A DNA stretch of 64,000 nt from Pseudomonadota bacterium (lineage in GTDB: Bacteria > UBA10199 > 2-02-FULL-44-16 > JAAZCA01): assembly GCA_043798915.1 (NCBI GenBank), contig JAZDOG010000090.1, positions 8,229 to 72,228 of the forward strand, given 5' to 3'. How positions within the stretch are numbered: position 1 is the stretch's first letter; each line of letters opens with the position of its first letter. The notes under the pieces are model-generated. The model saw only the letters and a program-made list of their open reading frames with translations. It was not told the origin of the DNA and did no database searches. This document shows, one piece after another, positions 1 through 64,000 of this stretch. The position numbers and the translations under genes were made by a program.

Positions 1-2
1 GG

Positions 3-488
3 ACCATTCAGCTGCTTGAATCCGGCGCGCATGATCCAAAAATATCTACGCTGAAGAGCCTGGCCGCGGCGCTTGGGTACCCGCCAGACATAATAGAACA
101 TCAGCTGGATAATATTTTCAGTCAGCCCGTCGATTCTGTTTTTATAACATCTGAAAGGATATTGGAGGAAGGAGAGGACTCCTGGAAAATCTGGCTCTTT
201 AATTTTGTGGATTCCTTCAGGAGGTGCAAGGATTCGGCTTACATCGACACTCCCCCAATGCATGGGCTGTCACCTGAAATCAATGCCTTGATCGCCTCGA
301 CGGTCGAGATGCTCTGCGAAGAGCTTGAAATCCAAATTCCGGAGTGGTGCGCCATCGTTCCGGCATTGAGTTCGCCCTGGTTCGTTTCGGGAATGGAGAG
401 TCTCAAGGCGGCTTCGATAGCGGAGAGCCCGATCCATTTCAGAAAACGAAAGATCTTTGTCCTGGAAAATTTTCTGGCAAGAAAATGA
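3..488 (+). CDS. XRE-family HTH protein, putative antitoxin (5'-partial, starts before the window)
   Basis: The frame of ORF 162..488 is open back to nt 3 and reads TIQLLESGAHDPKISTLKSLAAALG, an XRE helix-turn-helix ending. The C-terminal domain ends SPIHFRKRKIFVLENFL. Confidence 0.75.
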   Translation, partial: TIQLLESGAHDPKISTLKSLAAALGYPPDIIEHQLDNIFSQPVDSVFITSERILEEGEDSWKIWLFNFVDSFRRCKDSAYIDTPPMHGLSPEINALIASTVEMLCEELEIQIPEWCAIVPALSSPWFVSGMESLKAASIAESPIHFRKRKIFVLENFLARK

Positions 489-595
489 AATGTACGTTCG
501 ATGTGATCGCCAAATACTATCCCCACAACAAGGTGCCGGCCAAAACAGAATTTTTTATTGAGGAAATCATGGATAAGGCGGCAAAGGGCGAATGA
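485..595 (+). pseudogene. 36-codon remnant, probably the C-terminus of a DUF6036-like nucleotidyltransferase toxin
   Basis: ATGA overlap with the upstream stop. Peptide MKCTFDVIAKYYPHNKVPAKTEFFIEEIM resembles the C-terminal end of such proteins (recalled, not searched). Confidence 0.45.
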
Positions 596-664
596 CATTT
601 TTGTAAAACCATCAGACGGAGCGAAGTTTAACCTTGGAAAACAGCAGGTTATGCCTGCCCCTGT

Positions 665-703
665 AAAAACCCCACGCGTAGTGAAAAAACGCGTGGGGTT
701 TTT
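665..703. terminator. Bidirectional intrinsic terminator
   Basis: Perfect 15-bp inverted repeat aaaaaccccacgcgt/acgcgtggggttttt between convergent genes. Confidence 0.8.
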
Positions 704-732
704 CTCAGCATCGGAAAGCATTTCTCAATGGA

Positions 733-1143
733 TTATTTCTTCGCCATTTTTTTAGCAGGCGATGCGGCCTTTGGAGTTTCAGTGTCCGCATCATCCGCGG
801 CCTTTGGAGTTTCAACATCCACACCCATCATTACCAGTTTTCTCTTGGCGCAAATAACAATATCGCCCTCGAACTCCTCTCTCGTAGCGAGGCCTTGGAG
901 AGATTTGATAAAACGCGCGCGCAGCGGAGAACCATTCGGGATGCCGGCGGCGACAATCAATTCAATCGCCCGCTCCTTTGCGTCAGCGCAGATGAAATAA
1001 TCCGGGTGAGTGATAAGAATCAGATTGCTCAATGCAGGTTTCAGCAACTTTGGATCCTCAGCGCGGATGCTGTCGAGCGAGTTCAATGCCCTTTTATATA
1101 CTTCGCTCTTTTCATCCATAATCAGCTTCGTCAAAAGAGGCAC
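733..1143 (-). CDS. HEAT-repeat-like protein, probably 5'-truncated
   Basis: The HEAT-like pattern AAAEGLAKHGAKGVPLLTKLIMDEKSEV continues in frame upstream of the GTG to a stop at 1192-1194. An 18-bp direct repeat (764-781, 797-814) encodes ETPKAA twice. Confidence 0.5.
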   Translation of the reverse strand: MPLLTKLIMDEKSEVYKRALNSLDSIRAEDPKLLKPALSNLILITHPDYFICADAKERAIELIVAAGIPNGSPLRARFIKSLQGLATREEFEGDIVICAKRKLVMMGVDVETPKAADDADTETPKAASPAKKMAKK

Positions 1144-1202
1144 TCCCTTCGCCCCGTGCTTCGCGAGGCCTTCCGCCGCCGCGCACGCATATTATCGGAA
1201 TC

Positions 1203-1237
1203 TTGACTCTGTCTCACTTTATGATACACTTGTCTCA
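1203..1237 (+). promoter_or_regulatory. Promoter/operator of the MNT-HEPN module
   Basis: TTGACT followed by tgtctca-N5-tgataca-N2-tgtctca repeats; GGAGG before ATG 1257. Confidence 0.5.
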
Positions 1238-1256
1238 TAGTTGGAGGTCATTGAAC

Positions 1257-1844
1257 ATGCTGCCCATCTCCACCAGATCGCCCTCATTGAGGACAGTCCT
1301 TGAATATTTTTTTGAGAATCCAGGCGCGGAGCGATACGTCCGCGAGCTCGCGAGGTCGATCGGCGAGCCGGTGGCATCTGTCCAGAGGCATCTCCTTGCG
1401 CTGGAGAAAGAGGGCGTCCTTAAATCCAGGAAACACGGGCCGCTAAAGCACTACTTCCTGAATGCGGATTACAGATATCTCCCGGAGCTCCGAAGCGTGG
1501 TCCTGAGGGAGGCGCGCAGGCTCAAGCTGGAAGAGAACCTGAAGAAGATAATCGGCATCCTAAAGAAATCCTATCCCCCGGAGAAGGTGATCCTCTTCGG
1601 GTCGCTGGCCCGCGGGAGGGTTTCGCCGGACAGCGACATCGATATTCTCATCGTGAAGAGGGGGGTGGCGCCGCGCTACTGGGATCGCGTGAGAGAGCTG
1701 GCTCCTCTGCTTTCGGGCTGCAGTGTTGGCGTGGACTACCTCATCTGGACTCCGGAGGAATTTGAATTGGGTAGACAGGAGAACCGTTTTTTGAAAGAAG
1801 AGGTGCTGGATTGCGGGAGGGTGGTCTATGAGCGGGCGGCATGA
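1257..1844 (+). CDS. ArsR-like wHTH fused to a minimal nucleotidyltransferase (MNT antitoxin)
   Basis: N-terminal YVRELARSIG...VQRHLLALEKEG HTH; GSLARG...DSDIDILIV pol-beta NTase motif. Confidence 0.88.
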   Translation: MLPISTRSPSLRTVLEYFFENPGAERYVRELARSIGEPVASVQRHLLALEKEGVLKSRKHGPLKHYFLNADYRYLPELRSVVLREARRLKLEENLKKIIGILKKSYPPEKVILFGSLARGRVSPDSDIDILIVKRGVAPRYWDRVRELAPLLSGCSVGVDYLIWTPEEFELGRQENRFLKEEVLDCGRVVYERAA

Positions 1845-2247
1845 CGAGTGGCTCGATCGCGCTGAGGATGACCTCAAATTTGCGAAGGTCGGTCTTCGGG
1901 AGGAGTTCTTCGCGCAGGTCTGCTTTCATGCGCAGCAGTGCATCGAGAAGAGCCTCAAAGGGGCGCTCGTTGCGATGGGGCGCTCATATCCAAAGAGCCA
2001 TAGTCTGGCAGAGCTTTTAAAAAAGTTGCCGGAGCTAAAGCTTGATGCGTGGCGCGTGAGCATCATGATCATCGATGGATATTATGTCCCCTTGCGCTAC
2101 CCCGATGCAGCGCCGGGGATGAAATCTTCCGGGCCGCCAAACGGCAAGGAAGCGAAAGATGCCTTGGATACTGCGGAAGAGGTGTTTGGCGCGGTCTGCA
2201 GATTCATCAGTCACCTTCACAGCACAAAAAAACAGGGCCGGGTTTGA
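1828..2247 (+). CDS. HEPN-domain protein (partner of MNT)
   Basis: WLDRAEDDL, CFHAQQCIEKSLKG, YPKSHSL and LRYPD motifs; overlaps the MNT gene. Confidence 0.88.
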   Translation: MSGRHDEWLDRAEDDLKFAKVGLREEFFAQVCFHAQQCIEKSLKGALVAMGRSYPKSHSLAELLKKLPELKLDAWRVSIMIIDGYYVPLRYPDAAPGMKSSGPPNGKEAKDALDTAEEVFGAVCRFISHLHSTKKQGRV

Positions 2248-2263
2248 ACCCCGGCCCTTCTTT
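2234..2263 (+). terminator. Putative intrinsic terminator
   Basis: 9-bp stem agggccggg/cccggccct followed by tcttt. Confidence 0.55.
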
Positions 2264-2349
2264 GCCAGGGCTGCGAGACATATCACCTATTGACCTCCGT
2301 AGTCTATAAATGGTATACTTTAGCTAACTTGGGAAAGCGAGGTCAAGAT

Positions 2350-2580
2350 ATGGCAAGAGGAGAGGCGTTTGCGACTAAATTGCCCCGTGATCTGACCGAT
2401 ACCCTCGATGACGTCTGCGAGCGGTTCGGCCTGCGCAAAAACTTCGTTGTGGAGCAGGCCCTGCGCGAAAAGCTTGAGGATATCATGGACACCTTTGATC
2501 TCCAGGAGGCCATGAAGACGGCGTCCGGCTTTCGTTCCTGGCGCGAGATTAAACGTGGAGGCAAGGGATCGCATTCATGA
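2350..2580 (+). CDS. Ribbon-helix-helix antitoxin
   Basis: FATKLPRDLTDTLDDVC...RKNFVVEQALREKLED RHH pattern; ATGA-coupled to a RelE gene. Confidence 0.8.
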   Translation: MARGEAFATKLPRDLTDTLDDVCERFGLRKNFVVEQALREKLEDIMDTFDLQEAMKTASGFRSWREIKRGGKGSHS

Positions 2581-2840
2581 GCTATCGCGTCGAAATTGAG
2601 ACAAGCGCAATCAGAGAATTTCAAAAGCTCCCGAAAGAAGCGAAGGCATCTCTGGGAGACGTTCTTGACAACCTGGAGCGAGAGCCTCGTCCCCTTGGCG
2701 CGAAGAAACTCATCAATCAGGAAGGATACCGGATTCGAAAAGGGGATTATCGCATCCTCTATGCCGTGGATGACAAGGCCCTTGTCGTCCAGGTCTATCG
2801 AATCGGTCATCGACGCGATGTCTATCGACATCTTCGCTGA
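2577..2840 (+). CDS. relE: RelE/ParE-family type II toxin
   Basis: PRPLGAKKL...YRIRKGDYRILY...IGHRRDVY signature. Confidence 0.9.
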   Translation: MSYRVEIETSAIREFQKLPKEAKASLGDVLDNLEREPRPLGAKKLINQEGYRIRKGDYRILYAVDDKALVVQVYRIGHRRDVYRHLR

Positions 2841-2872
2841 CCGGATATAGGACCCACAGAATCTCTAATCCC

Positions 2873-4327
2873 ATGAAACAGGACCAGCTCGATATATTTG
2901 CTGTTGAAGCGCCTGAGGCGAAGCCGCCTGAGGGCGAGGCCCGGCCCAAGCGCGCGCGCAAACCGCGCGAGGTGAAGAAAGCGCCGTTCATTGTGGATTC
3001 GTATGCGCCGACAGAAGAGGTACAGCGAAAAACCGCAACCCCTCCCCTTTGTAAGGGGAGGATGGGTGGGGTAGATCAAGGTCTACCTCCCCTTGCCCCT
3101 CCTTACAAAGGAGGGGATGGGGTTCAGGAAGCGGTTTCAAAAAAAATTCTCACCGTCAGCGAGCTCACGGAGAGCATCAAGTCGCGCATCGAACCCTCCT
3201 TTACCGACGTCTGGGTCTCGGGCGAGGTCACGGATTTCAGGAACAGAACGGGCCGGCACTACTATTTCGCGCTCAAGGACGAGTCGAGCAAGATAAGGAT
3301 GGTCATCTTCGGCGCCGGCGAAGGCAAACGCGTCCCGTTCGAACTCAAGGATGGGATGGAGGTAATCTGCCACGGGAGCATGAACGTCTACGCGCCGCAG
3401 GGCAGCTATTCCGTCATCGTCGATGTCATCGAACCCAAGGGCATAGGCGCGCGGGAGCTCGCGTTCGAGCAACTCAAGAAGAAGCTCAAGGCAGAAGGAC
3501 TTTTCGCGCGCGAGCGCAAGCGGCCCTTGCCATATCTGCCGCGCAGGATCGGCGTCGTCACATCCGAGACCGGCGCTGCGATCCGCGACATCGTCCACGT
3601 CCTCACGCGCCGCTTTCCGAACATCGAGATACTCCTGCACCCTGTGCGCGTGCAGGGCGACGGCGCGGCCGCTGAGATCGCCGGGGCGATCGGCGCGATG
3701 AACTCCGTCGATGGCCTCGACCTCCTCATCGTCGGCCGCGGCGGCGGGTCGATCGAAGACCTCTGGGCGTTCAACGAGGAGATCGTCGCGCGGGCGATCG
3801 CCGCGTCGAAGCTGCCCGTGGTCTCTGCCGTCGGACATGAGATAGACTTCACGATCGCGGATTTCGTCGCCGATGTCCGCGCTGCGACGCCATCCGCTGC
3901 CGCCGAGATAGCCGTGCCGGTGCGAAGCGAGCTGCTGGCGAGGATTGCGGAGATGCGCCGGAGGCTGGCGCTTGCGCTGGAGCAGGGGATCGCCAATAGG
4001 TCCGGCGAACTCAAGAGGCTTGCCGAGCGCATCGGCGATCCGAGGAAGAAGCTCCCTGATTTCATGCTTCGCGTCGACGGCTTGCGCGAGAGGCTCGTGT
4101 TCGCGATGAACACTCACATGGACAGGCGGCAGCAAACCATAGCCAAGCTGGTCAGCAATCTCGACCACCTCTCTCCTCTCGGGGTCCTGTCAAAGGGGTA
4201 TTCCGTTGTGACCGGCAGCGACGGCTGCGCCGTCCGCGCCGCCGGGACCCTGAAGCCCGGCGACGATCTCAATATCCGCTTTCATAGCGGATCGGCCGCA
4301 GCCCGCGTGACTAAAGTCATCAATTAG
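2873..4327 (+). CDS. xseA: Exodeoxyribonuclease VII large subunit with N-terminal extension
   Basis: ILTVSEL, GHYYFALKD-like OB fold, GRGGGSIEDLWAFNEE, VGHEIDFTIADFVAD, ATPSAAAE; followed by xseB. Confidence 0.97.
   Translation: MKQDQLDIFAVEAPEAKPPEGEARPKRARKPREVKKAPFIVDSYAPTEEVQRKTATPPLCKGRMGGVDQGLPPLAPPYKGGDGVQEAVSKKILTVSELTESIKSRIEPSFTDVWVSGEVTDFRNRTGRHYYFALKDESSKIRMVIFGAGEGKRVPFELKDGMEVICHGSMNVYAPQGSYSVIVDVIEPKGIGARELAFEQLKKKLKAEGLFARERKRPLPYLPRRIGVVTSETGAAIRDIVHVLTRRFPNIEILLHPVRVQGDGAAAEIAGAIGAMNSVDGLDLLIVGRGGGSIEDLWAFNEEIVARAIAASKLPVVSAVGHEIDFTIADFVADVRAATPSAAAEIAVPVRSELLARIAEMRRRLALALEQGIANRSGELKRLAERIGDPRKKLPDFMLRVDGLRERLVFAMNTHMDRRQQTIAKLVSNLDHLSPLGVLSKGYSVVTGSDGCAVRAAGTLKPGDDLNIRFHSGSAAARVTKVIN
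3039..3116. repeat. Palindromic REP/BoxC-like element, family A, inside xseA
   Basis: cccctcccctttgtaagggg...gtaga...tctacc...ccttacaaaggagggg; homologous to the copies at 5524, 22198 and 26906. Confidence 0.9.
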
Positions 4328-4398
4328 AGGCACACCCCAAAAATCATTGACGGATAAGGGTTTGCTGGGATACAGCTCTCATATACCGAGAGGGTTAT

Positions 4399-4632
4399 AT
4401 GGCCGAACAAAAGAGGACCTTCGAGCAGTCCGCCTCTGATCTTGAGGCGATTGTCCGCCAGCTGGAAGGCGGCAGCCTCCAGCTCGATGATTCGCTCAAG
4501 GCCTTCGAGCGCGGCATCGGGCTCACTCGCGAGTGCGAGTTGCTTCTCAATGAGGCCAAGGCCAAGGTCGAAAAGCTGGTGCGAGATGCGGCAGGAGAGA
4601 TGAAAACAGAGCCGTTTGAACCAAAGGGGTGA
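4399..4632 (+). CDS. xseB: Exodeoxyribonuclease VII small subunit
   Basis: FEQS..DLEAIVRQLEGGSLQLDDSLKAFERGI pattern. Confidence 0.96.
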   Translation: MAEQKRTFEQSASDLEAIVRQLEGGSLQLDDSLKAFERGIGLTRECELLLNEAKAKVEKLVRDAAGEMKTEPFEPKG

Positions 4633-4640
4633 CGTCGAAC

Positions 4641-5522
4641 ATGGACCTCAAGTCGTATCTCAATGAGCGAAGGGAGCGGGTCGAAGGGGTGCTCAGCCGC
4701 TCGATCGGTGATAACGATATCCCGGAGACGCTCAGGCGCGCCATGAGCTACAGCCTCGAGGCTGGAGGGAAGAGGCTCCGCCCCATCCTCGTGATCGCTG
4801 GTGCAGAGGCAGTCGGGGGCGAAGAATCAAAAGTGATGCGCGCGGCAGTCGCGATGGAGATGATTCACACCTTCTCGCTCATCCACGACGACCTGCCCGC
4901 GATGGACGATGATTCGCTACGGCGCGGCAAACCCACGAACCACAAGGTCTTCGGCGAGGCCCAGGCTATTCTGGCCGGCGACGGCCTCCTCGCGGAGGCG
5001 TTCTATTTTCTCGCCAGCGACGGCAGCGGTTTGAATTCCGCCGCCCTGGTCGAAACGATTCGCGATATTGCAGCGGCCACCGGAGGAAGAGGGATGACCG
5101 GCGGCCAGGCGGTCGACGTCGAGGCGACAGGCAGGCAGGTGAAGGAGGAGGATCTCACCCGACTTCATCTCATGAAGACCGGCGCGCTCATCACCGCGTC
5201 CGTCACCGCCGGGGCGAGACTCTCCGGCGCATCGCGCGAGGAGATCGAATCGCTTGAAAGGTACGGAAAGGCGGTAGGCCTTGCCTTCCAGATCGCCGAC
5301 GACGTCCTCGATATCGAGGGGGATCAGACGGAGCTGGGAAAGGATGTCGGCAGCGACGTCTCCAAGGGCAAGTCGACCTATCCAGCCGTCATCGGCCTCG
5401 AGGCTTCAAAGAGGAAGGCGGCTTCGCTCGTCGACCAGGCGGTCGCGGCCCTGGCCCGTTTCGACAACCGCGCGGAGCCGCTGAGGCTGATCGCAAGATA
5501 TATTGTAGAAAGGAAAAACTGA
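4641..5522 (+). CDS. ispA: Farnesyl/geranylgeranyl diphosphate synthase
   Basis: GGKRLRP, SLIHDDLPAMDDDSLRRGKPT and FQIADDVLD motifs; alternative GTG start at 4629. Confidence 0.96.
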   Translation: MDLKSYLNERRERVEGVLSRSIGDNDIPETLRRAMSYSLEAGGKRLRPILVIAGAEAVGGEESKVMRAAVAMEMIHTFSLIHDDLPAMDDDSLRRGKPTNHKVFGEAQAILAGDGLLAEAFYFLASDGSGLNSAALVETIRDIAAATGGRGMTGGQAVDVEATGRQVKEEDLTRLHLMKTGALITASVTAGARLSGASREEIESLERYGKAVGLAFQIADDVLDIEGDQTELGKDVGSDVSKGKSTYPAVIGLEASKRKAASLVDQAVAALARFDNRAEPLRLIARYIVERKN

Positions 5523-5523
5523 T

Positions 5524-5621
5524 TTTCCCCTCCTTTGTAAGGAGGGGGAAGGGGAGGTAGATCAGGCGAGCTTTTCAAGGTCTACCCCACCCTGACCCTC
5601 CCCTTACAAAGGGGAGGGAAA
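5524..5621. repeat. Palindromic element, family A (opposite orientation to the xseA copy)
   Basis: tttcccctcctttgtaagg...ccttacaaaggggagggaaa, intergenic between ispA and yjbQ. Confidence 0.9.
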
Positions 5622-5648
5622 TGTCATTAGGTCCAGAATGACGAATAT

Positions 5649-6071
5649 ATGAAATCGTTCATCAGCGAGATAAAAATAGATACGAAGGGGCCCATCGAAT
5701 TTGTGGACATCACGGGCCGCGTGCGCAGCGCCTTTGAGGAGAGCGGCATCAGGGAGGGCCTGGTGACGGTCTTCACCAGTCACACGACCGCCGCCGTGAA
5801 GATCAACGAGCGATGCGACCGCCTGCAGGAGGATATGCTGGCGTTTCTTGAAAATGCGGTGCCGGCATCCAACTACAGGCACGATGAGGATACGGTCGAC
5901 AGCAGGGCGAACGCGAGGAGCCACCTCATGTCGCTCCTGCTCAACGCCTCGGAGACGGTGCCGGCCTCCGGCGGCAAGCTCATGCTCGGCACCTGGCAGA
6001 CGCTCTTCTTCATCGAGCTCGACGGTCCGCGAAGAGGGCGGAGCGTATCCGTGGGGATCATCGGAGAATGA
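5649..6071 (+). CDS. yjbQ: YjbQ/UPF0047 family protein
   Basis: HTTAAVKINE, NARSHL and LGTWQ..FFIELDGPR motifs. Confidence 0.93.
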   Translation: MKSFISEIKIDTKGPIEFVDITGRVRSAFEESGIREGLVTVFTSHTTAAVKINERCDRLQEDMLAFLENAVPASNYRHDEDTVDSRANARSHLMSLLLNASETVPASGGKLMLGTWQTLFFIELDGPRRGRSVSVGIIGE

Positions 6072-7462
6072 ATACAAACGAGATAAAGGGTTTTTTCGCC
6101 GACGAGGCCGCGATAGACCGCGATGTGCATGTGGTCTTCACCTACCTCATGGAGACTGCCATCGATCCGGCCGAGGCCGCGGCGAATCTCTGCCGCGAGA
6201 CCTCCACCGCGCAGTGGGCGAGGCCGGGCAAGGGCGAGGACTTCCGCCCCCGGTACGCTGCGAAGGTGTTGGATATAGAGATAGTCGATGAGACCGCCGT
6301 CTCGACTTTTGGCGCCGTTGAACCGGACGGCGGGCGGTTTGCCCGAGCGAGGGTGCGCATCGCGCATCCGTCCGGCAATTTCGGCGCGAGGATTCCCAAC
6401 CTGCTCACCGCGGCGATGGGCGAGGGCGCCTTTTTCTGCCACGGGGTGAGCGCGATCAAGCTCCTGGATATCTCGTTTCCGTCTCGTTACCTCGCCGATT
6501 TTCAGGGTCCGAAGTTCGGGACGGCCGGGATCCGCGAAATCCTCGGGGTTCAAGGTCGGCCGCTCTTCTTCGGCGTTGTGAAGCCGAACATCGGCCTCGA
6601 CCCGAAGAGCTTTGCCGATATCGCGCGGGAGGCGTGGCTTGGCGGGCTCGATGCTGCAAAGGATGACGAAATGCTCGCCGATCCGGATTACTCGCCCTTT
6701 GCGGAGAGGACGCGGCTGGTGGGACAGATGCGCCGCAATGCGGAGGAGGCGACCGGCGAGAGGAAGATGTTCATCGCCAACATCACCGACGAAGTGGAGA
6801 GGCTCAAGGAACTCCACGACATCGCCGTCGCAAACGGCATCAACGCGGTGATGGTGAATGCGATGGCGGTCGGCTTATCGGGCGTGCGGATGATCTGCAG
6901 ACATTCGACCGTGCCGGTGATCGGGCACTTCGACTGCATAGCCCCGATGTCGCGGCATCCCAACTTTGGCGTGAGCTCGTCGGTCTTCACTAAACTTCAG
7001 CGCATCTGCGGATGCGATGCGATAATCATGCCCGGCTTTGGCGCCAGGATGATGACGCCTGAGGAAGAGGTTCTGGTAAATGCCGCGGAGTGTTCAAATC
7101 CGCTCAGCCGCATCAAGGCGGCGCTTCCGGTGCCCGGCGGCAGCGATTGGGCGGGAACGCTTCCGCTCATGTACGAAAAGCTCAGGACGCACGACTTTGC
7201 GATGGTCCCCGGCCGCGGGGTGTTCGGGCATCCCAAGGGGCCGCGCGCGGGCGCCGCTTCCCTGAGGCAGGCCTGGGAGGCAATCGAGCAGAGGATAGAT
7301 CTCGCCGGTTATGCCGAGAGCCACAGGGAGCTGCGCGAGGCGATCGAGGCGTTCGGCGGGGAGTCAGAGAAAGTTTCTAGCGAGGGCGATGAGGGGTTGA
7401 AACCATACATCTGCGGGTTCACGGGAGCAGATCTCTCGTTCAATCGGAACGAACGGAATTAG
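6068..7462 (+). CDS. RuBisCO-like protein (form IV), resembling the Chlorobium IV-Photo RLP
   Basis: GVVKPNIGL, GLDAAKDDEM (carbamylation-site motif), ANITDEV, LPVPGGSD, VPGRGVFGHP.GP.AGA.SLRQAWEA. Confidence 0.93.
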   Translation: MNTNEIKGFFADEAAIDRDVHVVFTYLMETAIDPAEAAANLCRETSTAQWARPGKGEDFRPRYAAKVLDIEIVDETAVSTFGAVEPDGGRFARARVRIAHPSGNFGARIPNLLTAAMGEGAFFCHGVSAIKLLDISFPSRYLADFQGPKFGTAGIREILGVQGRPLFFGVVKPNIGLDPKSFADIAREAWLGGLDAAKDDEMLADPDYSPFAERTRLVGQMRRNAEEATGERKMFIANITDEVERLKELHDIAVANGINAVMVNAMAVGLSGVRMICRHSTVPVIGHFDCIAPMSRHPNFGVSSSVFTKLQRICGCDAIIMPGFGARMMTPEEEVLVNAAECSNPLSRIKAALPVPGGSDWAGTLPLMYEKLRTHDFAMVPGRGVFGHPKGPRAGAASLRQAWEAIEQRIDLAGYAESHRELREAIEAFGGESEKVSSEGDEGLKPYICGFTGADLSFNRNERN

Positions 7463-7968
7463 AGGTTTTCCTTCTGCAGGAATATTCCCTTGTCCACCTT
7501 CTCGAAAAAAATCTGGTAGTAATTCCCATCATCTATGGGGCCGGCTTCGACGACCGCCCCAAGGTTGTCGAGGATCTTCTTCTGGAAATTGACGCGGACG
7601 CGGCATTGTTTGCCGTATTCGCTCACGTTGGCAGTTGCGTCGATCACGGATAGCTTGTTCCATCTTGCCGGTTCCTTCGAATTATTAGTGGTGCCCCATG
7701 AGAAGCCGAACGGCGACCCGCCGCCCAGATCGACTTCTTTGGTCGCGGAGAGGAAGCCCAGATTAGCGTCGGCGTTCTTGATGATGAAGCCCTCGTCCTG
7801 GAGGACATTGAGCAGCGCCTTGATCACGAGCTTTGGGTCCTTTGTGTCGAAGGTTCGCGTCTGGAATTCGCGGATCTGCAGCTGTGTCTTGGGCGGTTCG
7901 GATGTAAACCAGGAGCAGGATGAGACGAGGATGAGGAGCGACAGCGCTGTCATCAAGCGTTTCTTCAT
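7459..7968 (-). CDS. Hypothetical lipoprotein
   Basis: MKKRL...LILVSSC lipobox; RBS ggagg; paired with the upstream lipoprotein. Confidence 0.75.
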   Translation of the reverse strand: MKKRLMTALSLLILVSSCSWFTSEPPKTQLQIREFQTRTFDTKDPKLVIKALLNVLQDEGFIIKNADANLGFLSATKEVDLGGGSPFGFSWGTTNNSKEPARWNKLSVIDATANVSEYGKQCRVRVNFQKKILDNLGAVVEAGPIDDGNYYQIFFEKVDKGIFLQKENL

Positions 7969-7992
7969 TTTGCGGCCTCCGACCGGCAGCTA

Positions 7993-8397
7993 TCAGAACT
8001 TGCTGGAGTTATACGAGAGCGTCTCCACCTGGCCCTTGCTGTTGAATTTGATCACCACCGTCAGCGTCCGCTGCGTGCTGCCGGAATTGCCCGAATTCCG
8101 CGACCCTCCGATGAGGATCAGCGTCCAGTAAAAGTCCTTGTGCGAATAGGACGCCTCCGTCGCTATCTTGTCATAGATCCAGGTCTCCAGGCCAGTGCTG
8201 TCCTTCGTGACGATATTGGGCGAGCCCAGGGCCTCGGCGACATCGGCCTGCGACATCCCCTTGTGAATGTCCCTCTGCACGATCCCGAGCGTCATCTCCC
8301 GCTCCTTTGCGGTGACGGGCTGTTTGTCGCCGCCGCAGGCAGAGAGAGCGAGGGAGGCCAAAAGAACGACCCAGAGCACGATTCTCTTTGTAATCAT
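7993..8397 (-). CDS. BamE/SmpA-like lipoprotein
   Basis: LALSAC lipobox; IHKGMSQADVAEALGSP...ETWIY motif; aggag RBS before ATG 8397. Confidence 0.75.
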   Translation of the reverse strand: MITKRIVLWVVLLASLALSACGGDKQPVTAKEREMTLGIVQRDIHKGMSQADVAEALGSPNIVTKDSTGLETWIYDKIATEASYSHKDFYWTLILIGGSRNSGNSGSTQRTLTVVIKFNSKGQVETLSYNSSKF

Positions 8398-8590
8398 GAC
8401 GGTTTCTCCTCTTATATATAACAGCAAAACCCTAAAAGGCCCATCGCGTCAACAGGCCTTTTGACCAACTTGGCCTGCCTGGCCGATACTGGTCAAGCTG
8501 AAATAAGGGATCCCTGATGATATTTTAAATGCCACTTTGTGCAATAAATATGTTGAAATTAATATTAAAAAGTGCATACTATAAGCAATT

Positions 8591-9952
8591 ATGTGGATTG
8601 ATCGGCCCTCCAAAAAAAGAAAATTTATCAATAATTTCCTAGAGTTAAGAGGACAGGCGCTGGTTTTGCGTGGTCCCAGGCAGGTTGGCAAGACATCGTT
8701 TATTTTGAATGCCCTCAAAGAACTCCCTGAATACCCAAAATTAATGTTGAACGTGATGTATCCAACCTCATTCAAGGTGGGAGGGGATGAATATCTTGGG
8801 CGGGACTTCTTTGGCGCGAGCCCGACCGGAGAGGATCTTCTCAAAAACATAGAGAGAGAGATCGGCGACATAAAGAATCTGGCCAGACCCATATTGGTAT
8901 TTATAGACGAGGCCGACAGGCATCCGATCGTACTCGAATCGATACAGACGCTGGCGGAATTCTCACACAACATGAAATTCGTCCTCACCGGTTCCAATCT
9001 TGAAAATATTCCGGTGAAAAACGCCGCCACAGGACGCAAAAAATTTTTCGACCTCTATCCGATCACATTTGAAGAATTTGTTGCGGCCGGCGAAAACGAA
9101 AAGCTCGTTCGATATATGAATGAGCTGTCTTTGAAGAACTACATCCATTCCGATTTTGCTCACAATAAATTAAAAGAGCTTTTCTCCTCTTATCTCCGCC
9201 TTGGGGGAATGCCCAAAATTTTGGACACATATCTTGCCCCATCGACTTCACAGCCGATAAGCGAAGTCATCAAAGACCTCACGTTCTCGATAGAAGAGAA
9301 TGTCAAGACGGTGCTGGGTGAAAAATCAAAGTTGTATGAATATGATGATGTATTGAGGAAAATGGCTTGCCTGTCCATGAACACGCTTAAGTACAGCAAT
9401 CTCCAGGTGCAACATGCGGGGCGCAGTGAAGCGAAACGGCTGGTCGCGAAGACCGTCGGTTCAAGGGTCGTGCACAAGATCCGGCTTTTTGATTCGAAAA
9501 ATGACCTGTCGAAATATATTATTTTTGATTGCGGAATACTCAATTACCTCTTGAGCGGCGCCGATCTTTTGAAGAACGCAATCGGCGACAGGAACATGGC
9601 CATCATGCATGAGACGTTCGTGGGGAGCGAATTGATCGCCCGGATGACCACGCGGGACGATCTGTTCTATTGGAAATCCGGCAATACAGCAGAGATAGAA
9701 TACATTTTGAGGTCCCCATCTCTTGTCGGCATAGACGTAAAAACAGGCAGGGGAGATTGCAAGTCGCTGAATAGTTTTGCCCTTTTGGAAAAGGACGCCC
9801 ATTGTCTGGTGAAAATATCCGACGCTCAATTGTCCATCGATCGCGAACATGCCGCTTTTTTACCCAACACCGATCATAGGCGAAAAATACCGCTGATGAC
9901 CGTTCCCCATTATATTTCATATCGTTTGCATGAATTGTTAGGTGAAGTGTAA
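8591..9952 (+). CDS. AAA_14 ATPase with DUF4143-like C-terminal domain
   Basis: Walker A GPRQVGKT, Walker B VFIDEA, LTGSN, LGGMP, LFYWK..AEIEY...IDVK; visibly AT-richer than flanking genes. Confidence 0.85.
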   Translation: MWIDRPSKKRKFINNFLELRGQALVLRGPRQVGKTSFILNALKELPEYPKLMLNVMYPTSFKVGGDEYLGRDFFGASPTGEDLLKNIEREIGDIKNLARPILVFIDEADRHPIVLESIQTLAEFSHNMKFVLTGSNLENIPVKNAATGRKKFFDLYPITFEEFVAAGENEKLVRYMNELSLKNYIHSDFAHNKLKELFSSYLRLGGMPKILDTYLAPSTSQPISEVIKDLTFSIEENVKTVLGEKSKLYEYDDVLRKMACLSMNTLKYSNLQVQHAGRSEAKRLVAKTVGSRVVHKIRLFDSKNDLSKYIIFDCGILNYLLSGADLLKNAIGDRNMAIMHETFVGSELIARMTTRDDLFYWKSGNTAEIEYILRSPSLVGIDVKTGRGDCKSLNSFALLEKDAHCLVKISDAQLSIDREHAAFLPNTDHRRKIPLMTVPHYISYRLHELLGEV

Positions 9953-9995
9953 TACCACTTACCCGCCCCCATCGAGGGGGATGTTTCTTTAGGCG

Positions 9996-10015
9996 CCCCG
10001 CGGCAAGCCGCGGGG
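9996..10015. terminator. GC-rich hairpin (terminator or IS200/IS605-like end remnant)
   Basis: ccccgcggc-aa-gccgcgggg with no U-tract. Confidence 0.35.
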
Positions 10016-10037
10016 AGTATCAAACAGGAGGCTTGAG

Positions 10038-10796
10038 ATGCGAAAGGTTGCGATCGCCGCATATGTGGTGCTGTTTATGATGATATCGGGGGTTGCCGGG
10101 GCAGGGATTCCGCCGAAGATAGCCGCATCTGTCACCACCAACTATCCGGATGCTGACCCCCACAAGGGGCTCGACAGCGCTTACTTTCAGCCGGATCCGT
10201 CAAAGCTCCGCGGCTACGCCGTCCTCCTCAGGGGCGGGATCCCGGCCGAACGGGCCAGATATTTCGTCGGCTGGGACGACTACGACTATCGCGGCGTCGT
10301 CGTCCATCTGGGCGATGGCGACAAGGTGACGACGCGCCGAGGCGAGATATACACCTATCTCCAGCCTGGCACTGTGATGGTTGTGGCCGGAGTCAAGGAC
10401 TTCAACGGAACCATCTATTTCAGGCTCCTCTCCGCCGAGGTCTACATGCCGGAGAACAGGCAGGGCGAGAAGCACCATTCGCGTGTGACCGTGATGCTCG
10501 GCTTCAAACTTCCGAAGGAGCTGCTGGCCAAGGACGATGCCGAAGGGGTGCTCAAGGTGCTGGGCGAGTGGCTGAAACCCTTCCCGGATGCCGACAGCGC
10601 AAAGGCGTACGCTCTTTCGATGATACACAGCGCTGATAAGGCGAGCGGGGCCAAGCCCAAAGCGCCTGCCGTTGATGCTGCCCGGCCCGCCGATGCCGAG
10701 AAGATGAAAATCCTTGAGGACAAGATCGAGGCCGAAAAGAAAAAAATGGAGGAGATGGAAATAGAGATGAGGAAGATGAAGGAAGAGAAAAAATGA
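10038..10796 (+). CDS. Hypothetical secreted protein with coiled-coil C-terminus
   Basis: aggagg RBS, N-terminal signal peptide, K/E-rich tail. Confidence 0.75.
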   Translation: MRKVAIAAYVVLFMMISGVAGAGIPPKIAASVTTNYPDADPHKGLDSAYFQPDPSKLRGYAVLLRGGIPAERARYFVGWDDYDYRGVVVHLGDGDKVTTRRGEIYTYLQPGTVMVVAGVKDFNGTIYFRLLSAEVYMPENRQGEKHHSRVTVMLGFKLPKELLAKDDAEGVLKVLGEWLKPFPDADSAKAYALSMIHSADKASGAKPKAPAVDAARPADAEKMKILEDKIEAEKKKMEEMEIEMRKMKEEKK

Positions 10797-10806
10797 TCAG
10801 TGATTT

Positions 10807-11367
10807 TCATGCCAGGAGATGCTGGACGAGGATCTTTATTCCAATTCCTATCAGGATGAGGCCACCGACGAGTTCTGCCTTCTTTTCAAAAAAGTGGCCG
10901 AATCTCTTGCCGATATAAAGGCCTGCCAGGGAAATGATGAATGTTGTCGCACCTATGATTATGACAGGTGTCGCGATGGTTACATTTAAAAAAGAGAGCC
11001 CGAGCCCCACGGCGAGCGCATCTATGCTTGTGGCGATTGAAAGCACAATCAGCACATGAAATTTGAGGGGGTCGATCGCCTTTTTATCCTCCTCGAGCTG
11101 CGTGGATTCGTAGACCATCTTTCCACCGATAAACAGCAGAAGGCCAAAGGCTATAAAGTGGTCGAATTCACCAATGTATTGCCGGAAACCTATGCCTGCA
11201 AACCAGCCGATGACGGGCATCAGGGCCTGAAAAAGGCCGAAGAAAGATGCAATCCTGAATGCGTGCCGCACTTTGAGTTTTTTGGATGTGAATCCGCAGA
11301 CGACCGAAACCGCAAAGCAGTCCATCGCAAGGCCGATGGCAATCAGTATTATGGTTGGCAGGCTCAT
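10807..11367 (-). CDS. mntP: Manganese efflux pump MntP
   Basis: IGLAMDCFAVS, FGLFQALMP, ATSIDALAVG, AELVGGLILIGIG. Confidence 0.95.
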   Translation of the reverse strand: MSLPTIILIAIGLAMDCFAVSVVCGFTSKKLKVRHAFRIASFFGLFQALMPVIGWFAGIGFRQYIGEFDHFIAFGLLLFIGGKMVYESTQLEEDKKAIDPLKFHVLIVLSIATSIDALAVGLGLSFLNVTIATPVIIIGATTFIISLAGLYIGKRFGHFFEKKAELVGGLILIGIGIKILVQHLLA

Positions 11368-11487
11368 AGAATGACCGGGTTAAAAATCACAGCCGGATTA
11401 AGTGTCTCATGAATAAAGACGAAGGTCGAGACCCGACCCCGATTCCGAATATGAGAACGGAGGACCACCGGGTTATGAGCTTATGCC

Positions 11488-11781
11488 TTACTTATTCAGA
11501 GCTGGAGCAGTTTTTAGCTCGCCGGTGCACAGGACCAGCACGGCGGATGTCTCATTAACGCTGTAGAAGCCATCGTTGTGAGGAAAGTAGTCAATACTCG
11601 AAACCAACGGGGTCGCTGAGCACGTGTAAGAAGATCTCCCTCCCTGAGGAATCTCTTCGTTGATCACCCTGGCTGCCTCGTCGCCACAGGCAACCGCGTC
11701 GAAGGTATCCCTAGACGCAACCCCTGGGCATCGAACAAGACGCGCGACCGCGCCTTTCTCTCCATCTCCTCCGCTAAACAT
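11488..11781 (-). CDS. Hypothetical protein (97 aa, 4 Cys)
   Basis: Strong aggagg RBS before ATG 11781; no recognised motif. Confidence 0.5.
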   Translation of the reverse strand: MFSGGDGEKGAVARLVRCPGVASRDTFDAVACGDEAARVINEEIPQGGRSSYTCSATPLVSSIDYFPHNDGFYSVNETSAVLVLCTGELKTAPALNK

Positions 11782-12267
11782 GATAACCTCCTGTGTTGTG
11801 TGGTTTGACGTTTGTTTTCCCGTACTGTTTTGATCTGGCCATCTTTTCAAAAATCTTTGTTCGTTTTCATTGCTGTTTACGGTGTTGTCCCGCCGGCCCT
11901 GAACAGGTGGGGGAGTTCGAGTTCAACGAGCTCTTTCACTTGTGCCGGGGAAAGAAACGTGCCGCCTCCTGTGATCACCACATCGTTTCTCATAATCCAG
12001 GCAGAAACAGGTTTGACATTAGGAGCTGATTCAGCGCTGGCCTGTGCCATCAGTGCCGTGGTGTTGCTCGCGTCCGATGCCGAAATCGGGGTGGCCGGCG
12101 ATAGGACCCGAAACCGACCTCCTCGCGACGAAGCGCATGCGGGACGGGGGAGCCCGACGGAAGGCGATCGCTAGAGGGGGCTGGCTTGGATTCCGGGGAT
12201 GTTGAATTTATCCCGGATCATCCTTGAAAGCGGTCCTGGTTTTTTGTGATCAGCGCACGGCAAAAAA

Positions 12268-13701
12268 CTAGGCCAAAAGGCCATCGAGCTCAAGAATTCG
12301 ATGAAAATAGCCTTCCTGAAGAAGATCTTTTGTCGGTGGCGACGCAGTGACGAGCACCCTTTCTATTGTCCACTTTTTGGGGTTTGGAAGTACACGTATC
12401 TTTCCCTCCACAGAGGCAATGACCTCCTTGCCGACCGGGTCGTCTTGGAATTTCATTTCACAAAGGGTGATGATACGATCGGCCCGCATGAAGAGCATGT
12501 CGATCTGGGCTCCCGATCTCTGGTCCTTGCGGCTATACCATGAACCACAGTCATAGCGGACCGCGCTGAAACCCAGCTTGTCGGCGATAACCTGATGGTG
12601 GTAATAACAGAAGCGCTCGAATGCGAGCCCCTGCCAGATCGCGTATCGTTGAGGCGAAACGAATTGCGCTATCCTGCCTTCGCCACGACCATCTCTGATC
12701 CTGCGGAGCGAGGGATGGATAAAACGGAAATAAAAGAGGAGATAGGGGTCTTTGATCCTGTAGCGGTTAAGGCGCTCCGAAGTTCCTCTTTGAACAGGCG
12801 CATAGCTTTCTATAAATCCGGCAAGTTCCAGATCCTCCAGGTAATCGGAGGTGTGGCCGCCCGACTGGATATGGCATTTTTTCATCAAATCATCCCTCGT
12901 GGCAAATCGGGCTTTTGCCAGCGTCATCAGGATATTTTTGTAGTGCCTGTTTTTGCCGAAGTGGCTTGCAAATATCCTTTCAAATTCGCTGGTCAGCAAT
13001 CCATTGGGCGAAAAACAGAGCGATTCCATGTTCCGCGCCGCCGACCGCGACGGGTCTATCATCTTGAGATAATGGGGTATGCCGCCGACGCACATATAGA
13101 GTTCGACAAGTTCCCGACAAGACCGCTGGGGAACGAAGATGGTTTTGATCTCCTCGACAGAGAGGGGTTTTAAATCCATCTCCAGCCCGACACGCCCATA
13201 GAGCGCTTTGGAACGGATTACCTTTTTCACGAGGAAGGAAGATATTGAACCGCAGAGGATCAGATGGATATTGTTCTTCTTTTGAAAGTGATTGTCCCAG
13301 ACGTATTTCAAAGCGCTGACAAGGTCGTCCCGTTCAGCGGCCATCCATTGAAATTCATCCATAAGGACAGCCGTCTTCTTTTTTCCAAGATGTTCAGAAA
13401 GGAGGATGAGGATATCTATCCAGCTCGATCTCTTCATCAATGCGTGTTTGCGCTGGCAGGCGCAGGCGGCGAGTTGATCAAGAAATGCCTTTTTTTGATT
13501 TGGCGTCGGCTGGCCTTCGATGCCTTCGAACTTTATCAACCCCTTGCCGCTGAATGCCTCCTCGATGAGCCGCGTCTTGCCGATCCGGCGTCTGCCGTAA
13601 ATGACGGTCAGCGCCGACTCGTCCTTTTGCGCGATGCCGCGCAGTGCACGGATCTCACTTTTTCTGCCTAAAAATGGAATATTTTGAACCGGGCCATTCA
13701 C
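12268..13701 (-). CDS. Archaeal-type AAA+ ATPase with wHTH and DUF234-like PD-(D/E)XK domain
   Basis: FLGRKSE, YGRRRIGKT, LMDEFQW, ILCGS, VGGIPHY, QIDML...LCEMKF. Confidence 0.87.
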   Translation of the reverse strand: MNGPVQNIPFLGRKSEIRALRGIAQKDESALTVIYGRRRIGKTRLIEEAFSGKGLIKFEGIEGQPTPNQKKAFLDQLAACACQRKHALMKRSSWIDILILLSEHLGKKKTAVLMDEFQWMAAERDDLVSALKYVWDNHFQKKNNIHLILCGSISSFLVKKVIRSKALYGRVGLEMDLKPLSVEEIKTIFVPQRSCRELVELYMCVGGIPHYLKMIDPSRSAARNMESLCFSPNGLLTSEFERIFASHFGKNRHYKNILMTLAKARFATRDDLMKKCHIQSGGHTSDYLEDLELAGFIESYAPVQRGTSERLNRYRIKDPYLLFYFRFIHPSLRRIRDGRGEGRIAQFVSPQRYAIWQGLAFERFCYYHHQVIADKLGFSAVRYDCGSWYSRKDQRSGAQIDMLFMRADRIITLCEMKFQDDPVGKEVIASVEGKIRVLPNPKKWTIERVLVTASPPTKDLLQEGYFHRILELDGLLA

Positions 13702-13933
13702 GATGGAAATGTAGGCTTAATGGCCGCTTTTTGTAAATAGAAAAAACAGGTTTTTGCGGGCTACAACCCTTTATCCACACCACCGGTCACGGACCACTGG
13801 TTAAATCGAATATTACGCCGGTTTATCATGTATTTGGATCAGTGGTCCGAGACGAAGTCTGCGGGAGCTGGCTTGGGTTTCAGGGACGAGACTCTCCGAG
13901 AGAAAAATTGCACCTGTCGGGGAATGTCGCGGT

Positions 13934-15256
13934 TTACTTCCTGCCTAGAAATCCATCCAGCACCGAGTTCAGGGTCGGCTCTCCCATCTCTTCGAGGTCG
14001 TAGCGAACGCGCATCATCGGTTTGTCGACGTCGATGACGCGGGAGAGGTCGATCGGGCTTCCGTTGAGGATGAGATCGCACGGCGTGGCCTTGATCGAGG
14101 TCTCCAGGTCTTTCAGCTGATCCTCATAATATCCGAGTGCGGGTATGAGCTTGCCGAGGTTCGGATATTTTACGTAGGCGTCCTTGATCGATCCCACGGT
14201 GAATGGTTTCGGGTCGACTATCTCCGCGGCGCCGAATTCATCGGCAGCCACCATCCCCGCGCCGAAGGTCATTCCGCCGTGAGTCAGCGTCGGGCCGTCC
14301 TCGATGACCAGCACGCGCTTTCCCTTCACAGCCGCCGGGTCATCGACCGTGAGCCTCGATGCCCCTTTGATCACCTTCGCATCCGGATTGCAGTGCTTGA
14401 TGTTGGCGAGGACCGTGTTCAGCTGCTCCGCGCTCGCCTGCTCGTACTTGTTGATGACCAGCACGTCCGCCGTGAGGAAGTTGGTCTCTCCCGGGTGGTA
14501 GCTGCGCTCGTGTCCGGCGCGCAAGGGGTCGAGCACCGTGATCTCGAGGTCGGGCTCCACGAAGGGCGTGTCGTTGTTGCCGCCGTCCCAGATGATGACA
14601 TCGGCCTCCTTCTCGGCCCGCCGCACTATCTCCTCGTAATCGACGCCGGCGTATACGACCAGCCCGTGGTCGATGTAGGGCTCGTATTCCTCGCGCTCTT
14701 CGATCGTGCAGTTGTGGCGGTCCATGTCGTCGTAACTCGCGAAGCGCTGCACGGCCTGTTCGGCTAGATCTCCGTACGGCATCGGATGGCGTATCGCCAC
14801 GACCTTCTTGCCGCGCTTCTTCAATAGCTCCACGATCTTCCTGGCCGTCTGGCTCTTCCCGCATCCCGTGCGTATCGCGCAGACCGAGATCACCGGGACC
14901 TGCGACTTGATCTGAGTGAATCGCGGCGAGAGCAGCGAGTAGTTGGCGCCGGCGGCCATGACCTGCGATCCCTTCTGCATGACATACTCGTGCGGCACGT
15001 CGCTGTAGGAGAAGACGACCTCGTCTATCTTCTCACGCTTGATGATGTCGGTTAGATCCTCTTCCGGATAGATCGATATGCCGCCGGGATAGTTCTTTCC
15101 CGAGAGCGCGGGCGGATACCTCCGCCCTTCGATGTTGGGGATCTGCGTCGCGGTGAACGCGACCACCTCGTAGAGGGGATTGTCGCGGAAATAGGTGTTG
15201 AAGTTATGGAAGTCGCGGCCCGCGGCCCCCATTATCAGAACGCGTTTTTTTGTCAT
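13934..15256 (-). CDS. COG2403 predicted GTPase (cyclic 2,3-diphosphoglycerate synthetase-like)
   Basis: IMGAAGRDFHNFN, RTGCGKSQT, RHPMPYG, IEEREEYEP, WDGGNND, EDGPTLTHG. Confidence 0.88.
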   Translation of the reverse strand: MTKKRVLIMGAAGRDFHNFNTYFRDNPLYEVVAFTATQIPNIEGRRYPPALSGKNYPGGISIYPEEDLTDIIKREKIDEVVFSYSDVPHEYVMQKGSQVMAAGANYSLLSPRFTQIKSQVPVISVCAIRTGCGKSQTARKIVELLKKRGKKVVAIRHPMPYGDLAEQAVQRFASYDDMDRHNCTIEEREEYEPYIDHGLVVYAGVDYEEIVRRAEKEADVIIWDGGNNDTPFVEPDLEITVLDPLRAGHERSYHPGETNFLTADVLVINKYEQASAEQLNTVLANIKHCNPDAKVIKGASRLTVDDPAAVKGKRVLVIEDGPTLTHGGMTFGAGMVAADEFGAAEIVDPKPFTVGSIKDAYVKYPNLGKLIPALGYYEDQLKDLETSIKATPCDLILNGSPIDLSRVIDVDKPMMRVRYDLEEMGEPTLNSVLDGFLGRK

Positions 15257-15265
15257 GGCATCACC

Positions 15266-16711
15266 TTATTTTTTCAAGAGGCGTTTATAGAGCTCGCAAT
15301 ATTCGTTGGCAGACCTCGTCCACGAGAAATCCGCTTCCATCGCTGCTGCGACAAGCTTCTTCCACAGCGCCGGCGCGTCGTAAGCGGCGAGCGCCCTGTC
15401 GATCGCGGCGACGAGATCTATCTTCGTGAGGCCCGTGAACTTGAATCCAGTTCCGCCACTTCCATCGAAGTCCGAGATGGAATCGTCGAGACCTCCGGTC
15501 GCCCGGACGATCGGGATCGTACCGTATTTCAAGCTTATCAGCTGGTTCAAGCCGCAGGGCTCGTAGCGCGACGGCATGAGGAACATGTCGGAGCCAGCTT
15601 CAATCTGATGGGCCAGCGCGTTGTCGTACGCGAGCGTCAAGCCCACGTTTGCCGGGTATTTCGCCGCCGCGGCCTTGAGCATCTCCTCGTATTTGGGCTC
15701 GCCCGTGCCGAGGATAGCCAGCTGGACGCCGCGCTTGACGAGATCCTCCGTCGCCTCGGCCAGGATGTCGAATCCCTTCTGCACCGTGAGCCTGCCGACG
15801 ATCCCGATCAGCGGGCTGGCCGGGTTGACCGTGAGGCCCAAGCGCTTCTGCAGTGCCGCCTTGCAGGCCGCCTTGCCGCTCATATTCGCGGGCGTGAACT
15901 TTTCGGGGATGAACTGATCGGTCTCCGGGTTCCACTCGTCGTAGTCGATTCCGTTCAATATGCCGAAGAGGCTGGCCTTCCTGAAGGAGAGCGCCGCTTC
16001 GAGGCCGCAGCCGCATTCGGGCGTGAGTATCTCCTTCGCGTATTTTTTGCTCACGGTGCTGATCGCGTCGGAGTAGACGATGCCGCCCTTGAGGAAATTC
16101 AATTTTCCCCAGAACTCGAGCTTGTCGAAGGTGAAGAAGTCCCATCCGAGCCCCGTGATCCTCATGTCGTCCGCCGGGAAGAGCCCCTGGTAGCCCAGGT
16201 TGTGGATCGTGAGGAGGGTCTTCGTCCCGGCGAATTCTTTTCTCTCGCGGTAGAGGCTCTTCAAGTACACGGGCACGAGGGAGGCCTGCCAGTCATGGAC
16301 GTGCACGATGTCGGGCTTCAGCTTCATCGCGATCATCGTCTCGATGGCCGCCCGGGAAAAGAAGACGAACCGTTCCGCGTTGTCGGGATAGTCGCCGTCC
16401 TTGGTCTGGTAGAGCTCCTGCCTGTCGAAGAAGGTGGACTGGGATATGAAATAGACCGTGAGTCTCGGCTCCCGCGAGCATGAGAATATCTCTCCTTCGA
16501 TGCGCCAGTCGCCGAACTGCACGTCGATCTTCTTGCCGGTGCTCTTGATGCCGAATTTCTCCGGTTTGGTTATCTTGCCGTACCAGGGCATGATGATCGT
16601 GACCTGTTCTCCCGCCTTCGCGAGCGCGCGCGGAAGCGTTCCGGCGACGTCAGCCAGCCCGCCGGTCTTGGCAAACGGGACGACCTCTGAAGCGATTGTC
16701 ACGATATTCAT
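15266..16711 (-). CDS. glgA: Glycogen synthase
   Basis: KTGGLADV, HVHDWQ, TIHNLGYQG, PSRYEPCGLNQ. Confidence 0.97.
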   Translation of the reverse strand: MNIVTIASEVVPFAKTGGLADVAGTLPRALAKAGEQVTIIMPWYGKITKPEKFGIKSTGKKIDVQFGDWRIEGEIFSCSREPRLTVYFISQSTFFDRQELYQTKDGDYPDNAERFVFFSRAAIETMIAMKLKPDIVHVHDWQASLVPVYLKSLYRERKEFAGTKTLLTIHNLGYQGLFPADDMRITGLGWDFFTFDKLEFWGKLNFLKGGIVYSDAISTVSKKYAKEILTPECGCGLEAALSFRKASLFGILNGIDYDEWNPETDQFIPEKFTPANMSGKAACKAALQKRLGLTVNPASPLIGIVGRLTVQKGFDILAEATEDLVKRGVQLAILGTGEPKYEEMLKAAAAKYPANVGLTLAYDNALAHQIEAGSDMFLMPSRYEPCGLNQLISLKYGTIPIVRATGGLDDSISDFDGSGGTGFKFTGLTKIDLVAAIDRALAAYDAPALWKKLVAAAMEADFSWTRSANEYCELYKRLLKK

Positions 16712-16721
16712 ATTATCCCCC

Positions 16722-17753
16722 TCATGCCAGTTCCAGTTCCCTCAGGAACTGAGCAGAGATCTCCGGCGCCGTAGGATTGATGTAGAACCCCGACCCTCGC
16801 TCAAATCCTGCCACGCGCGATATGCGCGGCGTAATCTCGATGTGCCAGTGGTAGTAGGGCATATCCGGCATCGACACGGGCGAGGTGTGGAGCATGAAGT
16901 TGTACGGCGGATTCGAGAGCGCCTTGTTGAGCTTCTTGAGCGTGCGCTGAAAGAGCGTCGTCAGGTTCTGTATCTCGTGCTTGGTGGCGTCCTCGTAGTG
17001 GGCGTCGTGGCGCTTGGGCAGGACCCATGTCTCGAACGGAAAGCGCGGCGCATACGGGCAGATGGCGAGGAAGTCCTCGTTCTCCGCGATGACGCGCTTC
17101 TGGTCTTCGAGCTCCTGGGTCACGAGATCGCAGAAGAGGCAGCGCTCCTTGTAGTCATAGTATTCCTTGCAGCCGTTCATCTCCTCGATCACCGCCTTCG
17201 GGACGATCGGCAGGGCGATGAGCTGCGAGTGGGTGTGTTCGAGAGAGGCGCCGGCGCGCTCGCCGTGGTTCTTGAATATAAGGATGTAGCGGAAGCGCTT
17301 GTCCTTCTTGAGATCCATGATGCGGTCGCGATAGGCCCAGAGCACGTCCTGAAAGCGCTGCTCCGATAGATCGGCGAGACTCGCATTGTGGTCCGGGGAT
17401 TCTATGATGACCTCGTGCGCCCCGATGCCGTTCATCATGTCGTAGATGCCGTCGCCCTTGCGCCCCAGTTCGCCTTCGATCATCAGCGCCGGGAACTTGT
17501 TGGGGACCACGCGCAGCGTCCACCCGGGCTTGTTGGGTGAGCCGCCCTCGGACCTGTAGGCCAGGACTTCCGGCGGCGTTACCCCCTCGTTGCCGGAGTC
17601 GAACGGGCAGAACTTGGGCTTGGCCGCCGGCGCGGCAACCGCTGCTTCCGCCGGTTTCTCGGCGGGTTTTGCGAGATCTGTGGGGCGCTTCGACCGCTCG
17701 GTCGAGATGATCACCCAGCGGCTGACTATCGGATCTTTGCGAAGCTCGGGCAT
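16722..17753 (-). CDS. galT: GalT-family (HIT) hexose-1-phosphate nucleotidyltransferase
   Basis: MPELRKDP..RWVII, CPF..GNE, VVPNKFP, GASLEHTHSQ, YHWHIEI; start 17753 with aggaagg RBS. Confidence 0.9.
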   Translation of the reverse strand: MPELRKDPIVSRWVIISTERSKRPTDLAKPAEKPAEAAVAAPAAKPKFCPFDSGNEGVTPPEVLAYRSEGGSPNKPGWTLRVVPNKFPALMIEGELGRKGDGIYDMMNGIGAHEVIIESPDHNASLADLSEQRFQDVLWAYRDRIMDLKKDKRFRYILIFKNHGERAGASLEHTHSQLIALPIVPKAVIEEMNGCKEYYDYKERCLFCDLVTQELEDQKRVIAENEDFLAICPYAPRFPFETWVLPKRHDAHYEDATKHEIQNLTTLFQRTLKKLNKALSNPPYNFMLHTSPVSMPDMPYYHWHIEITPRISRVAGFERGSGFYINPTAPEISAQFLRELELA

Positions 17754-17803
17754 GGAAACTCCTTCCTGTTGATTGTTGATCCCAAAAATGACAGCGCACC
17801 CCA

Positions 17804-19918
17804 CTATATTGTCTCGATCGAAATGCCAACGGAAAACTTTGCGTTGCCCCCGCTCCAGTCGGGCTGCCATGCGAGCCAGATCGCGGAGCCCTGATACATG
17901 CGATCGAAACCCTTCTCGGACTGCGACACGGTTTCGACCGGCATGACGAGCGCCCGGGGCGCATCCGCTTCGATCCGGAGCCTGAAGCCGAACGCGCGGT
18001 CCACCGCATCGATTTGACTTACGCCCTCGAGCGAGCGGACAGCGTCCATGAATACCTCCCCCGGCTCAACTCCTTTCCACTGGTAGTAGCGGTCGCGGTC
18101 GTGGCCCGCCAGCAGTGTGAAATTAATTTCAGTGGCGAGCCACATCGGAGGGCGGCCCTTGCCGGTGTGCCTCCAGCTGTAGTGCACATCGAGGTGTCCT
18201 CCAGCCCCAAGCCTGTACTCCTTTTCTATGGCCAGAGACGCGCCAGAGGCCGTCACGCATTCCGCGGCGAGCACCACGGAGGCGCCATCCGCGCCGCAGC
18301 GGTGCGAGGCGATCCTGCAGGGGAAAGCGGAGACGGCCGGCGAGTCGTCATTCTTTTTCTCCAGGATCGATTGCCAGCGCGGCTCGATGTCGAATGCGTG
18401 GTCGATGAACGCGTATCGCGGCAGGCGATCGTAGGTGAGGAGCTTCTCCAAGCCGCCGATGTCCTTGCCCAGGTCGTGGATCGACGGTATGGCGCCGTCG
18501 CCGGCATGCCTGTGGCCGTTCTTCGCCGCGTGGTAGGCCTCGAAGCGGCGGGCCAGCGTGTTTAAGATGTTGAAGCGGGCGGGGCGCCAGTCGAGCTCCG
18601 CCAAGCTGCCTCCGGCATCCGGCTTCACGATGCACAAGAGCTTCTCGTTTGAGAGGATCGCCTCGTCAAACCCGTCGCGATCCACATCGGCTATCTCCAG
18701 GCGCGTGAACGGGCCTTCCCCTTCGAGCGCGCGGTCGACGGCCGAGTCGGCGTCTATCAGGTTCTGGTAGAGGGCGTGCCTCAAGTAGTTGAGGTAGAGG
18801 CCGCCGAAGAGCCCGTGCCAGTATGCGCAGTTGCACTGCGCCCGGTAGAGGGCGCTCCTCGCCTCCGTGAGCTTTGCGCCTTTTGCCTCGGCCGCATCGA
18901 TCTTGTCGGAGACGTGGATGGAGCGCTTGTGGATCAGGTTGCTCTCCGGATATTTCGTCAGGAAGTTGTCCCAATATCCGCCGCGGAAGAACGGCGCGGA
19001 TTTTTCCCAGAGGCCAGCCTGTTCGATGGATATTTTCGCGTCGTTGTAGGCGACGATCGACTCGGCAGGCATCGCCCACTCGAGCATCTCGCTGTAGGAG
19101 GCGGTGGGGAGGTATATGCGGCCCTCGGGTTTGCGCATCCCCATGTATTCGCTGAAGGCGATCGTCGCTATGCGGTCGGCTGCCTTCTCCAAACCGGCGA
19201 GAAATCGCTCGAGCCAGCCCTTCGCTATCACCCAGTCGTACGTCCCCGGCCAGACTCCGAACTTCTCGCCGTCGTCGCCGTAGGTGACCGCCTTCCCCGG
19301 AAATCTATCCTGAAGGTGCAGCAGGTGTCCGATCACATCCTCGGGCATTTTGAACGGGATGAGATAGCGGAGCATCTTGTCGCTCGGGAATATCGAGACG
19401 GACTTGCCCGCGCGCTCCGTGCGCCAGTAGCCGAAGAGCGTCTCGCCCGTCTGGCCCGCGTGCCTGAAGTGCTGGTCGTCGAGTATCGTGAACGAGATGC
19501 CGGCGTCGTGGAGGAGCGCCGCGAGCGAGGGCTCCCACACTCTTTCGGCCAGCCACATGCCCGCGGGCTTTTTGCCCGTGCGCTTCTCCCAGAAGCGCTG
19601 CATCATCCCTATCTGCCCCAGCGCATCGGAGGGCTTGAGTATCGGCAGTATCGGTTCGTAGTAGCCGCCCCCGAGAATTTCGAGCTGACCGCGGGTGGTG
19701 AGCGCCGCCACGCGATCGAGATAGTCGCCCTCGTGTTTGGCCGCCCAGTCGAGGAGGGGCCCAGAGTGGTGCAGGGAGAAGCGGATCGAGGGATGGCGCT
19801 CGAAGGCCTCGAGGACAGGCCGATAGCAGCGCTTGAACGCATCCGCAAAGACGCCTTCGAAATTCCCCACAGGCTGGTGATGGTGAAGGCCCAATAATAA
19901 ATAAATCGGCTCTGCCAT
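17804..19918 (-). CDS. GH57 4-alpha-glucanotransferase/alpha-amylase
   Basis: HHHQP, GMWLAERVWEP, YGDDGEKFGVWP, QCNCAYWHGLFGGLY, VETVSQSEKGF..MYQG. Confidence 0.93.
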   Translation of the reverse strand: MAEPIYLLLGLHHHQPVGNFEGVFADAFKRCYRPVLEAFERHPSIRFSLHHSGPLLDWAAKHEGDYLDRVAALTTRGQLEILGGGYYEPILPILKPSDALGQIGMMQRFWEKRTGKKPAGMWLAERVWEPSLAALLHDAGISFTILDDQHFRHAGQTGETLFGYWRTERAGKSVSIFPSDKMLRYLIPFKMPEDVIGHLLHLQDRFPGKAVTYGDDGEKFGVWPGTYDWVIAKGWLERFLAGLEKAADRIATIAFSEYMGMRKPEGRIYLPTASYSEMLEWAMPAESIVAYNDAKISIEQAGLWEKSAPFFRGGYWDNFLTKYPESNLIHKRSIHVSDKIDAAEAKGAKLTEARSALYRAQCNCAYWHGLFGGLYLNYLRHALYQNLIDADSAVDRALEGEGPFTRLEIADVDRDGFDEAILSNEKLLCIVKPDAGGSLAELDWRPARFNILNTLARRFEAYHAAKNGHRHAGDGAIPSIHDLGKDIGGLEKLLTYDRLPRYAFIDHAFDIEPRWQSILEKKNDDSPAVSAFPCRIASHRCGADGASVVLAAECVTASGASLAIEKEYRLGAGGHLDVHYSWRHTGKGRPPMWLATEINFTLLAGHDRDRYYQWKGVEPGEVFMDAVRSLEGVSQIDAVDRAFGFRLRIEADAPRALVMPVETVSQSEKGFDRMYQGSAIWLAWQPDWSGGNAKFSVGISIETI

Positions 19919-19930
19919 ATGAAACCTCGA

Positions 19931-22087
19931 CTAGACCGACCACATCCTCTGCTCGTATGTCTCGTCCGGCACTAAAAAGCGTATGTGCGAGTAGCGACGT
20001 ATCTCGACGCCGTGGCGGTGGAGGGCGATGGCTATCGTCATCTTCTCCCCTGGCTTGAACCCCAGCCCGGCGAATGACATCGCTATTTCCAGGATCTCGC
20101 CCGCATACCACTGCACCGATTCTTTCCAGGTTTGTGGGGAGCCGTGATCGCCCGTGCAATTCATGGCGAAGCCATCCCCCTCTTTTTTCATATCGAACCT
20201 GCAGTTCTTTTTGCCGTCGTGGAGATAGAAGATGAGTTCCTCGTCTTCCCCGATGCTGAAGCTTGCCGCGGGGTCGACGGGGTCCAGGCGCAGGAAGCAC
20301 GTCTCCGTGTTGAAGCCGAAGAATATCGCCTCGAAGGGCTCGCTGCCGATCGCCATGGCGCCGCCGCGGCCGTGAACCGCGTACCTGACCGCGTTCGACC
20401 ATTCGAAGAACGAGGTCCTCTTGCCGTCTATCGAGGGCTCCATGAAGCCGGCGGGCTCCGCGATCTTCTCGCTCACGTCCGAGAACCGGTAGATGGGTTC
20501 GAAGAGGAAGATGGGCATGTCCAGCCCCAGGAACGTGAATATGTTCTTGAGGTGCAGGCGGAATATCCGGTCGAAGTCCGCCTTGAACGCCGAGTCGAAG
20601 TCGTCGTCATACCACCAGAACCAGTCGCTGCCGCAGGCTGCGGCGAGCGACTCGAAGGCCTTTGCCGCGTTGGGGTCGGAGCGCCGCCTGGTCTCGGAGA
20701 GGGCGTCGCCCAGCTCGTCGATGGTGCGCTTGATGTAATTCCACGCGGTGTTCTTCTGGGGCTTGCATATCCATATGTTGAAGTTGGCGTCTATCCAGGA
20801 GCCGGTGTGGAGCTTGTCCAGCGTGACCTGCGGCCTGTGCTCGGCGAGGTAGCCGCCCACGGTGGCGGTGGGCACGCCGTCCTTCTCGATCTTTTCGAAG
20901 AGGCCCGTGAGGAACTCCCTGCCGGACTCGGGATAGAACTCCCACGGGTTCTCGCCGTCGAGTATCACCGTCACGAGCCGTTCGCCCTTCCTGGCTCCCT
21001 CGTCGATTTTTTTGATGTGCCCCAGAAATTCATCGATCGCAGCGGCGGCTGGCATGCGGGAGTAGGTGAAACCGATGAGGTCGGACAGGCCGTGATCGCG
21101 GAACACGATGTCGATGCTCTTCCCCTCGAATGTCGCGGAGAAGGGTTGGTGCAGGGGAGTGCCCTTGAGGGAGGCCGGCAGCGAGAGGCCCAGCACCCTG
21201 TCGTCCGTGGCCATCCAGGAGACGCCTGCATCGGCCAGCATCGGGATCATCTCGGGGCAGACGCTTCCCTCCGCAGGCCACATGCCGCGGGGCCTTCTGC
21301 CTGTCCAGCGCTCCATCGAATCGAGCGCGCTTTGCACCTGTGCCCGCGCCATCTGAGGAAGCTTCATGGCGGGGGGCAGCATCGCCTTGGGGCTGCTGCG
21401 CAGCGCGAACGACGTGTCGATGAGGAGCGGGAGTATCGGATGATAGTGAGGGGTGGTGCATATCTCCACGTTCTCTGAATTGGCCGCGCGGCGCAAGCCC
21501 TCGAGCAGGCCCTTCATGATTCTCTTCTGCGCGTCGATGACGAAGCGCTTGTCATCCTCGGTGAAGTGGCCGAGCGCGAGCATCTGGCTGATCTCGGGGA
21601 TCTCCTGCGTTGCGGCGAAGCCGAACCAGACGAGGTTGTAATAGACCTGGAGGTTCAAGTAATCCTGCGTGGAGAAGAAGCGGATCGCCTGCTGGTAGTC
21701 CACGCGCGACGGATCGAGCCCGCGCCGCGCCAGGAGCTTCTGGTAAGCTGGGTAGGGCGCGGTCTTGCGGTCCGGATTGGCCATGAAGAAGTGGTGGAGG
21801 ATGAAGGTCTTCTGCTGGGGCGTGAGTTGTTCCGCCGGTATGAGCGTGTGGTCGAGGAATGCGTCGCTTTTGCCCTCCTCGGTGTAGGCGAGTATCTGCT
21901 GCACGAGCGAGGGGACGAAGTTGATCGTGCCGCGGACTTGCGGGAAGCGCTCATAGAGGCGGATCATGTCGTAATATGAGTGGATCGCGTGGAGCCTCAC
22001 CCACGGCATGGTGCTTTCGCCAGTGGCCATGTCCCTGTAGAATGGTTGATGCATGTGCCAGACGATGGCCAGTGTGGTTCGCTGCAT
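19931..22087 (-). CDS. GH57 glycoside hydrolase (amylopullulanase-like)
   Basis: WHMHQP, HPILPLL, GMWPAEG, LDGENPWE, GSDWFWW. Confidence 0.92.
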   Translation of the reverse strand: MQRTTLAIVWHMHQPFYRDMATGESTMPWVRLHAIHSYYDMIRLYERFPQVRGTINFVPSLVQQILAYTEEGKSDAFLDHTLIPAEQLTPQQKTFILHHFFMANPDRKTAPYPAYQKLLARRGLDPSRVDYQQAIRFFSTQDYLNLQVYYNLVWFGFAATQEIPEISQMLALGHFTEDDKRFVIDAQKRIMKGLLEGLRRAANSENVEICTTPHYHPILPLLIDTSFALRSSPKAMLPPAMKLPQMARAQVQSALDSMERWTGRRPRGMWPAEGSVCPEMIPMLADAGVSWMATDDRVLGLSLPASLKGTPLHQPFSATFEGKSIDIVFRDHGLSDLIGFTYSRMPAAAAIDEFLGHIKKIDEGARKGERLVTVILDGENPWEFYPESGREFLTGLFEKIEKDGVPTATVGGYLAEHRPQVTLDKLHTGSWIDANFNIWICKPQKNTAWNYIKRTIDELGDALSETRRRSDPNAAKAFESLAAACGSDWFWWYDDDFDSAFKADFDRIFRLHLKNIFTFLGLDMPIFLFEPIYRFSDVSEKIAEPAGFMEPSIDGKRTSFFEWSNAVRYAVHGRGGAMAIGSEPFEAIFFGFNTETCFLRLDPVDPAASFSIGEDEELIFYLHDGKKNCRFDMKKEGDGFAMNCTGDHGSPQTWKESVQWYAGEILEIAMSFAGLGFKPGEKMTIAIALHRHGVEIRRYSHIRFLVPDETYEQRMWSV

Positions 22088-22197
22088 TTTGTTTTTGCCC
22101 CCCTGTCAGATGGGCGCTGACTATACAGAACCTATGGATAAGAAAAAGATAATTATAGCTGACAGCTATTACTGATAACTGCGTAATACTAGTGATG

Positions 22198-22294
22198 TTT
22201 CCCTCCCCTTTGTAAGGGGAGGGCCAGGGTGGGGTAGACCGCTGTTTCAATGCTGATCTACCTCCCCTATCCCCTCCTTACAAAGGAGGGGAAA
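22198..22294. repeat. Palindromic element, family A
   Basis: tttccctcccctttgtaagggg...ccttacaaaggaggggaaa; internal spacer ccgctgtttcaatgctga identical to the 26906 copy. Confidence 0.9.
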
Positions 22295-22300
22295 TTGATT

Positions 22301-23530
22301 TTACAGCGTCGCCATCTTTGGAATCACCACGATGCCGTTTGGCGAGACCATGTAGCGCTTCCTGTCCTCCTCCGTGTCGTAGCCTATGATCGTCCCCGGC
22401 GGTATGACGACGTCCTTGTCTATGATGGCGCGGCGTATCTTCGAATGCCGCCCGATGTTCACCCGCTCGAAGATTATGCTCTCGTCGACCTGGCAGAAGC
22501 TGTTGACGCGCACCGCCGGGGAGAGGACGGACCTGTTGATCCGGCCTCCGGAGATGATGTCCCCGCTGCAGACGAGAGAATCCGTCGCCATGCCGACGCG
22601 CTCGCTCTTCTTGTCTGCAAAGACGAACTTCGCGGGCGGATGCGTGTCGAACGCCGTGTGTATCGGCCATGCGTCGTTGTAGAGGTTGAAGACCGGCGAG
22701 ACCGAGACGAGGTCCATCGACGCCTTCCAGTAGCTGTCTATGGAACCGATGTCCCGCCAGTAGCCCCGCTCATCGGAGGTGGCGCCGGGGACCTGGTTGT
22801 CGACAAAGTTATAGGCCATTACCTTCTTGTCGAGGTAGAGCCTTGGCAGGATGTCGCGCCCGAAGTCGTGCATGGATTCATGGCTCTCGGCGTCCTTCCT
22901 CGCCGCTTCGATGAGCACCTCAGCCTTGAAGATGTAGATGCCCATGGAGCAGAGGGAACGCGTCGAATCCTGCGGCATCGGAGTCGGCGAAGCCGGTTTT
23001 TCCGCGAAGCCGACGATCCTCCAGGTATCGTCCACAATCACGATGCCGAAGTTCGTCGCCTCGCCGATGAGGCACGGGATGACCGCCACGGTGACATCCG
23101 CGCCGTTTCGGCGATGGAACTCCATCATGTGGCGCATGTCCATCCTGTAGACGTGATCGCCGCCAAGGATGCAAACGTCGTCCGCGTGCGCGTTCGTGAT
23201 ATGGTGCAGGTTCTGAAAGACGGCATCCGCGCTCCCCTTGTACCAATGGTTGCCCGTGCGCATCTGGGCCGGGACCGCGTCTATGAACTGGTCCAGGAGC
23301 GGGGGCAGATGCCAGCCCCTCTTGAGATGGCGCAGGAGCGAGTCGGCCTTGAACTGCGTCAGCACGAGGATCCTCAAGAACCCGGAGTTTACGAGATTTG
23401 AGAGCACGAAGTCGACGATGCGGTAGTGGCCGCCGAACGGCACGGCGGGCTTGGCGCGCTCGTTGGTGAGGGGGCGAAGCCTCTCGCCCTGACCGCCGGC
23501 CAGCACGATTGAAATTATTGATTTCATCAC
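22301..23530 (-). CDS. glgC: Glucose-1-phosphate adenylyltransferase
   Basis: LAGGQGERLRPLT.ERAKPAVPFGG, GSADAVFQN, GDHVYRMD, YWRDIG, C-terminal hexapeptide repeats. Confidence 0.97.
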   Translation of the reverse strand: MMKSIISIVLAGGQGERLRPLTNERAKPAVPFGGHYRIVDFVLSNLVNSGFLRILVLTQFKADSLLRHLKRGWHLPPLLDQFIDAVPAQMRTGNHWYKGSADAVFQNLHHITNAHADDVCILGGDHVYRMDMRHMMEFHRRNGADVTVAVIPCLIGEATNFGIVIVDDTWRIVGFAEKPASPTPMPQDSTRSLCSMGIYIFKAEVLIEAARKDAESHESMHDFGRDILPRLYLDKKVMAYNFVDNQVPGATSDERGYWRDIGSIDSYWKASMDLVSVSPVFNLYNDAWPIHTAFDTHPPAKFVFADKKSERVGMATDSLVCSGDIISGGRINRSVLSPAVRVNSFCQVDESIIFERVNIGRHSKIRRAIIDKDVVIPPGTIIGYDTEEDRKRYMVSPNGIVVIPKMATL

Positions 23531-23623
23531 ATCCTCAAGCTTATGCTACAAGCACAACATACTTAGTCAACCCCGCAGAAAATAGCAAATAATTTCAACA
23601 TGTTTGGCAAATGTAAAAACCAC

Positions 23624-23650
23624 GCAACTTTCTGGCGGAACTGCCGATAA
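23624..23650 (+). promoter_or_regulatory. Sigma28/FliA-like promoter
   Basis: GCAA-N15-GCCGATAA upstream of 23743; perfect -10 box, imperfect -35. Confidence 0.55.
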
Positions 23651-23742
23651 TACATACAGTGGAGCGGTTTTCATAATAATTGGCGCAGCTGGCCAATATG
23701 GTATAAGCGTGTCTGGTGGTTTTTTGAAGGAGGAGGTTACCA

Positions 23743-25218
23743 ATGAGCTGGGATTATATTAAGGCAGCTGTGTTTTGCCTGGGTGGGTTTAACCCCCTTT
23801 GCTGGGCGGGTTGTGGCAACGACATACAACTTCCGCCCCCTGCGGCCACCGATGGTGGAAAGATACCGCCGGTCTTTCGGAATCCGGCCAGGTTCGGCGA
23901 TTCCGCGGCGCTGCGCGACATGTCCAGTTATGTGCAGGCGGGCGACATGACAGAGCCGATCGTCTGCACTGGTGTCGATACTGTCGAAGTGGTGTCATAT
24001 GGCGGAGGCGGAAAAACCAGCGGCAACGTGAAGGATATCGATGTCAGGGATAATCACCTGACGATCTTGTCAGATTTGAACCTGATGCTTCGTGCGAAGC
24101 TGGATCCCGCCAATCCCGGCAAGCAGCTTGCCCCAACGTGGAGCAAGCCGCTGGGCACGCAGATCAACGTGGAAAAGAATGCGACTATCAGTCCGGTGCA
24201 GGTCGTGGACTTCCTGGATGGCACCTATATGGTGCCCTTCACCGTTTCAGGCAGCCAGACGTTTTCAAGCGGGGCGGACCTTGTATCGGTAGATCCGAAG
24301 GCAACCCTTCCGAATTTGGACGCCGTAAAGGGGAGCACTCTCAATCCTGTCACGCTCCTTACACCCGCAGTGAGCATCAAGCCGGAGGTTCTTTCAGGGC
24401 TCATCTACAGCAAGAGGGCCATCGTTGCATCGAGCAATTGCACAGACAAGCCCGTCGCTAAGGGTTGCCTGCTTTCCTACGGCATCGTCAACGGTTCTTT
24501 CGAGACAAGCAATAACGTCCAGCTGGCGGCCTGGTTGACGGGAAAAAATGCGCTGGCGGTAGAAATGCTGGACGGGACGATGGCCGCGGCCCTCTCCAAT
24601 GATGTCGATAAAAATGGCGTCGGCACCATGGCCTACATCGACATCGTCGATCTTTCGCTGCCTTTTACGAGCGCGACGAGCCCCAAACCGATTTCGCTGG
24701 GCATCGGCGACGCGGTATCCTTCGGGGAACTGGCGGTGACCGACGACAAGAGCCATGCGGCGGTGGTCTCCAAAACAGGCGAGATCCGTTACGTGGACCT
24801 TGCGGCTCAAACGGTGGCCAGCTCCTTCGATCTCAGCAAGGTTCCGCCGTTTGCCGGAAAACCAAAGGATCTAGCGATCGATGGGACGACGGTCTACGTG
24901 GACACGGACCAATACATATTCGTCGTCGATTTCAGCGACGCGGCCAATCCGAAGGTGTCGAAGGTAATGTATCCTGGCGCACAAAACCTTGGGGCGATGG
25001 CGATCTACAACAGCACCTACCTCTATGTCGTGTCATCGTCTGATTGCGGCCAATATCGCGATTCTCCTGGCGATCACGTCCTGGGCATAAATCTGTTAAA
25101 CGCGCCGACATGGAGCGCTCCGCCGGTGCCCGATATGACTGTTGTGCCTGATATGAGCGTGCCTCCTGATTTGAGAGTGCCTCCTGATTTGATGGTGTCC
25201 CGGGATATGCCCGAGTGA
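23743..25218 (+). CDS. Secreted/lipoprotein with beta-propeller-like (LVIVD-like) repeats and a PD(M/L) tail
   Basis: aggaggagg RBS; WAGC possible lipobox; DLAIDGTTVYV..IFVVDFSDAANP repeat. Confidence 0.75.
   Translation: MSWDYIKAAVFCLGGFNPLCWAGCGNDIQLPPPAATDGGKIPPVFRNPARFGDSAALRDMSSYVQAGDMTEPIVCTGVDTVEVVSYGGGGKTSGNVKDIDVRDNHLTILSDLNLMLRAKLDPANPGKQLAPTWSKPLGTQINVEKNATISPVQVVDFLDGTYMVPFTVSGSQTFSSGADLVSVDPKATLPNLDAVKGSTLNPVTLLTPAVSIKPEVLSGLIYSKRAIVASSNCTDKPVAKGCLLSYGIVNGSFETSNNVQLAAWLTGKNALAVEMLDGTMAAALSNDVDKNGVGTMAYIDIVDLSLPFTSATSPKPISLGIGDAVSFGELAVTDDKSHAAVVSKTGEIRYVDLAAQTVASSFDLSKVPPFAGKPKDLAIDGTTVYVDTDQYIFVVDFSDAANPKVSKVMYPGAQNLGAMAIYNSTYLYVVSSSDCGQYRDSPGDHVLGINLLNAPTWSAPPVPDMTVVPDMSVPPDLRVPPDLMVSRDMPE
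25123..25212 (+). repeat. Five degenerate 18-bp tandem repeats encoding xxPD(M/L)x
   Basis: PVPDMT/VVPDMS/VPPDLR/VPPDLM/VSRDMP. Confidence 0.85.
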
Positions 25219-25252
25219 TAGCGCCCGTTGCCGGGTCCCGAATGACAAGTGG

Positions 25253-26614
25253 TTACGCCTGAAAGGTTTCAACCAGGCGCGGAATCTCTGAAACCATGTA
25301 GAGGGGCACGGACAGAAGGCGGTATTTCAGCGCTGGCCGTGATATTTTGATTTCCTCGATCTGCAGTTGCCCATCATAGATGCGGATAGCCAGTGGTGAC
25401 TTGCGGGTTGCCATGAACTGATGGAGTGAAAACAGCGTAGAACCTCGTCCTGCTTTGACCTCCACCGGCAAGAGATGAGGCCCGGACGGAAAAAGATAGT
25501 CGACCTCCGCTGTCGAACCTTTGGCTTCCCTGTGCCAATAAAATAGCTCCGGCCTCCTGTGAAGGCCAAGCAGCGGAAGGAATTCCTGTCCGACGAACTG
25601 TTCAGCCAGCCCCCCTTTATATACCGAACTGTAGTTATTGCTCTCAAGAATCTCGGCCGAGATGTGGTTCACATGCTGCGCGAGACCGATATCCAGAAAG
25701 ACAAGTTTGGGCTGTGATTTCTTGAGCGGAAGGAGCGGAAATGATGCCTCCTTCGCGCGGTTCACGCGGTTGAGTATCATGGCCCTCTGCAGCAGACCAA
25801 TGGAGACGCCGGTCGCCCTGCTCCCCATCTCGCCGCCAAATTTGTTCAGGTTCACCCTCTGCCCTATCCATTTTGGCGCTTCGCGAAAGACCTCGTCGAG
25901 ATTGTCGACGTTGACCCTCTTTGAATATTTTTTAAAATCGTCGCGATACGTCTCGATTATGGATTCTTTCACAAATCCGGCTTCACGATACCCGCCTGTC
26001 GCGAAAAACTGGCTGACCGCTTCAGGCATTCCACCGACCAAGAGATAATCCCGAAGGTGTTTTCGCATCTCCCCGTGGATAGCATCCGATAGTTTTTCTT
26101 CGGGCCTTGAGCTCGTGAGGACATCGACAAGCCTCTTTTTGCCAGCCCCCTCCAGAAACTCCACAAATGTGAGGGGAAAAAGGTAATGAAAATCGACTCT
26201 GCCAACGGGGAAAGATTGTTGCTCGTTCTCCAGGACGAATTCCAGGAGAGAACCTGCCGCGATGACATGCTGACCCGGCAGTTCTTCGTGAAAATAGCGA
26301 AGTTTGATTATAGCTGGAGAATATTCCTGGATCTCATCTATAAATATAAGAGCCTTGCCGGGCGGGATTGGTGTGTCCTTGATTATCTCGAGTTCGCGGA
26401 TGATATCCCGGACTTCCGTCTTGTCGAAAAGCTGTTTGAGATGCGGCTCCTTTTCCAGGTTCACCACGACGAGATGTTCATAGTTATTCCTGCCAAACTC
26501 TTCAACAAGGCGGCTTTTGCCCGTCTGTCTTGCCCCCCTTATGACCAGTGGTTTGCGGCCGCTCCGGCCTTTCCAGTCCTTCAGGAACGCCTCACTATTG
26601 CGTTTAATATACAT
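25253..26614 (-). CDS. AAA_14 ATPase with DUF4143
   Basis: RKPLVIRGARQTGKS, FIDEIQ, AAGSLL, VGGMPE, FYWHRE...AEVDY..PVEVKAG; likely start MYIKR at 26614. Confidence 0.9.
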   Translation of the reverse strand: MYIKRNSEAFLKDWKGRSGRKPLVIRGARQTGKSRLVEEFGRNNYEHLVVVNLEKEPHLKQLFDKTEVRDIIRELEIIKDTPIPPGKALIFIDEIQEYSPAIIKLRYFHEELPGQHVIAAGSLLEFVLENEQQSFPVGRVDFHYLFPLTFVEFLEGAGKKRLVDVLTSSRPEEKLSDAIHGEMRKHLRDYLLVGGMPEAVSQFFATGGYREAGFVKESIIETYRDDFKKYSKRVNVDNLDEVFREAPKWIGQRVNLNKFGGEMGSRATGVSIGLLQRAMILNRVNRAKEASFPLLPLKKSQPKLVFLDIGLAQHVNHISAEILESNNYSSVYKGGLAEQFVGQEFLPLLGLHRRPELFYWHREAKGSTAEVDYLFPSGPHLLPVEVKAGRGSTLFSLHQFMATRKSPLAIRIYDGQLQIEEIKISRPALKYRLLSVPLYMVSEIPRLVETFQA

Positions 26615-26858
26615 ATAACATAGGCCCTTTGTTAGATATAATGTAATATAACATAGGCAAAAGAGCAATTGAAATGTAATAAATATGGGGGTCCTGCACT
26701 GATAAAGCGGATCGCGCCCTTGAACTACTCCAACCCTCGACGGATGATTCAAACCCCGTGTTCACAATGACAGACTCGCTGTGCCGCATGCCGAACAACC
26801 CCGGATATTCCTTCCTGTCGTTACCTTGTAATCATTGAAAAAATCACAGCCTCTTAAG

Positions 26859-26875
26859 TTGGCACGTGGATTGCT
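26859..26875 (+). promoter_or_regulatory. Sigma54 -24/-12 promoter
   Basis: TTGGCACGTGGATTGCT, GG-N10-GC spacing, upstream of the kinase gene. Confidence 0.75.
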
Positions 26876-26905
26876 AGTACAGTGTGAGGCTGGTTTTATA
26901 CGTGG

Positions 26906-26998
26906 CCCCTCCCCTTTGTAAGGGGAGGATGGGAGGGGTAGACCGCTGTTTCAATGCTGATCTACCTCCCCTTGCCCCTCCTTACAAAAGGAGGGGAA
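26906..26998. repeat. Palindromic element, family A, in the kinase 5' UTR
   Basis: cccctcccctttgtaagggg...ccttacaaaaggagggg. Confidence 0.9.
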
Positions 26999-27015
26999 TC
27001 ATTTGTTAGATAGTC

Positions 27016-28692
27016 ATGGCGAATACTATGCGCCTTCCATATCGCTTCGGACGCTACACCCTCGTCGAGAAGATCGCCAACGGCGGGACGGCGGAGGTCT
27101 ATCGCGCGCTGCTCACCGCCGACGAGGGTTTTTCGAAGACCGTCGCGGTGAAGAGGCTCCTGCCTTCGTGGGGCGGCGACGGCGAGATCGAGCGGATGCT
27201 CATCGACGAGGCGCGCGCCCTCACGCATCTGCAGCACCAGTCTATCGCCCAGGTCTTCGAGCTCGGCCGCTCCGAGGGGATTCCGTTCCTCGCGATGGAA
27301 TTCGTGGACGGGATCGATTGCGCAAGGCTCCTCCTGGATTTGATGCGCGACGGGTCGCCGCTTCCCACCGCGCACGCGCTCTATATCATCGGCCAGGTCC
27401 TCACCGCGCTCGAGTTTGCGCACCGCACCGCGGACGCGGATGGCCGCCCGCTGTGCATCGTGCACCGCGACATCTCGCCGTCGAACATCCTCCTCTCATG
27501 GAACGGCGAGGTGAAGGTGACCGACTTCGGCATCGCCAAGGGCCTCCACCGCACGCGCGAGACGGCGGTCGGCACGCTCAAGGGGAAGTACGCCTACATG
27601 GCGCCGGAGCAGGCGAGGGGGGAGGCCGTGGACGCGCGCGCGGATCTCTTCGCATGCGGGATCGTCCTCTATGAACTCCTCTCCGCCAGGCGCCTCTTTG
27701 ACGCCTCCAGCGATCTGGAGGTGCTTGAGAAGGTGAAGTGCGCGTCGATACCTGAGGAGGTGCTCCGCGGATTTTCTCCTGAGCTCCGCACCGTCCTCAT
27801 CCTCTCGCTCGCGCCGGAGGCGGATCGAAGATATCAGAGCGCGCAGGAGATGCTCTCCGACGTGCAGCGCTTCGCCATATCCAGGGGCGAGATCGGATCG
27901 AGCCTGGATCTCGCCGCATATCTCAGGGAGCGATTTCCGATCGAGGGTCGCGCGCCGCGCGCGGAGGCTCATGCGTTGAAGGAAGAGCCGGGGACAAAGG
28001 TCATGGGCTGCATAGCGGAGAAGGTGCGGTGGCGGGGCGCGGCCCGGATCCTGCGCGCCGCTGGGACGGCGATCTTCCTGTCCGCCTCGGTGCTCCTGCA
28101 GCCGGCGCCTCTCTCGTCGCATGGCCAGGAGGTTGCCGCGGCTGCACCGGAGCCGGCGCCGATTCTGGCTGCGCCCGTCCCGCAAGCCCGTGTGAGACCC
28201 TCTGCCCCGCCCGGTCTCCATGGCGGGGTGGTCGCCATCGATAGCGAACCTGCCGGCGCATCGGGGACTCTCTCGCTCGGCGGAGAAAAAAGACAGGTCA
28301 CCGCGCCTTTCTCGGTGGATGGCATAGATATCGGCGACGGCGTCGACGGCCGCATAGAGCTCGGCGCGCCCGGATTCGAGGCGCACTCACAGGCGTTTCA
28401 TCTGACGCCTTCGCTGCCGGCCTTCGTGTCGCGCATCGCCCTCAAAAAACAGGCGCAGCAGGCCTCGATCTCCATAAACGCGAGGCCGTGGGGGCTCGTC
28501 GATGTGCCGGGCTATGCATCGGGCAGGGAGTCGCCCGTGAACAGCTTAAAGCTCAAGGCGGGATCATACCTTATAAGAGTGCGCCATCCGCCGTCGGGCC
28601 AGACGGCGAGCGGCCGCATCGTCGTAGCGGATGGCGAGGCAAAGCGCTGCATAGCCTCCTTCGGCCCGCGCCCTGAGCTCCGTTGCAGGTGA
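27016..28692 (+). CDS. Hanks-type Ser/Thr protein kinase with TM segment and PEGA-like C-terminus
   Basis: VAVKRL, HRDISPSN, VTDFGIAK, YMAPEQ, DLFACG; INARPWG..V PEGA-like motif. Confidence 0.93.
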   Translation: MANTMRLPYRFGRYTLVEKIANGGTAEVYRALLTADEGFSKTVAVKRLLPSWGGDGEIERMLIDEARALTHLQHQSIAQVFELGRSEGIPFLAMEFVDGIDCARLLLDLMRDGSPLPTAHALYIIGQVLTALEFAHRTADADGRPLCIVHRDISPSNILLSWNGEVKVTDFGIAKGLHRTRETAVGTLKGKYAYMAPEQARGEAVDARADLFACGIVLYELLSARRLFDASSDLEVLEKVKCASIPEEVLRGFSPELRTVLILSLAPEADRRYQSAQEMLSDVQRFAISRGEIGSSLDLAAYLRERFPIEGRAPRAEAHALKEEPGTKVMGCIAEKVRWRGAARILRAAGTAIFLSASVLLQPAPLSSHGQEVAAAAPEPAPILAAPVPQARVRPSAPPGLHGGVVAIDSEPAGASGTLSLGGEKRQVTAPFSVDGIDIGDGVDGRIELGAPGFEAHSQAFHLTPSLPAFVSRIALKKQAQQASISINARPWGLVDVPGYASGRESPVNSLKLKAGSYLIRVRHPPSGQTASGRIVVADGEAKRCIASFGPRPELRCR

Positions 28693-28709
28693 GTCCCCGT
28701 GCAGAGTTT

Positions 28710-28874
28710 TGGAAAAGTGGCTATTGGGGATGCATCGCTCGCTTCGGCTCGCCGCCTCAGACGCCGGCGGCTCGCCTGCGCCTCACTCGCCGAGCTTTTA
28801 AGGCTGCTGATTTCGGCTCGTTCAGACGCCGCTCGCGCTGCATCCCCAGCGCCACTTTTCCACTATTTGAATCT
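28710..28874. repeat. Inverted-repeat element, family D (long copy)
   Basis: tggaaaagtggc..ggggatgca ... tgcatcccc..gccacttttcca termini; related copy at 31327-31405. Confidence 0.75.
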
Positions 28875-28951
28875 GATAGGGCCATCCCCTGTGCAATGGG
28901 ATTCTGTTCTCGCTGAAACGACTGTGTCCCAAGATTGCCTCAAACAAATAA

Positions 28952-28979
28952 TTGACTTAGTGTCTTATTAATGAGACGC
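28952..28979 (+). promoter_or_regulatory. Promoter with near-palindromic operator
   Basis: TTGACT followed by gtcttattaatgagac upstream of the XRE gene. Confidence 0.5.
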
Positions 28980-29027
28980 TATTAAATAGTGCAGCGCAGA
29001 AATCCTTGAGTTTCCCTAAAAGATTAT

Positions 29028-29312
29028 ATGAAAAATAAGACATCAGGTTTTGAACTTGCCAGGCAGTTCGGAATATCCCCGGGCCGGGGAATGGAGGCCG
29101 TCATCAAGGCTCAACTGATCTCCGCCATTCTCAAGGCGGTGAAAAAACACAAACTCACCCACTTGGAGCTGGCCCGGCGTTCCGGTTTGTCGCGGAGCGC
29201 CGTGACCGGCATCCTTTCCGGAAGCCTTCAAAAGGTCACGATTGACCGGGTGCTTCGGTTGGCCGAGGCCGCAAACCTCGAAGCGGAGGTGAGGGTGAAA
29301 GATGCCGCATAA
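29028..29312 (+). CDS. XRE/HigA-like antitoxin, orphan
   Basis: LTHLELARRSGLSRSAVTGILSGSLQKVTIDRVL HTH; no intact toxin gene upstream. Confidence 0.82.
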   Translation: MKNKTSGFELARQFGISPGRGMEAVIKAQLISAILKAVKKHKLTHLELARRSGLSRSAVTGILSGSLQKVTIDRVLRLAEAANLEAEVRVKDAA

Positions 29313-29328
29313 CGCAGTGATGGCTGAC

Positions 29329-30480
29329 ATGTTTCGCACAAAACTCGCAGCAGCCACTCTTGTCATATCGTCAATGCTATTTCTGCTGTTTTTCGTTCTA
29401 TCAGCCAATGCTGCATCTGACGTCGAAGATGAATTTGTCAGGTTAACAACAGAACAGATCACATTGATTTGGGAACATACCTGCATGAAGCACATGGAAA
29501 AAGGAGAATGGCATCAAGCGCGCCAAAACAAGAAAGCCATCGATTGGCAGCGAGCAAATAAGAAGGGGATCGATATCAGTGGAAAGGATATGCCTGCCGA
29601 GCTGCAATACTTCGAGGAAGCTCGCATAGCAAAGGCTAAGGCGGGGGAGAAATGGGGCTGCAATCCCCCAGAGGCGAAATTGGAGCTTAGGCTTCTCAAG
29701 ATAGGGCGGGATCCGCAAATAGAATCTCCGATCACAACCGGTTTTGTTTCCAGCGATGCCGACGCAGTTGAGGTACGTGCAGCGGCGGAAATTGTTTCCG
29801 ATTGCGATTCTCCACGCCTTATATGGTTTTTTTCGATTCCGAAATATGGCGCAAATAAATCGTACAGCGATGAGAAAACGATCAGCCACCGGCAATCGAT
29901 TCCACCTGCGCCGGGTGGCGATAGAGGCAAGGATTTTAATGTCGAGGTTAAAGCGGAACTGTCCTGTAAAGGAATTTTGGCTGACAATCTGAATTGTGCC
30001 GTTGGACAGGATGAGAAGGATCAATTGCGTCAGGAATATATCGACATGAAAAAGGCAATGACGCCGGCGCGAGAGGATCTTACATCCGTCGGCAATTCAA
30101 AGCATTTCAGTTTTGATGATTTTAACCGCAGCATGAACGCTTCCGGAGAAAAGTATCCATACATCCTTTGCAGGATATTGGACAGGTTGGAAGCGGTCAA
30201 GGTGAGAGCTGGAGCTGCCCCGATGGCGATAAACAGCGGGTTCAGGAATCCATATAAAAATGGAAAGACGCCGGGCTCGGGGCGCGAAAGTATGCATATT
30301 TACGGACTTGCAGCGGATATCGCTCTGGATGATTTTAATGAGGATGGCAAGAGAGATGAAGATGACTGGAAGCTTATGGCCAGGGCTGCGAGGGCGGAAG
30401 GCGCCTGCGTTGAGCCGATAGCAATGGCGCCGTCATGGGTTCATATGGACTGGCGAGGGACTTGCCCCAATGGTTGGTAA
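29329..30480 (+). CDS. Secreted peptidase M15A-family zinc peptidoglycan hydrolase
   Basis: Signal peptide; INSGFR, SMHIYGLAADI (SxH...D) and WVHMDWR motifs. Confidence 0.85.
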   Translation: MFRTKLAAATLVISSMLFLLFFVLSANAASDVEDEFVRLTTEQITLIWEHTCMKHMEKGEWHQARQNKKAIDWQRANKKGIDISGKDMPAELQYFEEARIAKAKAGEKWGCNPPEAKLELRLLKIGRDPQIESPITTGFVSSDADAVEVRAAAEIVSDCDSPRLIWFFSIPKYGANKSYSDEKTISHRQSIPPAPGGDRGKDFNVEVKAELSCKGILADNLNCAVGQDEKDQLRQEYIDMKKAMTPAREDLTSVGNSKHFSFDDFNRSMNASGEKYPYILCRILDRLEAVKVRAGAAPMAINSGFRNPYKNGKTPGSGRESMHIYGLAADIALDDFNEDGKRDEDDWKLMARAARAEGACVEPIAMAPSWVHMDWRGTCPNGW

Positions 30481-30492
30481 ATGGAGAGGCAA

Positions 30493-31299
30493 ATGAAAAA
30501 GAAATCTCTGCTCTTCTTTCTATCTCTTTTGCTTGTTTTAACGGCCACCGGATGTAAAGCCTCGGTTAACAAAGCAAAAGAGAGAGATGCCGGCAGACAA
30601 TTGCTTTCTGAAGATTGGAAAGTACGCGAAAGCGGAATACATATTCTAGCAAACATCGAGGACAATAATTACAAAATAAATAAGGATACGCAGGATGTCC
30701 TGATAAATCTCATAAAAAACGAGACTCAAACGTTTAATAATTTTCAGGGTGAACTGAGATCGACTGGAAAATCAGATAATCAGATTTACCATGAAACATA
30801 TAACAGATTTCCTCCGCAGACATACGGAGATTATATTAAAGCCCTTGTTTATTTCACCGCATCAAAAAATATCGGGGAAAGCCTGCCGGCAATATTTCAG
30901 CTTATCGCAGACACGGATTATAATATAACCCCTGCAATTCTTACTATGTATGGAAAAACGCACCTGGATTTTTTTATCGAAAAGGCATCGGTTGGAGCAA
31001 TTAAGGAACGGAAAATTGCGATGAGCGCCTTGGGCGTTTTGGCTGATCCATCAATTGAATCAGATGATTTTGATATGAGTCTGACTCCGCAACTCAGCGG
31101 GCTGGAAAAGGAAAAAATAAGGTTGGTCCTCATGAAAGCCGCAAAAGATGCTGATGCAAATATCAGATCATTGTCTTTATTTGGCCTCAGGGCATTTATG
31201 GCAGAACCCGATGTAAGAAAACTAATAAGCGAAATTGCAATTTCTGATAAAGATGAGGGCGTTCGAGATGACGCCCGGAGATTGTTGAATCGGAATTGA
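30493..31299 (+). CDS. HEAT-repeat lipoprotein, candidate immunity protein
   Basis: MKKK...LTATGC lipobox; DADANIRSLSL and DKDEGVRDDARRLL HEAT motifs; AT-rich. Confidence 0.75.
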   Translation: MKKKSLLFFLSLLLVLTATGCKASVNKAKERDAGRQLLSEDWKVRESGIHILANIEDNNYKINKDTQDVLINLIKNETQTFNNFQGELRSTGKSDNQIYHETYNRFPPQTYGDYIKALVYFTASKNIGESLPAIFQLIADTDYNITPAILTMYGKTHLDFFIEKASVGAIKERKIAMSALGVLADPSIESDDFDMSLTPQLSGLEKEKIRLVLMKAAKDADANIRSLSLFGLRAFMAEPDVRKLISEIAISDKDEGVRDDARRLLNRN

Positions 31300-31326
31300 G
31301 AATTCGGCAATTCTGGGGAGACATTT

Positions 31327-31405
31327 AGGGTTAAATGGTGGAAAAGTGGCGCTAGGGATGCATTGCGAACGGCGTCTGCGACCTTCCGAAAAAGCCACTT
31401 TTCCA
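31327..31405. repeat. Inverted-repeat element, family D (short copy, opposite orientation)
   Basis: tggaaaagtggc...gccacttttcca; 31327-31378 is an imperfect reverse complement of 28823-28874. Confidence 0.75.
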
Positions 31406-31517
31406 ATTTTACGCAGCTGCATCCTTTTGCTGCAGTCTGCACAGAAATGCAGCACCCCCATCAGACATTTCACCACGTTGGTTCTTTTGATTTCAACAAG
31501 ATAGGCGCGCGCAGCCG

Positions 31518-31534
31518 TTGGCATGCTTTGTGCT
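31518..31534 (+). promoter_or_regulatory. Sigma54 -24/-12 promoter
   Basis: TTGGCATGCTTTGTGCT with GG-N10-GC; palindrome tgctgca-N13-tgcagca at 31428-31454 is a possible enhancer. Confidence 0.6.
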
Positions 31535-31546
31535 TAGGCATGAAGC

Positions 31547-34500
31547 ATGAAAATAAAATGGCTGGCTGTGGCTGCTCTGATTTCCTTAAACATAATTTCT
31601 GCCGACACGTTCGCGTCCGATGGCGCCGGCGCGGCGCTCTCGCAGGCCTTCCAGATGGACGGCGTTGCTGGTTTTGTGGGGGGGCGCGCGCAGGAGGCGA
31701 TCAAAACAGCTATCACACAGCATGGCGCGGACTGGCTCTGCGGCGCCTTCGCAAAGGCGTCAAACGCGCTCCGCCGCGGCGGGGCGCTCAATTCCCTCCA
31801 ACAGGATCCGGAACTCAAGGCGGCGGTGCAGGCGGAGCTCAAAAATAAAATCAAGGAGTGGCTGCCGGGCGCGGTGAAGGATCTCGTCGTCGGCGACATC
31901 TTTGGCGGCGCAATAGGCAAGGAACATCTGGCTGAGGTGGATGCCATCTCTGGCCGCGTGATGAAGGAGATCGACACGAGCCTGAACGACAAGATCGACG
32001 AGGTGGCGGGCGGCATGTACGACAGGGCGGTCGGCGAACTCCAGAGGCTCTCGGCGGTCGGCAGCGTGCCCGCGTGGGTCGACGCCACGGATATCAAGAA
32101 GACGATCAGCCGCGCCTTTGACACCGGAACCATAGCCGGTGCGGTTGCCGGGCAGCTGGGGCAGGTTGTCGGCGATGCGACTGTCTCCGGCATCCGCGGG
32201 AGGATCTCTGACGCCCTGAGCGGTCAGCTCCCGCCGGAGGCGATCGCGGCGCTGGAAAAGGGGCCGGCAGAGTTCGACAAATATATTTCGAAGGCTGAAG
32301 GCTTTCTGCCCGGCAACAAACTCAAGGACCTCACGGATTCCATCCTCAACAAGCCGCTGATAAGACTTCCCACTCCGGCATATGCGGCGATCCTCGGCGC
32401 CACGGCCGCTGGCCATTTTGCCAAGGCCTACAAGGGCACCGTCGTCGATCCCTATGAGCTCAAGCGCGGCATCGAGGTGACGAACGTGATGGTCTGGCAG
32501 CTCGAGAACAAACAGTACATCGCGCTCACGTTGATGCAGCTCGGGAGCCTCGAGGGCGGGCTCGCGGCGAGCCTTGGGTTGGGGGCCTCGTTCGACGGCA
32601 TTATGTCGAAGATCCGCGCGCCGCTCGAGAGGATCAAGAAGCTGGCCGACAATATCGACAAGCTGGTCATGAAGCCGGCCAAAGAAATATCCGCAGAGCT
32701 CAGGGGCGCTACCGATGAGATGAAGGCGGAGCTCGCGAAGCTCCAGGATGAGATCATGGGGCCGGTGAAGGAGAACCTGGCGAAGATCAAAGAGGGCCTG
32801 GGCGAGGCGGCCGATACGATCTCCGGCGCGATCCCCGATGAATTGAACGGCATTCCCGAATCGTTGGAGGAGTTAAAGCAGAGGGCAAGCGTCGATGGCG
32901 GGCTGCTCGGCAAGGCTGGCGACTGGAAGCCGGGCGACGCGCTTGAGGAGATCGCGAAGAGGGCGGGCCTGGGCGGTGCGGCGAAGAAGGTGAAAAAGGA
33001 CCTCTCGGACTTAAACGATGCGGTCGCGGACAAGCTTTCGAAGGGGGCCTCCGGCGTGCTCGACGCGCTTCACATCACAGGCCCGGCCGCAAAAATTATG
33101 GATACGGAGAAGATCCCGGCGAAGGATGTGTCGGAATCGAAAGAGCTCGATCCGGTGTTGCTACACAATGGGGAGTTTACGCAAGAGGTGACCGACCTCG
33201 TGATACCGGGGCGCGGGATCGATTTCCGCTTCACGCGCATCTATCGGAGCCGCTCGAAGTTCCTCGGGGAGTTCGGCTTCAACTGGACGCACTCGTATGC
33301 CGAGAGGCTCCTTCCGTGGAACGACGGCACCGCAGACGGGTTCACGCACATAGATGCGCAGGGGCGCAAGTTCTTCTTCCGTTCAGAAGGCGATGGCTTC
33401 ATCTTGCCGCCGGGCATGGATGCGCGCCTCGTGCGCGCCGAGTCGGGAGGGTATGAGTTGCAATCGCGCGACGGATCGGTCGCTGTCTTCGACGATCAGG
33501 GCAGGCTTGCCGAAAGGCGCGATCGCAACGGCAACTCCGTTAAACTCCTCTATAATGATACAGGGCTCGTCTCTTCGATCGTTGATTCATACGGCCGGGG
33601 CGTGAAGATAGAGAGGAGAAAAGACGGCCTCGTGAGCCGGATGACAGACTTCGCGGGCCGGACCTTCTCCTACGAATATAACGATGCCCGGGAACTCATC
33701 GGCGTCACGGCGCCGGCCACCCCGGATTTTCCCAAGGGCAAGACCACGGCATACCGGTACGCGCGCGTCGCTCTAGAGGCCCCCGATGCGCACGCACTTA
33801 CGATGATCATGGACCCGAATGGCCGCGTCTATCTGAGAAATCGATACGATGAGGAGGGGCGCGTCGTCGGCCAGAGCTACGGCGAAGGGCCTTGGATGGG
33901 AGTCGTCTATGCTGCCGGTTCAGGCAATGTGGCCTCTCGCGCGTGGGTGACTGATGCCAGGGGGATCATGCGCCTCTATGAGCACGACGCGGATGGGCAC
34001 CTCCTGCGCCTGTGGCGCTATGGAGGCGCTGAATACCGCCTTCTGTCGTCGCACGCATATAATGATAGAGGTGAGAAGGTCGCCACGTGCACGCCCTCCG
34101 GGCGCTGCACGCACTTCGCATATGGCGAGGGCCCGTCCCGCGGCGATGTCGTCCGCGTGGAGGAGCATCCGTCGGGGGGCGGCGCTGCGCGCGTGATGAG
34201 GATCGAGCGGGAGGCGCGATACGGCCTGCCATCGTCGGTGATCGATCCAGCCGGCGGGGAGAGCAGGTTCGAATACGACGAGCGCGGCAATATAGCGTCG
34301 GTTGCGCGCTGCGCGAAAGAGGGCGAGGGCTGCGCCGTCCATTCGAGGTTTCAGTACAACGGCTGCGGTCAGATCGCGAGCAAAACGGACGGCCGCGGCG
34401 TTGCAACGCACTATGAATACTTCCAATCATCTGATCCAGACGGCGACGGCGTGCCGGTCAAGGGGGCCCCCGCCGCAGGTTCTGCGTGCGGTTATCCCAA

Positions 34501-37500
34501 ACGCATCGTCGTCGATGCGGAGGGAGGGCCGGACAGGCATGCGGTCGGCGCGCCTCTGGCCAGGGCGACGTCTTTCTCCTACGACCCGATAGGCAATATC
34601 ACCTCCGTCACTGGGCCGGACGGCGCGGCCTCGCGCTATCGCGTGAACGCCCTGAACCAGATCGCCCGCGAGGAGATCCCCGGCTTTGCGCCGCGTGAAT
34701 ATGGCTTCGATGCCAACGACAATATGGTGAAGGTGAAGATCCTGATGGATAAGAGGACCGTCGTCCATGAGTTTGCGTACGACGTCCTCGACAGGCCGGC
34801 TTCTGAGAAGTGGCAGGTATCAAAGGGGAGGTCGATCGAGACGCGATATGTCTACGACGCGGCCGGCCTCCTTGTGAAGGTTGCGCATCCCGAGGGAGGC
34901 GAGGAGGCCTACGAATACGATGATGATGGGAGGGTCCTCTGCGTTGTGCGCGGCGCAAACTCGCTCGAGCAGGCGCGCGAGTGCGTCGAACGGAATGTCG
35001 ATGGCGATGTCGTGGCGCGGATCGACGGCGAGGGCGCCAGAACGACCCTCGAACTCAACGGCTTTGGCGAGGTGGCAGCTGAGATCGATCCGCTCGGTAA
35101 CAGGGTTGAGTACGAGCGCGATACCGCAGGCAAGATCGTAGGCGAACGCCGGATGGATCCGGCTAAAAAAATCCTGGCCGAGTCGCGGTTTGAATACGAC
35201 GCGAGCGGCAATGTCATCAAATATGGCGGTAAGCTGTGGCGTGACGATCCGGGGAATGCGGTCTGGGTGGACGAACTTAGCAAGTACGATCCGGCGGGGA
35301 ATCTGGCCGCAGTGATCGACAGGTCCGGAGAACAGACGATGATCGACCGCGACGGCCTCGGCGAAATAGTCTCGGTGAGGCGGCCCTCGGGCAGATTGAG
35401 GAACTTCGTGCGTGACGCGGCGGGCCGCGTGGCGGAATCGTACATTCGGTCCGGCGACAGCAGGCTGGATGAGAAGAGGTTTTCGTACGACGCGGCCGGG
35501 CGGGTTGCCGGCGTGAACGCAGGCCGTGACGAGAACTGGGTCTACCGCTATGACGGGATGGGGAACCTCGCATCGATCGTTGATCCATACGGCGTCGAGG
35601 CCGCATATGAGCTGGACGACCTCGGCAGACCTCTCGCGCTGGTCCGTGACTCAAAAGGTTTGAGGGCGACAACGCGGTACGAATGGGATGGCGACGGCAG
35701 ACTTGTATCCCTGACAGATCCCAACGGAGGCGCCACGCGGTTTTCATACAACGCCCAGGGCAGTCTCGTGGCGGAGCGCTATGCCGACGGGACCGAGCGC
35801 CGCACTGCCTACGACCGAGCCGGACGCGTTGTGGCCGTGGTCGACAGGAACGGCACCGTCCTCGACATCGAGCATGACGCCGCCGGCAGGTTGCTGTCGC
35901 GCCGCGCCTCGTCGCTGACGGGCGTCATCGGGACGCACGGGCAGAGCTTTGAATACGACGGTTTGGGAAGGATCGTCGCGGCCGTCGACTTCAACGATGC
36001 CGATGACCCCGGCGATGACGTCGTCTCGCGCTTCGTCTACGATTCGCTCTCCCGCCCCGTCGCCGAGGCGCAGAACGACAGATGGATCCTGCGCGAGTTC
36101 AACGGGGCTGGACTGGCGGTGGCAACGGCGCTGCCCTCCGGCAGGAGGCTTTATCTGGCGCGAAATCCGGAAGGAAAAGTGGGTGCCGTGATGGACGGCG
36201 GCAGGGGCATAGCTTCTTTTGAATATGACGGCGCGGGAAATCTCGCTGGGGGCAGGTTTGGCGGCGGGATCCGCTTCATCGCCGAGCGCGACGCGCGGGG
36301 GTATCCGACCGAACTCAAGTACGAGAGCCCGGCAGGCAAGTGGCTCGCCGGCTCGAAGATCGAGTACGACGGAAAGGGGCGCGTCGCCGGCGAATCGACG
36401 TATGCCGGCATAACGAGACGTTATTCTCGCGATTCGCTGGCCAGGCTTACAGAGGTGAAGGAGAGCGACAGCTACTACTACGAGGGCGAAGGCGCTCCGC
36501 GCCGCAGGTCGTGGCGGTACGACTACGATGCCGCGGGCAATCTCAAGACTGCGCAGGAGGGGAGATATCTCCTCGAGTTCACCGCGAATCAGCTCAATGA
36601 ATATACGGGCCTCGTCCACAGGTTCATGTCGAAGGATGGATCGCATGTGACCCGGGACGAAAAGGACCCGGCGGACAGCTTTGCCTACGACGCTGCGGGA
36701 AATCTCGCGACGGACAGCACGCGCCAGCTGGGGCCTCGCGAGTATCGGTACGACGCCTTCGGCCGCCTTTCCGCGATCTGGCGCGGTGCGGCCTTCCGCG
36801 CCACAAAGACGGGATACAAATATGATGCTTTCGACCGGCTCATCGCGAAGGAGGTCCAGGGCGAGAGAGATGATTTCATCTGGGACGGGTGGCGTCTCGC
36901 CGAGGAGCGCCGTGGCGGAAAGCTCTTTGCCGACTACGTCCATGTCGACGGGATGGAGGCCCCCGTCGCGGCCATCGGGGATGGCTGGGAGAAATTTCTG
37001 TTCGCTGACCGCATAGGCTCCGTGGTCGCCGTGGCCGACGGGGAGGGGAGTCTCGCTGCGCGCTGCGACTACAGCCCTGCGGGCCGGCCGATCTCCGTGA
37101 TGCTCTCCGGAAGGCCCGGCGCTGCGGCAGATGAGGAGTTTGCGGATTGCGCCGAAAATTCGATACCGTTCGGCTTTGCCGGCCACCCCTACGACTACGG
37201 CCATGAGCTCTCCTACATGAGGCACCGGTTCTACAGCGCGAAGCTCGAGCGCTTCATCTCGCCGGATCCCCTTGGATACAAGGTGCCGCTTGATGCCGAT
37301 GCAAGCGCTTCCATTGCGCCTGCTCTCTCGTATCATCGGGGGCAGGGCGCTGCGTCGCGCGCGACAATTCCAAATCGATCGCTGTCGATGGCGTCGGCTG
37401 GTTACGATGCCTATCCCTTCGGCCGGATATTTGCCCGGTCGCGGGCGCCGTTCGAAGGCGGCGAGACGAATCTCTACCAGTACGGCAGCTCCGATCCGAC

Positions 37501-38071
37501 GACGTTTGTGGATCCCATGGGGCTCTCGAGCCTCGTCTTCGACAGATCGGACAACCGGATGACGCTCTACGACGGCAAGGGGAGGGATATCACTAAATTC
37601 GACGCCTCGAACATCGCCGTGGATGGGCACGCGCCGTTTGCCAGTGGCACGTATCAGGTCGGCGTTCCGGAGTTCTACTCATATGATTATCGCGATGCGC
37701 TTTATAAACGCTTCGGGTTCGGCATTCCCGGCGGAGATGACGAGAGCAAGGTCACGGGGCCGTTATATGAAATCACCGCGGGCGGGAAGAGGGTGAGAAT
37801 TCAGGGTTGGGATGGAGATGATGTCGGCGGAAACTACAACATCTCCCAGGGAAGGATTCGCTTCCGGGCCGGGGCGAGCGGCATGGACGCCGCCAATCTG
37901 AATGCGTGGAACCGAGAGATCTTCATCCACGGCGGGCGCTCGGGCAATTACAAGTACCCGACCCACGGCTGCATCAGGGGAGAGGACCTGCAGCTCGAAA
38001 TCCTCGCCGCCGATTTCATAGAACTCCGCCGCGAAAATGATCCGGTGGGGACGCTGACGGTGAGGGAGTGA
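31547..38071 (+). CDS. RHS/YD-repeat polymorphic toxin with signal peptide and C-terminal L,D-transpeptidase-like (Tlde1-like) domain
   Basis: DPVLLHNGEF..FTRIYRS..FGFNW (DUF6531-like), many YD repeats, RFYSAKLERFISPDPLG..NLYQY..DPTTFVDPMGL core end, IHGG...THGCIR tip. Confidence 0.92.
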   Translation: MKIKWLAVAALISLNIISADTFASDGAGAALSQAFQMDGVAGFVGGRAQEAIKTAITQHGADWLCGAFAKASNALRRGGALNSLQQDPELKAAVQAELKNKIKEWLPGAVKDLVVGDIFGGAIGKEHLAEVDAISGRVMKEIDTSLNDKIDEVAGGMYDRAVGELQRLSAVGSVPAWVDATDIKKTISRAFDTGTIAGAVAGQLGQVVGDATVSGIRGRISDALSGQLPPEAIAALEKGPAEFDKYISKAEGFLPGNKLKDLTDSILNKPLIRLPTPAYAAILGATAAGHFAKAYKGTVVDPYELKRGIEVTNVMVWQLENKQYIALTLMQLGSLEGGLAASLGLGASFDGIMSKIRAPLERIKKLADNIDKLVMKPAKEISAELRGATDEMKAELAKLQDEIMGPVKENLAKIKEGLGEAADTISGAIPDELNGIPESLEELKQRASVDGGLLGKAGDWKPGDALEEIAKRAGLGGAAKKVKKDLSDLNDAVADKLSKGASGVLDALHITGPAAKIMDTEKIPAKDVSESKELDPVLLHNGEFTQEVTDLVIPGRGIDFRFTRIYRSRSKFLGEFGFNWTHSYAERLLPWNDGTADGFTHIDAQGRKFFFRSEGDGFILPPGMDARLVRAESGGYELQSRDGSVAVFDDQGRLAERRDRNGNSVKLLYNDTGLVSSIVDSYGRGVKIERRKDGLVSRMTDFAGRTFSYEYNDARELIGVTAPATPDFPKGKTTAYRYARVALEAPDAHALTMIMDPNGRVYLRNRYDEEGRVVGQSYGEGPWMGVVYAAGSGNVASRAWVTDARGIMRLYEHDADGHLLRLWRYGGAEYRLLSSHAYNDRGEKVATCTPSGRCTHFAYGEGPSRGDVVRVEEHPSGGGAARVMRIEREARYGLPSSVIDPAGGESRFEYDERGNIASVARCAKEGEGCAVHSRFQYNGCGQIASKTDGRGVATHYEYFQSSDPDGDGVPVKGAPAAGSACGYPKRIVVDAEGGPDRHAVGAPLARATSFSYDPIGNITSVTGPDGAASRYRVNALNQIAREEIPGFAPREYGFDANDNMVKVKILMDKRTVVHEFAYDVLDRPASEKWQVSKGRSIETRYVYDAAGLLVKVAHPEGGEEAYEYDDDGRVLCVVRGANSLEQARECVERNVDGDVVARIDGEGARTTLELNGFGEVAAEIDPLGNRVEYERDTAGKIVGERRMDPAKKILAESRFEYDASGNVIKYGGKLWRDDPGNAVWVDELSKYDPAGNLAAVIDRSGEQTMIDRDGLGEIVSVRRPSGRLRNFVRDAAGRVAESYIRSGDSRLDEKRFSYDAAGRVAGVNAGRDENWVYRYDGMGNLASIVDPYGVEAAYELDDLGRPLALVRDSKGLRATTRYEWDGDGRLVSLTDPNGGATRFSYNAQGSLVAERYADGTERRTAYDRAGRVVAVVDRNGTVLDIEHDAAGRLLSRRASSLTGVIGTHGQSFEYDGLGRIVAAVDFNDADDPGDDVVSRFVYDSLSRPVAEAQNDRWILREFNGAGLAVATALPSGRRLYLARNPEGKVGAVMDGGRGIASFEYDGAGNLAGGRFGGGIRFIAERDARGYPTELKYESPAGKWLAGSKIEYDGKGRVAGESTYAGITRRYSRDSLARLTEVKESDSYYYEGEGAPRRRSWRYDYDAAGNLKTAQEGRYLLEFTANQLNEYTGLVHRFMSKDGSHVTRDEKDPADSFAYDAAGNLATDSTRQLGPREYRYDAFGRLSAIWRGAAFRATKTGYKYDAFDRLIAKEVQGERDDFIWDGWRLAEERRGGKLFADYVHVDGMEAPVAAIGDGWEKFLFADRIGSVVAVADGEGSLAARCDYSPAGRPISVMLSGRPGAAADEEFADCAENSIPFGFAGHPYDYGHELSYMRHRFYSAKLERFISPDPLGYKVPLDADASASIAPALSYHRGQGAASRATIPNRSLSMASAGYDAYPFGRIFARSRAPFEGGETNLYQYGSSDPTTFVDPMGLSSLVFDRSDNRMTLYDGKGRDITKFDASNIAVDGHAPFASGTYQVGVPEFYSYDYRDALYKRFGFGIPGGDDESKVTGPLYEITAGGKRVRIQGWDGDDVGGNYNISQGRIRFRAGASGMDAANLNAWNREIFIHGGRSGNYKYPTHGCIRGEDLQLEILAADFIELRRENDPVGTLTVRE

Positions 38072-38083
38072 TCAGACGCATGC

Positions 38084-38129
38084 GCCTCTTTTCCCTCTCC
38101 CCTCGTGGGAGAGGGTCAGGGTGAGGGGG
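38084..38129. repeat. BoxC-like half element, family B
   Basis: gcctcttttccctctcccctcgtgggagagggtcagggtgaggggg; overlaps the dedA stop codon. Confidence 0.88.
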
Positions 38130-38775
38130 CTCGAGAATTAACCCTCAATCTGTGCCTCACATATTCAATAATTCCCGGCAGGATCGAGATGAAGATTATT
38201 ACGAAGATCGCGATCGTGAAGTTCGCCTTCACCACTGGTATGTTTCCGAAGAAAAAGCCGCCGAGCACGAAGAGGCCGATCCACAGGATGCTCCCTGCGA
38301 TGCTGTAGGATAAAAACCGCCAGTACGTCATCTTTCCAATTCCGGCAACGAAGGGCGCGAACGTGCGGATGATCGGCATGAACCGCGCGATGATCACGGT
38401 CTTGCCGCCGTGTTTCTCGTAAAACCGATGCGTCCGTTCGAGGTGCTTCTTGTTGAGGAACCGGACGTTCTCCCTGTGGAAGACCTTTGGCCCCACGGCG
38501 CGGCCGATCCAGTAGTTGGTGCTGTCGCCGATGATTGGCGCGAGGCACAAAAGGACGAGGAGCGTCTTTATCTCGAACGCCCCCTGCGCGGCGAACGTGC
38601 CTGCGGCGAAGAGGAGCGAATCGCCTGGGAGAAAGGGAGTTATGACGAGCCCAGTTTCGCAGAAGAGGACGATGAAGAGGATCGCATACGTGAAAGTGCC
38701 GTATGTCTGGATGACGGTGCTCAGGTATTTGTCGAGATGCATGAACAGGTCGATGGATTGGGCAAGGAATCTCAT
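38116..38775 (-). CDS. dedA: DedA family membrane protein
   Basis: FCETGLVITPFLPGDSLLF, YEKHGGKTVIIARFMPIIRTFAPFVAG. Confidence 0.96.
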   Translation of the reverse strand: MRFLAQSIDLFMHLDKYLSTVIQTYGTFTYAILFIVLFCETGLVITPFLPGDSLLFAAGTFAAQGAFEIKTLLVLLCLAPIIGDSTNYWIGRAVGPKVFHRENVRFLNKKHLERTHRFYEKHGGKTVIIARFMPIIRTFAPFVAGIGKMTYWRFLSYSIAGSILWIGLFVLGGFFFGNIPVVKANFTIAIFVIIFISILPGIIEYVRHRLRVNSRAPSP

Positions 38776-38819
38776 GGTCTTGCCCCTCTACCCTGCAAGC
38801 TCCGGGGCGTCAATAAAAA

Positions 38820-38952
38820 GCCTCTTTTCCCTCTCCCCTTGAGGGAGAGGGTCAGGGTGAGGGGGGGGGGGGTCGTGCAGATTCCGAGACTCCCTTCGAT
38901 TCCCTCTTCCGAGGGAAGAAAAATTTTCAAAGACGCCCTGCTGAATAGTTAC
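38820..38952. mobile_element. Degenerate MITE copy (right TIR only) carrying a family B hairpin
   Basis: Same internal layout as 39040-39187 and ends ctgctgaatagttac; left TIR not seen. Confidence 0.65.
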
Positions 38953-39019
38953 CTTTGCTTTTTATGTGATTTTAGGCTAATTCCGGTGATGAAAGGTATT
39001 TGAAATTTATAGAAATTTT

Positions 39020-39187
39020 GTAACTATTCAGGTGCCTATGCCTCTTTTCCCTCTCCCTTGAGGGGAGAGGGTCAGGGTGAGGGTGGCAATGGCGACTAGG
39101 TGAAAGAAATTCGCAAGGTCACCCTCCCTCTGACTCCCTCCCATCAAGGGAGGGAGAAATTCGGAAGGCGCACTGCTGAATAGTTAC
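39020..39187. mobile_element. 168-bp MITE with IS66-like ends, containing paired family B hairpins
   Basis: Perfect 12-bp TIR gtaactattcag/ctgaatagttac, flanked by the 8-bp direct repeat gaaatttt (39012-39019, 39188-39195). Confidence 0.88.
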
Positions 39188-39286
39188 GAAATTTTCTCAT
39201 TTTATCGTTGGGAGCGATTGACAAGTGAACGGAGGATGCGGCACTCATCGATTATACAATCGCTATAATCGATGGAGCGAAATCTC

Positions 39287-39639
39287 ATGGCCCAGATACA
39301 GTTCAAGGGAAAGACATTCGTCCAGAACCATCACCTCTCGGTGAAGTATCACGAGCTCGTTCCCGTCAAGGCCAAGAGCCTGACCGACAAGGTGAGCCTC
39401 CAGGACAACCTGATCATCCACGGCGATAATCTCAAGGCTTTGAAGGCGTTGCTTCCGATGTACGCCGGGAAGATCAAGTGCATCTATATCGACCCGCCCT
39501 ACAACACCGGCAACGAGAACTGGGTCTACAACGACAACGTCAGTTCGCCGATGATGCAGGAGTGGATCAGGAGCACCTCGATCAATACAAGATAGATTTT
39601 GCGCAATTGCCGTTCGAGATATACGAACTGGCGCGGTGA
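39287..39639 (+). pseudogene. mod: Type III R-M methyltransferase (Mod) with a large internal deletion
   Basis: N-terminus NLIIHGDNLKALKALLP..IYIDPPYNTG is joined near 39563-39568, out of frame, to DQEHLDQYKIDFAQLPFEIYELAR*, which stops 3 nt before res; SAM-binding motif absent. Confidence 0.88.
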
Positions 39640-39642
39640 CGC

Positions 39643-42163
39643 ATGCAGCTCAAAGAATACCAACAGCGGGCGTTGGCCGAAATTAGGCGCTATCTCGAGC
39701 AGCTCTCCGGGTGGCGGGGAAAGGCAGAGGCCAATCCGGAACTCGAGATCGATTTTCCGGCCAAGGCCTGGGAAAAAGCGGGCGTTGGCCGGCGTTATAC
39801 CTCCCGGAAAAACGGTCTCGGCCAGCCCCTTCCAAATTTTTGCCTCAAGGTCCCGACGGGCGGCGGCAAGACGCTGCTTGCCGTCAAGACCGTCGATCTG
39901 GTGAACGTCGTCTACCGCAAGCGACGCACCGGCCTCGTCCTCTGGATCGTCCCGACGACACAGATCTACCGCCAGACCATTGGGCACTTGAAGGATCGCG
40001 ATGATCCTTATCGCCAGCACCTTGATATCGCCAGCGGCGGCCACACCGTCATCGTGGAGAAGACGGACCACTTTACGCCGCAGGACATGCAGGAAAACCT
40101 CGTCGTCTTGATGCTGATGCTCCCATCGGCTAATCGCAAGACCAAGGAGACATTAAAAGTCTTCAAGGACAGCGGTGGTTTTCAGGATTTCTTTCCGCCG
40201 GAGGACGACATCAAGGCGCAGGAGGCGCTCCTCAAGCGCTGTCCGAATCTGGATACCTACGAAAGGGAGGGCGGGTTCTGGGGGAGGCAGATCAAGACGT
40301 CGCTGGGCAATACCCTTCGGACGCTTGCGCCGCTGATCATCCTCGATGAAGGGCACAAGGCCTACAGCGAGGGGGCGCAGGATACGCTCCGCGGATTCAA
40401 CCCCTGTCTCATCGCGGAGCTCTCCGCGACGCCGGTCGAGAGCAACGTCCTTGTGGACATCTCCGGCCGCGAGCTGCACCGCGAGGAGATGATCAAGCTC
40501 GACCTTCATGTCGTGAACAAGGCGAGCCCGGACTGGAAGGATACTCTTCTCTCCGGCGCAAACAAACTCGATGCGCTCAAGGTGGAGGCAAAAGAATATG
40601 AATCGAACACGGGCGGCTACATCCGCCCGATCTGTCTCATTCAGGTCGAGCGCACCGGCAAGGATCAGATGGGTGGCCGCTTCATCCATTCGGAGCAGGT
40701 GCGCGAGCACCTAATCAAGGTGATGGGCGTGCCTGCCGAACAGATCGCGGTGAAGACGAGCGAGAAGGACGAACTCAAGGAGATAGACGACGTCGGCGGC
40801 CTGCTCTCGCGCGATTGCAAGGTGCGCTACATCATACACCAAACAGGCGTTGCAGGAAGGTTGGGATTGCTCGTTTGCGTATGTCCTCGTCATCCTCACG
40901 AATCCATCGTCGAAAAATGCGCTGACGCAGCTCGTGGGGCGCATCCTCCGCCAGCCATATGCCCGCAAGACCGGTATTCGCGAGCTGGACGAGAGCTATG
41001 TGTTCTGCTTCCAGCTCAAGGCTGGCGCGCTTTTGGGCAGCATCAAATCAGGGTTTGAACAGGAGGGGTTGGGCGATTTGCGGAGCCATATCTCAGCCGA
41101 GGATGAAGGCGCGGGCGGCGAGGGCGGGGAAAAATACGCCGAGATCCGCGATAAATTCCGAAAGGCCGCGGGCCGAACCATTCTTCCGATTTTCGTCGTG
41201 AGAGATGGCGGGGGCTGGCGGCCCGTCGTATATGAAATGGATATCGCCCCCCACATCGCATGGGATGAAGTTGATTTGAAGCCGGTGAAAACCCTCAAGC
41301 TTTCCGTGTATGAGGAAAAAGACCTCGAGCACGTGGTCACGCGGTCCGAAGACGCGAGGGAAGTCATCAGGCAGAAGAGCGTCGTCCAGTTAAAGGAAGG
41401 CGGGATTCACGTCGATCCGGTCTTTATGACGCGTCAGATATGCGATATCGTTCCCAATCCCTGGCGCGCGCACGAATTCGCAAACTCGATTCTGGAACAT
41501 TATCGGGATCGGAAAAAATCGGATGAACGGCTGATTGCGAACAACTTCGTCTTTCTGATCGAGGAATTGCGAAAACAGGTTGAGAAGGAAAAAGAGAGGC
41601 TGGCCGAAAGCATCTTTCGCGCAATGCTGGAAAAGGACGAGCTTCGTTTTCTCGTTATCGGAAAAGATTTCGACTGGACCTTTCCGAAAAAGATCGCCGT
41701 GCGGCCGAAATACCTCAACCGAAAGGACGGCAGTCAGCTGGAATTGAGCCTCTTCGAGGCCGTCTCCGAGGACGAATTCAACGAAACGGAAAAGGCCGTC
41801 GCATGGTATCTGGAGAGCCAGGAGCGGCTCTTCTTCTGGTTTCGCAATCGGTCGCGCCGAGACTATTCGATTCAGGGCTGGCGCGAACACCGCATTTATC
41901 CGGATTTCATCTTCACCGCCACGGAACGGGACGAAAAGAAGGACTACGAGCGCGTCTATGTCGTGGAGACAAAGGGGCTGCACATCAAGGACAGCGAAAA
42001 GACGAATTACATCCGGAAGGTCTTCGACATCTGCACGAAGCAGGCTGAGTCTCGGAACTGGACGGAGCTGGGCCTGCAGATGAAAGACAAGGCTCTGCAA
42101 TTTGAAGTGCTGGACGAAAGCGAATGGCAGGCGAAGTTGAATGAGATATTGCAAGAGGCATAG
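39643..42163 (+). pseudogene. res: Type III R-M restriction subunit (Res) with a +1 frameshift
   Basis: VPTGGGKT, LDEGH, then RYII|TKQALQEGWD split across frames at about 40836; C-terminal YPDFI..VVETKG nuclease motif. Confidence 0.9.
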
Positions 42164-42182
42164 CGCCCTGAGGAGGAAAAAT

Positions 42183-43004
42183 ATGCAGCCACTCATAATC
42201 ACCGCCGCGATAACGGGCGCCGAGACGACGAAGGAGATGAACCCCAATCTCCCGGTGACGCCGGAGGAGCAGGCGAGGGCTGCTGCCGAATGCGTCGCGG
42301 CCGGGGCGGCTGTGATCCACCTCCATGTGCGCGATTCGAAGGGCAAGCCATCTCAGTCTCTTGCGGACTTTCGCGCATCGATCGATGCGATACGCGCGGC
42401 CTGCGATCCGAAGCCGATCATCCAGATATCCACGGGCGGTGCTGTCGGCGCCCCGATGGAGGAGAGGGCAAGGCCGATCGCCGAGCTCAAGCCTGAAATG
42501 GCCTCGCTCAACGTCGCGTCGATGAATTTCGGCGACGAGGTCTTTCTGAATCGGCCTCAGGACGTGAAGGAGCTCGCGAAGAAGATGTTTGAGCTCGGCG
42601 TGATCCCGGAGGTCGAGGTTTATGATGCCGGGCACATCGAAATTGCGAAGCGGCTCCTGAAAAACGGCTTTCTGGCCAAACCGATCCACTATCAATTCGT
42701 GCTCGGAGTCCCCGGCGGTCTGTCGGGCGAGGAGCGGAATCTGAAATTCATGATCGGTTCGGTCGACGAGGGCGATACGTGGGCCGTCGCAGGCGTCGGA
42801 CGGTACGAATTTCCGCTGGCGGAGCTCGCTGTGCCGTTGGGTGGGCACGTCCGCGTCGGCTTCGAGGACAACGTATATTATGAGAAGGGCGTCCTCGCGA
42901 AGAGCAACGCCGAGCTCGTCGCACGCGTGAAGAGGATCGCCGGCGATTGCGGCCGCGCCGTGGCAACACCCCAGGATGCCAGAAAGATGCTGGGGCTGGT
43001 TTGA
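42183..43004 (+). CDS. kce: 3-keto-5-aminohexanoate cleavage enzyme (BKACE family)
   Basis: IITAAITGAE, IHLHVRD, ISTGG, PEMASLN, HVRVGFEDN. Confidence 0.92.
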   Translation: MQPLIITAAITGAETTKEMNPNLPVTPEEQARAAAECVAAGAAVIHLHVRDSKGKPSQSLADFRASIDAIRAACDPKPIIQISTGGAVGAPMEERARPIAELKPEMASLNVASMNFGDEVFLNRPQDVKELAKKMFELGVIPEVEVYDAGHIEIAKRLLKNGFLAKPIHYQFVLGVPGGLSGEERNLKFMIGSVDEGDTWAVAGVGRYEFPLAELAVPLGGHVRVGFEDNVYYEKGVLAKSNAELVARVKRIAGDCGRAVATPQDARKMLGLV

Positions 43005-43119
43005 AAAAGGGGTCCCCTTTTTCCTTTTTCTTGACATCCTTTCACAAAAGAGCGAATGTGCGGCCGTTTTATCCGGCCTTAGATAAAACCTAGGTTTTTC
43101 AACAAGTTGGAACGCCATT

Positions 43120-43671
43120 ATGATCGAAATCAGGTTCCATGGCCGTGGCGGCCAAGGGGCAGTTACCTCCGCAGAACTCATAGCCTTGGCGGCCATCGGG
43201 CAGGGGCGTTTTGCCCAGTCGATGCCGTCGTTCGGCCCCGAGCGGCGCGGCGCCCCGGTCCAGGCGTTCCTGCGGGTTGCCGACGAGCAGATAAGAATTC
43301 GCGCTGAGGTGACGCGCCCCAACATCGTCGTTGTACTGGACGACAGCCTCATACACGTGCTGGATGTTACGAGCGGCCTCAAGGATGGGGGGCTGGTGAT
43401 AGTCAACACGCAGCAGTCCGAGGAGGACGTCAGGGCGGCGATCAAATTCAAGGGGAAGCTCGCTACTGTCGATGCGCTGAAGATCGCGCTTGAGACGCTC
43501 AAGGTCCCGATCACGAACACGACGATGATCGGCGCACTCATAAAGGCGACGGGCATCGTTCCGATGGATGCGATAATCCCTGAGATACAGCGCCGCTTCA
43601 ATCCGAAGCTGGCCGAACGGAACGTCGTGGCACTGAAGAGGGCATTCGAGGAAACAAAGATAAGTTCATAG
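43120..43671 (+). CDS. porC: Pyruvate/2-oxoacid:ferredoxin oxidoreductase gamma subunit
   Basis: [24 protein letters not shown]. Confidence 0.95.
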
Positions 43672-43681
43672 CTGAGTTCTT

Positions 43682-43963
43682 ATGGCCGAAAAAACATGGA
43701 AAGACATAGAGCCCGGATTCGTCGTGAATCCCGGCGGCGCGCGCAACTACCGCACTGGCGACTGGCGGAGCCAATGGCCGAAGTATAACAAGGACCGCTG
43801 CATAAAATGCGGCGTCTGCTATGTGTTCTGTCCCGACGCTGCGATAAGCATAGCGGCTGACGGATATGTCGATTTCAGCGATTTTTACTGCAAGGGTTGT
43901 GGGATCTGCGCGCGCGAGTGCGTGACCGGCGCGATAACTATGGTTTCGGGCGGAAAGAAGTAA
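43682..43963 (+). CDS. porD: POR delta subunit (2x[4Fe-4S])
   Basis: TGDWRS, CIKCGVCYVFCP, CKGCGICARECV. Confidence 0.95.
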   Translation: MAEKTWKDIEPGFVVNPGGARNYRTGDWRSQWPKYNKDRCIKCGVCYVFCPDAAISIAADGYVDFSDFYCKGCGICARECVTGAITMVSGGKK

Positions 43964-43973
43964 TGGACATATG

Positions 43974-44042
43974 TGTCATTCCCGCGAAAGCGGGAATCCC
44001 CTGGTCTTCATGGGATCCCCGCTTACGTCCGCGGGGATGACA
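43974..44042. repeat. REP-like doublet, family C
   Basis: tgtcattcccgcgaaagcgggaatcc...ggatccccgc...cgcggggatgaca between porD and porA. Confidence 0.8.
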
Positions 44043-44060
44043 AAGAGTGGGAACTCATAA

Positions 44061-45236
44061 ATGGGCAAACGCAAAGGACTCGAAGTCTCATTGGCGGTAT
44101 CGGAGGCGGTGAAGCTCGCCAATGCCGACGTGATCGCAGCGTACCCGATAACGCCCCAGACCCACATCGTCGAGAGCCTGGCCGAGATCTGCGCCGAGGG
44201 CGAGCTCGACGCCGAATTTGTCTGCGTGGAGAGCGAACACTCGGCGATGAGCGCCTGCCTGGGCGCTTCTGCCGCGGGCGCGCGCGTCTTCACGTCCACA
44301 TCGGGCCAGGGCCTCGAGCTCATGCACGAGGCGGTATATCTCGCGAGCTCGATGCGCCTGCCGATCGTGATGGCGCTCGCCAACCGCGCCCTCTCCGCGC
44401 CTCTCTCGGTGTGGGGAGACCACTCGGATGTCATGGCGGTGAGGGACACCGGCTGGATCTCGGTCTTCTGCGAAAACGGCCAGGAGGCGTTCGATCTCAC
44501 GCTATGGGCGTTTCGGATCGCCGAGGACAAGAGGGTTCTCTTCCCCGTGATGGTGAATCTCGATGGCTTCCATCTCACGCATGTCGTGGAGCCGATAGAG
44601 ATCGAGGATGAAGAGAAGGTTCGCGCCTATCTGCCTTCCAATGAATATCCGCTGCCGCTGGATCCCAGAAAGCCCGTCAACATGGGCACGTTCGCGCCGC
44701 CGCACATCTACAGTGAGATAAAGAAGTCGCAGGAAGTCGCGTTCCAGGGGATTCGTCCCGTTATCATCGAATCGTGGGCCGAGTTCGCAGAGCATTTCGG
44801 CCGCCAGTATCGGCCCGTCGAGACATACAAAACAGAAGGCGCGGAGACGCTCATCCTCACGATGGGCAGCTACAGCCAAACGGCCTCGGTCGCTATCGAC
44901 GAGCTGCGCGCGAAGGGCAGGAAGGTCGGGCAGATAAAGCTCCGCCTCTGGAGGCCGTTCCCGTTCGAGGAGCTGCGCGCTGCCGTGAAGGGCGCGAAGA
45001 GGCTCATCATCCTCGATCGTTGCATATCGTCGGGCGGCCCGGGCGGCCCGGTCGCGTCGGAGGTGAAAAGCGCACTGTATAATGAAGCGGTTCGTCCGAA
45101 GATCGCGAGCTTCATCGCCGGGCTCGGCGGGCGCGATATATTGCCGGAGCAGTTCGTGGAGATAATAGAGCGCGGCGAGAAGATCGCCGATGAAGGACAG
45201 AGGGGCGAGTTTGAGATTTATGGCGTAAGGGGATAA
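44061..45236 (+). CDS. porA: POR alpha subunit
   Basis: AYPITPQT, ESEHSAMS, TSGQGL, NRALSAP, GLGGRDI. Confidence 0.96.
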   Translation: MGKRKGLEVSLAVSEAVKLANADVIAAYPITPQTHIVESLAEICAEGELDAEFVCVESEHSAMSACLGASAAGARVFTSTSGQGLELMHEAVYLASSMRLPIVMALANRALSAPLSVWGDHSDVMAVRDTGWISVFCENGQEAFDLTLWAFRIAEDKRVLFPVMVNLDGFHLTHVVEPIEIEDEEKVRAYLPSNEYPLPLDPRKPVNMGTFAPPHIYSEIKKSQEVAFQGIRPVIIESWAEFAEHFGRQYRPVETYKTEGAETLILTMGSYSQTASVAIDELRAKGRKVGQIKLRLWRPFPFEELRAAVKGAKRLIILDRCISSGGPGGPVASEVKSALYNEAVRPKIASFIAGLGGRDILPEQFVEIIERGEKIADEGQRGEFEIYGVRG

Positions 45237-45245
45237 GGGAAGACA

Positions 45246-46181
45246 ATGGCTGCGAACTTAAATCTTTCAGTTTACGCGTCCCGCATCACGGACAAGAGCG
45301 AGCACTTCACGTCCGGGCACCGCGCCTGCGTCGGCTGCGCCGAGGCGCTGGCCGTCCGCATGGTGGCGAAGGCGGTGGGGCGGGACGTCATCATGGTCAG
45401 CGCGACCGGCTGCATGGAGATCGTCTCATCGCCCTATCCTGACACGAGCTGGGACGTGCCGTGGATCCATACCCTGTTTGAAAACACCTCAGCCGTCGCA
45501 TCGGGGATCGAAGCCGCCCTGAAGGTGCTCCGCAGGAAGGGGAGGCTCCCCGACGACAGGCGCGTGAAGGTGGTCGCCATGGGCGGCGACGGCGCCACGG
45601 CTGACATCGGAATCCAGGCGCTCTCCGGCATGCTCGAGCGCGGCCACGACATCCTCTATGTTTGCTATGACAACGAAGCTTACATGAACACCGGCATCCA
45701 GCGCTCGGGCGCGACGCCGTTCGGCGCATCGACGACGACGTCGCCGGCGGGCGCAAAGAGCAAAGGGCAGCACACGTGGAAGAAGAATATGCCCGAGATC
45801 GTGGCGGCGCACCACATCCCGTATGTCGCCACCGCGTGCCCGAGCTTCCCGTTCGACCTCGAGATGAAGGTGAAGAAGGCGGTCGCGGTGGAGGGCCCGG
45901 CGTATCTGCATATCCTCTCGGTCTGCCCGACTGGCTGGCGTTCGGCGACCGAGCTGGCGATTCAGCATGGAAGGCTGGCCGTGCAGAGCGGAGTCTTCCC
46001 TCTCTTCGAAGTGGAGAACGAAGCGTGGAAACTGACGATGGATTTCGAGAAGCGCATCCCCGTTGCCGACTATTTCAAGGGACAGGGGCGCTTCAGGCAT
46101 CTGAACGAGGCCGATATCGCCTATATCCAGGGAATGGTGGATGAGAAGTGGGAACTCTTAAGAAAAAGGTGCGGACTTTAA
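45246..46181 (+). CDS. porB: POR beta subunit (TPP-binding)
   Basis: GHRACVGC, ATGCMEI, GGDG...DNEAYMNTGIQRS, CPTGW. Confidence 0.96.
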   Translation: MAANLNLSVYASRITDKSEHFTSGHRACVGCAEALAVRMVAKAVGRDVIMVSATGCMEIVSSPYPDTSWDVPWIHTLFENTSAVASGIEAALKVLRRKGRLPDDRRVKVVAMGGDGATADIGIQALSGMLERGHDILYVCYDNEAYMNTGIQRSGATPFGASTTTSPAGAKSKGQHTWKKNMPEIVAAHHIPYVATACPSFPFDLEMKVKKAVAVEGPAYLHILSVCPTGWRSATELAIQHGRLAVQSGVFPLFEVENEAWKLTMDFEKRIPVADYFKGQGRFRHLNEADIAYIQGMVDEKWELLRKRCGL

Positions 46182-46648
46182 TGGATATCAAACAGGTCGA
46201 TAAAATCTGCTCCGAGCACGACAACCGCGCCGATCATCTGATCGGGATACTGCAGGACGTGCAGGCGCACTACAGGTATCTCCCGAAGCACCCGATCGAG
46301 CGCGTTGCGCAGTGTCTCAATATTCCGCTCGCGCAGGTCTTCTCCGTGGCGACGTTCTTCCGGGCATTTTCTCTCACACCGCGCGGCGAGAAGGTCGTCA
46401 ACGTCTGCATGGGCACGGCATGTCACGTGAGGGGCGCCAAGCGCATGCTCGAGGAGCTCGAGCGGGATCTCGGCATAGATGCCGGGCAGACGACGAAGGA
46501 TATGAAGGTGACGCTCGAGACGGTCAACTGCGTCGGCGCATGCGCGTTGGGGCCGGTGATCGTTGTGAATGAAGACTATCACGGCAAGATGGATTCGACG
46601 AAGACTGCGAAACTGGCGAAAGATCTGATGGGGCAGGCAAAGCGATGA
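46181..46648 (+). CDS. NuoE/HydC-like [2Fe-2S] subunit
   Basis: VCMGTACHVRG, VNCVGAC.LGP; ATG overlaps the porB TAA. Confidence 0.93.
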   Translation: MDIKQVDKICSEHDNRADHLIGILQDVQAHYRYLPKHPIERVAQCLNIPLAQVFSVATFFRAFSLTPRGEKVVNVCMGTACHVRGAKRMLEELERDLGIDAGQTTKDMKVTLETVNCVGACALGPVIVVNEDYHGKMDSTKTAKLAKDLMGQAKR

Positions 46649-48537
46649 AGAGACTCGAAAACAACAAGGCGCTCGAAGCCCTCCGTGCGGAGCTTCAGAA
46701 GAGGCGCGATCCGAAGAAGACCGTCGTCACCGTCTGCGGCGGCACCGGCTGCCACGGCTATGGCTGCGAAAAGGTGATAGAGGCCTTCCGGAGTGAACTT
46801 TTTAACAAAGGTCTTTCAGAGCGCGTTGAGTTGCGGGTCTCGGGCTGCCACGGCTTCTGCGAACGGGGCCCTCTCGCACTCATCCAGCCCAAGGGCATTT
46901 TCTACCAGCGCATCGAGCCGACCGACGTCCCCGAGATAATTGCAAAGACTATCCTGGGCGACGACATAGTCGAAAAACTCCTTTATGAGCTGCCGGACGG
47001 GAAGAGGGCGAAGCTCGAGAAGAATGTGCCGTTCTATGCCCGTCAGCAGCGCCTCATCTTCAGCGCCAACCAGCGAATCAACGCCGACTCGATCGAGGAC
47101 TACATCGCCGACGGCGGCTATGCCGCGCTGCCCAAGGCATTGGGCATGAAGCCCGAGGCGATAGTAGATGAAGTGAAGAAGGCTGGCCTTCGCGGGCGCG
47201 GCGGCGGGGGATTTCCCACGGGTAGGAAGTGGGAGACAGTCAGAAAGGCGCAGCCGGGCCAGCTCCGCTACGTGATATGCAACGCGGACGAAGGGGATCC
47301 CGGCGCATACATGGACCGCTCGCTGCTCGAGGGCAACCCGAATAGCGTCCTCGAAGGCATGATCATCGGCGCATATGCCATAGGATCAAACGAAGGCTAT
47401 ATCTACGTCCGCAATGAATATCCTCTGGCGGTAAAGAACGTTCGCATAGCTCTCAAACAGGCGAAGGAGCTGGGCCTCATCGGCAAGGATATACTTGGCT
47501 CAGGCTTTGATTTCGATATCACGATCAGCCGCGGCGGAGGCGCCTTCGTCTGCGGCGAGTCGACGGCGCTGATGGCGTCGCTCGAGGGGAGGATCGGCGA
47601 GCCGCGCGCGAAATACATCCACACCGCGGAATACGGCCTTCACGACAAGCCCTCCTGCCTCAACAACGTCGAGACGTGGGCGAATGTTCCTCTCATCATA
47701 AACAAGGGTGCAGACTGGTATGCGTCGATCGGGACGGCCGGCAGCAAGGGGACCAAAATATTCTCGCTCGTCGGAAAGATCAACAACACCGGGCTCGTCG
47801 AAGTGCCGATGGGGATCAAGCTTCGCGAGATCATCTACGACATTGGCGGCGGGATCCCGAACGGCAAAAAGTTCAAGGCGGTGCAGACCGGCGGGCCGTC
47901 CGGCGGCTGCATCCCCGAGAGCCTCTTGGACCTGTCGATCGACTTCGATGAGCTCACTAAGGCCGGATCGATGATGGGGTCGGGCGGCCTCATCGTGATG
48001 GACGAGGACACATGCGTCGTCGACATCGCCCGCTACTTCACGAAGTTTCTGACCGAGGAGTCGTGCGGCAAGTGCGTCCCGTGCCGCGAGGGCGTGGCGC
48101 ACATGCTCTGGATACTCGAGAGGATATGCAACGGCGAGGGGAGGGAGGACGACATCAAACTCCTAGAGGAGATGTCGGAGACGATAATCGACGGGTCGCT
48201 CTGCGCCCTCGGGAGCACCGCTCCGAATCCGGTCCTTTCGACGATCAGATATTTCAGGGATGAGTACGAGGCCCATATCAAAGATAAACGCTGCCCTGCG
48301 AGGGTCTGCAAGGCGCTTATCACGTATAATGTGATCGACAAGAACTGCACAGGCTGCACCTCCTGCGCCCGAGCTTGCCCCACCGAGGCCGCGGTGGCTA
48401 CGGACAAGCCGGCGCCCGCGCCGATAAAGGGCAAGGTGAATCCCAAGCTGAAACTGCACACGGTCGTTCAGGACAAGTGCATCAAGTGCGGGATGTGCTA
48501 TGAGGCGTGCAAGTACGGGGCGATAAAGGTCGAATAA
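46645..48537 (+). CDS. NuoF/HydB-like FMN/NAD-binding subunit, long form
   Basis: N-terminal CGGTGC..GCHGFCERGP, GLRGRGGGGFPTG, NADEGDPGAYMDR, ESCGKCVPCREG, C-terminal 2x[4Fe-4S]. Confidence 0.95.
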   Translation: MKRLENNKALEALRAELQKRRDPKKTVVTVCGGTGCHGYGCEKVIEAFRSELFNKGLSERVELRVSGCHGFCERGPLALIQPKGIFYQRIEPTDVPEIIAKTILGDDIVEKLLYELPDGKRAKLEKNVPFYARQQRLIFSANQRINADSIEDYIADGGYAALPKALGMKPEAIVDEVKKAGLRGRGGGGFPTGRKWETVRKAQPGQLRYVICNADEGDPGAYMDRSLLEGNPNSVLEGMIIGAYAIGSNEGYIYVRNEYPLAVKNVRIALKQAKELGLIGKDILGSGFDFDITISRGGGAFVCGESTALMASLEGRIGEPRAKYIHTAEYGLHDKPSCLNNVETWANVPLIINKGADWYASIGTAGSKGTKIFSLVGKINNTGLVEVPMGIKLREIIYDIGGGIPNGKKFKAVQTGGPSGGCIPESLLDLSIDFDELTKAGSMMGSGGLIVMDEDTCVVDIARYFTKFLTEESCGKCVPCREGVAHMLWILERICNGEGREDDIKLLEEMSETIIDGSLCALGSTAPNPVLSTIRYFRDEYEAHIKDKRCPARVCKALITYNVIDKNCTGCTSCARACPTEAAVATDKPAPAPIKGKVNPKLKLHTVVQDKCIKCGMCYEACKYGAIKVE

Positions 48538-48541
48538 AAAT

Positions 48542-49261
48542 ATGTCCAAGATCAAAATTACAATCGATGGCAAACAGGTCGAGGCGGGGGCGGGTGAACG
48601 TTTGCTCGATGTCTGCAGGCGCTTCGACATCTTCATCCCGACGCTCTGCGAGCATCAGGACCTGAAGCCCTACGGCGTCTGCAGGCTCTGCATCGTCGAG
48701 TGGGACCGCGGCGATTGGTCGAAGATCATCACGTCGTGCAACTTCCCGGTCAAGGAAGGGCAGGTATTCAAGACGTCGTCCGACAAGGTCGTGCGCGAGC
48801 GAAAGATGATAATGGAGTTCACGCTCGCGCGCTCATCCAAGACGCCCGAGATATTGGCTCTTGCGAAGAGGGTCGGCGTGGAATCGTCGCGCTTCCCGGC
48901 GAAGGATGAAGGCTGCATCCTCTGCGGCATGTGCATACGCGCCTGCTCCGAGGTCGTCGAGGCGAACGCGATCTCGTTTGCGGAGCGGGGGCCGATGCGC
49001 AAGATCTCGTCGCCGTTCTTCGGCGAGGCCGGCGACTGCATCGGCTGCGGTTCATGCGCCTATGTATGCCCCACGAACTACATCGAGATGACCGAGGATG
49101 AGAACACCCGCAGCATCCCGCTCTGGGATGTCAAATTCGAGATGGCCAAATGCAAGAAGTGCGGCCAGAAGATAGCCCCCAAAAAGCAGATCGAATTCAT
49201 GAAGAAGAAGGCGAAGGACATTCCTGAAGACTGGTTCGATCTGTGTCAGAATTGCAGGTAG
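48542..49261 (+). CDS. Short NuoG/HydA-N-like Fe-S protein with no catalytic domain
   Basis: IPTLC..GVCRLCIV..SC [2Fe-2S], CILCGMCIRAC, CIGCGSCAYVCP, C-terminal CKKC..CQNC. Confidence 0.9.
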   Translation: MSKIKITIDGKQVEAGAGERLLDVCRRFDIFIPTLCEHQDLKPYGVCRLCIVEWDRGDWSKIITSCNFPVKEGQVFKTSSDKVVRERKMIMEFTLARSSKTPEILALAKRVGVESSRFPAKDEGCILCGMCIRACSEVVEANAISFAERGPMRKISSPFFGEAGDCIGCGSCAYVCPTNYIEMTEDENTRSIPLWDVKFEMAKCKKCGQKIAPKKQIEFMKKKAKDIPEDWFDLCQNCR

Positions 49262-49310
49262 CTAGTAAGGACACACCGCATTTCTTTCTGGGTGGTTATC
49301 AGAGGTCCCA

Positions 49311-49895
49311 TTATCCATTTTTCAAGCCGCGCAGCACCTGCGTGCTTATGGAGCGGAATGCGTCGAAGACGCCCTCTCCGGTCGTGGCCACCGTCTCATG
49401 CTCCTCGCCGCCCTCCGAGTTCAGGTAGCGGCGGAGCTCATCCAGCGGCACTGCGTTTGCCATGTCGCGCTTGTTGTACTGGTAGACGCATGGTATCTCG
49501 CCCCATGCGTGCCCTTCGCCCTTCAGTATCTCCTTCAAGCTGTCGAGGCTTTTGAGATTAGATTCCATCCTTTCCAGCGCCGAGTCGGCGACGAAGACGA
49601 CGCCGTCGACGCCCTTGGAGATCAGCGCGCGGCTCTGCTGATAGCCCACCTCGCCCGGCACCGTGTAGAGGTGCAGTCTCACCGTGTAGCCGCGTATCTT
49701 GCCCACGTTCAGCGGAACGAAGTCGAAGAACAGCGTGCGGTCGTTATCCTGGGAGAGCGACACCATATCGCCCTTCGCCCCCTTCCGGATCTCGCTGTAG
49801 ATATGCCGGAGGGAGGTGGATTTGCCGCAGAGGGCGGGCCCGTAATAGACGATCTTGCAGTTGATCTCTCTGGTCTTGTCGTTTGTGAAGGACAT
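49311..49895 (-). CDS. mglA: MglA-family small GTPase, orphan
   Basis: REINCKIVYYGP..CGKST, DRTLFFDF, HLYTVPG, GVDGVVFVADS, YNKRD. Confidence 0.92.
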   Translation of the reverse strand: MSFTNDKTREINCKIVYYGPALCGKSTSLRHIYSEIRKGAKGDMVSLSQDNDRTLFFDFVPLNVGKIRGYTVRLHLYTVPGEVGYQQSRALISKGVDGVVFVADSALERMESNLKSLDSLKEILKGEGHAWGEIPCVYQYNKRDMANAVPLDELRRYLNSEGGEEHETVATTGEGVFDAFRSISTQVLRGLKNG

Positions 49896-49925
49896 GCATA
49901 CCCCCGTCGTGCGTTGCGCGTGACG

Positions 49926-50573
49926 TTACTTTGGCACTTTTTCCCAATCCTTCAAAAACTTTTCAATCCCGATATCCGTCAGCGGGTGCTGCATGAACTG
50001 TTTGATCACCGCAAACGGGACGGTGCAGATGTCTGCGCCGAGGAGGGCCGCCTCGCGCATGTGCAGCGGATTGCGGACGCTGGCCACGATCACCTCTGTC
50101 TCGAAGCCGTAGTTTTCGTATATGCGGACGATGTCCGATATGAGGTCCATCCCGACCTGCGATATGTCGTCCAGCCTTCCCACGAATGGGCTCACGAAAG
50201 TCGCGCCGGCCTTGGCCACGAGCAGCGCCTGGTTCGGCGAGAAGCAGAGTGTCGAGTTGGTCTTGATCCCCATCCCGGCCAGCGCTTTTATCGCCTTGAG
50301 GCCTTCGACCGTCGACGGAATCTTGCAGACCACGTTGGACCCTAAGTCGGCGAGCTTCTTCGACTGCTCGATCATCCCCTTCGCATCGAGAGCGGTCGTC
50401 TCAAGGCTCACGGGCCGGTCCGGTATCTCGGTCAGGATATCCTTCACGACCGTCTTGAAGTCGCGGCCCGTCTTCGAGACGAGCGAGGGGTTCGTGGTGA
50501 CGCCGTCGAGGACGCCCATGGCGTTTGCCTCGCTGATTTCGGTGATATTTGCTGTGTCGATGAAGAGTTTCAC
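49926..50573 (-). CDS. tal: Transaldolase/fructose-6-phosphate aldolase (small type)
   Basis: [39 protein letters not shown]. Confidence 0.93.
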
Positions 50574-50803
50574 GTGTTTCCTTTCGGTTTAGACCTGCAA
50601 TCTTCGCTGCAATAGAAATGCCCGCCGTTTTTGATGATCTCGCTCCTCAAAATGAAAGTGCCGCAGTGGAAGCATGCCACCATTTCCCTGGGCTTGGCAA
50701 GTCCCCTGTCATCCAGGTTTGAAGGGCGGTTCCTCCCGCCAATCCTTCGCCAGAGGGCGACAAGGACATAGATTATCAGAGCTATTGTGAGCAGGCGGAG
50801 CAT
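50570..50803 (-). CDS. Small membrane-anchored Zn-finger protein (PP0621-like)
   Basis: N-terminal TM segment; EMVACFHCG...FYCSEDC. Confidence 0.75.
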
Positions 50804-51266
50804 TTTTTTCAAGCTCGCGCATAGTCAGCCCCAGCACGGGATGCACGAGCGCAGGGGCTATATCACACAGGGGGGTCAAGACAAACAATCTTTTTGAAAG
50901 CCTGGGGTGCGGGATCGTGATGGCCGGGGAATCGAGCACCAGCGCGTCATAGAGGAGGATGTCGAGGTCGATCGTGCGCGCGAGGCCGGTAGGCCGGGGA
51001 TGGGGACGGCCAAGGGTCTTCTCGATGTCCAATAATGCAAGCAACAGCTCCTGCGGCGTCAGCGACGTGGATATCTTCGCCGCAGCATTTATAAAGGGCC
51101 CCGAATTCTCGATATGCGAACCCAAAGGTTCTGTCTCGTAGGAGTTTGAAACTTTCACCACCTCATTGCTGCCGCCTATGAGCTCGAGCGCCTTGCGGAC
51201 ATTCTCATGCCTGTCACCGAGGTTCGACCCAAGGCCTATGTATGCGATGTGGGTGTTGCGCGTCAT
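50709..51266 (-). CDS. folK: 2-amino-4-hydroxy-6-hydroxymethyldihydropteridine diphosphokinase
   Basis: YIGLGSNLGD, YETEP, RTIDLDILLY, IPHPR..R.FVL.PL. Confidence 0.95.
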   Translation of the reverse strand: MTRNTHIAYIGLGSNLGDRHENVRKALELIGGSNEVVKVSNSYETEPLGSHIENSGPFINAAAKISTSLTPQELLLALLDIEKTLGRPHPRPTGLARTIDLDILLYDALVLDSPAITIPHPRLSKRLFVLTPLCDIAPALVHPVLGLTMRELEKNAPPAHNSSDNLCPCRPLAKDWREEPPFKPG

Positions 51267-51274
51267 GTCAACTG

Positions 51275-51364
51275 TTTCCCCTCCCTTGATGGGAGGGGAT
51301 CAAGGGGAGGGTGATCATGTGCCACCCTCTCCCTGACCCTCTCCCATCAAGGGAGAGGGAAAAG
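51275..51364. repeat. Paired family B hairpins without TIRs
   Basis: Its reverse complement matches the hairpins inside the 39020 MITE; lies between dapB and folK. Confidence 0.88.
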
Positions 51365-51386
51365 CGATATCGGATTATGGTTCTAC

Positions 51387-52121
51387 TTAAAGTCCCAGGA
51401 CATCTCCCATATCGTAGAGCCCGGCGGGTTTGCCGACGACCCAGCGGGTTGCGACGAGCGCCCCTTCGGCGAAGATACTGCGGTTGCCGGCATGATGCTG
51501 GATGGAGATCGTCTCGCCGGGGCTTGTGAAATGGATCACATGGTCGCCCACGATCTCGCCCCTGCGCACAGATCGAACGCTCACCTCCATGTCCTCGCCC
51601 TTTCGAGGCAGCGTCTCCTCCTCGTAAAAAAAGACGTCCTTGTCGAGGCGGCGCCCGCTCTTCTTGAGCACGATGTCGAGAATGCGCTTTGCGGTTCCGC
51701 TGGGCTTGTCGAGCTTGTGGACGTGATGCGTCTCGACGATGTCGACCTTGAATTGCCTGCCGAGAGCGTGAGCAGCCGTCTCCACGAGCTTCCACATCAC
51801 GTTGACCCCGGCGCTCATATTGGGCGAGCAGACGACCGGAACGGTTCGCGCCGCAGCGCGGAGTGTCGCCTCTTGGGCTGCGGAGAAACCGGTTGTCCCT
51901 ATGACGATCGCTTTTGCGTGCCTGGCAGCCATCTCGGCGTGCCGCAGGGAAGCCTCCGGCACGGTGAAGTCGATGACGACGTCGGCGCTGCTTATCGCTT
52001 CATTGAGCGACCCGCCGATGTCGACTTCGGCGGCCAGCGAGAGGTCCTTTGATTCCTTTATCATATTCACTATCTGGCTGCCCATACGCCCTTTGGAACC
52101 AGTGACTATGACTTTGATCAT
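51387..52121 (-). CDS. dapB: 4-hydroxy-tetrahydrodipicolinate reductase
   Basis: GSKGRMG, VIGTTG, ETHHVHKLDKPSGTA, VGDH. Confidence 0.96.
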   Translation of the reverse strand: MIKVIVTGSKGRMGSQIVNMIKESKDLSLAAEVDIGGSLNEAISSADVVIDFTVPEASLRHAEMAARHAKAIVIGTTGFSAAQEATLRAAARTVPVVCSPNMSAGVNVMWKLVETAAHALGRQFKVDIVETHHVHKLDKPSGTAKRILDIVLKKSGRRLDKDVFFYEEETLPRKGEDMEVSVRSVRRGEIVGDHVIHFTSPGETISIQHHAGNRSIFAEGALVATRWVVGKPAGLYDMGDVLGL

Positions 52122-52131
52122 GTCATCCCTC

Positions 52132-53037
52132 TCATGCGATTATTTCGTTTTGTTTTAGAATCCTTATCAGTTCTGCCCTCGGCCCTTCGCTCATCGGTGT
52201 CAAAGGCAGGCGGAACTCTTCGCAGCAGCGCCCCATGGCGGCGAGCGCCGTCTTGGCTGGTATGGGGTTTGTCTCCAGGAACATGGCGCGGTTCAATGCC
52301 TCGAGCCTCAAGTGCAGCCGCCTCGCCGTCGAGGTGTGCCCCTCCGAGAAGGCGTCCCACACCGCGGCGACACGGTCGGGTGCGACATTGGAAGTGACGG
52401 AGATGCAGCCGCGGCCGCCGGCGGCGTAGATGTCGAGGTTCATGGCATCGTCGCCGGAGAAGACTGAAAATTCGTCCGGCGCGTCTTTGATGATGCCCTT
52501 TATCTGTTCGAGGTTACCGCAGGCCTCTTTGATCCCCACCACGATGTCGATCGCAGCGAGCCTTAAGGTCGTCTCGGGAAGCATATTTACAGATGTCCTC
52601 CCCGGGACATTGTAGAGCACCATCGGCAGGTCGACCACTTCAGCGATTGCCTTGAAGTGGCGGTAGAGCCCCTCCTGCGTCGGCTTGTTGTAATAAGGCG
52701 TCACCTGGAGAGTGCCGTCGGCGCCTGCGGCCTTCGCGGTACGCGCAAGGCGGATGGCAGCAGAAGTCGAATTGGATCCCGCGCCGGCGAGCACCGGCGC
52801 GCGGCCGGCGGCCTCCTCGACGGTGATGCGGATGATGCGGTCTCGTTCATCCGGTTCGAGCGTCGCGGCTTCGCCGGTTGTCCCGCACGGCACGAGGACG
52901 TCGGCGCCGCTTGCGATCTGCCAGGCGATGAATTCTCTGAATGCATCCTCATCGAGGCGCCCGTCCTTGAAGGGCGTCACGAGCGCGACCATGGAGCCAC
53001 GGAATTGCATGTCAGGAGATTGCTTCGCTTTGCTCAC
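52132..53037 (-). CDS. dapA: 4-hydroxy-tetrahydrodipicolinate synthase
   Basis: ALVTPF, GTTGE, PYYNKP, YNVPGRT, GIKEA, ETNPIP.K. Confidence 0.97.
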   Translation of the reverse strand: MSKAKQSPDMQFRGSMVALVTPFKDGRLDEDAFREFIAWQIASGADVLVPCGTTGEAATLEPDERDRIIRITVEEAAGRAPVLAGAGSNSTSAAIRLARTAKAAGADGTLQVTPYYNKPTQEGLYRHFKAIAEVVDLPMVLYNVPGRTSVNMLPETTLRLAAIDIVVGIKEACGNLEQIKGIIKDAPDEFSVFSGDDAMNLDIYAAGGRGCISVTSNVAPDRVAAVWDAFSEGHTSTARRLHLRLEALNRAMFLETNPIPAKTALAAMGRCCEEFRLPLTPMSEGPRAELIRILKQNEIIA

Positions 53038-53052
53038 AATTACAAGCTGTTT

Positions 53053-53898
53053 TTAGACTACGATCTCACCTTTGAAAATCATCTCTGCCGGGCCTCGCAT
53101 GTGGACGTGGTTGTCCTTGGTGCTCCACTCTACTTCCAGTTTTCCGCCCGGAGGCACGACAGTCATCTTGCGGTCGGTGAAGCCGTTCAAGACCGAAGCG
53201 ACAGCGGACGCGCATGCCGCCGTGCCGCATGCGAGCGTCTCACCGGCGCCGCGCTCCCACACCCGCATGTGTATCTCGCTCCTGCTGATGACGTTGACGA
53301 AGCTCACGTTCACCCGCTTCGGGAAGATGGAATGGTTCTCGAGGAGCGGGCCCAGGCGCTCCACAGGGACGGCCTGCAGGTCCTCGTGGAAGGTCACGCA
53401 GTGCGGGTTTCCCATCGAGAGGCACGTGATGCGGAACTCCTTCACCTCCGTCTTGAGCGGCCGGTTCACGATTCGCCCCGAGAGGTTGACCGGTATGTCC
53501 TTGCCCTTCATGATTGGTTCGCCCATGTCGACGTCCATGACCTTCCCCATATGGCGGACGATGCGGGGGCCTGCCGGAGTGGCGATGTTGAGTTCCTTCT
53601 TCGATGATATGCCGGCATCTTTGATGTAGCGGGCGAGGCAGCGGATGCCGTTGCCGCACATTTCGGCTTCGCTCCCGTCAGCATTGAAGATGCGCATGGC
53701 AAAGTCGCATTTGCCGGACTTGAGCAGCAAGATGAGCTGGTCGGCGCCGATCCCCGTGTGGCGGTTGCAGAGCTTTCTGGCCAGGTGGTTCGGATTCTGA
53801 AAAGCGGCGTGATGCAGGCAGTCGAAGAGGATCGCATCGTTGCCAAGCCCATGCATCTTGACGAACTGGCGTGCCTTCGATTTTGTCGCTGCAGCCAT
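53053..53898 (-). CDS. dapF: Diaminopimelate epimerase
   Basis: KMHGLGND, NADGSEAEMCGNG, MGNPHC, ERGAGETLACGT. Confidence 0.97.
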   Translation of the reverse strand: MAAATKSKARQFVKMHGLGNDAILFDCLHHAAFQNPNHLARKLCNRHTGIGADQLILLLKSGKCDFAMRIFNADGSEAEMCGNGIRCLARYIKDAGISSKKELNIATPAGPRIVRHMGKVMDVDMGEPIMKGKDIPVNLSGRIVNRPLKTEVKEFRITCLSMGNPHCVTFHEDLQAVPVERLGPLLENHSIFPKRVNVSFVNVISRSEIHMRVWERGAGETLACGTAACASAVASVLNGFTDRKMTVVPPGGKLEVEWSTKDNHVHMRGPAEMIFKGEIVV

Positions 53899-54300
53899 AT
53901 ATACCCCCGCACGAATTAGCTAACTCATTGAAATGACAACTGAAATTTCGCGGCAGGATAACAACTGAGGTGCGGTTTGTCAAGGAAATCAGCGAAAGCA
54001 CTTGACTTTTTTGGGTATTTTCTACACGCTGTCCCGAGTCTTCCAGAAAAGGCAGCTGTCAGGTCAACAGGACAACCCCCTAATCGGTGCTTTCTTTTCA
54101 AGCGACAGGTTTTTCGTCAACCCATCTTAGAGGCGTTCAGGAAATCTGAAAACGCAGATGGCGGGTGTTTGTGGGCTTAAATCTCCTTCCGACATTCACG
54201 ATATGAACAACACAACGGCTGTCATGCCGGACTCCTATAACTCCAACCAGATCATTTCATAGCTGACTCAAAGTCGGCCAATTTCAAAGAAGGGGTGTAT

Positions 54301-55548
54301 ATGCATCTGAACGAACTCAAGGCGAAGAAGATCAGCGAACTGCTCGAGATGGGGAATCAGTTCAACATCGAGGGCGCCGCAAACATGCGCAAACAGGAGC
54401 TGATCTTCGCCCTCCTGCAGGCACATACCGAGAAGAACGGCGCGATATTCGGCGAGGGTGTGCTCGAGACCCTGCCCGACGGCTTCGGCTTCCTGCGCTC
54501 TCCGGATTACAACTATCTCCCGGGCCCGGACGACATCTACGTATCGCCTTCGCAGATCAGGCGCTTTAACCTCCGGACCGGCGACACGATCTCCGGGCAG
54601 ATCCGGCCGCCCAAAGAGGGAGAGCGCTACTTTGCGCTCCTCAAGGTCGAGAATATCAACTTCGAGGTGCCGGAAAAGTCCAAGGATAAGATACTCTTCG
54701 ACAACCTGACGCCGCTCTATCCGAACGAGCGCATCAGGCTTGAGTTCGATCAAAAAAACTACTCGACGCGGATCATGGACCTCTTCACCCCGATCGGCAT
54801 GGGTCAGAGGGCGCTGATCGTCTCTCCGCCGCGCGCTGGCAAGACGGTGCTCCTGCAGAACGTCGCCAACGCGGTGACCTCGAACCATCCAGATATCAAG
54901 ATGATCGTGCTGCTCATCGACGAGCGGCCCGAGGAGGTCACCGACATGCAGCGCTCCGTCCGGGCGGAAGTCGTCTCCTCCACCTTCGACGAACCGGCAC
55001 AGCGCCACGTGCAGGTCGCGGAGATGGTGATAGAGAAGGCCAAGCGCCTCGTGGAGCACGGCAAGAACGTCGTGATCCTGCTCGATTCGATCACGCGCCT
55101 TGCGCGCGCCTATAACGCCGTCGTGCCGCCGTCGGGCAAGATACTCTCCGGCGGAGTCGACTCCAACGCCCTGCACAAGCCCAAGCGTTTCTTCGGCGCG
55201 GCGCGAAACATCGAGGAGGGCGGGAGCCTGACGATCATCGGCACGGCCCTGATCGACACCGGCAGCAGGATGGACGAGGTGATCTTCGAGGAATTCAAGG
55301 GCACGGGCAACATGGAGATACATCTCGACCGCAAGCTCATGGAAAAGCGCATCTTCCCGTGCATGGACATCAACAAGTCCGGCACCCGCAAGGAGGAGCT
55401 GCTCCTCAACGAGGAGGAGCTCAACAAGGTCTGGATACTCCGCAAGATGCTGCAGCCCTTGAACCAGATCGACGCCATGGAGTTCCTGCTCGACAAGATA
55501 GCCCCCTGCAAGACCAACAAGGAATTCCTGATGTCGATGAACAAGTGA
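54301..55548 (+). CDS. rho: Transcription termination factor Rho
   Basis: [49 protein letters not shown]. Confidence 0.98.
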
Positions 55549-55632
55549 GCTCCGGATTTTCTTGCATTTTCCCTCCGCGGTGTTACATAATTCCGCAATT
55601 TTAATGGTGTTTCCATGCCGGGAGTCCATCCC

Positions 55633-56910
55633 ATGCAAGGCACAAATACATCCGTTCGCCGCGCGATTCTGGTGGTCCTCCTGCTCCTTGTCGCCGGGGC
55701 CGGGATCTCGCTGCCCAGACCCGCGTTGGCCCTGACTGAAAAGGGATACCGCGCGCTCCACGTCTTCACCAAGATACTCCACTATGTTGAGGACAACTAT
55801 GTGAGCGAGGCGGACGAGGAGAACATGATCCGCGGCGCGATCCGCGGCATGCTCGGCACGCTCGATCCGCACACCGTCTATATGTCCCCCGAGATATATC
55901 GCGAGCTCAAGGTCGACACGAGCGGCAGGTTCGACGGCGTCGGCATAGAGGTCACGATGCGCGACGGATGGCTTACGGTGGTTTCAGCGATCCGGGGCTC
56001 TCCCGCCGACCAGGCCGGGATACAGGCTGGCGACAGGATCGCCAGGATCAACGGTCATCCCACGAAGGACCTGAATTTGAGCGAGGCCGTCACCCTGATG
56101 CGGGGCAAGCGCGGGAGCCGCGTTGTCTTGAACATCGCCCGCCAGGGGGCTAAGAGCACGTTCGACATCGCGATCGTCCGACGTATCATCAAGATCCCGA
56201 GCGTGAACTCCGCGTTCTACGACGGCAAATTTGGATACATCAGCATCGCGAGTTTCCAGCAGGGGACGGGAAGGGCGCTGGAAAAATCCCTCAAGGAGCT
56301 TTCCGACAAGGGCCCGCTCTCGGGGCTTATCTTGGATCTCCGCCGCAATCCCGGCGGGCTCCTCGAACAGGCGGTGGCGGTCTCTGATCTCTTCCTGAAG
56401 GATGGCGTCATCGTCACCACCGTAAGCCGCGACAAGGAGATCGACAGAAAGGAAGCCCATCCGGACGATGCGAAGCCCGACTATCCGATGGTCGTCCTCG
56501 TCGACGGCGGCTCCGCATCGGCGGCTGAGATCGTCGCCGGAGCGCTGCAGGATAACAAGCGCGCGATCGTCATGGGTACGACTTCCTTCGGCAAGGGCTC
56601 GGTCCAGACGGTCATCGATCTCGATGACGGTTCGGGCCTGAAGCTCACCATCGCGCACTATCTTACGCCCAGCGGCAGAGTCATCCAGGACCACGGGATA
56701 CAGCCGGACATAGTCATAGCGGCCAAGCGACCGCAGCCGAAGGCGGAGGCGGCCGAAGGGGTGGCGCCGGCCGACGAGGGCCAGAAAGCTGAAACTTCAA
56801 AGGCTTCGATCCCCAAAGAGGATTACCAGGTCGAGAAGGCGCTCGAATATCTCAGGAACCCGGGGGAGTTTCAGACCAAAGCGAAGCCAAGGGCAAAGGG
56901 CGCAAAATAA
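55633..56910 (+). CDS. ctpA: Carboxyl-terminal processing protease (S41)
   Basis: LDPHT, PDZ domain, [30 protein letters not shown]. Confidence 0.95.
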
Positions 56911-56914
56911 ACTA

Positions 56915-56958
56915 CTCTTTTCCCTCTCCCCTTGTGGGAGAGGGTCAGGGTGAGGGGG
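56915..56958. repeat. BoxC-like half element, family B
   Basis: ctcttttccctctccccttgtgggagagggtcagggtgaggggg fills the ctpA-pfk gap. Confidence 0.88.
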
Positions 56959-56965
56959 AAATTAT

Positions 56966-58012
56966 ATGAGCAAGCGAATCGGAATGCTGACCGGCGGGGG
57001 CGATTGCCCCGGCTTGAACGCGGTGATCAGGGCGGTCGTGCGACGGGCCATAAAACACGGCGGATACGACGTCATCGGCATCAAACACGGCTGGCGGGGC
57101 CTCGTTCAGACGGAGACCATGAAGCTCGAGCGCATGGACGTCACCGGCATCCTCTATCGCGGCGGGACGATACTCGGCACAAGCAGGACCAACATATTCA
57201 AAGACAGCGCCACGGCGAAGGAAGCGATCTCAAATCTGAAGAAGATGAAACTCCATGGGCTGATCGCCATCGGCGGCGAGGATACACTCGGCATCGCGAA
57301 GAAACTCACCGACGAAGGGTTCAATATAGTCGGGGTGCCGAAGACGATCGACAACGACCTCCTGGGCACGGACTTCACGTTCGGGTTCGATACCGCCGTT
57401 GAGACCGCAACGGATGCGATCGACCGGCTCCACACGACGGCCGAGTCGCACGACCGCGTTCTTGTCTGCGAGGTGATGGGCCGCCATGCCGGATGGATCG
57501 CCGCCTATGCCGGGCTTGCCGGCGGCGCCGACTGCATCCTCATACCGGAGAAGCCGATAGACGTCGACGAGGTCTGCGACATGATATGGCGCAGACATCA
57601 GAAGGGAATATGCTTCAGCATCATAGCGGTCGCCGAGGGCGCGAAGATAAAGATGGACGGCAGCGAGAAGGAGATCCTGGCATCCAGACACCTGGACGAC
57701 TTCGGCCACGTGCAGCTCGGGGGCATCGGCCATCTGCTGGCCAATCTCATCGAGGAGAAGACCGGCTACGACACGCGCGTGACGGTCCTGGGCCACGTCC
57801 AGCGCGGCGGCAGGCCCACCGCGCACGACCGCGTGCTCGCCACGCGCTTTGGCGTCGCCGCGATGGACGCGGTTCACGCCGGCCACTTCGGCGTCATGGT
57901 CGCGCTCGACGGCAAGGACATCATCGAGATCCCGCTCTCAACGGTCACCGGAGGCTTAAAGACCGTGGACGAGGATTTCTACGAGATGACGAAGACGTTC
58001 TGGGGGTACTAG
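56966..58012 (+). CDS. pfkA: 6-phosphofructokinase, probably PPi-dependent
   Basis: TGGGDCPGLN, GGEDT, PKTIDND, EVMGR, GHVQRGG. Confidence 0.94.
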   Translation: MSKRIGMLTGGGDCPGLNAVIRAVVRRAIKHGGYDVIGIKHGWRGLVQTETMKLERMDVTGILYRGGTILGTSRTNIFKDSATAKEAISNLKKMKLHGLIAIGGEDTLGIAKKLTDEGFNIVGVPKTIDNDLLGTDFTFGFDTAVETATDAIDRLHTTAESHDRVLVCEVMGRHAGWIAAYAGLAGGADCILIPEKPIDVDEVCDMIWRRHQKGICFSIIAVAEGAKIKMDGSEKEILASRHLDDFGHVQLGGIGHLLANLIEEKTGYDTRVTVLGHVQRGGRPTAHDRVLATRFGVAAMDAVHAGHFGVMVALDGKDIIEIPLSTVTGGLKTVDEDFYEMTKTFWGY

Positions 58013-58134
58013 GGCACTCTAAGGCATACAAATCGTCACTGCCAGTTTCTCCAACAATTCGATAGTGAGGGTCCTTCGTCTTTTTTCCCGCATCCGCAAT
58101 GAGGGCACGGCGGCTTGGTTTTTATCGCGACTCA

Positions 58135-58182
58135 ATGTTATGTATTCCAATTTATTTAGATATAAATTGAAATGCATAACAT
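58135..58182. promoter_or_regulatory. 21-bp inverted-repeat operator (AbiE-type)
   Basis: atgttatgtattccaatttat-N6-ataaattgaaatgcataacat, two mismatches. Confidence 0.7.
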
Positions 58183-58272
58183 GTATAGCGATCTCGAATA
58201 GCGGGAAATCTTTAACCTTCAACATATACACTCTTCAAAGTGGCCGGCATGATCACGGGAGAGGGGGAATAG
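58181..58272 (+). pseudogene. Probable collapsed AbiEii-type toxin remnant
   Basis: ATG right after the operator reads MYSDLE*REIFNL. A different frame reads LFKVAGMITGEGE* with its TAG overlapping the GTG of the antitoxin. Confidence 0.4.
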
Positions 58273-58904
58273 TGGCGGGAAAGGCCGGCATCTGGAAGAC
58301 GATCCTTGAGCTCGACCGTTTTGTTTTTACCACGCGCGAGATCGCGGCCCTCGCCGGTTCGAGCGTGTCCGCGATGACGCAGGGCCTTGCGCGGCTTGAA
58401 AAAGCCGGAATACTCAAGAAGGTTTTGCGGGGCGTATGGGCCCTGAGCGGGGACAGGCGCTTCAGCGCATTTGACGTCGTTCCGTTCCTCGACGCCGGCC
58501 GTCTATGCTATGTCTCCTTTGTCAGCGCCATGCATGCGCACGGGATGATAAGCCAGATACCTCAGCTTATCACCGTTGCTGCAACCTCGCATGGGCGGCG
58601 CATCTCTACGCCTGTCGGGACCTTTCTGGTCCACCAGATAGGGCCGGAACTGTTCAGGGGCTATGACTGGTCGAGAAACGGCCGCTTCCTTATCGCAGAG
58701 CCCGAAAAGGCGCTCATCGACAGCCTCTACATCGCAAGCAGGCGCGGCAGGCGCTACTCTGCGTTTCCGGAGATCGAGTTCCAGCGCGGATTCAGCAAGG
58801 CGAGGGCCCGGGGATGGCTTGAGGAGATCAAGGATCCCGCGCTCCGAAAGTCAGTGGGATTCAAATTGGAGAAGGTATTGTCCGCCAAAGCCGCCCGGCG
58901 ATAA
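58272..58904 (+). CDS. AbiEi-like type IV TA antitoxin (wHTH plus C-terminal domain)
   Basis: VFTTREIA..LARLEKAG..RGVW; YVSFVSAMHAHGMISQIP; IAEPEKALIDSLY; GTG start after gagggg. Confidence 0.85.
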   Translation: MAGKAGIWKTILELDRFVFTTREIAALAGSSVSAMTQGLARLEKAGILKKVLRGVWALSGDRRFSAFDVVPFLDAGRLCYVSFVSAMHAHGMISQIPQLITVAATSHGRRISTPVGTFLVHQIGPELFRGYDWSRNGRFLIAEPEKALIDSLYIASRRGRRYSAFPEIEFQRGFSKARARGWLEEIKDPALRKSVGFKLEKVLSAKAARR

Positions 58905-58962
58905 AGGAAAAACCTTTATTTTTCAAGGCGATATCTTTTTTGTCTCCGATCGTATTATTCTG

Positions 58963-58989
58963 ACAACAAATTCCGTTTTCTGCCGATAA
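58963..58989 (+). promoter_or_regulatory. Sigma28/FliA-like promoter
   Basis: ACAA-N15-GCCGATAA upstream of the M16 gene. Confidence 0.55.
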
Positions 58990-59011
58990 TATGGTAAGAG
59001 GGACGCTATTT

Positions 59012-62000
59012 ATGCAGGGAAAAGGGATCAGGGCGGTGTTGCATGAAATTGAGATCTATTTCAGATCCAATGGCCAAAATTCCGCTTCACTGCCTCGTCT
59101 TAAATTTCATGATAAGGATGGTGACGGGCGAATAGATCTGTTTGGGCCTCCCGGGCATAGGTATGAATCCAAATATCAGGAAGTTCCAAGAGAATGGGCA
59201 GAGGTTCTTTGGCCAATAGCCAATAACCATCAGGAATCCTCAGGCGTTGAACTCTCCCTTGAAGACTGGATGGCTCACAAGCAATCATTGAAACCGAGCG
59301 ATTCTGGGCGCGTGGTCATGCCAAATGGATTGCAGGTGATCGTCGAATATGACCCAGGCCGCCCCTTGGTATGGATTGGTTTCGCAGTCTTCGCTGGTTC
59401 AATTGATGAAAAACCACGAATGCCTGTGAGTCACGCGCTCGAACATGTCATTGTTGGCGGAGGTCCGCTTGGCAATCGTAAGGAGATTGAAGAAAAAATG
59501 ATCGGGCTGGGCGCCCATGGGGCTGGCGCCAGCATGACTTATGACAGGACATCCTATACCCTGTATTCAGACCCGGCTCATGTGGATGCGGCATTCATGG
59601 TGTGGGATCAGATGTTGACAAATAGGTACTATGATCAGAGGCGGGTTGCTGACGAAATCAATGGCATATTGCTGGAAGAGCTGAGGCGCAATCAAAGCGA
59701 CGCGCGAACAGTTGCGATTGAACGGTTCAGCGCCGGCTTATATCCGGGACATCCATTCGGCGGGCAAATTAGCGGCGATATAGATGCTATGAAAAAGTTG
59801 TCAGTGAGAGATTTGATCGAATACCACGACAATACATATGTTCCGAATAATATCGCAGTCAAATTCTCGGGTCCGATCACGAAGGATGCCGCACTCAAAA
59901 TTGTGATGGAGAGCAAAATAGGTCGTATGCGGCCGAGTATAGTTGAGAGACCTAATCTGACGGTTGCGCCTCAAGGGCATCCTACAATTGAAATACTGGC
60001 ATCCGGAACTCCAGAAATGCCTTCGACCAAGGTTACAGAAGCTTTTACCGGATGTCGTGTGCTGCCGTGGTACAACAGGGCGGATGGGGCCTCTTTGGAA
60101 GTCGCTTTTTATATCATCAGAGAACGCCTGCAGCGTGAACTTGTAAAAACAGGAAAGATCAATAAGGCCGGAATAGGCGAAATCAGCGCCGGCGGCGTGG
60201 GAAGAATCAGGCTGGCGCTATCGGGTTCGGCTGATAAAATTCCAGATGCCCTGTTTGACGCAAGGCGCATCGTGGAAGAAATCAAAAGATATCCCGCAGC
60301 TGATGCAGAGGTGGAAAGCGCAAAGCGCGCATTGCTTGCGGAAGACTTATTCGATCGGGAAGCAGGAAAGAACCGCTTGATGCCTGAGCTTCAAAATGCC
60401 CGCTATGTGGATACCGTGGCTGATAGAAAACTGTGGCTGGATGGCATCCGAGGCTCGAACTCCGCTAAGATACAAAGGGCTGCACAAAAGCATCTGGCTG
60501 AGTTTGGTTCCCATACTTTAATAGTTTTGGAAGAGGGCAGGAAACAGAATGAGTTCGTGTCAGGGCAGAAACTATTGGAGAGCATGCAGGCGATATCATC
60601 GGCAGGGGTTGATGCGCCCAAGAATGCTGCGGAAGAAAAAACTGATTTTCCAGAGATTCGCCTTCCCGATGATTTTCAGATCAGTATGATACTGGCTGGA
60701 AATCCAGAAACGTTGTCGGACGGTCGTTTGCGTTATCGGCTTTCCAACGGGGTTGTGGTGACGCACGTCCCAACCGTGGAGGGGGATGTGATGGCCGCCG
60801 CCTTGTTTTCTCCGTTTGGAAGCGGCAGCGATCCATTGGGAAAAGAAGGGCTGAGAGAACTTCTTAAAAACAATCTTTTCCGTGGCACGAGCGATATTCC
60901 CCTTAAGGCATTCAGGCAGGAAATGGATTATCTAGGGGCAAGGTATGGCGCTAATAACGGCCGCGAAGATTTTTCTATCTTGCTGGAATCACCAAACGCA
61001 ACATTTGCTGATGCCTTTCAGCTGCTGCTGCATGTCGTCCAGAATCCAAGGCTTGGCGATGATGATCTGCAGAAGACCAGGCTGCAGATAAAAAATGACA
61101 GAATGTCCATGGAAAATGATCCTGTGTCGATGTCAACCAATATCCCGGAGGCCGATCTTTACCCAAACAAAAATGCAGTTCGGCCCATTTTTGGAAGCGA
61201 CACAGCACTTGGATGCATCGCGCGTGAAGATTTGAACGCATATAGAAGAATGTTGTTCGATCCTCGAAGGCTTGAAATCACCATTGGAGGCCGCTTTCCG
61301 GATAAACGTGCTTTGGATAAAGTTTTGTATGCGCTTTCGCTTATGACCGCAGCTGATGGCTTGAAGATAATTTCTGATGGGCCGCAGCCGAGCATGGATC
61401 AGTTTCCATCTTCTGTTGTGACGGTGTCAAATGAAGAGCAGCGAAAGTCTCTGGGTGTAATCGATAAGCAGACTGCTGTTAAATATTTGCCGCGGAAGAC
61501 AGCTATCGACCATCTATCGATAACTGCGGTGGGACCTGAGCGAAACAGTCCGGATTTTCCGTATGCTGCGGCCTTCAGCGTGCTGTATGACGACAGACTG
61601 TTTTATAGGTTGACGTATGGAATGAAGGTGGGCCGAGACAATGCGAAGGGGTATATTTATAAGACTTTGTTGAAGAACAAGACTAACGAATTCAGCCAGA
61701 ACGTGCTCTTGAGTCATGAATTCGAATGCAAGCCATCGGAAATAGGAACAGTCCTGGCGGACATTCGTGACGAATATGATGAGGCGACGGGTCATGCGCC
61801 TGGTGCGCATGGGTTGACTCAGGATGAGTTGAGAATTAGGATGCAGAATGAAAGGCTGGATTGGTTGAAATCGCTAGAGAGCAACATAGGCAAAGTCAAG
61901 AATTCGATTGAATGGGATCATCACCCATGGTTTTTCCGGGAAACGGACGGGAAAATTGTGGAAGTGCGTGATCGCGAAGAGGTCTATCGCAGGCTTATGA

Positions 62001-62092
62001 ATCTTCCGATAGATAAGGTCATAGAAATCGGCGGCGGTTATTTCAATCCGTCTCGCGTGCGGGAGTTGACTGTTGTAGGTCAGCTGCCATGA
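59012..62092 (+). CDS. M16 (pitrilysin/insulinase-like) zinc protease, divergent
   Basis: MPNGLQVIV..AGSIDE..SHALEH (HxxEH); second half LSNGVVV..GSGSDPLGKEGL lacks the Zn motif; alternative ATG 58991. Confidence 0.88.
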   Translation: MQGKGIRAVLHEIEIYFRSNGQNSASLPRLKFHDKDGDGRIDLFGPPGHRYESKYQEVPREWAEVLWPIANNHQESSGVELSLEDWMAHKQSLKPSDSGRVVMPNGLQVIVEYDPGRPLVWIGFAVFAGSIDEKPRMPVSHALEHVIVGGGPLGNRKEIEEKMIGLGAHGAGASMTYDRTSYTLYSDPAHVDAAFMVWDQMLTNRYYDQRRVADEINGILLEELRRNQSDARTVAIERFSAGLYPGHPFGGQISGDIDAMKKLSVRDLIEYHDNTYVPNNIAVKFSGPITKDAALKIVMESKIGRMRPSIVERPNLTVAPQGHPTIEILASGTPEMPSTKVTEAFTGCRVLPWYNRADGASLEVAFYIIRERLQRELVKTGKINKAGIGEISAGGVGRIRLALSGSADKIPDALFDARRIVEEIKRYPAADAEVESAKRALLAEDLFDREAGKNRLMPELQNARYVDTVADRKLWLDGIRGSNSAKIQRAAQKHLAEFGSHTLIVLEEGRKQNEFVSGQKLLESMQAISSAGVDAPKNAAEEKTDFPEIRLPDDFQISMILAGNPETLSDGRLRYRLSNGVVVTHVPTVEGDVMAAALFSPFGSGSDPLGKEGLRELLKNNLFRGTSDIPLKAFRQEMDYLGARYGANNGREDFSILLESPNATFADAFQLLLHVVQNPRLGDDDLQKTRLQIKNDRMSMENDPVSMSTNIPEADLYPNKNAVRPIFGSDTALGCIAREDLNAYRRMLFDPRRLEITIGGRFPDKRALDKVLYALSLMTAADGLKIISDGPQPSMDQFPSSVVTVSNEEQRKSLGVIDKQTAVKYLPRKTAIDHLSITAVGPERNSPDFPYAAAFSVLYDDRLFYRLTYGMKVGRDNAKGYIYKTLLKNKTNEFSQNVLLSHEFECKPSEIGTVLADIRDEYDEATGHAPGAHGLTQDELRIRMQNERLDWLKSLESNIGKVKNSIEWDHHPWFFRETDGKIVEVRDREEVYRRLMNLPIDKVIEIGGGYFNPSRVRELTVVGQLP

Positions 62093-62109
62093 ACGACTTT
62101 GGGTCAATC

Positions 62110-62579
62110 TCAAATGTCGATAGCCGATGGCTGTGTGCCCTCAGCCCTTAGTTCGTCTGTCAAACCAAAAATGTTTTTATAGAAACCGGCAAATCCTTTT
62201 TTGATCGTGCCTGCATCGCAAAAAATATCATACTCATTCTTTCGTTTGCGATAGGCAAATTTCAGAGGAGCAATAAACGATAGAGCCCATTCACCAAAAC
62301 CAAGATTGCTGTTGAAGTGCGCATGTGTGCGGTAGACAGTCTTAAATTGCCGACGATAATCCTTTCTAAGAAAATAGCTGTCTTCCTTGAAGCCGTCTGG
62401 ATTTGACAATAAAACATATTCATCATCAATAAATTCCAAGGATTTAAGCAAGCCGTATACATACGTTTCAAATTCCGGGAGCAATAAGGGATGTTCACAT
62501 ATAGCGTCAGATAATCATTCGGTTCCCTGACTTTTAGATATTTGTTCCACGTTTTTTGTATTCGCGAAAAATCACTCAT
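62110..62579 (-). pseudogene. HemN-like radical SAM gene with an internal deletion/frameshift
   Basis: LTLYVNIPYC breaks off at the first Cys of CxxxCxxC; another frame continues from about 62480 and contains NLGFGEWALSFI. Confidence 0.6.
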
Positions 62580-62651
62580 TATAAAAACTCCGAATAAAAC
62601 GCACCAATACTCACAGGACCAGTCGAGCGTTTAATGTTGCAATTGACGGAA

Positions 62652-63599
62652 TCAAACCCTTGAGCGTCTTGCTGATCGCGATTTGGGGTCAGGACGCTCT
62701 TCGATGGGTTTGAATTCATCGGCTCCAAAAGTCTCAAGATAAAATAAATATACGCCTCGGCAAAGTGGATTCTTTGTGCATCTGTTGCAGGCTTTTATTT
62801 TTGTCCACTTTGTGTCTGATATCTCCTTGGTAAAAAATAACTGTCCCATTTCAAAATCAGCTTTTTTTGAAACAGACATGAGGTTCAATCGTGACCGATC
62901 AACTGATAAATCTTCAAGTACGCACGGAGGGAACCTGACAAAATATGTTTTTTTGAATTTGCGCGAATCCAATATTTTTTTGATATATGGTTTTGCCTTG
63001 CTATAAGAAACTGCTAAAGCATGACGATTCTTCAGTGCATTTCCCATGCCCTCCATCCACACAAACTGTATCCTGTCGACGTTTAGATCGTAGAGGAATG
63101 AATTTATTTTTGGAATTAGTTTGTAATTCTTTTTATTTATGACTGTGTTGCTTATTATAAAAAGCTTATTCTTCTTTATATTTCTTATTCCACTGATTGT
63201 TTGCTGAAAGGATTTTGTGTTTGTCAGTAAATTGTGCGTTTTCTCGTCTCCATGCACTGAGACCAGAAACCTTACAGGCAATCCTCTGAACATGTCGGCA
63301 AATCTTTTATACGAGAACATCCTTCCGTTTGTTTGTACCTCAAGGTTGAGCCTATTATCAAAAACGCACTTGCAAATATCAAGAAAATCGTCCCTGATCG
63401 TCGGCTCACCCCCCGTAAGAGCAATCTCTTTGACTCCCAGCGATTTGGCCTGCTTGATCTTTTCCTTGATTTCATCTGAAGAAAGATCTGAAAACCCTTT
63501 TTTGTCTGCATTAAGGCAAAAAAGGCAATTGTTGTTGCAGGTAAATCCTACCTTGATTTCCGCCTGATTGATTACATTGGTTTTTTCTTTTCTTTTCAT
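62652..63599 (-). CDS. Radical SAM protein (HxsC-like, with C-terminal Cys motif)
   Basis: CNNNCLFC, LTGGEPT, QTNGRMF, C-terminal CNRC...CRG; AT-rich. Confidence 0.9.
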   Translation of the reverse strand: MKRKEKTNVINQAEIKVGFTCNNNCLFCLNADKKGFSDLSSDEIKEKIKQAKSLGVKEIALTGGEPTIRDDFLDICKCVFDNRLNLEVQTNGRMFSYKRFADMFRGLPVRFLVSVHGDEKTHNLLTNTKSFQQTISGIRNIKKNKLFIISNTVINKKNYKLIPKINSFLYDLNVDRIQFVWMEGMGNALKNRHALAVSYSKAKPYIKKILDSRKFKKTYFVRFPPCVLEDLSVDRSRLNLMSVSKKADFEMGQLFFTKEISDTKWTKIKACNRCTKNPLCRGVYLFYLETFGADEFKPIEERPDPKSRSARRSRV

Positions 63600-63696
63600 T
63601 TTAATTGTTCCATCGCAAACCCATGGGCGTAAGCACATGGATAAAGTAAATTCCGACATCGTCAGGTCCTGGCCTTCCAAAGAAGGTCTACCTATT

Positions 63697-63999
63697 CTAT
63701 CTCTTCGCTCTCTTTTTCACTGAGCGTATCTTCCGTGGTTTTTCGCTGACTCCTCTTTTCTTTCCTGCCGCTTCGCTGACGTGCCTCACGACATCGGCCA
63801 GTTCATAAGGCTGCTTTATGATCAGGCAGGCCGCTTCGAGTTTCTTCGGAAGCGTCGGGCGGCAGCCCCCGCGCGGGAGGAGGATGACGAGTCGCGGTGC
63901 GCTGGGCTTTGCTCCTTTGATCTTCTGTATGACCCGATTCAACTCGGCCTGGGCCTTCATATCCGAAGCGATCGCCTCGTACAAAACGACATCCGTTTT
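63697..63999 (-). CDS. Receiver-like protein, 5'-partial
   Basis: Frame is open to the window edge: KTDVVLYE...LVILL...IIKQPYEL, a degenerate CheY-like pattern. Confidence 0.45.
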   Translation of the reverse strand, partial: KTDVVLYEAIASDMKAQAELNRVIQKIKGAKPSAPRLVILLPRGGCRPTLPKKLEAACLIIKQPYELADVVRHVSEAAGKKRGVSEKPRKIRSVKKRAKR

Positions 64000-64000
64000 T

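Follow-up and report, generated by a model that had tools for sequence, protein, structure and literature searches.

A IV-Photo RuBisCO-like protein and its linked YjbQ at the dxs position of a dxs-less genome: a candidate Dxs-independent source of DXP

Results and discussion

The yjbQ-RLP pair lies downstream of ispA

The window, by which we mean the whole 64,000-nucleotide stretch of DNA that was analysed, comes from a genome (G000) whose assembly is 97% complete. It carries the gene order xseA-xseB-ispA-yjbQ-RLP, in which the last gene encodes a RuBisCO-like protein (RLP) (Table 1). The xseB and ispA genes overlap by 4 nt at the ispA start, and yjbQ and the RLP gene share the letters 6068-6071, which is the ATGA overlap described in the initial annotation. 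The repeat between ispA and yjbQ has a hairpin of -63 kcal/mol and lies outside the pathway proposed below. A scan for promoters and terminators gave signal at chance level.

Table 1. Features at the xseA-RLP locus (positions in the window)
Feature	Coordinates	Strand	Basis and remarks
xseA, exonuclease VII large subunit	2873..4327	+	PF02601 330 bits; opens xseA-xseB-ispA cluster
xseB, exonuclease VII small subunit, 77 aa	4399..4632	+	named by resemblance to relatives' xseB ORFs
ispA, farnesyl diphosphate synthase	4629..5522	+	NF045485 378 bits (cut-off 275)
Palindromic genome-wide repeat between ispA and yjbQ	5524..5630	.	110 blastn hits, 43 contigs
yjbQ/UPF0047, RLP-linked subfamily, 140 aa	5649..6071	+	PF01894, TIGR00149
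IV-Photo RuBisCO-like protein (RLP), 464 aa	6068..7462	+	solved-structure matches, tree, residues

The RLP belongs to the IV-Photo clade

A search of solved relatives, a tree and the active-site residues agree in placing the RLP in the IV-Photo clade, as had been proposed from motifs that are all present in its translation. Among the best 60 of 99 solved relatives, 1tel/1ykw (E 1e-160; we take this to be the Chlorobium tepidum RLP) and 2qyg (E 7e-151) stood ahead of the next, 3nwr (1e-65), by about 85 orders of magnitude. The 2qyg-type RLP2 of Rhodopseudomonas palustris is a Photo-clade protein (PMC5893883). In a FastTree phylogeny of 54 rows, which includes only three long-branch outgroups and no DeepYkr row and whose root is uncertain, the window RLP and the Chlorobia RLPs, about 55% identical to it, fell within a 45-row node (support 99) apart from OiaX, form II and the characterised MtnW-type clade. 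The phototroph sequences in this tree form a subclade nested in a wider non-phototroph set. The initial annotation had singled out the occurrence of such a protein in an apparently non-phototrophic host. The host does appear non-phototrophic as far as pufL, pufM, bchY, bchZ and bchF are concerned, none of which had a match in the 97% complete G000. IV-Photo RLPs have, however, already been published from non-phototrophs, namely Parcubacteria and Micrarchaeota (PMC6389311), and phototrophs too have the yjbQ-RLP pair.

At the active site, the window RLP keeps K172, K198, D200, E201 and H287, with F288 and I320 as replacements at the distal phosphate site. In form II numbering, the KDDE metal site and H294 are kept, and the substitutions N123E, K177N, R295F, H327I, S379G and G403R are those of Chlorobia, with apolar residues standing at the R295 and H327 positions. 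The protein, which is the sole RLP match in G000, exceeded no NCBIfam equivalog cut-off. Rejected identities were the carboxylating RuBisCO forms I-III (234, 218 and 145 bits against cut-offs of 497, 438 and 489, with N123, K177, R295, H327 and S379 replaced), the MtnW enolase of the IV-YkrW type (165 against 513.6 bits for TIGR03332 and 197 against 409 for NF007095, with 29% identity to an annotated MtnW and no mtnB or mtnX neighbours) and the OiaX RLP of the apiose pathway (NF042437, 265 bits against a cut-off of 700).

A distinct YjbQ subfamily accompanies the RLP

The YjbQ protein scored above the cut-offs of PF01894 (124 bits, cut-off 27) and TIGR00149 (123 bits, cut-off 67.75), and a protein atlas search returned the same predicted fold, with matches in the YjbQ family only. 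It retains H45, T47, E54, D62, H78, N88 and H92 in a family that presumably binds metal. In its scores, its conserved His/Glu/Asp set and its predicted fold it is like YjbQ/UPF0047 proteins at large, from which it differs by belonging to a separate clade with the motif D84-x-R86, seen only beside this RLP. RLP-linked YjbQ proteins have no invariant Cys, Cys56 being present in 34 of 52.

The adjacency of yjbQ and the RLP gene is beyond chance. In the class to which G000 belongs, yjbQ lies immediately 5' of the RLP gene at 38 of 48 loci, a set that excludes G011 (genes adjacent) and G020 (split by contig ends). The same holds for 5/5 Planctomycetota loci, for 8 of 9 Micrarchaeota RLP genomes and for 52 of 71 determinable metagenome loci (near-duplicates included), but for 0/64 Chlorobia loci. 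A 4-nt overlap is the commonest spacing (15 of 55 pairs), with gaps of up to 190 nt, start codons being set by heuristic. The link that the initial annotation pointed to is conserved in bacteria as well as in archaea, and its carriers include phototrophs. A search of the open-access literature joining RuBisCO-like proteins with YjbQ found nothing, and a YjbQ-RLP fusion was not seen among 399 candidates, of which three were longer YjbQ homologs and none had an RLP domain (a weak negative).

In a tree built by a quick method from 85 UPF0047 sequences, omitting about 35 mostly weak matches, the 44 RLP-adjacent YjbQ proteins and the G020 copy formed one clade (SH-aLRT 96) that covers bacteria and one archaeon, the other 40 rows lying outside; the subfamily is thus not seen without the RLP. 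The reverse does not hold: YjbQ is accessory to the RLP and not obligate, because nine dxs-less genomes (G015, G017, G019, G021, G025, G032, G033, G063 and G069) keep the RLP in this position but have no linked YjbQ, none having dxs over the cut-off (G019 and G021 are 81-83% complete). Of the earlier idea that the two genes form a coupled, undescribed two-step pathway, a shared pathway survives but an obligate two-step unit does not, given these nine class genomes and the 64 of 64 Chlorobia loci without yjbQ.

The TIGR00149 family name and a reported low-level activity (PMC3010111) would suit a thiamine-phosphate synthase, linked to the RLP through thiamine metabolism or by chance. We consider this most improbable, as that activity is not thought physiological (PMC3010111), G000 has a ThiE homolog, and the linked subfamily is never seen apart from the RLP.

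The pair occupies the dxs position in dxs-less genomes

In E. coli the gene order is xseB-ispA-dxs-yajO, with dxs directly after ispA. What the initial annotation missed is that the pair occupies this dxs position in a genome with a dxs-less MEP pathway. At 44 of 48 class loci ispA lies at most 900 nt upstream of the RLP gene, and at 12 of the 48 tlyA lies downstream, class genomes being kin; the order ispA-dxs-tlyA is presumably that of other lineages. The pair also occurs at a second position, beside idi. Ca. Thiodictyon has puf-idi-yjbQ-RLP, facing crtB and crtI, with a 4-nt yjbQ/RLP overlap. Two photosynthesis plasmids were checked: in that of Sulfitobacter, dxs stands between puf and idi, and in that of Roseinatronobacter there is no dxs next to idi. 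Among 80 metagenome loci, which include near-duplicates, idi adjoins the pair in 18, and mtnA, mtnP and dxr occur in none; the last three are also unlinked to the pair in the class. An RLP-Idi fusion, suggested by one 625-aa ORF (L357), was rejected, there being none among the 120 homologs listed and separate genes at a 95% identical locus.

G000 fits the dxs-less MEP pathway described in PMC10663253: dxr and ispG are over their cut-offs, ispD, ispF and ispH were found by tblastn and an IspE-like protein by motif, dxs was not found in the 97% complete assembly, and no HMG-CoA reductase motif was present, mevalonate genes being checked via short motifs. G000 also has thiG, thiH and thiC. According to that study, 181 species have an MEP pathway lacking only Dxs, 172 of them without a candidate mechanism. 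Across the class, 40 of 41 genomes have dxr over the cut-off (as do 3/3 spot checks among the remaining genomes of a set of 65); dxs is over it in 8 of the 41 and 13 of the 65. Six dxs loci inspected sit away from ispA, several of them amid polysaccharide genes. A strict RLP/dxs anticorrelation was rejected, 9 of 45 class RLP genomes having dxs.

Two Zn-dehydrogenases as probable substitutes for the RLP

In the first set of class genomes, a Zn-dehydrogenase (A) and its paralog (B) were present in 7 of 8 RLP-negative genomes, the miss being 80% complete, and in 0 of 33 RLP genomes. Over 65 class genomes, 44 have the RLP only, 19 have A only, one has both and one has neither. Among the 52 that lack dxs, 36 carry the RLP and 16 the dehydrogenase pair, and none lacks both. 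A prediction of exclusion, fixed beforehand, fitted 28 of 30 new genomes (A in 12 of 13 RLP-negative genomes, no A in 16 of 17 RLP-positive ones), and both misses are explicable after the fact: in G064 the RLP is divergent and off-slot and A follows ispA, and G072 combines the order ispA-lsrF-B with dxs. A within-family permutation of the exclusion, taking kin inside families as exchangeable, gave p 0.002. Swaps of the two systems occur inside four families, and G023 and G038 differ within one genus.

The dehydrogenases adjoin ispA in 13 of 21 carriers, with A against ispA in eight, B after ispA in four, and ispA-lsrF-B in G072. Other dehydrogenase genomes have an lsrF-B-A cluster at a different site and yet carry no RLP, so the exclusion goes beyond mere physical overwriting. 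Neither A nor B matches an equivalog, and LsrF is over its cut-off. As a partner of the RLP in the class, LsrF was rejected (0/33 RLP genomes against 4/8 RLP-negative ones, at the query threshold), as was a class II aldolase as a general feeder (2 of 5 genomes only).

The dxs position in dxs-less genomes, together with the dehydrogenases in RLP-less relatives, makes it highly probable that the RLP supplies DXP by a route other than Dxs. It is unlikely that the role of the RLP is confined to disposal of pentulose phosphates derived from nucleosides (as detoxification, or as ribose salvage to Ru5P/Xu5P), in which case a ThDP enzyme, divergent or promiscuous, would make DXP and the dxs position would be a relic of a one-time insertion. 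Such disposal would suit the coexistence of the RLP with dxs in many carriers; G000 carries a divergent transketolase-family ThDP protein that could make DXP, and E. coli dxs suppressors map to aceE (PMC3424233). It would leave unexplained, however, why three unrelated gene sets (the RLP, A, and LsrF with B) stand beside ispA, why the pair has an independent idi position, and why 0/52 dxs-less genomes lack both systems.

A proposed route from 5'-deoxyadenosine to DXP

The explanation that best accounts for the observed gene identities, positions and patterns of presence and absence is, in our judgement and with a modest degree of confidence, that the RLP is an isomerase converting 5-deoxyribulose-1-phosphate (dRu1P) to DXP; each of the reactions we infer. 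On balance, dRu1P is its probable substrate. Radical-SAM enzymes, for which G000 has 32 ORFs with the motif, would release 5'-deoxyadenosine, from which MtnP would make 5-deoxyribose-1-P and MtnA dRu1P. By two enediol steps the RLP would then effect a 1,3-carbonyl shift from dRu1P to DXP directly, with no sulfur to remove, and Dxr would take this DXP onward. That no methionine-salvage or sugar-acid genes are adjacent, as remarked earlier, is true of the window, but mtnA and mtnP are present elsewhere in G000 (MTAP, TIGR01694, 326 bits, cut-off 275; MtnA, TIGR00512, 442 bits, cut-off 279) and stand beside the pair in Micrarchaeota. MtnA was found in 39 of 41 class genomes and MTAP in 4/4 tested. 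Formation of dRu1P by a phosphorylase, or by a kinase, plus an isomerase is established, with MtnA-type isomerases (PMC6079011), and for the methylthio analogue DeepYkr RLPs are known to carry out this shift, giving xylulose and ribulose products at 3:1 (PMC5893883). The apolar residues in place of R295 and H327 also speak for the proposed chemistry. In aerobic B. thuringiensis little flux was judged to pass through 5-deoxyribose (PMC6079011), perhaps too little for a sole DXP source. We found no paper connecting 5'-deoxyadenosine with DXP in the open-access literature.

In the RLP-less relatives, the two Zn-dehydrogenases would achieve the same net reaction via the diketone P-HPD, and since two oxidoreductases replace the RLP, its reaction would be a redox-neutral isomerisation. 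The annotated E. coli substrate of LsrF is 1-deoxy-2,4-diketo pentose 5-phosphate, which LsrF cleaves to acetyl-CoA and DHAP; by structure, reduction of one carbonyl of this diketone would give DXP and reduction of the other dRu1P. LsrF could also tie P-HPD to acetyl-CoA and DHAP.

YjbQ may be an accessory enzyme with a metal site that serves the RLP route exclusively, and would be dispensable since the conversion of dRu1P to DXP needs no demethylthiolase. Most plausibly it would clear or epimerise a ribulose-configured by-product, or widen the input to MTA. Taken singly, none of its candidate roles is probable: by-product repair or epimerisation is possible though doubtful, a cupin analogue is rather unlikely, to the same degree as some other role, and an aldol feeder is less likely again.

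The known system closest to this proposal is the MTA-isoprenoid shunt of Rhodospirillum rubrum and R. palustris, which consists of MtnP, MtnA, a DeepYkr RLP acting as a 1,3-isomerase and a cupin methylsulfurylase. Shared with it are MtnP and MtnA upstream, the proposed carbonyl shift by an RLP, DXP as product and a small partner gene. In contrast, the window RLP belongs to the Photo clade and the dispensable YjbQ stands instead of the cupin, no cupin methylsulfurylase being found beside the RLP in the window; the proposed substrate is sulfur-free, and the route would likely be the main DXP source in dxs-less cells and not a side shunt. As the RLP is not of the DeepYkr type, the pathway resembles the shunt without being a member of it.

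A shunt with swapped parts, essentially the two-step pathway of the initial annotation, would have the RLP turn methylthioribulose-1-P into methylthioxylulose-5-P and YjbQ replace the cupin methylsulfurylase to give DXP and methanethiol. The clustering of mtnP and mtnA with the pair speaks for it, as does YjbQ itself, which takes the place of the partner enzyme, travels with the RLP and has an intact putative metal site and Cys56 in 34/52. We nevertheless hold it unlikely. The R. palustris Photo RLP2 had no detectable MTRu-1P activity in vitro or in vivo, traces being mentioned from earlier work (PMC5893883), nine dxs-less genomes have the RLP without a linked YjbQ, and YjbQ lacks an invariant Cys. 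Moreover, the UPF0047 copies looked at in five dehydrogenase genomes did not include a linked-type YjbQ, SpeD was not found in G000, and its SpeE-domain protein scored below cut-offs.

Somewhat less likely again is a feed of DXP from a hydroxylated pentose phosphate, ribulose-5-P or ribulose-1-P, in which the RLP would enolise the substrate and eliminate to a deoxy-diketone and a separate reductase would reduce this; YjbQ may act on the diketone as a tautomerase, in the manner of LsrG. Such elimination is a side reaction of RuBisCO and RibB, the route would offer de novo flux, and LsrF and an SDR stand beside the RLP in Chlorobia. Against this, the dehydrogenase pair that replaces the RLP could not replace a dehydratase, the class loci show no reductase that accompanies the pair, and the distal pocket of the RLP is apolar.

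The proposed isomerisation of dRu1P to DXP makes the IV-Photo reaction directly testable, and in its RLP2 discussion PMC5893883 calls for further work on that protein. For the question of dxs-less MEP pathways, the pattern names enzymes, a substrate and a second, analogous route; passages of PMC13001223 add nothing on RLPs. If DXP can be supplied without ThDP, this would benefit thiazole synthesis as well, and terpenoid engineering would gain a way around the feedback-controlled first step. For a YjbQ subfamily, this is the first pathway context that we found in the open-access literature.

Relation to other carriers and known systems

The proposal shares with the DHAP shunt (DrdK-DrdI-DrdA 5-deoxyribose salvage; PMC6079011, PMC10986504) the conversion of 5'-deoxyadenosine to 5-deoxyribulose-1-P. 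Unlike that shunt, in which an aldolase cleaves this intermediate to DHAP and acetaldehyde, the pathway proposed here would isomerise it intact to DXP. A passage of discussion published in 2024 names no connection of 5dAdo with isoprenoids.

In the Micrarchaeota, mtnA lies beside the pair in 4 of 9 RLP genomes and mtnP in 2 of 9, both over family cut-offs, and the copies scanned are MtnA (not ribose-1,5-bisphosphate isomerase) and MTAP. The arrangements are yjbQ-RLP-mtnA facing mtnP and ribokinase (G150), yjbQ-RLP-unknown-mtnA-mtnP on one strand, the RLP being split over two frames (G178), mtnA-yjbQ-RLP (G237) and a divergent mtnA (G049). In these small assemblies of unstated completeness, dxr was present in 4 of 6 RLP carriers (one partial) and dxs in 0/6, with dxr in 1 of 5 RLP-negative controls. 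Micrarchaeota are described as having gained most MEP genes except dxs, in a sentence that can be read two ways (PMC12892359).

It may be, at somewhat less than even confidence, that the whole IV-Photo clade, orphan since 2001, consists of dRu1P to DXP isomerases acting on radical-SAM waste to provide the isoprenoid and thiamine precursor. The RLP would then be the main DXP source where Dxs has been lost or was never present, in the class and in some archaea, and would boost the supply in phototrophs. It would be interchangeable with another unreported route independent of thiamine, which uses two Zn-dehydrogenases, with LsrF making DXP from acetyl-CoA and DHAP. The window RLP shares its clade and active-site substitutions with the RLPs of phototrophs (1TEL/1YKW, 2QYG and R. 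palustris RLP2), from which it differs in its apparently non-phototrophic host and, as regards Chlorobia, in having yjbQ beside it.

The Chlorobia loci listed have the order aldolase-SDR, lsrF, RLP, SDR, without yjbQ, so that LsrF, over its cut-off, flanks the RLP there and the dehydrogenases in the class. This occurrence of LsrF beside the RLP and beside the substitute dehydrogenases, and the diketone P-HPD, recall LsrG/LsrF autoinducer-2 catabolism, from which the present system differs in being linked to ispA and not to AI-2 uptake; lsrK, lsrG and lsrF were not found in G000. Chlorobia carry MtnA and have dxs (3/3), and dxs accompanies the RLP in 5 of 5 Planctomycetota. With the RLP and dxs present together in these two lineages, the RLP would outside the class be at most a supplement.

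A candidate second route around Dxs in the class

In 21 of the 65 class genomes the RLP is replaced by two uncharacterized Zn-dehydrogenases, A and B, frequently with lsrF alongside, and in one genome (G072) the gene order is ispA-lsrF-dehydrogenase B. We consider the Zn-dehydrogenases and LsrF a candidate second bypass of Dxs, starting from acetyl-CoA and DHAP. Where dxs is present in the class, it often lies amid polysaccharide-synthesis or mobile-looking genes (L135, L136, L137 and L140), suggesting that these copies were regained by re-acquisition. The sole transketolase-family protein seen in G000, the genome of the window, is a ThDP enzyme that scores far under every cut-off.

Genes associated with UPF0047 and RLP

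UPF0047 is tied to the MEP pathway a second time by the gene row of a Micrarchaeon (L296). Counterparts of the divergent UPF0047 paralog, in which the conserved histidines are missing, occur in numerous class genomes.

Two further genes recur close to the RLP. The P-loop protein, which resembles cyclic 2,3-diphosphoglycerate synthetase, is found near it in 11 class loci (some of them duplicates) and two genes away from it in a Micrarchaeon (L302). For the protein lacking a Pfam match, 23 related loci (again including some duplicates) have a homolog shortly 3' of their RLP gene; in the window, this gene is set apart from the RLP by inserted genes. A PfkB-family kinase adjoins MTAP in both G000 and a Micrarchaeon.

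In green sulfur bacteria, the order of the RLP operon is conserved, with bchF nearby in some. The RLP locus of G064 is unrelated and includes a nucleotidyltransferase-like gene. The RLP-Idi single ORF sits in a puf-linked locus, and this fusion is not conserved.

The palindromic repeat of the window has 110 matches over 43 contigs, and one copy is in frame within the 5' part of xseA. Judged by sequence, the ORFs 5' of the RHS/YD-repeat-like protein appear to be peptidase-like and HEAT-repeat-like.

Coordinates of features in the window and in extracted loci (L)
Feature	Location	Remark
Zn-dehydrogenases, often with lsrF	L124:7152-8234; L142:1507-4009; L232:5773-8714; L396:2889-5811	
Divergent transketolase-family ThDP enzyme, at least 768 aa	L393:4196-6499	G000
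dxr, two further YjbQ-like genes, ispH in a row	L296:1014-3812	Micrarchaeon
Divergent UPF0047 paralog without conserved histidines	L132:3864-4316	
P-loop protein	window 13934-15256; L302:10201-11517	Weak cobW match only
Protein without Pfam match	window 10038-10796	
MTAP and PfkB-family kinase, adjoining	L394:943-2734; L299:5119-6899	G000; Micrarchaeon
Aldolase-SDR fusion, lsrF, RLP, SDR	L037:2814-8147 and further Chlorobia loci	Chlorobia operon
Deeper-branching RLP	L219:3911-5245	G064; 36% identity
RLP-Idi as one ORF	L357:4989-6863	
Palindromic repeat	window 5524-5630 and 3040-3117	
RHS/YD-repeat-like protein, 2174 aa, and upstream ORFs	window 29302-38071	From sequence alone
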